This document shows, piece by piece, positions 1 to 58,317 of a stretch of 58,317 nucleotides of DNA. Numbering within the stretch: position 1 is the stretch's first letter; the number at the start of each line of letters is the position of its first letter. The notes beneath the pieces were generated by a model. The model saw only the letters and a list, made by a program, of their open reading frames with translations. It searched no databases and was not told the DNA's origin. The stretch lies in the NCBI GenBank assembly GCA_001938485.1, contig MQRK01246325.1:1-58317 (forward strand), in the 5' to 3' direction. A program made the translations under genes and the position numbers. The DNA is from Girardia tigrina (taxonomy: Eukaryota).

Positions 1-800
1 ATGTAGGCCGAATGCCCATTTTTCCCCTACTTGAACTACATGACATCAATTGTGTGGGAGTTAGATTCATGATGTTCTTTGTAAGGAAAATGGTTTCAGC
101 AGTGTTTATCGGTCGATTCTGCATCTCTAAACTGGGACTGGAGTGAAATTAACTCAGGGAATACGTTACAGTGGCTGTAAGTGAATATCATGCATATTGA
201 GTCGGAAACATTTTCACGGTTGTGAACTGCGATACAGGGAGTTTATGGTGTGGTGCCACATTACATCCAAGAATGAAACAGATGTTAGCGCAGATATGAC
301 CCTCATTGAGAATGAATTTAGGCCCCCAGAGGAAGTATTGTTAGAAGCGGTGCTGGTGAAACGAATTTACTTGAAAGACCTAAATTATCTGTTCAGTTTC
401 GATGAGTAAACCGCCCGAGTGGCAATAGTATCGTGGAGCGTGGTTACCGAAAAATAAAACGGATTATAGCACGGAGCGGTCGGAAAGTTTGCGTATTGAT
501 CGCATGGTATATTTCAACACCGAAGGCAGACGGGTCATCCGGATATCAAAAGTATTCATTCAGAAGTACAGGATGTTGTTTTGTAAAGATTTTGTTTTGA
601 TACTGCCGAAAGATACAACAGTCGGGAAGGAGCTTAGGATCGGGGAAGAAGTTTTTGTCAAACCAGCTCCAAATACACTTGAATGTCATAATGTGAGCGC
701 GAAACAAATATTATAGGACATTGATCATATTGAATGGAACTAAATCGAATGCCGTATCACATTTGTCACTTGCGAGGCTCCTCCCCTACAACAACTTAGA
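1..800 (+). mobile_element. Gypsy/Ty3 LTR-retrotransposon pol (integrase) remnant
   Basis: Frameshifted integrase-like motifs: RPPEEVLL (cf. GPPEEI.SDNG), RPSGNSIVER..RKIKR at ~411-465 (cf. YHP.SNG.VER), then YFNT and GEEVFVKP (ORFs 197..409, 489..716). Confidence 0.65.
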
Positions 801-809
801 TCTGGCTGC

Positions 810-1216
810 TGTAGGATGTAAATAAGATAACGGATGCATAACGAGCAGTTATGATCAAAGATATAAGATTCGGTGAAACAGAACCCAAAAGGTAGAACAA
901 CAAAATGTAGTTCTTGAAGGTCGGACTCTTCGACAAATTAATTCGCACACGACCAGATTTTCAATGTTCACCCATGTACTGAATGTGTCTATTTCTGTGC
1001 TGGGAGGGCAGAGTGATGCAAATTGCGAGCTGAATAAAGACAGTTGTTGTTATAAAATTGTGAATTAAGTAGCTGATTTTGAGATTAGATTTAATTGTGA
1101 TGTAAAATAATCCATATTCGATTCGAACATTTTTTATCGAAATATTAGTTTTATTATTATTATAATTAAAAAATCGAAGCATATTATTTTTGAAAATAAA
1201 AAAAAACTCCTTTCAC
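810..1216 (+). repeat. Possible 3' LTR of the gypsy remnant
   Basis: TGTAGGA start directly after the integrase remnant and TCCTTTCACA end; no second copy in the window to confirm. Confidence 0.3.
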
Positions 1217-1248
1217 AATTTTTTTTATATCCATGGACAATATCCATT

Positions 1249-1515
1249 TGTGAGGAATATTTTAGATTTAGTATGTTGAATTTTGTATGTAATAATTAAA
1301 TTTTGTAAAAATTATATGTAAAATTAAATTAATTTTTAGATAAAATTATTAATGAAATTCAAATAAAATCTGAAAATAATTTAAAATGAAAATTTGTTCG
1401 AATAATTGTTTGTTAACGATACATTAACAAAATTTTATCAATTTAACTAGATGCTAAACAAAGAAAGCTTGGCAGAGAATTGTCCAAAAGACAATTCAAA
1501 CTGAGATGAAAATAA
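1249..1515 (+). repeat. Solo-LTR family A, internally deleted partial copy
   Basis: Starts TGTGAGGAATATTT and shares GTTCGAATAATTGTTT and GTCCAAAAGACAATTC with the copy at 9938-10442. Confidence 0.7.
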
Positions 1516-1530
1516 ATGAATGAAAAAAAT

Positions 1531-1556
1531 AAATAACCGTCGTCATCAGGTCATAA
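1531..1556 (-). ncRNA. Truncated hammerhead ribozyme (5' half), Penelope-type
   Basis: Minus strand reads GAC-CTGATGA-C-GACGG-TTA, the same core and stem-II arm as the HHR at 36911; the GAAA half is missing. Confidence 0.45.
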
Positions 1557-1590
1557 AGAATTTTTGAATTTAAAATCTTCTCATATAAGC

Positions 1591-1762
1591 AAGCAGTGAT
1601 TATGTAATCAATGAGTAATTGCATCATCCAAACTCACTCAATTGTACACACTTTGTACATTAATCTTAGGTTTCTAGGATTAATGTGCAAACGGGTCTCT
1701 TGAAAACCTTATTGAGTGTGTTTAGATTAAATAATCAATCATTGAGTACATAATCCCTGCTT
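1591..1762. repeat. Imperfect long inverted repeat (fold-back)
   Basis: AAGCAGTGATTATGTAATCAATGA ... TCATTGAGTACATAATCCCTGCTT outer arms, inner TTGTACATTAATCTTAG/CTAGGATTAATGTGCAA. Confidence 0.6.
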
Positions 1763-1853
1763 AGCTATACAAGTACCGAGATTTTTTTTCCGCATGCTCC
1801 TACATTTGGAGACAAAAAAACTCATTTTTCGCTTCCATTTGAATGGATCAAAA

Positions 1854-1923
1854 AATTGGTCAAAAAATTATTGTAGTGGTTTCAACCTCAATGAAAACCA
1901 CAACAATTATTTTTTGACCAATT
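1854..1923. repeat. ~70-bp near-perfect hairpin
   Basis: AATTGGTCAAAAAATTATTGTAGTGGTTTCA / TGAAAACCACAACAATTATTTTTTGACCAATT. Confidence 0.7.
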
Positions 1924-3291
1924 ATTTTTTTAATCAATGCAACTGTTACGGATTTTAGCTGTTTTTAGCACTTTTTACACCTTCTACACGTTAATTTAAT
2001 ATATTATTTATTTATTTATTGGTAAAATCATTTTATTAGTAAAAATCAGAAGAGACAGATAACAATGACTGTGTAAACATTCATGATTGCTGTGATGAGT
2101 AAATGTATAAATTTTAATTTTTATTAATACAGACATTCTTTTTTAATTTATTAAATATATAATTTAATTCATTTTTTATATAAAATACAATTTCGAGGTG
2201 AAAATGGCAGTTTCCAAAAATAAACACATGCGCCTATTTTTGGGGACAAAGTGGAACACCTAAAAACATATACAAGCGCATGCACTTATTTACGGAAAAT
2301 CCAGGTAGATTTAAAATTCATAAACTTTTTATAACCTAACGGATGAGGGGTTTACCGTCAAAATTAATTGTCAATGAACATATTTTTTTGTGAAATGGCG
2401 TCATAATAATATTATTAACAAATATTAAAAATCAGAATCTTTTTCTGGGGTGGCGTGGATAAAAGCATCAAATGGTTATGTATCGATAATTCCTCAGCGA
2501 AAGCACAGTTCTCCCAGCTGCCAGCAGCCAGCCCATAACAATTGGCAATGGGAATCCGTCAATTTGATTGGCAAAGAAAACCAATAATCCGAAATGCTCT
2601 AATTTTATATAACATTCAATTTGAAAGATTTTATCAGTTAATATTTTGTCCACAATTTTCTATGTTCGGTGAGAATTTTATTTATTTATTTTTGTTTAAC
2701 AGTGGTTTTTACGATTAATTATTTCCAATTTTATTTGATTTATTTTTGTTTTGGAAATTAAAATAATAATTATTCAATGACATTTTAATTAAAATACTTT
2801 TAAATGAATCAAAAAAGCGTTTTAATGTATTTATTTTAATTTGATTCGACAAATATTTCGAAAATAATATTGAATATTTATTTATATTTTTTAAGTGAAA
2901 CTGTATCTGAATTATTAAATGTTTGTTTAAATTCTGTTGTGAAAATTATTTCTGTCGAAATTAACTTCCAAAAATATAATAATAGTTTCCGTCTGTCTCA
3001 TTTTACAATGGGAATTTGTGAGATTTATCCCATTAAATTTAGATTAATAACACTTTCGATTGAGTCTATGGAAAAATCAAATATCATTAAAATAGTTTTG
3101 GTTCTTTTTAAATAATTCTTTTTTTGATCAGAGTTAATTTCTTTTAATTCTTTAATAATCCATTTTTTAAACCCGAATTTCTGGAGCATGAATTTCTTTG
3201 ATATTTTTGTTTGTTTCTCCAATCGTTATCGTTATCGCACTTCACGTCGAACTGCAATACGTCAATTGACGTATATTACACTTTATTATGA

Positions 3292-3473
3292 AAGGACCCT
3301 CCGCATATATCGAAGTGGCATTTGCCAAAAAAACTTCGGTATAACCGTAGTTCAATATAGCCATAGCATCACCCTCCATTAAATAAGCACTGATATTTAG
3401 TTGATACAATAACATATCTTCGATATATCTGTATATTCGATATATCCATCCTCGATATATACGGCGTGCGCTG
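3292..3473. mobile_element. pogo/Tigger-like MITE remnant
   Basis: Repeated CGATATAT motifs and a right end CTCGATATATACGGCGTGCGCTG-TA resembling Tigger TIRs; inverted left motif CCCTCCGCATATATCGAAG. Confidence 0.45.
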
Positions 3474-3534
3474 TATTTTTATTTATTTGTACCATGGGAT
3501 GTCAAATTATATTGCACTAAACGCAAGTAATATA

Positions 3535-5114
3535 TTAGGCTGGCAAGTATGAAATTTGTAGACATGTTTACGATAAAACACGCTGGTACTGCCATTGTAG
3601 CGCGCGTGCGGCCCTGGACATCTAAGGGCATCACAGACCTGTTGTTGCTCCATTTCATTTAGCTAAACGCTATTTATTCCTCTAAGAAGTCAGCATTTGC
3701 GATTTAACACAAATGTACTATTTAGCAGGTGAGAGTCTCGTTCGTTAACGGAATTAACCAGACAAATCGCTCCACCAACTAAGAACGGCCATGCACCACC
3801 ACCCACCGAATCAAGAAAGAGCTATCAATCTGTCAATCCTCACAGTGTCCGGACCGGGTGAGATTTCCCGTGGAGTATTTTAATATTAAAAATTTTAATA
3901 TTTTAATATTAATAAATTCAAATAGTTATAATTTGTCAATTGACATTTTTTCATCAGTTTTTTTGTTTGATTGCAACATATCTTGTCTATTGAATAAATC
4001 AATAAAAATAATTTAAATTATTTATAACTTGTCTCACTTAATAATCAGTATTTTAAAAAATGAAAAGCCAGAAATTTGAACTATTATGGAGAAAGAAATA
4101 CTACGTGGAACCTCAGCATCAGAAACTTTGCGAAACATCAATTGTGTATTCGGATACAATGCTACTTTTCAGCAACAGTCTTAAATTGGTTCAGGAAATC
4201 TGTAAAAAGTGATTCAATCTCAATAATTAATCTCGGAGTCACCCAAGAACGCAGGTAGAAAATGACGAACTAAAGGTAACTCTGGAGTCGGATCCATCAC
4301 AAATTGCAGATGCTTTATCGCTAATGTTTGCTGTTACAAAACAAACAATATTGAATCAATTGGCTCAAATTGGTAAAGTGCAAAAGTTACATGAGTTGAA
4401 TGAAAAGTAGAAACAAAAGTGTTTCAATGCTTTCTCGTTTTAAACGTGATCACAATTTTAATCGAATCGTTACTTAGGACGAAAAGTGAATCCAATATAA
4501 TTGAAAATATTCATCCAACTTGGTGGAGACAAATAAAGCACAAAAACACAGTTCAAAGCACAAGTCATCAAAAGAAGTTGATAATGAGTGTAAGGAAATT
4601 TGCCGCAGGTATAATCCATTATGATTTCATGAAACCTGATTCGTCAATCACAGCAGATGTATACTGTAACCAATTGGAAGATATAATGCTGAAACTCAAA
4701 GAAAAACAACTGCATTTGGTAAATAGGTCGATTTCCATCTTGCTTCACAACAAGGCACATGCTCTACTTAAGGCCGTGCCAAACAACAGGAGCTTGAGTT
4801 GGAACTCTTGTATCATTCCAGTAAAATATTCAGTAGACATAGTCCCCCCTGACTAAAATTTCTTTCTCAATTTGAACAACTTTTGAAAAGAAAAAATTCA
4901 ATTCCGAAGAATTTGTATGAATTGTCTTCCAGGAATTTGTAGAGTCTCGCTTACCAAACGTTTATTCAACTCGCCGCAACAAGCTGCCGCGCAAAAGACA
5001 AAGGTGTTTCGATAATATGAGCGCATACTTTGATGAATTACATAAACATTTGTACTGGTAAATTATCAATAATCTATGACTTCACTTCTACAAATTTTAT
5101 ACTTGATAACCGAA
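3535..5114 (+). mobile_element. Degenerate mariner element carrying an 18S rRNA insert
   Basis: TIRs TTAGGCTGGCAAGTATGAAATTTGTAGA / TCTACAAATTTTATACTTGATAACCGAA; broken transposase 4060-5035 (GIIHYDFMKP..SITADVYC.QL, ILLHNKA, YSVDIVPPD). Confidence 0.85.
3578..3876 (-). rRNA. 18S: 18S rRNA fragment (~300 nt, pseudogenic insertion)
   Basis: Reverse complement contains canonical SSU blocks GGTGGTGCATGGCCGTTCTTAGTTGGTGGAGCGATTTGTCTGGTTAATTCCG and ACAGGTCTGTGATGCCCTTAGATGT. Confidence 0.97.
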
Positions 5115-5326
5115 TTTAATTCGTAACATATACTTCTTATTTTATCTTTTATATATCATATATTAAATACTATTTTTCGAAATAGACTTTTTTATATTTT
5201 TTTATAATATTATATATCGCAAAGGTTATCTTAATTGTCATTTTTAGCAATGGCCTTTAGATAAATTACGCAGTAGATTATTTTTTATGTTTTATTTTAT
5301 TGTTTAACTCTTATTATTAATAATAT

Positions 5327-5875
5327 TATTAAGAACACCAACATGGCTTTTTAAACTTTTATTTTCATTACAATCAGAATTGTCTTTTGGACAACTCTCG
5401 GCAAAACTCTCATCATTCGACATCGTTCTAAATTGATAATTTTTTTATTAATGTTTGTTAATAAACAATTATTCGAACAAATTTTTCATTATTTTCTGAT
5501 TTTATTTTTAAAATTCAGATTTTGTAGTTTTNNNNNNNNNNNNNNNNNNNNNNNNNNNNNNNNNNNNNNNNNNNNNNNNNNNNNNNNNNNNNNNNNNNNN
5601 NNNNNNNNNNNNNNNNNNNNNNNNNNNNNNNNTTATTTTATTTAAATTTTAATATGAAGATTTGAAAAGATTTAATATTTTTAATGTTTTTTAAATATCT
5701 TATGTTGTACTTTAAAATATAAATTATATAAATTATACTCGAATAATTATTCATCGTGAACATCTAAAATATCAATTTTCCATCTGGGTGGAGAAACACA
5801 TTTCCAAATACTAAACTCAACATACAAAATTCAACAAACCAATTTCAACATACCAAATTTAAAATATTCCTCACA
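5327..5875 (-). repeat. Solo-LTR family A (TG...TA)
   Basis: Termini TATTAAGAAC...TTCCTCACA; exact 5-bp TSD AATAT; contains an N-gap at 5532-5632. Confidence 0.85.
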
Positions 5876-6582
5876 AATATATAATATTTTTTTATCGAAT
5901 ATGTATGTTAATATTTATCAAAATTGCTATTAAATAATTTGTATTTTTTATCATTATCAGACAAATCTATTTTAACTGCTAAAATATTACAAGAATATAA
6001 ATTATGATTAACCTTTCTATCGTCTCAGTAACATTTGAGCATAAACTCATCAAATTGTTAATTTGTCTGTAAATTCGTCTGTGAAGCGCATCAGCAATCA
6101 ATACGTTCCTCGGAGGAGAGAAGAGAGTATTGTATGATTCTGCGGAATGATTATTATTGATTATTATTATGTGGGAACTATTATTATCTTTGGCATTCAC
6201 TGATGAATAATAATTAATGAATATCTGGCGGCATCGTTGGAATGAGACTAGATATACGATAGAAATAATATGAAGACATATAAATTCAAATTAGTAAAAC
6301 AGATTCAATCTGCGACTTGTAGAATGATAAAACCAGAGAACATTGTTCTATGTATCTATATATTGTTCTATATGTATGAATTTCCTAAGTCAAAATATTA
6401 AAAATTAATTGACAATTATACATAATATTGTCTCATAAACATAGGTAGTCAAACCAACGAAGGAAACTTCATGGAAATATAATTTATGTATTATGTACGT
6501 GTAATGCTATGATCAACAAGTCATCCGTTTTATTAAATCACAGAAATTATAAGTTCAACCATCTATTTTATTTATATTCCGT

Positions 6583-7021
6583 TATTAAGAACACCAATTT
6601 GACTTTTTATATTTTTATTTAAACAACAATTTTGATTGTCCTCAAGACAATCTTTGTCAAAACTTTCGTACATTTGCATTCAAAGCGAAATTGATTAATG
6701 GTTTAATTCTCATTACTATTTTAGAAAATGGGGAACTAAATATTTAAATAAAATATTCACTCAAAACTTATTGGATAATAATTAAAATGATAATTAATTA
6801 TTTAAAAAATATTAATTTGATTTATTTATTAAATATTATAAAAATTAATTAACTTATTTAAAATTTTAAAATTATATGGAATTAAAAATAAATTTAAACA
6901 TTACATATTTTTAAATAATAATAATTAAAATATTAATCATCCATCTGGGTAGGAGAGACACATTTCCAAATCAACAAACACATTCAAACACAAAACATCA
7001 AACATTCAAATATTCCTCACA
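6583..7021 (-). repeat. Solo-LTR family A
   Basis: Same termini and CCATCTGGGTAGGAGA motif; imperfect TSD TCCGT/CTCGT. Confidence 0.75.
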
Positions 7022-7545
7022 CTCGTCAATATACATTCCAATGTCCCCATCAGTTTTTCTTTCAGTTTCTGTTAGATCCTTTTGGTCCTTGAAAAAGCTT
7101 TTTTGATGAGTTTTTTTCAGTCGACTGAACAATAAAATGTTATACTATACCATATACAGGGAGTAAGGGGGTTGTAGAACCAAATAAGTAGTAGGTTTTT
7201 ATAAAACTCACAAATGACGGTGGTTTTCATCAGGTAGAAACGTTATCATTTTGTTAAAAATGTGGTGTTTCAAGGAAGTGGTTTGATGACAGCAATACAT
7301 CCCATAAACAGCTTAAAAGAGTTTTTACCGTACAACACAGCAAACATTGATCAAATAAGTAAGTGAAACTTTATTTTGTTTCAGAGTTTAACGACTTATT
7401 CATAATCTTGGTTCATTTTATACATTGATATCGTATCACGATGACCTTCTTTAGCATTTTTTAATCAATTGCAAATATTTTTCATATAAATTTCATTGTT
7501 TTGAATGTAGAAAGTGTATGCATATATATCTATATATATATATAA

Positions 7546-9680
7546 TTAAATATTGATTGAGTTTGGCTGGAAAGTTCGGTGCTGGACCCATAGTTTATCA
7601 CTCCGAATGAGACGTCCATCATTGCACTCCGGTGTCATAGAGAGAATATTAATACAAGAGCCATCTTTGATTTCGAATCTCGAGCTGACATCAGTATTCA
7701 ATTTATCGAAATGCAACTTATCCAATAATGATAGATACTTTTTGAGTGAATTATCAGTAGAATTCATCACTTCTATTATACTCAATGTTCCTTTCAACAG
7801 TCCGCAACACCAATTGTTTAACCATAGTCATCAAATAACTGAGTTAATTTGATTTTTAATTTTCTATTGAACTAGTTTTCTACGGATGTTTTATATTAGA
7901 CCCACTTTCAAAAGATTTCTAACCACCTTTGAATAATTTAGGTCAATTGTAAACATCTAGTATCAACAAAGATTTTGTAACTAATAGCTTTCCGTACCGC
8001 GTTAAAAATGTGTGCCAGCGTTAATTTTATTTTTAATACAAAATCTGTTTACTGATCTTTGCTTGATTAATTTAGATATCATAAAAATCAAATAAACGGC
8101 AAAGTCAATATTAACAAACCACTGGTAAAGTAAACACTAATCGACTTATCAAACTGACCCGGAAGGAGGATATCAATAATGTCTTTGTCGAAATAAAAAA
8201 AACATTCTTCCTTATTTTTGATCGCGGTAGTTGCGAGCATGATTATGCATTGAAGAATCATTTGAATGAAAATATTCAATCATATCAAAAACGAATTTTT
8301 ATTTTCAAGAAAAATGTATTTATGTCACAAATGCAAATTTTTATAGCAAATTTATATTTTTTTAAATATTATTTTTTAAATTTCTGTGGGAAACATTTTA
8401 TTGAGATTACCAAACTCATATAATATAAATCTTTATAAACACATAGAATGACTTTTGAAAATTTATTTAACATAATTTTTTTAGTGCAACTTTTTAATTT
8501 TATGTTATTATTTAATCTTATTAAAAATAATTTTTAATATCAAGAATTTTTATTTGATTTTTAATCCATAACAGTGGTAAAGGAGATCGCCTCTATTCAG
8601 TAGTTGGGGTCTCCTATTGAGACATGAGCCCCGTCTTTGTTGGGTTAACATTCTGTATTACAAAAATATTTGTTTATTAACAGGAATATACTTCTTCCAT
8701 ACATTTTCGGTCAAATTCTTTTGGTTTTAAATGTATTTAAAATTTAATAAACTATTTTTTCATTAATTCTAACAACTTGTTTTTCAAACTGAATTTTACT
8801 CATGCGAAAACAATGTTCAGAAAATAGATATTTGTCGTTATTAACGTAAATTCCGTTAAGCCACGAATGATACCATTTTGTTACTTTGCTCATTTGTTTT
8901 ATGTCGTTGTAAATATTGTTTGAAGCATTCTGATTTTATCACAATTGTATCATTTACATCCTCGTCAATGTTAACAAAATTTCTACCGCAATTACTTTCA
9001 TCTTAGTCTGTTTTGTGATCAAAATAATTTATTTTTACTATGCATTCAATAGTTAATCGGCCTTCGACAAACACTAAAAGCTTCAAATGTCTTTTAAACT
9101 GCTCCATTCAACATACCAAGATGATACTTCACCCCTTAACATCGAAAAGGTCGTTTTATATCCATTTTTGTCGTCATCAAGACATTCAGAACTCTGTAAA
9201 TAAAAATAATGAAAATTCCTCTAGAGGATCATCTAAACATTACTAAAATAATATAAATAAAATAAACATTAGTGTTTATATAATTAATTTAAAGTAAGGA
9301 GTCAGGAAATTGTTCTTGATGCATTCCTCACTTTCTGTCTGATTAGATGACGGAAAGTCGGGAGGAGCGTTGCTCAAACGACTTCCGTTCATGGAGTCAA
9401 AATATAAGCCTCCTGGTTGATTGGTTTATTGTGGATGAAACACCAATTTATCTGTACTTGACCGAAACCAAATAGGTGTTTTAAAGTCGGAATTCTAACT
9501 AATTATGTTATTTTTGAAATACAAAACAAGAGAAGTCATAAATAAGCGAAGTTATTATCGGTTTGTTTTGTACAGAAAAGCATTAGTTTTGAGGAACAAA
9601 ATTTAATCACCTGAATTTACCGACTCATAGCAACAACATCACCGTTGCGAAGCCACTAAGATACCAATTTCTGGTTTGTG
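7546..9680 (-). pseudogene. Possible decayed multi-exon gene of unknown product
   Basis: Several protein-like minus-strand stretches (7546..7797, 8088..8279, ~8860-9190, ~9295-9495, ~9611-9680) with AG/GT-like borders but in-frame stops; no family recognised. Confidence 0.25.
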
Positions 9681-9689
9681 AATGTTACA

Positions 9690-9845
9690 GTCCAGACATT
9701 TATTATATCTGATTTACAAACTTCATTTGTAAGTCTGATGTGGAAATAATTAATTTTAAAATACTGTGCAGTAGTTCCTAAAAAATAATGAAGAGAATGT
9801 TTTGAGAATGTTCACTTAATCAATCATTAAATGTTTAAACAAGTC
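9690..9845 (+). mobile_element. Penelope-like GIY-YIG C-terminal remnant
   Basis: TGTAAGTCTGATGTGGAAATAATTAATTTTAAAATACTGTGCAG is homologous to the PLE remnant at 34837-34880. Confidence 0.5.
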
Positions 9846-9937
9846 TTTTTTTCTTTATTAAGATTATTTAATTATCTATTGTAAAATAATGAATTGCTCT
9901 AGATGATCATTCAAAATTACTAAATATCCATTATTAG

Positions 9938-10442
9938 TGTGAGGAATATTTTAAATTTGGTATGTTGAATTTTGTATGTTGAGTTTAGTATTTGGAAATG
10001 TGTTTCTCCCACCCAGATGGAAAATTGATATTTTAGATGTTCACGATAAATAATTATTCGAGTGTAATTTACATTTTAAAGTACAACATAAGATATTTAA
10101 AAAACTTTAAAAATATCAAATCGTTTCAAATTTTAATATTAAAAATTTAAATAAAGTAAATAGTTTTAACTAAGTTTTAAATTAAATAAATATTCTTTCT
10201 TTCCATAAAATAATTTTTTAAATAAAATTAATATGTAAATAAAATTATTACTAAAATTAGAACTTTAAAAATAAAATCTGAAAATAATGAAAATTTGTTC
10301 GAATAATTGTTTATTAACAAACATTAACAAAAAGTTATCAATTTAGAACGATATCAAATTCTGAAAGCTTTTTGCTGTCCAAAAGACAATTCTAATTGTA
10401 TTGAAAATAAAATTTCAGAAACCCATATTGATGTTCTTAATA
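9938..10442 (+). repeat. Solo-LTR family A (TG...TA)
   Basis: TGTGAGGAATA...GTTCTTAATA; exact 5-bp TSD ATTAG. Confidence 0.9.
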
Positions 10443-10503
10443 ATTAGTAATTAGTATGATGACTTTCCATTTGATAAATTGTTGATTATATTAAAACTGT
10501 GAT

Positions 10504-10914
10504 TAACAACATCAATATGAGTTTTACAACATTTATTAATATCACAAGCGCATTCACTATTTGACATTTTTCTTCGTCGATATATTTCTGAGTTAATAAT
10601 AATTATTTTCAATGAATGAAAATCTGTTAATAAAAATTATTAATTATAAATTATCTAATTGGTTAAAATTAAATCTAAGCAGTTTTTAAAAAAGAACATA
10701 TTAAATTAATATATTAAAATTTTAAATTATGTTAAAAAATAAATAATACATTCAAAAATTATTTTAAATCTTTTTACTTTAAAATTAAATTAAATTATTT
10801 TTAATTAGTAAGAATCCAAGAAAATATCAATCATCCATCTGTATAGGAGAGGCACAATCCGAGTCAACATACAACATGCACAATATCAACACACAATTAA
10901 AAACATTCCTCACA
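10504..10914 (-). repeat. Solo-LTR family A, diverged, tail-to-tail with the previous copy
   Basis: Ends TTCCTCACA, carries CCATCTGTATAGGAGA; GTGAT on both flanks. Confidence 0.65.
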
Positions 10915-11638
10915 GTGATACAAAAACAGAAAAAACTAACAAGTTATTCTGAAAAAGAATCGAATAAATCAAATTAATTATTATTAACGAATGTCTCATT
11001 AAGACTCAGGGTTTACACGAATCAATTTGGGAATAATTCTTCATACATCCTAACCAAGTTTTGTTCGTGTAAGTTTTGATAAAATTCGTCAGGAAAAACA
11101 AATGTTCGTGACATTCCGTCCACCAAGCATTCCGATATCTCCAATTTAGTCAACCTCACATTTCAATTGACACAACAAATTATTTTATAACTACAAAATT
11201 TTAAAAGAAAAAAAATATTTTTTTACCATTTAATGCAAGAATTTGAGTAATTAAAACAGTTTTTTGAAGTTTCTTCAAATATTGTTGACGATAATTATTT
11301 CGCAAAAAAATTTATTATATCAAACTGAATTTTTGTTGGAATTTCCAGTGACTGATTAAGCTTTAGGACTGGTCAACAATTTTGGGTGATTTTTTAAGTA
11401 AAATAAAATATATGAAGAAGTAAAATTTTCAAAGCATTGACAAGTATTCAAAAAATATTATTATTGGGAAGGGACGATTTGAGATAATATGTGTTACTGA
11501 AACTCCTCAATTCCCGCGGCAATTCGAGAGCTTTTTTTATCTGACATTATTTTCATATCCTCGACAAACGTCGGCCGATTTTCGATAATTCATCAACGAC
11601 CGAACGATCTCATCACTCGTGCCAATCATCATTATCGT

Positions 11639-12140
11639 TATGAGGAGTTAGTTAAAATTTTCAATTCCCTAAACAATTTATAATTTTTTTTAATTTGAAA
11701 TTTTAACAAAGATTAAATAAATTAAGTAAACATAAAAAATACATAAAGTTTATGAAACTAAAAAAAGTTAAAAAGAATTTTTAAGAACCAACAAAAATTA
11801 AATAACTATGTCAAACAAAAAAATTTAAAAATCTCAAAATTTAGATGAATTAAAATTGATATATTTAATAGGAAAATAATTAGTAAATGTTTTAAAAATA
11901 AATAATAAAAATAATTAACTGGGTAAAATTTATAATGTAGAACGAAATTATTTTGAAAGAATTTACAGTTAAGTGAACTATTTTTACGGAATTATTTTGA
12001 AAATAAAAAAGTAATCATAAATTAAATTTAAAATAAATTAATTTTTTTTAACAAAAGTAGAAAATTGCAGCGATAAATTTTTAAATAGTGGAAGTTTAAG
12101 AAATTTTAACATTATCGAAGATAATGTCAATGCAACTATA
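11639..12140 (-). repeat. Solo-LTR family B, diverged copy
   Basis: TATGAGGAGTTAG start and AT-rich body similar to 27052-27590; right boundary approximate. Confidence 0.45.
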
Positions 12141-13033
12141 GGGATGCCATCAACTAACAACAAAAAGTAAGGACTCATTTGAAGTTAGGACAGTCTTTAG
12201 AAAGTAAGGTGTAGTGGGCTCGATCACCCTTCTCGTGTGAGGGAAACAAAAAAGGTAAAGAACCCTGCTACAAAATTTATTAAAATGAAAATATTCGTTT
12301 GCGATTGAGATTCCTCGTTGTTCTGCAGTTTTTGACTTCGACATTTTCGGTAATTCTGTTTATTCAAACAAAAAAACATTTTTTTACTTGAATTTAATTT
12401 TGTTGATTTAATTATTTTTTTTTTGATTTAAATTTTTTTTTCCAACTAATTTAGGCATTTCTGATTATTTTTTATAGGAAAATGTGCTTCGAATAAATTA
12501 GTTGATTAATAATTTTTTAAGTAAAATAGTAAAAAAAATTGAATGTTATTTACATCATTGAAATTTGTAAAATTTAAATCATTTGATTATTCAAGGAAAA
12601 TCGAAGCGCCACATAAGGACTTCCCTTACCACGAAAGGACGGGTGTCTACCAGGGCCGGATTTAAAAGTAGGCCGACTAGGCTATGGCCTAGAGGCCCCA
12701 CGAAATAAGGGGCCCCAAAATGTTGAGTAGTATACTGTATACAAAAAAGGAATATCAATCGAATTTCTTGACTTTGAACAGATAAAGTCACATTGGTGAA
12801 TGCTGTTTGATGCAATAGCTAAAATATACCTTTCAGGCTATGATACACACTATGCTTTATTAAATTGTCAAATCTCATTCAAACTACTTGAGTATGGATT
12901 GTAAAAATATATCGATATATCGAAAATATCGATATATTGGTTTCGATATATTTTTGTTTACTCATTTTTGTGTACCACTGTACAAACTAACTTTTTAAAA
13001 ATATCTATTAATAAATTTGAAACAAAATAGAAA

Positions 13034-15668
13034 ATGGGAAGAACTTATGAAAGTGGAGCTTCAAAGAGAAAGGAAAAAACAAAAAGTGAAGAAAAGATAA
13101 AGAAACATCCAAAGCTCGATAGTTTTCTGTTAAAAACAGAATCATCATCTTCAGCAAATCTTACAAACTTTGGCATCAGAGAAGAAGCTAAGTTATCGGA
13201 TGTTTTAAATTTAAAAAGCTCAATCGAGGTGGCTCAAACTTTAATCGAACAAGCAGAACTCGATAGGGAGATGGGTATCGAAAAAGATTTGCCACTAAAT
13301 AGAAAAAGTGATCCAGAACGTTGGGAAAATCTTTCAGCTGAGGATATAAAATTTTGGATAGAGAGCGGTTTGTTAACATGTCAAAATTTAGAGAATGACT
13401 TTAAATCTTCTAAAATGACATATAAAAATCGCGATCGATATTGTTAAAAATGCTTATTTCTGGGGGAAAAGTAAACGGTAAAACATTCAATAGAGAATGG
13501 CTCATATATTCACCGATACTGGGTTGGGTATTCTGTTTTGTGTGCAAAATTTTTGAAGCTTCAAAATTTGCTCTAGCTTCAATCGTATTTAAAGATAGGG
13601 AAAGAAAACCTGTCGTGAGACAGGTTAGTTTTACCCTACTATATAAACCGTCATTACAATAGTAATTCTGTTCAGTACGAGAGGAACCACAGATTCGGAT
13701 CATTGGTAAAAGGATCGAAAGGTCAGTGGCACGAAGCTACCATCCGAGAGATTAAGATTCCGTTAAGATTATTATTCCGTGGCATCGATTCAAAGCCATG
13801 AAAACTCATCTGAGCTCAAAACAGCTTTTTTAGAATAATTTCATAGAAAAAACAACAACATTTTAAAGAATCAACTTCTACAGCAAATTTGTAAAGAGTG
13901 AAACTACTGGAGAGAGGTTCTAAGAAGAGTTACGGCTGTAATTTGCATATTGATTGAAAGAAACTTAGCTTTTAGAGGTTACAATGAAAATTTTGGGACT
14001 AATAACAACGGAAATTTTATCGGTCTGCTAGAGTTGATTGCACAGTTTGATCCTTTTTTGAACGAGCACATAAAAAATTATGGTGACAGTGGTTCTGGAA
14101 AAACAAACTACCTCTCGAAGACTACATATGATGAATTGATCGTATTGATGTCAAGAAAGGTTTTGCAATCAATCAGCGATGATGTTCTAAAATCGAAGTA
14201 TTATGGTTTATCAGTAGACTCGACACTTGACGTGACTCACAAAGATCAATTATGTGTGATTTTGAGGTACATAGATCAAGCCAGTGAGCAAATTGAAAGA
14301 TTTGTCAACTACATCCATATGGATGATCACACAGGTGAAAATTTAGCAAATGTAACCGTAAACTTTTTAAACAAAATATTGAACATAGAAATCAGCAACT
14401 GCAAAAGCCAGTCTTATGATAACGCGAGTAATATGACTGGAAAATATAAAGGTATGAAAACTAGAATTTTGGAACTTAATAAGTTTGCAAAATTCTTGCC
14501 ATGTTCAGGTCATTCTCTTAACTTAGTAGGAGAGGCTGGTATGAATTGTAGTATCGAAGCAATTAACTTTTTCCATATTGTTCAAGAACTGTACAATTTT
14601 TTTCTGCTTCCACAAAGTGATGGTATATTTTGGAACAATTAAGAAGTAGTTCACTGAAATAACTATCGAATACTCGATGGAGTGCTCATGCTGACTCAGA
14701 CAAATGTTTTTACCAGAACTACAACAAATTGATGGAAGCATTACTTACAATCAATGAGAGTTTAAGTTTTGAAACGAAAGCAAGAGCAGAGGCTGGAAAT
14801 TTAATATCAAAAATGGAAACTTTTGAATTTTCCATACAAACAATAATTTGGGATAAAATTTTACAATGAATGAATGCAGTTTCCAAATCATTGAAACATG
14901 CTAGTATTACTCTCGATATATGTTCTGAACTTTATTTATCTCTTGGTGATTATTTTGTTGGATTAACTGAAAAATTCGAATTAATAGAACAAGATGATAC
15001 ATTATTATTACCAAACACTGATTATTTAGAAAAGAGGCGCCGTAAAATGAAAGTTCTTCCATGTGAAAATTGAGGAACTTAAGTTGAGTCCACGTGAAGA
15101 ATTTAAGAAAAATGTTTTCCTAAAAATCGTCAATAATCTCACTACAGACTTGAAAGAAAGAGTTCTATGCTACCATGAATTGAATGAAAAATTTGGATTT
15201 TTAAGACACGAGAAGCAATAAAGATAAAATAAAGATCTGTGTTGATCGTCTCATGGAAGACTACGCAGAAGACTTTGACGAAAATTTATCTTCAGAAATC
15301 GAACACCTACATAAATATTTTATTGATCATTTCAATACCCAAGCTCCTCATTTTTCTCATTTGGATTGATATAAACTTATTAAGGGAAAACAAATGGAGA
15401 TTACGCATTTCCTAATACCGAAATAATACTTAGAATTTTCATGTGTTTCATGATATCTAATTGTTCTGGAGAGATGTCTTTTTCCAAATTAAAATTAACA
15501 AAAAATTGTTTGCGATCAACTCTTTCCCAAAAAACGTTAAATAATGTTGCATTATTATCAAGTAATGCTGACAAAATGAGGTCAATTGATTTTGATTCAT
15601 TAATTAACGATTTTGTCAATGAAAAATACAGAAAAAATTATGTAAATTGGATTGAAATAAAATTTTGA
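13034..15668 (+). pseudogene. hAT transposase pseudogene (TTF-type zinc finger, DDE, dimerisation domain)
   Basis: REWLIYS...VFCFVCKIF, GNFIGLLELIAQFDPFL, VDSTLDVTHKDQL, SYDNASNMTG, CSGHSLNL, SGEMSFSKLKLTKNCLRSTLSQ; multiple stops and frameshifts. Confidence 0.9.
13597..13758 (+). rRNA. 28S: 28S rRNA fragment including the sarcin-ricin loop, inserted in the hAT ORF
   Basis: GTCGTGAGACAGGTTAGTTTTACCCTACT, AGTACGAGAGGAAC (SRL, 13674-13687) and CGAAGCTACCATC are conserved LSU 3'-domain blocks. Confidence 0.9.
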
Positions 15669-15989
15669 GATAAATTAAACGACTATTATATTTTTGCAAA
15701 CAAAAATAAACTTGGTATTATTTTTTATTTTTCAAAATAGGGCCCTATTTTTTTCTGGCCTAGGGCCCGTGAAACTGTAAATCCGACCCTAGTGGCTACT
15801 AAATCCTTACCACTCGCTCCCACAGCCTGTGGAGTAGGGTAGGTACATTACTGTCTGGTAAGAATTTTAATGAAAGTTTTAAGTTTTAATTCATTTTGAT
15901 TACAAGATTACAATCCCAAAAACAAACATAAATTATTCGACTCCAATGTTGATTATGTATTTATTTTACTAAATATTTCTCTCGTGACA

Positions 15990-16396
15990 ATATAGACTAT
16001 TGCAATTTCTCATAAGAGAGTAGCTTTTTGTACATTTCTTTGTAAGAAATATTATAGTTGAATAACACTTCAAGGATGGCTTTAATGGTGCGCATATTCA
16101 AACGATTTCTTTTATCAGTCCACTGTATTTTCATTAGGGAGAATATTCTCTCGACAGTAGCATTTGAAATTGGTATTGTCATAACAGTAGAAATCAGCTG
16201 ACGAATATTATAAAGCGATGCATTTTACATCAAAATAGCCAATTTCTGCGTGGCAAACAAAGTTGAAAACTTTTCATTGACAATGTCAGTATTATATTCA
16301 GTTCTGTAACCTCGTCAAAAAGAGTGTCTTTCAATGCAACATCAGGATTAATGAACTCTGCTGTTTTACGTACACCTTCATATAACACTTTCAATT
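15990..16396 (-). mobile_element. hAT transposase C-terminal (dimerisation) remnant
   Basis: TIPISNATVERIFSLMKIQWTDKRNRL (ORF 15997..16182). Confidence 0.8.
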
Positions 16397-16452
16397 CTAG
16401 GAGACGTAACCAATGGAGACATAAGGACAAAGTAAGGACCGTCCCCACCAAA

Positions 16453-16560
16453 CAGTGTTATCGACTCGAGTCATGTGACTCGACTCGCGACTCGTTAAAA
16501 GAATATTGACTCGACTCAAGAAAAATAAAACTGACTCGAATTTCTTGTCTGACTTTAAAA
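16453..16560 (+). mobile_element. hAT-like terminal fragment with GACTCG subterminal repeats
   Basis: CAGTGTTATCGACTCGAGTC start followed by several GACTCG(A) repeats. Confidence 0.45.
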
Positions 16561-16910
16561 TTTGGTAAATATTGAAATCAGATATATAAAAAAAAGTATC
16601 GGTTAAAGAGAACATTTGTGGAACTTGAAAAAAATGTTCTCTTTAAGCAGTATCTATTGTATTAAAACATTAACTATTCAAGTTTATTATTGATTATACT
16701 TATTAATTAAAATGTTTAGCTTCACTTTAACCTATTTATAATTATAATGTTGTATTTTTACTTTTGTTAATTAACAAAATGACGAACTCCTTTAAAAGTT
16801 TAATAAATTGATACAGAAACAAAAGTCTCAATTTAAAGAATTCAAAATATTTTATTCTTACTTTTCTGGCATTAATAAAACTAAATATTATTTTTTTATT
16901 ATACATATGA

Positions 16911-16985
16911 ATATATATATATATATATATATATANNNNNNNNNNNNNNNNNNNNNNNNNNNNNNNNNNNNNNNNNNNNNNNNNN

Positions 16986-17046
<61 letters not shown>
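16911..17046. repeat. (TA)n microsatellite spanning an N-gap
   Basis: Direct read. Confidence 0.95.
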
Positions 17047-17053
<7 letters not shown>

Positions 17054-18083
17054 CTATGGGATGTATTTCTATACAAATTTGTATGTAAGTATGACCAAAT
17101 GTAAGTGCACATGGTCCTATTTGTGCATTATATATTATACAATTTAAATAATTTATTTATACTTCTTTATTTATTTTTAAATTTATATTTATTTTTTTAC
17201 TATTAATTTTCTATTTATATTTATAAAAATAATATAATTTTATATTCCTCATAACGACGTAAAGTCGTTATGATGATATTATATTACAGTTTTAAAAAAT
17301 AATTACACTTTAAAAAAATCGATATCATCGATTTAGAAAATTAATCAAAAAGTATTATTATTAGCGGACGACCGCTATTCATTGAATTCGTCGTTCTGTA
17401 ATTTTGAACATGTTTATCAATTAGAAAGCCGAAAATTATCATATTTCCTCCATCAATTTGTCTAACCAATAATCATATAATCTTCTAACCTAACAAACGA
17501 ACCCAAGTTGTTATTTTAACAAGAATTAGGATTTGTATCATATAGAAAAAGAAAGAAGGATCCTTACCACCATAATAACTAAGAAACAAGAACGTAAAAG
17601 AGAATTATATTAAATTAATAACTGAACGATATAAATTGAATAATCAAATAGTGAAGATCATCATTCATCTAACAGTTAAATTTAGAAGATTTTCGTGATC
17701 AAAGTAAAGATATTTGTTATATAATTAACCGACTTACTATACTACCAATTTTCAAGTTTCGTGATATATATCACCTTTATTCACCTTTAGTTATAATTGT
17801 TATTTGTTAAATAAATATTTATTACAATATCATATTTTTTATATTTATTACGGTCAAGTATTGTTAGAAATAGACTCAGGGATTTTATTGTTGTGGTACT
17901 AATATCTTTTAGTCTATTTCTAATTTATACACATATATTATTTGTTATTGAAATCTCATAGCAATAATAATTGTTATTTTATTTTTAATTTGTGGTCTTA
18001 GACCACTGGTCTATTGATTGGATTGCTTTATTGATATGCTGTGTATTATAATGTAAAGTGGTGTTGAATGCCCATAGGTTATA

Positions 18084-18374
18084 GAGGGTGAAGCAAGCAA
18101 AATATGAAAAATCTGTTTGAACACATGTATAGTAACTCATATATGAATAGTCAGATTCCATATCAACATTTTAGAAAAAATCGATACCTAGTGCTTTTGC
18201 GAATATATACACAATGTGCATATTACGCCAGCAAAAAATTGAATTGGCGGGAGTATAATCGCAGTTTAAACAAACTTTTTTTGTCATATATGAACAATAT
18301 TACACTTGCATCAACTTTTTATGACTATCGAAAATGGAAATAACAGATTTTTTTTCATTTATATTACACCCTAA
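18084..18374. mobile_element. Tc1/mariner-like MITE
   Basis: Imperfect TIRs AGGGTG..ATGAAAAATCTGTT / AACAGATTTTTTTCAT..CACCCT flanked by TA. Confidence 0.5.
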
Positions 18375-19103
18375 TATATGTATATGCATTAAAAACATTT
18401 TCAATCCGGAAAAGGTTTTTTCTTCTTCATCTTTCCCTTCCTTCATATTCTTCATTTTCTTCTTACCCTTTCTTCTTCTTCTTCATTCTTAACATTTTAT
18501 GAAGTTAATTTCAGCTGAATTTATGCATCTTTTGTAGTTATGCAAAAATATAATTTTATTTTATGTTTTCATTTTTTGGATAACTTTTCTGTCGACGATA
18601 TCTTTAAAAAATAGTTGAAAGAAGAGAAGAAGGAAAGGTTAAAATAAAGCAAGCCAATTTTGGCACAGTTTATCATTTTCGATTGATGTATTTTTGGAAA
18701 TTGATTACGTTTTTTTCTGATTCCTCCGGAAACAAAAAAATAATCCAAATAGAATGACACTTTTATTCTTAACAAGCCAAAACAGTTCTTTATTGAGCAA
18801 TGCTGTCCATAAAAAACTCGTGTAAGCTCACGTTAACGGACAGATAAATCACTAATGAAATGCAATAATTAATTTATAATTATTATATAATAGTTCAAAA
18901 GGAAAGTTGTAACGATGTTCCTTCTCAAAGAAATCAAATAAGATTATTATGTTCCTTTATATACTATTGCAAGTCGATATTTTAATAATTGGTCAAATAA
19001 TATTCACTAGTTTTAATGTTCATTGGAATGAGAAGATAAAGTATAACACAATTTTTATAGTTGTATAGAAGATAATTTTACTATTTTATTTATTTATTAT
19101 ATT

Positions 19104-19786
19104 TATTAGTTAGTTTAAATTTTCGATTCGCTGAATAATTTAATGTTTTTAATTTAAAAATTTTGCAAAAATTAAGTAATAAAAACAGAGTTTAAAAATC
19201 AAAAAAATTTAAAAGTTGATATATTTCAGTTGAAAGTTTAAAAAAAATTTTAAAATAAATAATACAATAAAAAAGGTTTTTGCGTAAATTTATATATCAA
19301 GCTGCTACAAAAGTTTTTTACGAAATTAAATAGTTTTTTTACAAATTAATTTTAAAATTAGATGTTTATATAAATGTAAAAATTGTGTTTAGAATATTTT
19401 TTAAAAATATATAATAAAGACTTAGTGTAAATAAAATTTTCAACATGTTATTATTTTTAAAGTTTTTACGCATTCATTGGATTGTATTTAATGGAATAAA
19501 TTAATTTTACATGTCATATAATTTTAAAAATACATTTTAAAAATAATAAAAATTTGAAATAGTAAAAAGTCAAAAATAAGTTATAGAATATAATAAATTA
19601 TTTTTTAAGTTTAAAATGTTTTTTTTTACAAATTGAAAGTAAAATAAAATTTATGAGACGAGACGAAAATTTTAATTAACGAAAATTTGTTTGAAAATTG
19701 AGAGTTGTGATATTAATAAATTTTGTGGTGGTAAATTATGACTTCTGAATTTGATAATAATGAAAGTGGCATAAACACTACTTACA
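19104..19786 (-). repeat. Solo-LTR family B
   Basis: Right part matches 27510-27590 (GATAATAATGAAAGTGGC..ACTACTTACA); ATATT on both flanks. Confidence 0.7.
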
Positions 19787-20339
19787 ATATTAATGCAATA
19801 AACTGAACAGTTCTCAACCACCAAAAGTTGAGTTATAAATCTGTTTATCTTCAGAAAAATCATTTGAAAAATAACCTGTAAAATGTCTCGTATTATTTAC
19901 TATTGGTAAAAATAGACGAGTTTTAGTTGAATTTTGGTGGCGATTTGAAGAATTCATTAATGTTGATTCAAGGGAACCAACTAATCCAGAAGAAGACATT
20001 TCAGAGTTATGGCCCTTCTAAACCAAGTATCAAACTTCTACACAAAATGTCAAGTCCCATTTAATATCCTTAGTTTATTTACAAATGTGCCCATCGATGA
20101 AAACTATTTATTTATGTGAAACATTATGAGATGACCATCTTGATTATGAAAACAAGATTGTTAACAAGAAAGCTTTGAAAGAACTTCAAATAATGTTCCT
20201 TTTCTTTACAATGTACATTTAATATAGACATTAAATATAATTTCTAGACGAACTTCAATTTTGTAATAAATTTTAAGAAGTTTCTTAATGATTATAAAGA
20301 AAAGATTCTTCTATTTTTATAATACTTTCAATAATCAAG

Positions 20340-20480
20340 AACAGTAATCAATTGTGAATACTCACTAATCCGAGTGATGAGATGACGATTTGTCTTTCCA
20401 ATGTACGATGAGTCAATGTGCGAAAAGTCAATCCATTTCAATTCTCTAAATCTTTCATTAAATAAATCAAAATTACGCCA
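20340..20480 (-). mobile_element. Penelope-like GIY-YIG endonuclease remnant
   Basis: Minus strand encodes SYIGKTNRHLITRISEYSQ; homologous to 37650-37705. Confidence 0.75.
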
Positions 20481-21110
20481 TTAATATCCAATGAAATCTT
20501 GAAAAAAATTCGTTTTTATCAGTCAGAAAATGTATGAATATCAAAGTTTGAATTTCTTAGATCTTTATGAGCTAATTTTTTTAGGTAGATCATAAACATT
20601 ATTTGCAAAGTCTTAGTACTTAAATTTTATCATAATGTATGAAATATTTATCAGAAAGTTGAAAAAAAAACAGTAAATGTGTGGAATATAAACAAAAACA
20701 ATCATTTTTAAAATAAAGAAAACTCAACTCTTATAAATAAATTAAATTTTACCAATAAAATTCCGGTCGAATGTGTACTGCATCATTGTTGTTGTTTTTT
20801 TATTTGTTGTTATAAAAATTTATCTAAAATATTTTCTTTTTTTGATAGACAAGCCATTGGAAATTATATTTCAACGGTTTTACTATCTTCCCTAAATCAC
20901 TGATTATGAGCTTTTTATCTCTCGTAATAAGATGATTAATAAGATCACGTGATCCAAAAATCGAAGGTCATACAGGGCTCTCGACCAATTTGTTCAGAGT
21001 TTTAGACTAATTTTACGTAATAGATTACATAATCATCAATTTCCTATATATAATCGATAATATATCATAATCAATTATTTGATAATGACAGTAAAACAAA
21101 AAATTATGTA

Positions 21111-21277
21111 CACTTGGATTTTGTTTTATGCGGTTTGTTTTTATGCGATATTGAAGCTATATGGATATTTTTTCTTCTTTTATTAAAGCCTTCTTATTTT
21201 AAGTTTGTCTCAGGTGTTTTTATGCTGTTTTTTATGCGCCGTCGAACGTACCTACCGCATAAGAAGAGGACCAAGTG
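21111..21277. mobile_element. pogo/Tigger-like MITE
   Basis: TIRs CACTTGG..TTATGCGGT / ACCGCATAAG..CCAAGTG with TA on both sides. Confidence 0.7.
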
Positions 21278-22763
21278 TATTTTAAAATATTGTTTCTATT
21301 TTTTTAAAAAAATTCCATTATTTTTTAAATTTATCTACAATTTTTCATCTAATTTATAATTTGTTAATATTTAATTTATAAATAATTTATGTTAACTGGA
21401 AAAAGACAATTGGGTATTTCATTTAAAATGAGTTTTTCTGTGTAATATGTAAATGGGTTCTACATTCAAGAAAATTAAATGTAGGGAAATGTAGCATTAA
21501 AAGATTGCTGAACAATGGCTTGAAATTATTACTGGATGTCCAAGAAACAAATAAATGTGTCCGTGTAAAGTAATAAATAAAAAATATTTCCATTATCTTA
21601 CTCTCTTTAAATTTTTGCCGACAGAAGTTGTATAATTTCTGATAGAGTCAGCTTTTGATTTTGTTCTGTGGAAATCCAGTGGCAATATTCAATATTATAA
21701 AGAGACAATATGTTTTTCTCTGGAATGATCATATCAAAGAAGTTTTACATTTTAATGGAATTAATGTATAAATTATTTAATGCTTTTCATTTTAACAATT
21801 TTACGCTTAAAATTATTTTACTTAAATTTTATGTTTCTGTGTGAATAACTACGATTATTGAGATTTAGCACTGATTTTATAATCTTCCTTAAATTTTCTT
21901 TTTTCTACTTCATCAATTTAATCCTTTCACATGAGTTACAAAAGACTGAATTAACCTTTAAATCAGAGATTAACAACCTTTTTAATCTGGTGGGCCATTC
22001 AACAAACAAATAAAAGGCAAAGGCCCAATTTCCTTTACCGAGAACAAATGTCATAAAGCAGATGAAGAACCACACTCTGTGCACTGTATTGCAGTAATTT
22101 CTTTCATAAATGAAGCGAACCCTCTTTGTAGCTGTTAATTACTCCGCACGTTTCGGTCTGCTTATCAAAAAAACATGACTCTTCTTTTGAAAACATTTAT
22201 TCAAGAACAAGAATATACAATCACGCTTAATCTAAATATTCGCGAAAATCTGAACATTAAAACAAATATATTTATTTTTCATATATTCATTTTATCATTT
22301 TATAATTCAAATTAAGATCACCGTGTTAATAATTACATTGAACGGGAGATAAGAACATACTCAACAAATTTCAATCAACGCATATAAATTATCAAACAAA
22401 CTCCTCACAGTAGCGAAGGCAAAGGTTGCTGATTGATCTGTATTTCATTAACTGAGCAATGGTAGTGTTAATATGTATTCCTTTAAGCCATATACCTGAA
22501 ACGAAAAATGTAATTGACAGAGCTCTCACAATACCACGTTTTACGAAATTCTCCATTGCGAATATTACTAAATAAATAGATCCTTGAAACAACGCCTCAT
22601 TGAATGGTTGAAAAAATACATAATAGTTTCAAATTAAAAAGGTGTAAGACAGAACTCTACTTTGACAACAAAGTTTTTAAAATATAAAGAAATTTAATTA
22701 AACAAACACAATAAAAATTAATATAAACTACTTATAATTTAGGATAATTTTAAACTACTTATA

Positions 22764-23860
22764 TTAGGTTGTCCTAAAAGTTCCCGGTCAATAATGAAAA
22801 TACATTTTTTTCAAATTTCTTTTTGGCATTATTTATTTGATATTGATATATATATATATCGATTTATTTATAGAATTATATGGACTACGAGATTACAAAG
22901 CTTGAAGTTCGTGTGTTGCTGCGTTACTATTGGAAAAAAAGTCTTGACAACACGAGATACTGCCAAGGCAATTTGCAAAGTTGAAGGTACACAAACGGTT
23001 GGAAAAAGTACGGCAATTGATTGGTTCAAGCGTCTCAATAAAGGTAACTTTGACTTGAATGACAGTCCTCGTTCTGGACGACCAACAAAATTGGATAACG
23101 ATTTCTTGCAAGCAGAGTTGGACATGAAGCCTTCGTCAAGCACTCGCGATTTGGCATTAAAACTTGGAGTTAGAAAGTCAAATATACATTAGCATTTGAA
23201 GCGGCTCGACTTTGTGCATAAGAAACCGCGTCAAGATCCTTACAAACTCACCAAAGCACAGACCGATAAAAGAGTTCAAATTTGCCTACAACTGCTACAG
23301 AATCCACGACATGACCGCTTTTGGAAACGAATTGTCACGTCGGATGAGAAGTGGGTCTACTTGGTTAACCACAACCAAGACAAGCCATGGGTTCCACAGG
23401 GTCAAGCAACGCCGTCAGTTCCAAAACAAGATCGATTTGGCTTGAAAATCCTGTTGTGCACCTGGTGGAACTCTGAGGGAGTCGTGCACTTTGAGTTGGT
23501 TCAGAACGACCAAGCAATCAATGCAGATCTCTATTGTCAACAGCTGGACCGTGTCTACGAGAAGCTCAAGGAGAAGTACCCTGCCTTAATCAACTGCAAA
23601 CGTGCACTGCTTCAGCAAGACAATGCCAAGCCGCATACCGCCAAGAAGACCACGGACAGGTTCCAAGAGTTGGATGGAGTCGAAATCCTGCCGCATCCTG
23701 CTTACAGCCTTGATTCCGCTCCATCTGACTATGGCCTTTTCCGATCCATGCAACACTTCTTGAAAGGCCACCGATTCGAAGCATTCGATGAAGTTGAATA
23801 AGCATGTCAAGAGTTCTTCAATTCGAAGCAGCCGGAATGGTACTTTGACCAGATCCGATT
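22764..23860 (+). mobile_element. Mariner (DD34D) element, 3'-truncated, transposase pseudogene from 22880
   Basis: TA + TTAGGTTGTCCTAAAAGTT left TIR; RSGRP, RIVTSDEKW, QQDNAKPH, HPAYSLDSAPSDY; one frameshift and stops. Confidence 0.92.
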
Positions 23861-23899
23861 CTTATCTCATTAATTAATTTAGAGATTTGAATATAGCTA

Positions 23900-24266
23900 C
23901 AAAAACATATTCATCAAGAATGACGCTTCCCGCAGAAATTGCTACTGAAAATGTTTGTGTTGTTAATAAATGTTTACACTCAAATTGTGATGTTGCTAAT
24001 ACAAATTTCATTAGTTCAAAATTTAAATGAATATTAATTGTTTCAAAAATATTATTTCAATTTATTTATTTAAAAATTGTAAATAAAATTAATCAACTTA
24101 TTTTAAATTTTAAAATTATTTGAAATTAGAAATATATATAAACATTACATATTTTCAGATAATAATAATAAAAATATTAATCATCCACCTGGGTAGGAGA
24201 GACACATTTCCAAATCAACATACACATTCAAACACAAAACATCAAACATTCAAAATATTCCTCACA
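23900..24266 (-). repeat. Solo-LTR family A copy
   Basis: CCACCTGGGTAGGAGAGACACATTTCC...TTCCTCACA, nearly identical to 6940-7021; left end approximate. Confidence 0.7.
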
Positions 24267-25057
24267 TTAACCATTAAAGTTATTTCAAACTACATTTTAA
24301 CCTAGAGGTACTCATAGGGTCAATCATATTATTTCAGTAGGGTCAATTTCAATATTTATTCAAAAAGTTTTAAATAGACAAAATAAGAAAAATAAAACGA
24401 CATTCAACAGTCAAATTTCATTCTGTCTAAAAGAATCAGGTAATGGCGAGTAATTTATTAGTTATAATTATTTTAATTTTTTTCGACAACCTCTCATGAT
24501 CAAATTTCAGAAAGACTGAACGAACTGATTTTTCTATTTTAATTTTAATTTGTCTTGCGCTGTGCCACTTATTAAATTTTACAGGAGGCTGAGAACAATT
24601 AATTGTAACTGTCTTGAGGATGATTTATTGCTTGCTTTTTTCCGTGACTTAATTCTATCATCCATCGACTTGCAGAATTTGAATACCGGAAAATATGTGA
24701 CTTTCTTTTGTGAATTGTTCAATAAATTATTAGTTGGATGAGAAAATCACGAACAGTCTTTGAAAAGATAACTAAAATATTATTAATATTGAAGCAATCA
24801 ATTGTTGCTTGGCAAGAAATGGCTTTGTAGGGTTACGTTTTCAGGTATTATTCATCATAGGAATGACATACAATAAAAAATATTACTACTTCAATGTGTA
24901 TTAACGCATGGAGGTTGCCAAAAGAATGATGCAAAGGCCTCTATTTCCATATGGCTCACAACCTTAGACAGAAATTTTAATTAAAATTTTGTTCACTAAC
25001 CATGAATTTATTAATGGAATAATAAATATATAATAACAGCGAAGGATTTCTAATATA

Positions 25058-26240
25058 CAGTCGGGAACAGTGAATTGTACACAGCAGTAAATATCTATGT
25101 TTTTATTTCTTTGTATCTATTATTTGTATTATTATTTAAAATATATTGTAGTATTTATGTTATGATCATGACTTATAACTGTTTATCTTTTCTCTTCAAT
25201 GTTTTAATTAATCATTTGGAGTAAAATGGCTAGTAACTGTGATAAAAGAAGAGGTGTTGATTTATCTGATTATTTTTATGCATGTACTTTTGCTTGGAAA
25301 TTTGATACCCTTTGTAGTTATCATAGAACACCACCGTAAAATGTTGTCAACAATTGATCAATGACGCCAAAGAAAGTGAAAGATTTTACTTTTGCAGCAA
25401 GAAAATAACTACGGAATGAGATAAACGCCATATGACAAGACTTTCTCATGCAGATAAATTTACCACATTTACTCAAACCTAGCAAGCATATTTTCCTGAT
25501 ATAAATGTGTCTACTGTTAAACGCAGATTATGTGAAAATGCATTAAAGGCTCGTGTAACAACAAAGAAACCCATACTAAATGAAAGATTAGGAACTCTAC
25601 GATGTTAGTTGGCACCTGATCACTTACACTGGACATTTGAAGACTGGATCAAAATTGCATTCAGTGATGAGAGTAGCTTCTCCATAAGTAGTACTAGTGT
25701 TCAGTATGTGGGTCATCATATTGGTGGAAGGTTTGATGAGAAATGTTTGCTATCTAATGAGAACCAGAGTATGAGAACTGGCATGAGCTGGAGAGCCTTT
25801 AAAGTGCACTATTACACACCTCTGTACAAAGTAAAATGGGGCACATTGAATTTTCAGAACTTTATTCACTTACTTCAAGATGTCTTTATACCATATCTAC
25901 ATACACTACTACTTAATGGTGGCCTTTGTCAGCACACGTCTCCTGTGCTTGCATCAAGAGCAACAGAAGAATATCTGGAATCATATGCTGTAGGCATCTT
26001 CTTTGGCTTAGAACAAGCCCATATATGAATCCAATCGAGAATAAGTGGGGCCACATTGAGCAGATTTTAAAGGGATTATGAGCATCCACCTAATTGTGAT
26101 CAACTCTTCCCTAAATTAGCAGAAATTTGTGTGGATGTCATGGGAAGATGTGAATTACAGGAGCAAATTGATTGACTCCATGACTAATGGTATTTTTCTG
26201 TCTCGTGTGATGTTTCAGATGGCTATATGTAATACTAGTA
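25058..26240 (+). mobile_element. Degenerate Tc1 (DD34E) element
   Basis: TA+CAGTCGGG start; STVKRRL.ENALKAR..KKP, WIKIAFSDES, SP.MNPIENKW motifs; right end not identified. Confidence 0.8.
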
Positions 26241-27051
26241 TTCTTGTTTGTTATATAAATTTGTTTTTCTCATCTTAGTTAGGAATTAGTTATGAAATAA
26301 GTAATACAGAATATGTAACCATTGAATTACGAGAAAAAATCGAGACGAAAGTATACAAAATAACCAAATAACTGCTTTGTACAATTTGATGCTCGCGACT
26401 CTATTCGTAAAAATGAAATGTTTTAGACAAGATTTGATAGTAAATGAAATTTCTTTCTTAAATTGCAAAAAAATAATAAATAAATATCTATATATATATT
26501 CAAAGTTTAATCTGTTTTCCGTAATTAACTTTACGACGTCTATTGTAAAGATTAATAGTGTTTCTGTTTCATTAATAATCTTAAAAATTATTTTAAAATA
26601 AATTAATTATTTGAAAATAAATAGAAAATTATTTTTTATGATATCTTTAATTGTAGTCTTAAATGATATCCTTGGACCCCAGTGATATAAAGATATCAAA
26701 ACAAGTTCTTTTCTAAAAGGCGTATTAAAATTATAATAATTGATAGATTTATCTGGGAAGTCCGACTGTAAATCTAAAAGGAGGGCTTTATATAAAATAT
26801 TTTTATGGTTATAAAAATCACATAGAACACAGACTTTCTTGAGAAAGACAATTGAAATTTATACTATTCGGGAATAACAAAAGTTACCAGAAATGTACAC
26901 TCTGTGTATGTACGAGATATTTCAAGGTTCAATATAAGCATTTTGATAGTGAATAGAGAGAGTGTTTTGTGAAATATTAGTAATTAGGTCAAGTTGCACT
27001 AAAATTAGTGTTCAATATATAGAATTGTATAAATGGAGTTTGTATAGATAC

Positions 27052-27590
27052 TATGAGGGGTGAGTTTTAAGTTTCGACAAATTAGTTTATTATTTTTTTT
27101 AGTTTTCAAAATCTAATGGAGATAAATTGGAAAATTAAAATGCAGAGTAAAAATATGATAAAATAAATACGTATTTAAAATATGTTTACATTAATAACAA
27201 TTAATATATATATTATAAGTGGAATAAGTTTAAATAAAGTTTAAAATAAATAATTAACGGATTAATATTTTTAGAAATAATTTTTTTTAATAAAAGGGCT
27301 TATTGTAAATTTAAAATTAATTAGTTTTTATGATAAAGTTTCGTAAGAATCTAAAAGTATTTTACATTTTAAATTTTGTAAAATTTTTGCAAAAAATGTA
27401 AAATTATTTTTAAGGTTTAATTTTCGTAAATTTTCGGAATTTAATCGAAAGAATTGTAAATTAATTTTGGGCGAAATAATTGATTTAATTTGTTTAAGTA
27501 TGTGAATTGTTGATATTAATAAATTTTTGTGGTGTTAAATTATGACTTCAGAATGTGATAATAATGAAAGTGGCTTAAACGCTACTTACA
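27052..27590 (-). repeat. Solo-LTR family B (TG...TA)
   Basis: TATGAGGGG...CTACTTACA; exact 5-bp TSD GATAC. Confidence 0.85.
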
Positions 27591-27594
27591 GATA

Positions 27595-27870
27595 CAGTTA
27601 CTTTCGGTTATTACAAACTCTCTGTTGCCAAGAGACTTTTGATTGAAAATTGATATTGATAAAATTGTTTTGCAATCAAAAGTTGTTTACATCATATATT
27701 ATAGTATTACTGAATCATTTCTTTGAAATTTGAGTATACTGTCGAATGGAAAGAAGTGGCAAATTTGAAAAATGACGAAAAGATGAGGATTATTCCCGAG
27801 GTTGGTAAAAGCGAAAAAATATCTCAATAAAACTAAGATCTATTAAATTGAAACTTTTGAAGAAGGAGCT
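27595..27870 (+). mobile_element. pogo-like transposon 5' remnant
   Basis: TA+CAGTTACTTTCGGTTATTAC terminus; LKNDEKMRIIPEV..SEK resembles a CENP-B-type HTH start. Confidence 0.4.
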
Positions 27871-27871
27871 A

Positions 27872-28075
27872 TGATGTTAAGCTTTGTTGACAGCATTTTC
27901 CTGGTGATTTGACGCTATTCTTGAACCATGTTCTTCAATATTTAATCAACCGTGTCAAAAATATCTTATGACTCACCTGAGTTTTCTTTATTAAAAACGG
28001 AGATGCCTCAACCTTTAAACTCTATGACCAAATATTAAAAAGTTATCAGATGTAGTGTCATGTAGGTTAGTTGAG
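27872..28075 (-). repeat. Near-identical inverted copy of 32739-32944
   Basis: Reverse complement matches apart from a 2-bp indel (by eye). Confidence 0.9.
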
Positions 28076-28509
28076 CTATTTTTTTTTTGAAGGAGCAATG
28101 ATTCCTCAATGATAACAATATACAAAACATAGTAAAGGATTAATTGAAAACAAATTTTTTAACAAATAACACTGTGTAACAATTTCTTTCCCGCAAAAAA
28201 ATTTCTATGTTCCTTGCATAACTTGAGTATGCTGATTACGAATATGATATTAGTTTTTGCACACCATCTAATTATTTGCCTCTATTTAATATTTTCTTTA
28301 TATGAGGGGTTAGTTTAAATTTAAGTTCGCCAAAATAGTTTATTATTTTTTTTAATTTGAAAATTTAAAAGAAATAAATTTAAAAAATTAAAATGTAGAG
28401 TAAAAATATGATAAAACAAATACTTATTTAAAATATGCTTACAGTAATAACAATTGATATATTTTAATATAAGTTATGAAATAAGTTTAAATAAATTTTA
28501 AAATAAATA

Positions 28510-29447
28510 CGAAGGGCGTTCCGAAAGTAAGTGGAAAAAAGGGAGACGACACCACAAGAAAGCATTTATTGAAGGAATACAATGTCATTCATCATCCTCA
28601 TCACTGTCAAACTTAGCATTATGCCTTCACAGTCCCAAAAGACTGTAATCATGACCTTCCCGGCAGATGGAACTGTCTTTGCCTTCAATGGTAGTTTCTC
28701 TCCAGTTTTGCACCACTGTTTCGATTGCTCCTTGGTCTCTGGTAAGTAGAAAGGAAGCCAAGTCTCATCCACAGTGATGATTCGCTTCCAGAACGATTCA
28801 CCAAGGTCCTCGCACATTTTCAGTAGCTGGCTGCATATGGTCACGCGGTTTCTTTTTTGCTCCACATTGAAAAGTCTTGGCACCCATCTGGCTGTCAGCT
28901 TCCTCATATTCAGGTGCTGCGTAACAATTGCATGTACACGTGTTGTAGATAGGCCTGTCATCTCCGCCAACTCGCGAATGGTAAGGCAGCGATTTGCATT
29001 GATGTTCTTTGACACTTTTTCCACATTTTCTACCGTGCTCGTCGTTGCTGGACGTCCACTCCTGTCCTCGTCGTCCAATGATTCACGTCCATTTTCGAAT
29101 TGATGAACCCAATTGTAGACGGCAGACTTTTTCAGGGCTCTTCCTTGAAACACATTTGATAAGCGGCACACAATGTCAGACACTGGAGTATCCTCTTTCC
29201 AAAGGAAAAAGATGATGGCACGCTGAGAACGTACTGCGTCTTCCATGTGTTAAACAAAAATGAAAACACTGCCTATGACAGTTTCCTCTATGCTGCTCAT
29301 ATGTTGCATGGACCGATGCCACTTTTGCTCGATTTCTATTGGCTGGTAAGTACATCACGTCACCACGCCATCTGTCCCTCTGTAAGATGCACACACACGC
29401 GCACACCCGCATATAAGTATTTCCACTTACTTTCGGAACGCCCCTCG
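28510..29447 (-). mobile_element. Internally deleted mariner (irritans-like TIR)
   Basis: 28-bp TIRs CGA(A/G)GGGCGTTCCGAAAGTAAGTGGAAA, TA TSD; empty site visible at 27247-27260. Confidence 0.95.
28566..29246 (-). CDS. Truncated mariner transposase (HTH domains plus first catalytic Asp), 226 aa open ORF
   Basis: RSGRP, ARWVPRL, RIITVDETW, KVMITVFWDCEG; the second and third Asp are deleted. Confidence 0.8.
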   Translation of the reverse strand: MEDAVRSQRAIIFFLWKEDTPVSDIVCRLSNVFQGRALKKSAVYNWVHQFENGRESLDDEDRSGRPATTSTVENVEKVSKNINANRCLTIRELAEMTGLSTTRVHAIVTQHLNMRKLTARWVPRLFNVEQKRNRVTICSQLLKMCEDLGESFWKRIITVDETWLPFYLPETKEQSKQWCKTGEKLPLKAKTVPSAGKVMITVFWDCEGIMLSLTVMRMMNDIVFLQ

Positions 29448-29734
29448 TAATTAACGGATTAATATTTTAAGAAATATTTTTTTTAATAAAAGGGTTTATT
29501 GTAAATTTAAATTAATTAGTTTTTATGATAAAGTTTCGTAAAATTCGGAGACGGAAAAAGAAAACCGATAAAAAAATTCAAAACCAGCATGTTGAAAAGT
29601 ATCAAAAAATTCTGAAAATCGTTTTCGGGAGAAACTTTCCAAAAATTTTGTTACACAGTGTAATTAGTAGTTTGTCAAGAAGGATATTTGCAAGAATGAT
29701 TACAATACATTCAAACATATATAAATTGCTAATA

Positions 29735-30290
29735 TCTTAACATTTTTTGCTCAGTTTTTTTGTTTGATTGCTACGTATCTTGGCTATTGAACACATCAAT
29801 AAAAATTAATTAAATTTTGGATAACTTGTTTCAAAAATCAGTATTTTAAAAATGGAAAATGCAGAAATTCGAACTATTATGAAGTGCAATTTCCTACGTA
29901 GAGTCTCCGCATCAGAAATCATGCAAAACTTTAATAGTATATTCTAAAATTGATTCAAGGAATTGGTGAAAGGTAATTTTCACCTCACTAATGAGTCTTG
30001 GGTCTTCTAAGAAAGCAGGTAAATAATGACGACTGAAGATCAACGTTGAGGCAGATACATTACAAAGAGCTCATGATCTATTACTTAAGTATGCTGTTAC
30101 AAAGCAAACAATCATTTGGCTGAAATTGACAAAGTGAAAAAAATTGATAATTTATTTGATAACTCCAACATGAGTTAAATGAAAAGCAGAAACAAAAGAG
30201 TTTAGATGCTTGCATCATGATGCTTTCTAGTTATAAATGCGATCCTTTTTGAATCGATTCATCTCTTTTGAGGAAAAAATGAATCAATAA
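29735..30290 (+). mobile_element. Mariner remnant, same family as 3535-5114
   Basis: Collinear similarity with 3940-4500 (e.g. AATCAGTATTTTAAAAA(A)TG..GAAATT.GAACTATTATG). Confidence 0.75.
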
Positions 30291-30854
30291 TAATATCTGT
30301 GTTAACCAACTGACAGAAAACTTAAACTAAGTTAAGATATGTTAAAATAAAATAAATAATAAATATGGAAAATTGGCAAAGTCAAAAAAGTTACAACAGT
30401 TATTCAATGGAACGATTGAAATAAATAAATGAAAATTTATGACAGCAATTTATTGTTCCCTTTGCGCTATCTCTCAAGAGAATCAAACCAGAGTTATAAA
30501 TGCCCTTTATAAACAGTAAATTTAACTCATTAATGAAGAAAAAATGTTTTCAATTTCCAACTACAGGTAGCTTTTTGATATTTCCAAAAATATATCTGAT
30601 ATTAATAAAGATTAGTGAGGTATTTTTTTCCTTAATCTCAAAAATGATCCAAAGTTGTATCAGTCCTACCTGGTGAATAACAAACCCCATCACAGGAATT
30701 CCGAAGTACACTCCAGAAAATTGTAGGAAAGTTAGAATATTTCATTAAAAGACTTTGATTCCAAAGCCATCTGTATTTTAGGAGAATCATCATGAATTGT
30801 AAAATGGAAGGGTTATTCCCTCTCATTAAAAATTATAAATATCGTTGAAAGATA

Positions 30855-32209
30855 TTGGGTTGTTGCATAAGTTTCCGCCGTTACATGAAACTATTTGTTC
30901 TACAAAGACTTTTTGATGTTTGGCGAAGTATTATATATCATTAGAAAGCCCGTGCGATCCTCTACAAGATTAAAGTAATCGTTTTTGCATATATTATTTT
31001 TTGTCTTTTTTTGGAACCGTCAAATGGATTGTTAAGTCGAAAAAAAATTGCATTTTCGACACCTCCTTCTTTTTGCCTTTAATCGAGGTCAAAAAGCGAG
31101 TAAAGCTACCAGAGATATTTGTGTCGTGTATGGAGAGGACGCTATAGCTGAAAGAACTGCTTGGGATTGGTTTGCCAGGTTCAGATATGATAATTTCGAC
31201 CTCAACGACGCTCCTCGTTCCGAAAGACCAGTCGAGATGGACGAGGACCAACTCGGGGATCTTTTGAAGGAAGATGGCCGCCAGACATGCAGAGAGTTGG
31301 CCGAAAAGATGAATTGTGATTTTGCGACAATTTCACGCCACCTACAGTTGATGGGTTTCACTCAAAAGCTTGGAGCTTGGGTTCCGCACGAACTCACCCA
31401 AAAGCAGAAGGATAAGTGGCTTTCCATTGCTGCTCAAAATCTCACTCGACACCAAGAAACCCGTGGCCACATGCAACGTTTCTTATACAGAATCGTCATT
31501 GGAGACGAGAAATGGTGTTTCTATGTGAATATGAAGCAAAGGAAAGAGTGGGTGAGTCCTGGAGAGAAGCCTAAGCCCAGGATCAAGAAAGATCTGCACC
31601 CGATGAAGATAATTATTTGCGTATGGTGGGATTGGGAAGGTCTAATCTACTTGGAAATTTTTGAAAGAACATGACAGTAGAAAAGAATCTCTATAAAGCC
31701 TAATTGCATCGAGTCAATGAGGAAATTCAACAAAAAAGACCGGATCGACAAGGCCAGATGATCCTCCTCCATGACAATGCTCAACAACACACCGCAAAAA
31801 CTGTCAAGACGGCACTCAAAGAGCTCGGTTTGGAGGTCCTTCAACATCCTCCCTATTCCCCAGACCTCGCCCCGACGGATTACCATGTCTTTCGCTGCCT
31901 TTCAAATGAGATGAGGGGTCTTAGCTTCGAAAATCAGGATCATCTTGAGAATTGGCTCAACAACTTCTTCGAGACTCTACCTAAGGATTTCTGGCGAAAT
32001 GGAATCAACAAACTGGTGGAAGATGGGAAGAAGTAGTGAACAATGAAGGAGAGTACATAATTGATTGAAGTGTTATTATTTTTGCAGTTAAAATTTTATG
32101 ATTTCATTAAATATATAATTAACTAAGTCATTATTTTGGTTGTTAAAATTCTTTGATTTCTTTGAAAATAAATGTTAAAAAAACGGCGGGAACTTATGCA
32201 ACAACCCAA
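30855..32209 (+). mobile_element. Full-length mariner (DD34D), transposase pseudogene ~31024-32068
   Basis: 28-bp TIRs TTGGGTTGTTGCATAAGTTYCCGCCGTT, TA TSD; WVPHEL, GDEKW, HDNA, HPPYSPDLAPTDY. Confidence 0.96.
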
Positions 32210-32252
32210 TACAATCAGTAAGATAAAGATAAAAGAATGTAACGAACATATA

Positions 32253-33700
32253 CGTGGTGCGTACAATAAGTACCCGATCTAAGGGGGGTTAGTCAGTTAA
32301 ACCTTTCAAAGACACTTGGTGTAACTTTAAAAAAGGAAGAAGTAAGGTCTAATGTTTAGAATACTTTGAAATTCTTGAAGAAAAGACCACGATCAGTAAC
32401 GAGGGACGACTTTAATAGGTTCAAACTTCAAAATACTCTAATGGTAATGGCCTACAAGTTGTTTTTATGGCTTATGTAACATATCAAAGTGTCCACAAAA
32501 GTAGAAAATCACCCATTGGATACCATACTAGTTATTTTTCTTCGGATAACAATTAAAAACCCTGGTGCCGAATGGCATTCAATTTATTCACGCCGTTCTC
32601 CAGTTATCAAGCACCAAATTGTAAATTTAGATTTTGAATTTATGTCATTGCGATGATTTTAGACGTTAAATATTGCGACGTTTTTAATTTCTGTGTATTG
32701 TAGAAGAAGACGTGCAATGAAATCTAAGATTTTTAGCACTCAACTAACCTACATGACACTACATCTCTGATAACTTTTTAATATTTGGTCATAGAGTTTA
32801 AAGGTTGAGGCATCTCCGTTTTTAATAAAGAAAACTCAGGTGAGTCATAAGATATTTTTGACACGGTTGATTAAATATTGAAGAACATGGTTCAAGAATA
32901 GCGTCAAATCACCAGGAAAATGCTGTCAACAAAGCTTAACATCAATGTTGGTACGGCCTACGCAAAATTGAAATCCATGGGTATAAGAAAACTGAGCTCC
33001 AGATTCTTACCCCTCTTTTTGACTGGTGAAATGATGCGAAACTGCTTGCAGTTCATTCAGAATAGCGTGAACCTCTGGAACTCACATGTTGACACCCCAC
33101 TCACTTTATGTTTGCTGGAAATAAAGCGCGAGTCAGTAGAGTGGAAACTGCTTGGAGAGAAACCATGTTTGAAGATTCAAACGAGAATAAGTCATGGACG
33201 AGTGATAATGCTTTCTGGGATCATAAAGATGTTATTCTCATGGATTTCGCAGATAAAGGTATCACCATAAATGCTGCATATTACAATCGACTTGTGTAAA
33301 CCACTAGAAGTAAAAAAATGGAAGTAGAACACACTACTATGGTTTCTCCATGACAGTGCGTTAGTGTTCACAGTAGTCATTTCTAGGATTACAATTGAAG
33401 GTGCTAGATTAGTGCTTGTTGATAATCCGCCGTACAGTCTAGAGTTGGTACCGATCGATTTTTACCTCTTCAGATATCTAAAGAAACATTTGAGAGGTAT
33501 CCAATTTGGATATGAAGACGATTTAAAGGTTGCCGTGGATGATTTCTTTGTCGAATGGCATATAAGTTTTGAAAAAGGCGTTTTCTGAATTTTTATTCGT
33601 TGACAGAAGTGTGTATAGCGAAATAGACATTATGTTGACAAATGATACCGAATAGGAAATACAATATTGCGAGTCATTATTATCCAGAAATCCTAACCCT
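32253..33700 (+). mobile_element. Heavily degenerate mariner (irritans-like)
   Basis: TA+CGTGGTGCGTACAATAAG left end; MGIRKLSSRFLP, FWDHKDVILMDF..KGITINAAYY, NPPYSLELVPIDFYLF. Confidence 0.8.
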
Positions 33701-33897
33701 TTAGTAAATGTTCAAAAGGGAGGTAGCAAAGTAGTCACAGTGATAAATATTTTTACTTAGTATTTTTTAATAGAGGGTCAAGTTTTGGGAATTGATATTC
33801 TTATTAAAGTAAATTTCAAATTCCTATATTAGTATATATTTTTTAAAAATTATATTTTTAAGTATTAAAATCAAAATTCATCAGTTTATATTTGAAG

Positions 33898-34468
33898 AAT
33901 TTGAGGCTTGAATACAAATGTTTTAATCCACTGATCTTATTAATAAGGTCTCAAGCGAGTACCAAACCGTCTTAGAAATTTCTAAATAGATTTCATGGAA
34001 TTTAAAAATTAGTTAATTTATATTTCTTTTATTACAATTTAACCCTTCGTAACATGGTGGGACACTTCTGTAACAAACCGTTGTAACTCTTACAGGATCT
34101 CTAACTATTAACATATCACATTTAAATCACTGATGCATATCTGTTACACACCGATCTATACAACATCGGTGATTTATTAGTACCTACAGGTGGCGTGGGT
34201 GGTAGGATGATGAATTTGACAGTTCTCTCTATTACATTGTGTGGTATTTTTTTAAGATATTGAGTTACGAAGGGTTAAATAATTTTCAGCAATAATTTTG
34301 ATAATTTGAGCAATTTTGATGAACATAATTTAAATTATAAATAAAGAAAAAATAAAGTATTTTTAAAATTTTGTGCCACCAATCTAAAAGCTAATGAGAG
34401 ACAGTGACTTTGGGAAACCTTATTAATCGAATCAATGGATCCTAAAATTAATATTCAAGCCTCAAATT
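33898..34468. mobile_element. Fold-back/MITE with ~60-bp imperfect inverted arms
   Basis: AATTTGAGGCTTGAATA..ATCCA..ATTAATAAGG / CCTTATTAAT..TGGAT..TATTCAAGCCTCAAATT. Confidence 0.6.
34043..34274. mobile_element. piggyBac-type MITE (232 bp)
   Basis: TTAA TSD on both sides; TIR CCCTTCGTAAC / GTTACGAAGGG. Confidence 0.88.
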
Positions 34469-34699
34469 AAACTTCTTTACTTCTTCAACTAGAACCTTAT
34501 ATCATTATTTATCACAAAATCATTGAAGTATTTAATACCAAGCGTCAAAAAAGTAGAGATTAATAATGTAGTTTTTTGCAAAACAATAAATAAATGATAA
34601 TGACTTATTTGTTTTGTTCTTTATATTCTTTTATTCTGAATTAAAAATCATATATGCCATGAAAGCGGGCTCTATCCGCAATCCAGAATTGTTGCATGT

Positions 34700-34975
34700 T
34701 AGATTAAAAAAGGATGAAATGAAATCTGAATTATAAAACCAATATATATGGAGAAACGTCTCGTCATTTCTGTAAATGGATTAAGGAGCATGGACAATTG
34801 GGTAATGGGACTAATATTTCTGGACATATGAAGGGTTGTAAGTCGGAGGTGAAAACAACTAATTTTAAAATATTGTGCAGTAATTTTAAAAAAATATTGG
34901 GAAAGAATTACTTATGAGGCATTATTGATTAAATCACTTAATCCGTCCATTAATTTCCAAACAAGTCTCTCTTCC
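34700..34975 (+). mobile_element. Penelope-like GIY-YIG endonuclease 3' remnant
   Basis: YGETSRHFCKWIKEHG...HMKGC...NFKILC...YEALLIKSLNPSINFQ, typical of the PLE endonuclease C-terminus. Confidence 0.8.
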
Positions 34976-35051
34976 AATTTGTTATAAATATTTAATTAGT
35001 TATTACGCAAGATGTCTGTAACTGTTTTTAACTATAAGCCATATAAACAAC

Positions 35052-35295
35052 ATTTTATTGTACCGAAGTTTTCCATATAAGCGCCTCCCCCAAATATTTA
35101 TATATATTTCAGGGGGGCTGTTATACGGAAATCTCCGGAACATTTAAAAAGATTGAGTCGCAATGGGTTCATCATTAGCACCAAAGTTGGTCCATTTTTA
35201 TGAAGTCTCTTGGTTTTTATCTCATAATAATAATAGTAATATTTATATATAAATTTGGGGGAGCTTATATACAGAAAATTCCGGTACAATAAAAT
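35052..35295. repeat. Nested inverted repeat / MITE
   Basis: ATTTTATTGTACCG..ATATAAGC..CTCCCCCAAAT versus ATTTGGGGGAGCTTATAT..CCGGTACAATAAAAT; a third partial arm at 35110-35143. Confidence 0.6.
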
Positions 35296-35721
35296 ATAGT
35301 AATTTTAAGCTGTTTTCGCATGTTTTCTCCCAAAATTGTATTAGAATCGTGTTTTAAAGCGATAAAAGGAAAATCTATTTTTTTTAAAAACTACCTTTTA
35401 ATTTATTTAAAAGACATAAATAAGATAAATAAATAAATAAATAACCACACTTAAATTAATTAAATTAAACGACAAAGAAGTGATTTTTTTTAGAAAAAGC
35501 AAAAAATAAGTTCTAAAACCTCTACAATCAAATACGTTTTTGAAAAATAAAACGAAATGGAAAAAATATAATTATTTTTTCCCTTTCTACAAAAAGAATA
35601 TTTGGAAATTTTCTGATTATTGGAAAACTGATTAGTGTTAGAAACACTTCAAATAATGAAGTTTTGGATTTGGTTTTAATTTCTAAAATATATTAAAATT
35701 AATTTTTTTATATCATAAATA

Positions 35722-35752
<31 letters not shown>

Positions 35753-36740
35753 TCTTTAATTTAAAACAAATTTAATTATTATCCAAAAATATTTTTTTCG
35801 GTTGTCACACAATATTAAATTATATCCATTTTTATTATTTATGATCTTAGCCCTCACATGGGTACCTGTATGATTAATAATTTTAATACCTGTCTACTCA
35901 AACAATAATTAAACTAAAACATCAAACATGTATAAAATACCGGTAGCGAACCGAGGGGGGGGGGGTAATTTTACCATAATAATAATTAAATCAAAGAATT
36001 TTTTGTTTATCAATACTTTGATGTACTTGTAAACATATACCAAAAGGGTCCATCAGACATCTACTGAAACCCCTACATGGTCAAACTGACGAAATCTCTA
36101 TCTCAGAAAAGTACCTGAACTCATTTTTTAAAACAACGTATCTCTACTCTGTCCTAAGATCCATTTGGTTTATATTTTTGATCTGATGCATATGAGGCAC
36201 AAGATTCTTTAAATAAGAACTATGTCGGGCATATTTACAGGTTGGTTTTAGTTTTTGTAAAAAGGAGGACTCATTAATAGATCAAACAGTTTATTTAATG
36301 TTCAATACACAAAAAATGATGATTAATAAAATTTTAGGTATGTTATATTTTTTTATATTTATTTATTCATTATTAAGAACACCAACATTGACTTTCAAAC
36401 TTTTATTTTCAATACAATCAGAATTGTCTTTTGGACCACTCTCAGCAAAACTCTCGTCATTCGACATCGTTCTAAATTGATAATTTTTTATTAATGTTTG
36501 TTAATAAACAATTATTCGAACAAATTTTTCATTATTTTCAGATTTTATTTTTAAAGTTCAAATTTTGTAATTTTAGTAATAATTTTATTTACATATTAAT
36601 TTTATTTAAAAATTATTTTATGTAAAGAAAAAACATTTATTTAATTTAAATCTTAGTTAAAAGTTATTTTACAAATAAACTTGAAAAAAGATGGTAATTT
36701 TTTACTATAAACAAATAAACGCCATTTAAAAATATATTTT

Positions 36741-36783
36741 AGGATAATATATTTCGACGGTTTAACCGTCATCATCAGATCAC
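36741..36783 (-). ncRNA. Minimal type-I hammerhead ribozyme
   Basis: Reverse complement: GAT-CTGATGA-T-GACGG-TTAAA-CCGTC-GAAA-TATA-TT-ATC. Confidence 0.85.
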
Positions 36784-36910
36784 TGATTATGTTCTTTTTT
36801 ATTGTTTTTATATAAGAAATGAATGATTATGTAATCACTTACGTAATCACTTATGTAATCACTTATCATTCATTTCTTATATAAAATTTCAATAAAAAAG
36901 AACATAATCA

Positions 36911-36953
36911 GTGATCTGATGATGACGGTTAAGCCGTCGAAATATATTATCCT
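36911..36953 (+). ncRNA. Minimal type-I hammerhead ribozyme
   Basis: GAT-CTGATGA-T-GACGG-TTAAG-CCGTC-GAAA-TATA-TT-ATC: catalytic boxes, 5-bp stem II, palindromic stem-III loop. Confidence 0.85.
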
Positions 36954-37639
36954 AAAATATATTTTTAAATGGCGTTTATTTGTTTATAAAAGTTATTTTA
37001 CTTTATTTAAATTTTTAATATGAAAATTTGAAACGATTTGATATTTTTAAAGTTTTTTAAATATCTTATGCTGTACTTTAAAATGCAAATTATGCTCGTA
37101 TAACGAATATCATATTCATAACGAACATCAAAAATACCAATTTTCCATCTGGGTGGGAGAAACACATTTCCAAATACTAAACTCAACAAACAAAATTCAA
37201 CAAACCAATTTCAACATACCAAATTTAAAATATTCCTCACATTCATATCGCTTGAAAATAAATATACTTAAAGTATTAATAGTGTTGAATCTTCTCTCAT
37301 CGCATTTATGAGAATAACTCCCTTAAATTAGACGGGATTAAAACATGGTTGAAAAGTTGAGCACCAAACCTTCCCGATGATTGATAAAATTTGGTTGAAA
37401 ATTAAAATTTGGGGTGAAAATTTGGCTGACCCCCATCGATAACCTTTATAACTAAAAGATGAGACCAAGTAATCAAGAAAAATGGATAATAGATTGATTA
37501 TTAGAATATATATAAATAACAAAAATAATATAGATTTAGTATGCTTTTAAATAATAATAATAAAAATAAATTATGCAAAGTATTGTGGTTTAGGTTAATG
37601 GGAATTGTATATTTTTATCTTTATTTAATAATTTTATTA

Positions 37640-38110
37640 ATCGACCTGATTGTGAATACTCACTAATCCGAGTTTTTAGATGACGATTTGTATGTCCATT
37701 GTACGAGTTTTTGCACCCATGACAATTAAATCTATTCGCCAGATTAGCTTGCAATCCGCAAATGATTTTCAATTCATTTAAGAGAAAGATTTGGACTTCC
37801 AAACCATTTTGATACTACCTATATTCTTACAAGTACTCTTCTTAAATGATATAAATCTTTCAGAATATGGTATTTTGATTATTTTCTTTTGATCTTCAAT
37901 ATTTTCTTCCTCTAGTCCTTTCTTAACCCATGTTTGTGTGCATAATTTGTCCAATGTAACCTTAATGCTGTGACTTATTTGTTCGTTTGTGTAAATGTTG
38001 TCCCTCAAGCGTTCTTAAGAATATTTAAACTATGGTCTGTGATTGTAATTAAAATTTATTATAATTGCTGATTGTTAGATTGTTCTTGGAACATCCTCGG
38101 AATTATTGTT
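37640..38110 (-). mobile_element. Penelope-like element remnant (RT-thumb linker plus GIY-YIG)
   Basis: RFNCHGCKNSYNGHTNRHLKTRISEYSQ; IKIPY; FNYNH upstream. Confidence 0.8.
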
Positions 38111-38377
38111 ACAAGTTATTTCTGACATTCAAATTTTATTATCAATACAAAAACTAATGCTTAAAACTAATACTTAAACAAACTTATTTTTTGAGAAAAA
38201 ATTGTTTTATAAATCTTAAACCAGTATAAATAAAATACTTATAATATTCATATTTAATTTTATTTTAATTTTATAAATTTTGCCTGTAATAAATTTTATC
38301 AATTTTAAATGACGATAACATTATGAAATTTTTAATTTAACATTATTTCAAAAATCTTCCTAACATTTCTTAATTCC

Positions 38378-38416
38378 AAACACTGATGATGGAAAATATA
38401 TTCCGAAACATGTATA
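38378..38416 (+). ncRNA. Minimal hammerhead ribozyme next to a PLE remnant (stem I decayed)
   Basis: CTGATGA-T-GGAA-AATATA-TTCC-GAAA-CATG-TA. Confidence 0.7.
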
Positions 38417-39609
38417 ATAATCAATTTCTTAAAAAATCTTTAACAAAATTATTTTTAAAAAATATAAAATTAACGTTTAAAAAACCCAATAATATATATA
38501 TATATATATATGTTGCCAAAATTAATGTAACATATTTTATATATTCGATTTAGTTTCCAAAATGATTATTAATACAAATTTGTATTTTATTTTCTCCCTC
38601 CGTAGACATTACTTCATTTACCTCAGAAATATTCTCCTCAGAATCACGGGGAGAATTTTAGATTAAATTTAAGATTGAAACTCAATTAATCTTACTACAT
38701 GGATTGGCATAAATATACGCTGGCTATATAACGCAATATATTCATTATCTTGATTAATTGTTTTAATCATGTTTTCTTTACTTTTCGAAGTGAGGCTGAG
38801 AATTTCGTAATTATTGGATCAGCTTTGTACCCCTTAAAGCAGAAGAGAAGTGACAGCTTCACTGGCGAGATAAATTGCATCTGGGAGACTTATTCTGCAG
38901 AGGGGAGCTGTTGCTTTGTCTTTTCTTGAGGTTTGTAAAAAGCAATCTTTCTAGCATGAATTTTTGGTAATTGACTTTGAATTATTAAATTACGAAAGGA
39001 AATAAAAAAGAATTAACCAAATATTCGAAAATATTATATGAAACTATTTTCCATATCATCCAAAGAGATTATATATATAACACTCTAAAAAAAGTAATGA
39101 CAATTAACGTTTTTAGATTGAGCAATATGTTGGGATTATGGCATTATATTTTAATGCAATTTATTTCATCTAAGGCAAATTTAGAAATAGTTTTTTACAG
39201 TCTGATACAACAGAAATAGAGAGCCAAAAATACTTTTAAAAACGCTTTTTCTGAATGTCTGTTTTATTTAGTTTTATTTTCTTGGTATCGCAACTATGAT
39301 TATTTACTTCTACATTCTTCAAGACATTTTCATTCATCGAAGAAGTTATAATTTATTTTACAATATTTTTTTATTTATTAGGCCGTCAAGTAGGAAATTT
39401 GTGGAAGTAAGGTCAAGGTTTATTGATTATTTACCAATACAAATGTTTGTGTCATTCATCAAAGTATGCACCCATATTATCGAGACATTTTTGTCATTTA
39501 AGCGGCATCTTGTTGAGGCCGTTTGAATAAAAATTTGGATGGTGAGAATCTAATAATTCCTGGAAGGCAATTTATTCGGAATCTTCGGAATTGAATTATT
39601 TTCTATCCA

Positions 39610-40083
39610 TGTGAGAATATTTTAAATTGTTTGAATGTGTAAATGTATGGATGCTGTATGTGGATTTAAGTATGCTGAATTTAGAATGGTGATTCTCCCA
39701 CCCAGATGGAAATTGGTATTTTTTTATTAAGTTTAAAGGATTGACTATTCGAACATAATTAAAATAATCATTTTATAAGTTCATATTTTTAATTTCACCA
39801 TTAAAATTAAGTAAAATTTGGTAAAATTTAAATTAAATGTATTTTTAATAATTTGATGACATTTTTATTATTTTGGGATTTATTGAGAAATGGTAAAATT
39901 TATTATTTTTAATTAATATTAACTAATATATTTGAAAAAATGTTCGAATAATCATGATTAAAAGAGAAATAAGAAAACCAATTAGAAGGATAACAAACGA
40001 TGAAAGACTTTCTGAGAGTCATAATGACTCTAAATGTGATTTTAATAAAAATTCAAACGAGACTTGTCTAAATGTTCTTAATA
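39610..40083 (+). repeat. Solo-LTR family A, diverged subfamily (TG...TA)
   Basis: TGTGAGAATA...GTTCTTAATA; exact TSD ATCCA; TCTCCCACCCAGATGG motif. Confidence 0.85.
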
Positions 40084-40139
40084 ATCCAAAAGTTGTTGAA
40101 ATTGAGTTAGAAATAGTAGTCTTTTTTTGCTAGTTGTGG

Positions 40140-40988
40140 TGAGTATAGAGGATGATGCCGAGGTTTCAACTCAAGTTCCTGTAGTTTTATTACGGTCTTA
40201 AGTGTAATATCTGATTTTGCATTGCTGTAGAGAAAGATATGAGTCGATCTGTTTACCAAAAGTGATGTTTTTCTTTGAGTTTTCTCATCATACCTTCCAA
40301 TTGATTGCAGTAGACATCGGCTATGATTGATGAACCAGGTTTCATGAAATCATAATGGATTCCCCTGCGTCAGACCACAGATTATCTTTTTTGATGAATG
40401 TTGAGCTTTAGTCTTAGTTTCATGTGTGTTTTAGGTATCCAGCAAGCTTACTGAACGTTTGTGATGATCATACTTTATCAACTGCTCATCGCAAGTGACA
40501 ATTCGATTCAAAATGTGATGACATTTATAACTAGAAAGCACCATCAATCAAGCATCTAAATGCTTTTATTTATGCTTTTCATTCCACTCACGTGGAATCC
40601 ACTTATCCAACTTTATCACTTTACTAATTTCAGACAAGTGATTCAATTTTGTTTTTTTTTGTAACAGCAAACGTAAGCAATAAATCATAAGTAATTTTGT
40701 AATACATCCGACTCAACTATTACCTTCAGTTCTTCATTGTTTACTTGCGTTCCTGGAAACTCTTACTTCATAATATTTCGAATTTCTGCCTTTTTCATTT
40801 TTTTAAAATACTGATTATTATAACAGGTTATTAATACTTTTAATTAATTTTTTTGATCTGTTCAATAGCCAAAATATGTAGCAATCAAAGAAAATAAACT
40901 GAACTACAAAATTTTAAGTCATTATCAAATTATAACTATTGGAATTTGTCGTAATCATACCTACAAATTTCATTCTTGATCACCTCAA
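40140..40988 (-). mobile_element. Mariner remnant, same family as 3535-5114 but lacking the 18S insert
   Basis: 5' TIR CTACAAATTTCATTCTTGATCACCTCAA; WIPRE and IHYDFMKPG motifs on the minus strand. Confidence 0.8.
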
Positions 40989-42104
40989 TTTCTGCAAAAG
41001 CCACTGTTTAATTTCTGGTTATGTATGACATATTAATTTTTTGGTTTTGAAGAATAGATAAAAAACATAAGACCGAAACAAACCATAGGTTAAACCAGAT
41101 TTGAGAATAGGGAGCTAGAAAGTAATCATCTTGTCCCAACGAAACATGAGGAAATCAAAATATTTTTAAGTAAATTCAGGGGTCTTTAATGTTCATACAA
41201 ACTGAAACAAGTGATGTGTATAGAAGCTGGGAAAGTTTAATTATTTTCTTCTTTCTTTTACGATCTTTTCTTTTGTCCTTCAATTTTAAAATATCTTTCT
41301 CTTTATTTTTTTCAAGTTTCAAAATTTAGTTTAATTTTAAATTATTTTATGATTTTAAATTTTAGAATATTTTATTTAATTAACATTGTATTTTTTTAAA
41401 TCAATAAAAATAAAATTACAAAAAATGTAATACATATAATTTGATATAATCTTTCTTAAAAAAACATTAATTATTTTAATTATTTTCTATTAATAAATTT
41501 AATTTTTTTTAAATTAATAATTTATTTTATTTATTTATTTTTTATAATTCATAAAAACTTTATTATAATTTCGTTGATTTATGATGGTCGCATTATTTCA
41601 ATAATTTATTATTAAGTTTTGGAATATTCAAAAAAGGATTTAAGATTTTTTTCATCAATAATAGTAAATTTGAATTTCAAAAATTATTTTAATAATATTA
41701 ATAATACGGAAAATTGTTTTTATGAATATTATTTTGTTTGTAATAAAAAAATCTAAAATAATTCTCACTTTTTTCTTTTTTTCTTAAATAGAAAACGAAT
41801 TTATTTTATTTTTGCGGTAGATTTCTTTGATATTTTTTATTTCTATTTTTTATTATATTTTTTTGTAATAATAATTCTATATTTTAAATTATTATAATAC
41901 ATTGGTGATTTCATTAATTTTTTTCAAATGAATTTTATATTTTTTCTGATTTTTTTAAAGTATTTATGTAAGGATATGTTAGTTTTTTTAGATGGATTTA
42001 CTACCTTATTAAAATAAATTGATATTTTATTACTTATAAATCATTCTTCTCAAAATTGAGAAATAATTTATTAGCAACTTATGAAAACGTAAAATATTTT
42101 AAAA

Positions 42105-42302
42105 AACGCCATTTTAAGATAAAATCTTTTAAATTTCGTAGGAATATCCGTCCTCATCGTAAAAAAGTGTGAACGTTAAACAGTGATTGCATTACTACTT
42201 GTATAATCATCAATTAAACATGATCAGAAGTGCCCGGTGATGACGGATATTCCGTCGAAATATATTGCACCAATATAAGATTTTATTTTAAAATAGCGTT
42301 TT
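42105..42302. mobile_element. Decayed second palindromic double-hammerhead element
   Basis: Arms AAACGCCATTTTAAGATAAAATCTT / AAGATTTTATTTTAAAATAGCGTTT; plus-strand GTGC-CCGGTGA-T-GACGG-ATATT-CCGTC-GAAA-TATA-TT-GCAC; minus-strand CGATGA-G-GACGG-ATATT-CCTAC-GAAA. Confidence 0.7.
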
Positions 42303-42487
42303 TTAATTTTCAAAAAGAAATTGAAGTTATTTTTTAAATTTATCAGTAAAATTTATTGTTATCAGTTTGAAGGATCAAGTAAGAAACCTTTTCAAATATG
42401 ACCTTTCATGGTGAAAAGAAACGATGTACTGGAAATCTCAATTCTTCTAAACAACATTCCATAAATGTACACAATTTACAAAATTAT

Positions 42488-42981
42488 TGTGAGAAGTGGT
42501 TGCAACGTCTATATCAAAATTCATTTTTTTAAAACACCAAAATTTATTACTATAACAATTCACATTTCTAAAACAAATTTTCCTGTTAATTTAATTTAAT
42601 TATCTCGACCCAAATTAATCTATTAAATTCTTTTCGNNNNNNNNNNNNNNNNNNNNNNNNNNNNNNNNNNNNNNNNNNNNNNNNNNACTTTATTTTCAAA
42701 ATCAATTTTTAAAATTGCTTATTAAAAATATTTTTATTTATAAATAAATATTTAATATTTTTGTTTTCTTGACATTTTTAATTTTAAGATATTTAATAGA
42801 TACTTAAAGATATTTTTTATTTTTAAATAAATATTTTATTTTTTATGATTTTCTTTTATTATATAATTTTTAATTTTTTAAAATATTTAATAAGCAAATT
42901 AATATAAAAAATATTTTACCCTTTAAATTAAAAAATAATAAACTATTCAGGCGAGATAAAAATTTAAATTAACCCCTCATA
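42488..42981 (+). repeat. Solo-LTR family B (TG...TA)
   Basis: TGTGAG...CCCCTCATA; exact TSD ATTAT; contains an N-gap. Confidence 0.75.
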
Positions 42982-42987
42982 ATTATA

Positions 42988-43292
42988 TTTTTCAACAGGA
43001 TGAAGCCAGTAGTCACACTGCAAAATCAAGCAAGGGTTGATTCAAACATAATAACATCACTGTACTAGATTTTCCATCATCAAGTTAATATTTGAAAATT
43101 TGTGGGCTATTATGAAGTCAAAATTAAAAGTGAATCGACCAAAACCTAAGGACGAGTTGATTGAAAGATTATTTAGCAAATGGACCAGAAGTAGTAGTGA
43201 AACTTATTTAAATCTTATAGCTACTATGGATTAGATTATAAAAGCCGTTATGGAAGCAAAATAAGATATTACACAGTACTTACTGCTGTTTA
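42988..43292 (+). mobile_element. Tc1 transposase C-terminal remnant
   Basis: FQQDEASSHTAK, ITVLDFPS, ENLWAIMKSKL. Confidence 0.75.
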
Positions 43293-43294
43293 TA

Positions 43295-44579
43295 TTGGGT
43301 TGGCCAAAAAGTCATTGCGTTTTTTACTAAAATATTTATTATAAAAAAAATGATATGGATGCACAAATATTTTTACACGATATTCTGTCCATTATTTTCA
43401 ATCACTTTCTTCCACCTTTCCGGTAGCTTCATTATTCATGATTCATAAAAACCTTTGCCTTTGTCAGCAAAAAAGCTGTCTAGGAACGATTTGATGTCAT
43501 CATCACTGGTGAATGTTTTTTCTGTTTAAGGAATTCTGCAGTGATCTAAATAAGTGAAAATCCGATGGGGCCAAGTCTGGAGAATACGGTGGGTGCGGCA
43601 AAACCTCCACACCAGTGATAAGAGTTTCTAGCGAGTTGTCAAACTTGTATGCGGTATTGCGTTATCATACTGAATTACAACTCCTTTTCGATTTGCCAAT
43701 TCAGAACGTTCCTGATGAATTGAATGAGCCAATTTCTCCAGCTGACCACAATATCTGTCTGAATTGATGGTTTCATTCCTCAGAAGGAGTTCAAAAAACA
43801 TAATTCCTTTAAAATCCCACCATACGGAAAGCATAACCTTATATTGGGGGAATTTCTACTTTTGGGATCGTTTTGGCAGGCTCACCGCGTTTTGTCCATG
43901 ATCGATGGCGTTCAACATTGTTGCAAACAATCCATTTTTCGTCACCCGTAATCAAGCGCTTCAAAAATGGATCACTTTGTTCTCGATTCAAAAGGGAATC
44001 ACAAATGTCTATACGTTTCACCAAATGAGTTCCTTTCAGTTCATGTGGTAACCACATATCGAGTTTACTGACGAATCCAAGTTTCTTTAAATGACTTCCA
44101 TCACTTGATTTTGATATTTCCAGAGTCTCTGCAACTTCTCTTGTCGTCATATGTGGATTAGATTTGATCAGTGCTGTTATTTTGTCGCCATCAACTTCAA
44201 CTGGTCAACCGGAGCGTGGTGCATCTTTCAAATGAAATTTTTCAGAACGAAATTTGGAAAACCAGTATTGACACTGTCTAAGTTTTAAGGAGTCACTACC
44301 ATATACAAAACATATCTTCTTATGAGTTTGCACAGCGGTTTTCCCTTTGCGAAAATAATGCAACAAGACATTACGAATATACTTATTTTGATTTTCCATT
44401 TCGAATTGACGGTAAAGTAATAAATTAAAACAAAATCAATTAATATTTTGTATAAACATAGTCTGAAAATTAAGGTTTCAGAATATATAATTGAATTTAA
44501 ATTTTACCACATCGTTTTATATTTTCAAGCTTTTTATTAGGACGTATTCAAAAACGCAATGACTTTTTGGCCAACCCAA
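43295..44579 (-). mobile_element. Full-length mariner (DD34D), transposase pseudogene ~43375-44399
   Basis: Perfect 30-bp TIRs TTGGGTTGGCCAAAAAGTCATTGCGTTTTT, TA TSD; WLPHEL, TGDEKW, YDNAIPH, HPPYSPDLAPSD. Confidence 0.96.
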
Positions 44580-45469
44580 TAAAACCATATAAACAATCTT
44601 TTGTTATTTAGAGATTTTAAGTTTTTATTGGTAACTTATTATTAAACTGAGTATAAATTATATAGAAATTTTTATTTTATATAAATCGTGCAATCAATTC
44701 ATATTTTATACTCATTTATTGAAAAAGGTGATAAAAAATCAATTGCTCGGTGACCTTTGGGCTAGGGTAGTAGAAAGGAATCATGCGTGATTAATAGTAT
44801 TATTTGAATTAATTAATGGAAATTCTGACTTTAAGGTTGTTTAAAAATTTAAGAAATATTTTGAAATAATTATTTTTTTTAATTAATGCGATTAATTAAC
44901 TGTATTTAACCTTTATTAATTTATTTTGAAGCTATATTTTTTCATGTAATCTTCTCATTCATTACCACGATTTTAGATATTAAAAAAGATTTCATTAATT
45001 TTTCTCCTTTTCTTTTAAAATTCATGAAAAGATTAAAAATATTTATTTGTTATTTCGCTCTGTCGAAGCGTCTCCGCTTTGATCAAAGCCAGACGTTCCC
45101 ATAAATTTATTTCTAACATTGAAACAGATATCTCTGTTTTATGATCTCATAAAAATTCTGAGTCAATAAAAGATAAACTATTAATTTTCCCAGCAATAAA
45201 AATTATAAAATTTTAGATGATTATTACCGGAATTATTTCATTACAGTCTTGTTCAGATGAAAACAAATAGTTTTCCTGGATTGTTTCTTTTTATCACTTA
45301 AAACATCTATTTTCTCTATGATTTTTATTATTCAAAAATATATTATCAAGTTCTAAACATCGTTCCTGTAAACATTTCTAAATTATTTTTTCAACATTAT
45401 AAATTGTTTTAATTAAAAAAAGTAATATTTATTTACAGAAATTTAATATTTTTCAAAGAACAACCATTA

Positions 45470-46270
45470 ACACTGATGCCTCTATGCAATCAAAGAATTA
45501 AAGACCTTTTCAAACATTTATGATGCTATTTCAAATGCTTCAGCCTCAATGAAATCTTTCAGGTCTTGGAGATTCTTTCGTTTACTTCTGTATACTTTCT
45601 GTCTTTGGACATCCCTAAAAAAAGTTTAGAAATGACAAATCAGGTGACCTGGCAGCCCAAATAAATGGCCCAGCTCTTCCAATTCATCTTCCGGGAAATT
45701 TGTTGTTTAAAAATTCTCAAACCTGACGCGCATAATAAGCGGCTGCACCATCTTATTTGAAAATTATTTTTGACGTCATTCTGTGACAAATTTGCAGTAT
45801 ATTTAAATAATTTTTCACATTGACATTTGGGAAAAAAGAATGGATCATAAATACGTGACATGGAAACATCCATCCAAACATTCACTTTTGGACTGGAATT
45901 GGATTGTGAAATAATTTCGTCAGGATTTTCAGTTCTGCATATTCTACCGTTGTGCTGATTAACAAAACCATCAGAGCAAATGAGGTTTCCAAGTAAGAAC
46001 GAATCGTTGTCAATCTAATTCATAACCGTCTTGCAAAGGGCGATTCTTTCAGCAAAATCTTCTTTATGCAGATGATGAAGCATTTGAATCTTGTACGGGT
46101 AAAGTTTAAGAGTTTTCCTTAGAACATTGTGCACTGTTTTATTAGGGCATTCAACTTACTCAGCTGCTTTTCTTACCGATGTATTATGATTGTTTTCACA
46201 AATTGTTTAAATTCGTTCCTCATCAAGTGATGGCCCTGCTGACTTCAGAAAATCATAAACACAGTTTCTT
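45470..46270 (-). mobile_element. Tc1/mariner-superfamily (DD37D/DD41D-like) transposase remnant
   Basis: Minus-strand DGAAAYYARQV and WAARSPDLSFL motifs. Confidence 0.65.
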
Positions 46271-46279
46271 TAAACTTTG

Positions 46280-46321
<42 letters not shown>

Positions 46322-46349
46322 TTCCTGGTAATGATTTTTAATAATATGT

Positions 46350-46641
46350 TATTAACAATGTTTTGAAGATTAAAAAGCCTTCTGCAGGTGATCGTGATTG
46401 TAAGAAGACTTCGAGATTGTCATAAAATTTATTTAAAAGACAATAAAATGAGAAATATCATCAGTATATATATTGATTAATGCCGTCATCAATCTGGGTC
46501 AAACATACACTCATTCATTTCACCATACACACTATTTCGGTCGTGACCTATTACACAACAATACAAAGATCACACCTCAAACATTCCATACATAAATTAC
46601 ACAACATACAATTATTAGTTTCGATAATAATTCTCCTCATA
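46350..46641 (-). repeat. Highly diverged family-A-like LTR
   Basis: TATTAACAA...CTCCTCATA with CAATCTGGGT motif and CA-rich tail; no TSD. Confidence 0.35.
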
Positions 46642-47746
46642 GTGATGATTGAATAATTAAACTTTAAAATCTTCAATACTGTCAAATCTTTTGTCTTGTA
46701 TCAAAAATAATATTGAATAAAATTGAAAAAAGTCCCAAAATATCAATTGAAAATGTTTCAATGAAAAAGATAATTTCTTATTGATCAAACAATAAAAACT
46801 CAGAAATGTAAATAATATTTATATTTATAAAATCATTTTAACTAAATGTTTGAAGGCGAAGGAGTATTTTCTAGAGTAACTGTACGATAAACTTTTGAAT
46901 GCCCTGCAAAAAACATAATTTTAATAGAAAAGGTATTTAACATTGCTGTGCGTAAAGTATTTTTAAAGGATTTAAAAATAATTAAAACTTGCTTTTAAAA
47001 ATTTATTTAAATATTTTACAAATATTCATCTTTTTCCAATTAACCCTCGAATACTTAACTAAAAAAATGAAATCATAAACTAATATGAGAAGAATATGTC
47101 AACGAACCACTTGTTTGCGTTGTGATTTCTTTTGACTCATACTTGAGCCCATTTGTAAATTAAATAGATAAATTAAATAAAAAATGTTAAAAATTAAGTA
47201 AATACAGTTTTAAATAATTAATTAAAAAAAGTAATTACAAGTAAAATTGAATAAAGTAATTAAAGTATATTAAATTAAATTAATATATATTGTGATTAAA
47301 CCATCAATTTCATTTGGTTTCGTGATGGAGGTTCAATTATTAGTGCAGTATGATGTTTTGTTGTTTTTGATTCAAATCGATTAATTGCGATTAATTGACT
47401 TAAATGAAGTTCTATGTCCATTTGAATGGACCAATAATTGTTATGAAATTGATAAATCTGTGTGTGTGTGTGGATTGAGTCCAATATCGATTATGTAATG
47501 TGATATGTATGCTTGTTATGATATCGTGTGTGTGGCTTTGTATAATTGAATATAATTGCGTGTGTGTGTCTAATGGGAAAGTTGAAAAAACAAAAGATAT
47601 GCCATTTTCAGAATTAAAAAATAAACAATTTGTGAAAATAATGACAAAATAAAAATTGTTTAAATCGATTAATTTTAATTAAATAAATTTTTCGAGAATT
47701 TGATATTGATGATTATGTTTGATTTAAATAATTATCAATTAAAAAA

Positions 47747-48085
47747 ATGATCGATTTCAAATTAATTCGTGAAAATGGAGAAAATGAAAATATTTTTAGA
47801 TATTCAAATTTGAAAATAAAGTTATGGTTTTCTGCGGGTCGATTGTATCCATATTTCTATGTATCCCATGACAAAAAAACTGAAAAAAATGATTATATAA
47901 AAGCTGATGATTTTAAAAAGTCTCTTCACACTAACATTTCTTATGTGTATCGTAATATTGATCTATACAAAGAAGCATTTGAAAACGAGGATTTCAAATA
48001 TTTTGAAAAGCTAATTGATGTTTATAAATTTGATGATATATCGTTTGAAAATTATTACGTTTGTAGAACTGAAATGGAACGTATA
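47747..48085 (+). pseudogene. HAT1: Histone acetyltransferase type B catalytic subunit N-terminal fragment, intronless and truncated
   Basis: IDFKLIRE / GENENIFRYSNLKIKLWFSAGRLYPYFYVSHDKK..IKADD / EDFKYFEKLIDVY resembles the Hat1_N consensus (FG.E.IFGYK.LKI.L...AG.L......Y..K....ADD...FKPFG.L...Y). Confidence 0.75.
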
Positions 48086-48755
48086 CATTGTAAATTATTT
48101 TGTGTGATATTGAGAACTTTTCTTAATTTGATTCTTTTGAGCACAAACCAAATACTTCCACAACTTGCAAAATATAATCTAAAATTAAAATTGACATCTT
48201 CTCTAAATCAAATCTTTTTCTCACGATTCTGTTGCTTATTTGACTTTAAAACTCATTTATGACAGACAACTTGTGTCGTTTTGTTTATCAAATCTTGATA
48301 ATTTGTTGCAACTGTGTATGAGAAAATTCAGAAAAAGACTTGCCAATAATAAAAACCGAAAAGCCTCTGCTGAGATACAACACCACTATTCGATTAAATT
48401 ACACCGAGAATAAAACTTAGCACACACGGCAAATGTATGTACTATTCATTACAATAGTTGTCAATTATCCCCAGAAATACCAACTTTACAGTCCTCTTTT
48501 GCTCTCAGCTTTGTTTTGCATGTTTGCTGTCGACAACCTTTGAACACATGTCACAACGAATGTAGGTTTTCCTCTTTATTCCATTTTTATATTAATTTAG
48601 AAGCAAAAACCATTGACAATCTTCGAGACTTCATTTAAACTTGATTTAACAACAAATAAAGACAATGACTACCATGACGTCACAAAACGCGATAAATAAG
48701 TAAACCAGAAACAGTAACAGCAGCCCTTAACACAAATAAACTGATACATAAAAAT

Positions 48756-50801
48756 GGTGAGGCGACATTACCGCGGCGACTTTACCGCGGACGGCTTTAC
48801 TGCGGAATTGTTTCAGATTTTTTATTAAGATATTTTTGTCACTATTACTGAGTAATACTTTATTAAAATATAATATTTATAATAAAATTTTCCATTTACG
48901 TTTAAAAATATACCTTAAAATATTATAAATTTCTTAAAATTTTTCTCTCACAGTTTTTTCAGCATGAATCTTCAATTCTTTACTTCAAAATCTGGAAATC
49001 CGATTGTTGCGTAAGCAGGTTATTCATATCGCTTTGATTATGATTTAAAATCCCTAGATGAAAATTCCTGGCGCTGTGTTGCTTATGAACAACATAAATG
49101 TAAAGGAAGAATTCGTACTTCAAACAAAAACGAGGTATCTATTATTTTAGGTCACCCTTCTGAGCATAATCATGCTCCTGAGTCAGGTAAAGTTGTCACA
49201 TTTCTCAGCTGGTGTCAACTCGTGCATCGCAGACAGTAGAGGTCCCGAGGCAAATTATTCAGAAATCTAGGACTGGGATTTCACTTGACGCTGCAATATT
49301 TCTTCCAAGTTATCACTCTAGTCAACGTACAATTCAACGAAAAAGAAAACAAGAGAATGCTCTTTGGCCAAATCATAATCATCTTTCAGAAATAAATGTT
49401 TCTGAAAATTTGAGGTTTACAACAAGAAATGAATCTTTTTTGATATTCGATTCTGGATATAATTATGCCAACCGGATAATGCTCTTCAGTACAACTGCAA
49501 ACATAAATCTGATGACTTCTTGTGAAAATTGGTTTATGGATGGGACATTCTCTGTCGCCCCACGATTATTTTACCAAGTTTATACTATACATGCTTTAAA
49601 ATCAAACAAAGTATTCCCTCTTGTTTATGCATAAAATAAAACTCAATTAAATTACACTCGTATGTTTGAAGAGATTTTAAGACAACAACCAAATTTAAAT
49701 CCACAAACTATTATGATGAATTTTGAAAAATGAGCAGTGAACGCTGTTTCCACTGTATTTTGTAATGCTACTGTTAAAGGCTGTTTTTTTCATGTGAACC
49801 AATCAATTTGGAAAAAAATAAAAGAAACATCAAATCTTCCGGATCTCTAATTAAACAATGATGAAATTAGAACCATTCTGAAATCACTGATGGACTTAGC
49901 GTTTGTTCCTGTGGATGATGTTATCACTGCCTTTTTGGCTTTACTTGATATTTCTAATGATTGTCCAGAACTCAATGATGTCTTTGCATATTTTGAGGAT
50001 ACATACATTAGCCGTACTCGTGGAGAACGAAGATTACGTCCTCGATATTCAATTCAGTGTTGGAATGTATATGACCGCGTTATTTCTCATCTACCACCCA
50101 CAAACAATGCAATAGAAGGTTGGCATTGTGCGTTTCAAAATTCTATCGCTTGCAATCACCCAACTGTTTATAGTTTGATAAATCAATTTCGTACTGAACA
50201 AGATTTTGTTGAACTAATTTTGCAGCGCATTAGAGCAGGTGAAGAATTCCCACAATTCTCATCGCAAATTTATGCAAAAGTAAGTGAGAGGATTGAACGT
50301 GTTGTTGAGCAATGCAATAATTTACCAATATTGGATTATCTTAGAGGCGTTGCTCATAATTTAAACTTTTTGGATTAAAGTATATATTTATTATTCCATT
50401 ATTTAAATATATCAGTTTAATGTTTTCGTATCTTTCTTCTATTTACACATCACATTTTTTTGGTTATTTGAATTTTTTAAATTAGGAATTTACTAATTTT
50501 TCATATGTTGTTTGTTTATTTTTTATATTAAAAAGAATAATTAAATGTCATGTCCATCTAAAATTTTCTGTTCATTTATGTTTTAAAATTAAAACCTTTG
50601 TATGATTCATTGTTTGATCCTTACATAATTAAAAATTTGTATTCATATTTTAGATAACATTGTTCACTTTTTGACAATTTTATTGTAAATTTTCGGTGGT
50701 AAAGTCGCCCGCGGTAAAGTCGTCCGTGATAAAGTCGCCGTGGTAAAGTCGCCGCGGTAAAGTCGTCCGCGGTAAAGACTCCGCGGCAAAGTCGGTGTAC
50801 C
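48756..50801 (+). mobile_element. Full-length Mutator-like (FLYWCH-MULE) transposon, pseudogenised ORF ~48964-50378
   Basis: Exact 9-bp TSD CATAAAAAT; inverted ends built of GCGGTAAAGTCG repeats; GYSY..WRC..C.GR..HNH, WFMDGTFSVAP..FYQVYTIH, GCFFH..QSIW, TNNAIEGWH. Confidence 0.95.
50694..50795 (+). repeat. Tandem 14-15-bp subterminal repeats (CCGCGGTAAAGTCG) x~7
   Basis: Direct read; inverted copies x~3 at 48762-48806. Confidence 0.9.
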
Positions 50802-51464
50802 CATAAAAATACTCTACAATAGTTAAAACATTAAAATGCTACTGGTAAAGCATTGTGACTTTATTCACCCCAAGTCATCCATGAAGGGTTAAATATCTTT
50901 GATGTGTATCATGAAAATAAAACATTACAAAATGTTTTCTCTTATTTTCAATTGTACATTTAATGAAAAAAACACAAAATTAAGAGATCTTTTACAAAGT
51001 TTGACTTTTTTCGGTTTTGATCTTGAGATGAAAAAAGTTTCTTCGTCTTCATTTTGTAAAAAGAATTTAATTATAAAATTATAATTATTTTTCTTATTAT
51101 TTAGTTATTAGTTATTTTTCTTGAAAATAAAATAAAAATTCACTAAAGCCACGCAAAATTACCCGACTTCCCTTATCAAAAGAGAACATGAACTTGTTTA
51201 CTTTGAATTGTTAATAAAAATTAGTTTCTGATCTGTCGTTTTGGGAATATAATAATAATTCATTAAGCTTGATTCTCTGTTTTATTTAGCTTTAGATCTG
51301 TTTAAATTATTAATTTTCCGACAAAAAATGAGAATAATATGTTAACAGAACAAATGTTTTATTTTAAATTGTAGATTAAACCAATGAGCCTTAGAAATTT
51401 AAAGTAAAGCATAAAGTTATACATAACGCAATTAAAGCATTTTGAAAGTATGATCATAGGACAT

Positions 51465-51926
51465 TGTTAAGAGAACTCACACATTTGACAGAACATTTAT
51501 TACATTCACATTTCTTATCATCTTTATGATGATCAATAGTATTGCTCTCACTTAGATCCATCACTCAATTTTCAATATCTCTCATTATAATCTGAACTAA
51601 CTTGATAAAATTATTTTATTTAAAAATATTTAATTTAAATTTGATTGGCTGAAATAAAATATTTTTATAGTCATTTATAAACATTAATTTGATTTTAATT
51701 ATTAAAAAATTTACAAAAATAAAATCAATAAAATTATTTAAAAGTTGCAATAATAAAATTAAAAATTTGAATATTAAATCTAAATTTAAGTAAATTAGTT
51801 TCAGATTATAAGAAATTAAATATTGATAATCCATCTGGTTAGGAGAGGCACAATCCCAAATCAACACACAAAATTTAAACATGCAAACACTACACAAAAA
51901 CATCCACACACCAAATATTTCTCACA
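51465..51926 (-). repeat. Solo-LTR family A relative (TG...CA)
   Basis: CCATCTGGTTAGGAGAGGCAC motif, TTTCTCACA end; flanks GACAT/AACAT. Confidence 0.65.
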
Positions 51927-52099
51927 AACATATTGCGATGTTTTCTTACATATTTATCGCGTGGTATCATAAATATAATCTTTATAAAAATCTAGTAAAA
52001 AAATCGTTCCAAATTTTTCTTTCAGTTGAATATCGCTTCGTAGTTCAATGCATTCCATTTGAAGATTTGAAGGTAATTTATTTATTTCAACTGGAATGA

Positions 52100-54225
52100 G
52101 GTAGAATATATATTAAAATAGTCCTCATTTTTTCGAAAGTCGTTAAATCTTTTTTCAAACTCTTGAATTAAATCAAAAATTAATGCAGCATATTTTGTGC
52201 AAGTTTTAGGTTCATGTGCAGCCAAAGTACTGAAATGTGCCAAATCCTTTTTTCAATTTGATTGTGCCAAAATTTTAACTTTCTTTCAAATGCGTTATTG
52301 TTTGAAACATATTGTGAATCAATTGAAATTTTCCTTCAAGTCTCAAAGTTAAATCATTGAAATGTTCTGTTAAGTCTACTAAAAATGCTAAATCTAAAAT
52401 CCAATCTTCGTTTGGAAATTCATAAACAGGTTTCCCTTTTGAATCCATAAAAATATTTCATTTCTTAAAAGGTAATATATTTTAAGCATTTTCCATTTAC
52501 TTAGCCATCTCCTTCTGAATAATAAATAACATCGGCAAATTCAATACCTATTGTTAGAATCTCTCGAGTCATCCATCGTCGGTGAAGAATTGGAATTCAT
52601 CGATCCGAATAGTTGTTAACCCACAATAATAAAATTTACAAATAATCAATTCTCAACAAAGAATAAATTCGAGAATAAGATTTATTGAGAAATATTCGTG
52701 GATTCAGTTTCACACTTAATTATAGTCACGCAATAATTCCCTCGATCGCACAAAAATAATGATTATTCAAACAACATATTTTTAATCAATAATTTTTTCT
52801 TGGTTGTTTTTCTTAATTTAATTCATACACAATTTTCTGAGGAACTTTTTGGTTAATGATAAACTTGGACTTTGTACTTTTTTAGTTATTAATTTTATAA
52901 TTTATTGATTATAGTTATTTTTCATTTTTTTGAAAATAAAAATTTATTAGACACTCATTGATAAATAATTTATTTTCTTCATTTTTTTTATTAAATTTAA
53001 AAATTTATATTTTACTAATTTACCCTAACACCTATTTTCTTGATAAACTCTTGAAACTGTCTATGATTAAGTCCTCTTGCTCTTATAAAGTTAAAGGTTT
53101 TTATAACAACTCTTAAGAAAATTTTCCATTTGTCAAACCTTTCCACATAAATTTTGTTGATATACAATACAATCATATGTCATTAAGATCCTATTGCCGA
53201 CAGTGATGGCTTTATTATTAACCGTTTTAACGAGTCTTCCATTTTTACTAACCATTGCAGGGACTCCATTGGTTACGATAGCTGAAAAATTTTTCATAGA
53301 TAAAGAAAACCGTTTCATCGTCATTTTTAATGGATCACATAAATATATAGATGTGGTTGTATCCTTTAACAACACTAAAGCAGCCGTTTTCTCCATGATA
53401 TTATTATGTTCATTAATTCCTCTGATAAAAATTACCAATTGCGCCGTATCTGAAGCGTCAGTGCTTTCGTCAATGACTAACGAATAAAATTTAAAATCGA
53501 CGTATTTGCTTTTTAAAAAGTTTTTAATTGAACTTCCCAACTTCTCAATTCTTGTGGCTATAGTTTGGTGTGATAATCTGATTTGTATTCCTGCCAAATA
53601 AAGTTTGCTACCTCTTCATACATATTTTTATAATTTCACTATCAACAAAGGGTTTCGATTTTTTTACTATCAAATTCGCTACCACATAACTCGCATTTAC
53701 AATTTTATCATTTTGAGTAATTGTCTTTTTAAAGAAAATTCGTTCAGACGACAGGCCTTTTTCAACTCTGATTTTATATCTATGACAATTACTCAGATAT
53801 ACATCATATTTTGTGGCATGCTTTTGAGTATAATGTTTTTGTAAGCATTTTTTAAAAACAGGCACGAACATCCTACAAATTTAGCAAAATGCTAAATCAT
53901 TTATCATTCTGTTTAATAAAGAAGTAGTTTTCCGTCCAGTTTTCATTAAAAACTCTTTTTTCATCTTCAATTTTTCTTTTTTTAGGCTCTACTTGTTTTT
54001 TAATGACATAAAGGTATCCTAAAAACAATTATGAAGAATTCAAAAAAATTTTATGCAATAATTAGAAAATTTAAATACAAAATAATATATATATATATAT
54101 ATAATATTGAAATTTTTAAAAATTATTTTAAATATTTTTTAATAAAAATTTTTATTTTTGAATTTTTTGATAATTTGTGACTGGGTCGCATTTCAGTGAT
54201 TTTTGGGCCGCACTTTAGACAAGCA
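52100..54225 (-). mobile_element. Degenerate hAT Buster/Charlie (GTF2IRD2-like) transposon
   Basis: HYTQKH, LIVKKSKPFVDSEIIK, YSLVIDESTDASDTAQLVIFIRGI, VTNGVPAM, WILDLAFLVD; GCGGCCC subterminal motif near 54205. Confidence 0.88.
52552..53030. repeat. Solo LTR (family C) inserted in the hAT ORF
   Basis: TGTTAG...CTAACA termini; exact 5-bp TSD CCTAT. Confidence 0.88.
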
Positions 54226-55289
54226 TATACTAAAGTTTTCTTTTTAAAAATATATCGATTTTAATTAATCTAAACTTTTTAACTTACGATTTTGTTTATT
54301 TTATTTATTATATATTTTTAGGTTTCTAAAAGAAATATTTTTTTCTTTTTAGTATTATATACTTTATGTACTTTTTTATGTTTTACCAAGTTATTTAATT
54401 TTTGTTTCAATTTTAAATTTAAAATTTTATAAATTATTTGTTGAATATAAAATTTTGACTAACCACTCATACTATCCAACACTAGTTCTAAATTGGTTTC
54501 TAGATTCCTACTTCGTACATATTATTATTGAGCTGAACTCAATGAATATCCTGACCATCGCATGCGTATTTATAACCAGAAGAAAGTCCGAATACAATGA
54601 CTTAACCCTTTAATCATACAATTTTTGAATTTCTGTTCACAGTGACTTTGTGATGTTAAAATCGTATGTTAGTCTCCAATATCAATCTGTTTCAAATTTT
54701 TATTTGAATATTTTTATAATGTTCAGGAATGGCTTATTTTACTCCGTTTTTATTGTTAAACTACTTGTTCTTTTATTCCTTCATACTTGAATGTTAAATT
54801 CGATTTTGATAATCATAACATTACGTCTTTTCTTTCAAATTAGTTACCCGAACAAAGATTGTAAAAAAATAAAAGTCAAGAAAATATAACTATAAATTGT
54901 TCAGTATTTAAATCAAAAACTTTAAAAACAGCTTTGCATTAATATAATACCTTGATAAATATTTTAGTATTTTTTTGATTTTCTAAAGAATTTGCCAATA
55001 CCATATACAAATGTATCAACATATTCTTTCTGAAAGCTAGTTTAACATTATTGATAAGTAACTTAATTAAAACCTTTTTGAATATTCATGTGGAAGATTA
55101 TATTTTCTCTGGATGTCTCCACTTTTAGTAAAAAATCCAACAAAAAATAATATTTATTTATTCAAAATAAACCTTAATTACAATAATAAACTATAATCTT
55201 CATTTATATCGATTTTTTATTCTAATATATTTATATTTTTATATACATAATTTTCATATTTATATGTAATATATAAGGAAAGAAACTTC

Positions 55290-56900
55290 ACTAGCCCCCC
55301 TATTGTAAGTGAGGCGTTACATTCTTTCAAAAACTATGAAAATTATGTTCGAATCTTGATTTGATTTTGTTACAAACTTCGTCATTAAAATGTGTGAAAT
55401 CTAATTCTTCAAACGGGTTTTTTGCACAAAATCTGATTCGTTTCTGGTTGACATTACTTTCGATTCCATTTATGGACAAAAGGAAAGAATTTTTTTGATT
55501 TTTCACAATTTTGTATTGTCCATCGAATCTTCCAGTCATGTCACATGTCTTTCCAGGTGTCAAACCTCGTTCATTAGAAAAACTGAATCAAAAAGGAACT
55601 GAGAAGATCAGAGATCTAAAACTTGCACTGAAGAGATCTAAATTTACAATTAACAAAAAGAAAATAGTAACTGCTGGTAATTTTTTGAAGTGCATTATAG
55701 TAGTGAAAGTTGCAGAAGATTTGATAAAATATTTGGAAGGTTAGCACATTTCATAATCTATGAACTATTTATGTCATTAATGCGAAAGAAGACTGAAATG
55801 AAATGACTTTCGCATATCATGGAAATATTTTCAATCAAACGTTCTACTTTCATAAGTGGAATAAAAACGATAGACCATTTGACTATGTCAAATGAATCTT
55901 AAAAGCAGAAGTGTCTGTGAAAAAGACGATCAGTGGAAGAAAGAAACAATCTAACCAGCAAAATCTCTGCGTGGAGACACAGGGAATACTCTGAAATGAA
56001 ACGATCTATGATATCTTCATGGTCATGCTCTCAACAATGACATTACTATATCCATCAAAACATTTATAAACATCTTGAAAAGGTATTTAAGGTTCAGTCC
56101 AGGAAGAATAGATGTACCGACAATGATTGGTACATGAGGGACAAATTAGTATAATTTTGAAAACCACATTGGTCTCGGGAGTTTGCAAGCCAAGGAAGCT
56201 CAACAGACATATTAGAAGAGATAATGACAGTCTACCTTTGCCTCTAACGATATACCTGCAAAACAAGACTTCCATCATCAATTCTAATGTCGGCACTGCT
56301 TAAAGTCATACAACGCGAAATGAAGGTTACAATACACCTGAAACGATATCATTACAAATCAAATGAAATTGAGAGGGTCATCGAAATAACATTTTAACCA
56401 GTGAAAGTCAGTTATGGCAAAATCACCAGTAATACAAAGTTCAATAAATCTGAAGAAATTCAAACAGTCATAAAACCTTCGACAACCACAATGACTGTGG
56501 AGGAAACTCTATGTACCGAAGTAAAACATTTACCATTTATAATCACAGATCCTTCTGTGAGAGGGAGTTTTGATGTAAATTTCGAAACTGGGTTAAATTC
56601 TAACTATGCAAAATCATTCAATCTCATCCATGGCTTATCAAATATTACAGGGATGGCCGACCGAAACACTCCAACCCCGTAGGAAAAAGCTTTGAAGTTC
56701 TTTGGTTCGACTGGACTTTCTAAAGCGACTATTACCTCTACATTATAGAAAAAATGGGAGTAAATTTTCATACATTTTAAAGGATGATTTATCCGTTATA
56801 CAAAATGGTTCAGATTCTCAGTACGAGCGGCATTTCCTTGAATCTCTTTAGATAAGACACCATAAACCATTACTTACCATCATATTTACGGCCGTAATAC
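55290..56900 (-). mobile_element. Gypsy/Ty3 pol remnant (RT end, integrase) with PPT
   Basis: GVFRSAIP (RT), ICPSC (integrase zinc finger), RFDGQYKI (GPY/F-like), AGGGGG purine tract at ~55295-55300 on the minus strand. Confidence 0.65.
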
Positions 56901-57429
56901 TTAAAAGCTTTAATGAAAAAGCTTTAATTAATTTATTGTAAACAAGTAAACTTTTTATTAAGTAATATATAAATAAAAACAGAATTATGAAATGTTGATT
57001 TGAATAAAAAATTGAATTTTAAAATTGTTTTTTTTAGTTTAAAAATAAAAACAGCAATTTTTATACTTTATATAAAATTCAGGGAAATCGTAAAACCGGA
57101 AATTTGGTAGAATAAAATTATCAGAACAAAAAGATTATAAAACATTCGCCATCAAAGAAATATTTTTGTTAAGAATAAATTTACTAATGAAAATAAAATC
57201 TAATTCGAATATATTTCGTTGGGAGTTTCGCAAATGTCTATGAACAACTTTAAAAATATATCGTTCGAATGTTGTGATAGTATTTTTTATTTTCGTATTG
57301 TCCCACTTCAGAAATTGTGGTTGTTACGAGGATCATGTATTAATATATCAAATAGATTTTGGATCTAAACTAGATTCCTTTCAAATGCTTCTTTAGGTGA
57401 TCCACAAGTAGAGGTTCCAATTATGGAGC

Positions 57430-58260
57430 ATATTTTCAATCCCGGGATATTGGTACTAAATCTGTCTCAATCCTGGTATCCAAGGATATCCCGGAATCTA
57501 GAATACATTTTAGTCATTCTAAGACATATCGTTTAGTCCAAAACAGTTCCAACTTTTTGAAAATTTGATAGGAAAGCAGCACTCAGTTTAATTACTTTAA
57601 CTTAAAAATTGGTTGTTTGTGACTGCTTTTAGAATTAAAACATCGATAATCGACTTATGTTTGAAATAATTATGTCAATTTCCGTTTCTGAAAAGAATTT
57701 CTGTTCTCTGCCCTTAGACCAACACCTTGGTATTTAGAAATAAGACAATACCACTTCCAAAACCCTTGAATCACTTTATTTTTTGAAAACTCTATATTGT
57801 ATAAAGAAAAATAATTAAATAAAAAAAATAATAAAAAAGAAAAATAAAAAAAAGAAATAATAAAAAAATAGAACAGTAAACAACTTTTATTTGTGACACA
57901 ACAATCGAATTCCCAAAACATTTTAAGCGTAGAGAAAGATAATTTGTCAAGAGTGTTATCATTCATATTAGAGCGCATCTTTTTGCATAGATATCCCACA
58001 GAAGAGAAGACTTTTTGATTCCGCAGACGTAAGAAGGATTGTCGGTGAATGTTGATACACACCATCTAAATGGAGTTCTCGTTTGTCTGAGTGTCCAGCA
58101 ATATTAAGCTCATAATATGTCGATGTGATGTCTCATAATTAATCTGTATCTTCTGGTGTACATACAACCCTTTCATTCCTCAAAAAATGCATTTCGAAAC
58201 GCTTTTGGACGCAATACACGTCGCATTTTGGCCAGATTCATCTCTTTGATAATTAATTGT
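57430..58260 (-). mobile_element. hAT transposase 3' remnant and terminus
   Basis: KVFSSVGYLCKKMRSNMNDNTLDKL (dimerisation domain); ATCCCGGGA subterminal repeats at 57439-57496. Confidence 0.7.
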
Positions 58261-58317
58261 AGTAGGGGGAAAATGTATGTTCTCCACCACCCCCCCCGGG
58301 GGGGGGTCGTAACTAGT

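Follow-up and report, generated by a model that had tools for sequence, protein, structure and literature searches.

A short insert with two outward-pointing hammerhead motifs in Girardia tigrina is most likely a 5'-inverted Penelope-like element product

Introduction

In a 58,317-nt stretch of the Girardia tigrina genome (contig MQRK01246325.1, assembly GCA_001938485.1; hereafter the window), an LTR-like repeat is interrupted by a short fold-back insert that carries one hammerhead ribozyme motif on each strand. The question raised by this locus is what kind of element leaves such a structure. An initial annotation offered two alternatives, an extreme 5'-inverted insertion of a Penelope-like element (PLE) or an independently mobile, retrozyme-like fold-back RNA, and proposed in addition that transcripts of the insert could switch between self-cleavage and long double-stranded RNA. 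The evidence set out below indicates that the insert very probably consists of two short back-to-back 3'-end copies from an abundant family of repeats, most likely PLEs, left as the dead-end product of a single event.

Results and discussion

Anatomy of the insert and its host repeat

The insert, its target-site duplication (TSD), the arms, the outward hammerheads and the central 12-mers described in the initial annotation were all found in the letters of the window (Table 1). The insert spans 314 bp (36673-36986) and is flanked by two copies of a 15-mer that occurs nowhere else in the window. The inverted arms, described as being of about 120 bp, measure 122 and 124 nt and are 97% alike, differing by two substitutions and one 2-nt indel. 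Folding of the insert yields a single hairpin (-180.8 kcal/mol, z -30.8), and none of 100 shuffled sequences was equally stable; weak matches to Rfam miRNA-precursor models, far below the gathering scores, reflect this hairpin and were set aside. The insert had been called self-complementary, which is correct for its arms but not for its whole length, since the left arm extends 33 nt further than the right, an asymmetry that had been missed.

We infer that the host repeat, about 540 bp long without the insert and with no internal region seen, is a solo LTR. Two sibling repeats (5327-5875 and 9938-10442) likewise have TG..TA ends, and each has its own 5-bp TSD. The 15-mer had been described as single-copy in the sibling LTR; this is true of the sibling near 10 kb, where it has a slightly different 13-nt form, but the sibling near 5.3 kb has an N gap at this position. 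The empty junction is also visible as loose contig ends, in 55 contigs of sequencing run X1 and 32 of run X2. A TSD with an empty site, as found here, is a feature of PLE insertions.

Table 1. Positions of the features of the insert and its host repeat in the window
Feature	Position	Strand	Remarks
Host solo-LTR-like repeat (about 540 bp minus insert)	36371..37241	-	TG..TA ends; 5-bp TSD 36366-36370 and 37242-37246
15-bp TSD, left copy	36658..36672	+	Single copy in the ~10-kb sibling and in empty-site contigs
One-sided extension of 33 nt, PLE 'tail' (3' end of main copy)	36673..36705	-	Absent from right arm
Left arm: 3' end of 5'-truncated main copy (pLTR)	36706..36827	-	122 nt
Minimal type-I hammerhead	36740..36784	-	C3 at 36778; predicted cut between 36746 and 36745
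TATA box (36814-36807) and TCAGT initiator-like motif	36782..36814	-	Predicted +1 at 36784; motif only
Centre: three 12-mers, each with TTAYGTAA	36827..36864	.	36827-36846 family sequence; 36847-36864 locus-specific re-copy at inversion junction
Right arm: inverted 5'-truncated copy, no tail	36865..36988	+	124 nt; 2-nt overlap with TSD
TATA box (36878-36885) and TCAGT initiator-like motif	36878..36912	+	Predicted +1 at 36910; motif only
Second minimal hammerhead	36910..36954	+	C3 at 36916; predicted cut between 36948 and 36949
15-bp TSD, right copy	36987..37001	+

Hammerhead motifs

Each arm contains CUGAUGA, one bulged U, a 5-bp stem II, GAAA, a palindromic UAUA (AUAUAU), the triplet AUU and a 3-bp stem I, and the two motifs point outward, one per strand, as originally described. 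The conserved core is present together with stems I-III, and the label of complete minimal hammerheads is justified for the core, stem II and the palindromic stem III; stem I, in contrast, amounts to 3 bp followed by a U-C mismatch and is missing from the predicted folds. None of the Rfam hammerhead models, a check that had been proposed for these motifs, matches even at E up to 10. Minimal PLE hammerheads have a bulge between positions 9 and 10.1 and a palindromic stem III, and they also occur as dual motifs, one on each strand, separated by 100-700 bp (PMC4209133). The motifs of the insert have in common with the metazoan examples the core, the bulged nucleotide after A9, G10.1-C11.1, the palindromic stem III and a short stem I, whereas their stem II is shorter (5 bp compared to 7-8 bp) and their stem I is reduced to just 3 bp (PMC4209133). 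The distance between the opposite-strand motifs is 138 nt here and 100-700 bp in the PLE hammerheads of Schistosoma mansoni (PMC4209133).

Among contigs of the parent family (see below), variants at a frequency of at least 2% affect none of the 19 core and stem III positions but 13 of the 26 remaining motif positions (Fisher p = 1.6e-4), which indicates that the hammerhead motif is under constraint in that family. The stem II variants sit at paired positions, for which phasing is impossible. Part of the constraint may be coding in origin. The A9-U-G10.1 of the minus-strand hammerhead forms an ATG (36772-36770) whose frame runs through to the end of the tail, and the ORF of PAc starts at stem II (PMC11167929). 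A search with the 34-residue frame opened by this ATG returned no protein homologue (0 hits). A further minimal hammerhead-like motif, belonging to another family, lies at 38383-38415 (plus strand; GAAA, palindromic CATG loop), and its core ATG likewise opens a stop-free frame, of 59 codons.

The motif is followed by a second copy of the stem III palindrome, which was considered as a substrate in cis and rejected from reading of the sequence, because no stem I partner lies behind it. In addition, positions 36729-36755 (minus strand) and their mirror in the right arm are predicted to form a 10-bp hairpin between the GAAA/stem III strand and a near-copy downstream of it, which would lock the ribozyme. 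The downstream strand of this hairpin has no variants at 2% in the family, its loop is variable, and the related copy near 42 kb can adopt a comparable hairpin.

Parent family and origin of the centre

One arm and the centre were compared with contigs of four of the 24 runs listed (X1, X2, X7 and X9). The two runs of the host species yielded 6954 (X1) and 4694 (X2) contigs matching the stretch, the host LTR part included. As annotated, three 12-mers occupy the centre (starts at 36827, 36839 and 36851). At position 36846, however, 102 contigs of X1 and 58 of X2, along with one each in X7 and X9, depart into another, conserved sequence, which by eye resembles the upstream part of a related copy near 21 kb in the window. 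The X7 and X9 contigs extend past this point by about 500 and 800 letters, respectively. In X1, depth drops from 1e5-1e6 on the arm to a flat 68 over 36854-36872, where contig depth is not a copy number; X1 is possibly the source of the window itself, and copies sharing the centre were counted through contig depth only. The departures at 36846 and the drop in depth indicate that the family sequence continues to 36846 and that 36847-36864 is a local re-copy. The evidence that local filler at the junction makes up about half of the 12-mer centre is thus strong but indirect. The ends of family contigs fall into two classes, 36673-36675 and 36706-36712, which bound the tail, and three strand-change joints occur in the contigs, at three different places.

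Several other patterns in the runs were not used. The missing depth over the centre in X2, X7 and X9 was not counted, as a hole proves nothing, and a 97%-identical contig in the RNA run X7 was rejected as proof of transcription. Horizontal transfer, suggested by the many runs of other organisms that hold 26% of the words, was not adopted: two such runs gave 11 and 2 contigs, numbers that low-level carry-over of an abundant repeat would also produce. The exact family pattern was found in none of the metagenome contigs and none of the viral contigs (0 and 0).

The window contains two other, older divergent pairs (at about 20.9-21.1 kb and 42.1-42.3 kb) with different centres and with core spacings of about 184 nt and 76 nt, respectively, versus 138 nt in the main insert. 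The first (20850-21100) belongs to the same family and is decayed; its arms are separated by about 75 nt that are likely an ORF end, and its right arm is truncated in stem II. The second (42095-42350) is a decayed pair of a related subfamily whose plus arm has a tail-like extension; the end of this tail adjoins GTAAAAT, as in the main insert, which may reflect chance or a target preference. A single family-related pLTR fragment at 1534-1620 (minus strand) stops within stem II and is enclosed by a decayed copy of the host LTR-like repeat.

The same architecture in unrelated metagenome DNA

A looser pattern for the same hammerhead type matched at least 110 metagenome stretches (103 after removal of 7 duplicates); five of the loci carry bacterial genes and look like chance matches, and these were kept in the counts. 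Among the matches listed, the stems outside the pattern pair far above chance, with stem I formed in 81 of 102 (control mean 20) and stem II in 68 of 102 (control mean 6). Inverted, divergent arms are present in 38 of the 82 unique loci with 300 nt of upstream room among the matches listed, and convergent pairs within 340 nt were seen in none of 78 listed matches before de-duplication. Flanks were long enough for a TSD test at 29 of the 42 listed loci with arms. A TSD of 9-13 nt was found at 14 of these listed loci, 13 of which also have a one-sided tail of 25-42 nt, and a TSD of at least 9 nt is absent from the other 15; mismatched flank pairs used as a control gave a TSD in 4 of 812 cases and a TSD with a tail in 1 of 812. 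The units among the matches listed are 208-447 bp long overall, the length differing from one unit to the next. The recurrence of inverted arms, TSD and one-sided tail in unrelated DNA indicates that the architecture of the insert is a common product of this class of element.

Individual metagenome loci add further observations. In four of them (L045, L053, L100 and L110), the inversion point lies 5-26 nt from the ribozyme core, resulting in near-perfect palindromes centred on the hammerhead. At L031, which represents another family, the same hammerhead type lies 92 nt behind the end of an ORF whose homologues carry GIY-YIG, PF26215 and reverse transcriptase (RT) domains, the GIY-YIG Pfam match of the ORF itself being weak (18.8 versus a curated cut-off of 22.6 bits). 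The RT near the L065 hammerhead presumably belongs to the LINE type, as judged by eye from its motifs, and since it also lies on the opposite strand it was not used as evidence for a PLE link.

Comparison with known elements

PLE insertions are described as having a 30-40-bp tail at one end and an inverted 5'-truncated copy beside the 5' end (PMC8557442; PMC3846280; PMC8969392), and in the endonuclease-positive units (Penelope/Poseidon, Neptune, Perere) these accompany a pLTR (PMC8557442; PMC3846280). The insert has the inverted 5'-truncated copy next to the 5' end, the tail at one end only (33 nt) and the minimal hammerhead in the pLTR, and further shares with these units the outward orientation of the inverted 3' ends, a TSD and a TATA box with an initiator-like motif; the ATG in its hammerhead may correspond to the ORF start that such units have inside the pLTR. 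Unlike them, both of its copies are too short for any coding body and its family was matched to no named element; its TSD, at 15 bp, is also longer than the 8-10 bp of A. vaga PLEs (PMC3846280). The one-sided tail, the inverted truncated copy, the TSD and the metagenome parallels together support the first of the two alternatives, an extreme 5'-inverted PLE insertion.

No gene for the telomerase-like RT and GIY-YIG endonuclease that PLE families encode was recovered for this family. Among the 149 of 195 window ORFs that were searched (at least 55 aa, with 46 mostly overlapping frames left out), none carries an RT or GIY-YIG domain, and the only domains found are those of DNA transposases and HAT1. 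The upstream frame of the 21-kb copy ends in LIRSRDPKIEGHTGLSTNLFRVLD-stop, with LIR..P.I located 24 residues before the stop, in the register of the PLE C-terminus P0002 (by eye only); BLASTP gave no alignment of this 24-residue frame end with L031. The rest of the window is filled with transposons, apart from a host gene piece encoding the N-terminal domain of the histone acetyltransferase HAT1 (47732-48259, plus strand). Other features include an isolated fragment of eukaryotic small-subunit rRNA (3610-3883, minus strand) and, at 27872-32944, perfect 179-bp inverted repeats that lie 4.7 kb apart around nested mariner transposase ORFs.

Metazoan non-LTR retrozymes resemble the insert in size (170-400 nt), type-I hammerhead, long TSD and PLE link, but they are built of same-strand head-to-tail repeats (PMC7229834; bioRxiv 10.64898/2026.07.22.740005). 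Expression as linear and circular RNA of unit length is a further retrozyme feature. The insert contains no head-to-tail tandem units with same-strand hammerheads; its ribozymes lie on opposite strands, and therefore no unit-length RNA can be cut from it. It is nevertheless conceivable that the whole fold-back is a non-autonomous element, retrozyme-like or MITE-like, which is included whole in read-through transcripts and mobilised again as one unit by a PLE enzyme, considering that pLTRs alone can mobilise an intervening sequence in trans (PMC3846280) and that the fold-back ends in an intact tail and has nearly identical arms. This explanation is very unlikely, as the centre is found at one-contig depth in X1 where the arms are orders of magnitude deeper, family contigs leave the centre halfway, the other divergent pairs have other centres, lengths vary within a single metagenome family (208-436 bp among the matches listed), and the head-to-tail repeat of non-LTR retrozymes (PMC7229834) is missing. 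Across the contigs and the window, many copies with common ends and a common centre, the feature of a mobile fold-back, were not observed. According to the initial annotation itself, genomic copies that differ in their inversion breakpoints would be one-off inversion products rather than a mobile family, and because the related copies have neither centre nor breakpoint in common, the independently mobile RNA fails by that standard.

A probable single two-ended insertion event

The reading of the insert as a PLE product suggests the following sequence of events. The endonuclease/reverse transcriptase of the PLE would cleave the two strands of an AT-rich target at positions about 15 bp apart, and cDNA synthesis would be primed from both target ends, one cDNA beginning at a distal start site (arm and 33-nt tail) and the other at a proximal site (no tail). 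Both cDNAs would stop after about 120-170 nt, inside the pLTR, and be joined head to head; an 18-nt slipped re-copy of local sequence would create the third 12-mer, and gap filling would yield the TSD. In vitro, the tail is what separates two RT start sites, and cutting and extension take place on both strands of the target (PMC11167929). The hammerheads would then be inherited parts of the pLTR, under selection in the parent family.

Alternatively, the palindrome could have been made at the DNA level, by two separate insertions of the family or by fold-back repair after insertion, rather than in one retrotransposition event. A slipped junction filler would be typical of end-joining repair, and the cited texts on PLEs show no mechanism for the inversion; on the other hand, a single TSD frames both arms, the inverted arm stops exactly at the short family end, and the combination of tail and TSD recurs in 13 of 29 unrelated loci among the matches listed, never in convergent orientation, which together make a DNA-level origin highly improbable. 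The insert is thus best regarded as a generic 5'-inverted PLE product, of an architecture already described in print: the openly readable main texts on such hammerhead pairs describe the structure, and neither a count nor a MITE-like description was found in them.

RNA behaviour and possible promoter activity

The proposed switch between self-cleavage and long double-stranded RNA in read-through transcripts is extremely improbable. The high stability of the hairpin and the conservation of the ribozyme core across the family speak for it, but the pairing probability of stems I and II is 0 in the full RNA of both strands as well as in all growing prefixes tested. Owing to the outward orientation of the ribozymes, the antisense arm precedes the ribozyme in read-through RNA of either strand, so that the ribozyme is paired as it emerges and the RNA is predicted to be plain long double-stranded RNA, a hairpin of about 120 bp in which the ribozyme and the RT-loading region would both be locked. 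Moreover, activity of the ribozyme depends on dimer formation, and in folding predictions alternative folds (-26 to -34 kcal/mol) outcompete the active trans-dimer (-12 kcal/mol) even when the antisense arm is absent. This instability is in line with the requirement of the PAc ribozyme for protein (PMC11167929), and minimal PLE hammerheads tested in vitro showed no monomer cleavage and low dimer cleavage (PMC4209133).

In each arm, a TCAGT initiator-like motif also lies just ahead of stem I, with a TATA box at -30 or -32. The TATA-initiator pattern, which was set after viewing the sequence, has 10 matches in the window, three of them in the insert, compared to 0.025 per 314 nt in shuffled sequences. 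TATA and Inr-like motifs have been reported in a pLTR, where bidirectionality was raised (PMC3846280), and the TTAYGTAA of the centre corresponds to the mammalian definition of the D-box motif (PMC6687812). As judged from these motifs, divergent promoter activity of the arms is possible. A more specific proposal, which is unlikely, is that head-to-head truncation created a compact two-way promoter around the TTAYGTAA site (D-box-type bZIP) tripled by the junction slip, whose outward, antisense-free transcripts, starting a few bases ahead of the hammerhead, could pair through the palindromic stem III into a trans-dimer and cleave one another.

Implications

These findings indicate that the insert is very probably an ordinary by-product, and one that provides a clean, datable example of two-ended PLE insertion, located within a solo LTR whose empty site is also seen. 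They also serve as a warning that short palindromes with paired hammerheads resemble new mobile RNAs in scans of single windows. The locus would have greater importance only with activity of the retained back-to-back promoters, or with proof that precisely this fold-back has multiplied. If the two-way promoter were real, PLE-rich genomes would hold very many outward-firing cassettes, nearly half of such hammerhead loci being divergent pairs, and the U of the element's start codon would account for the conserved bulge after A9.
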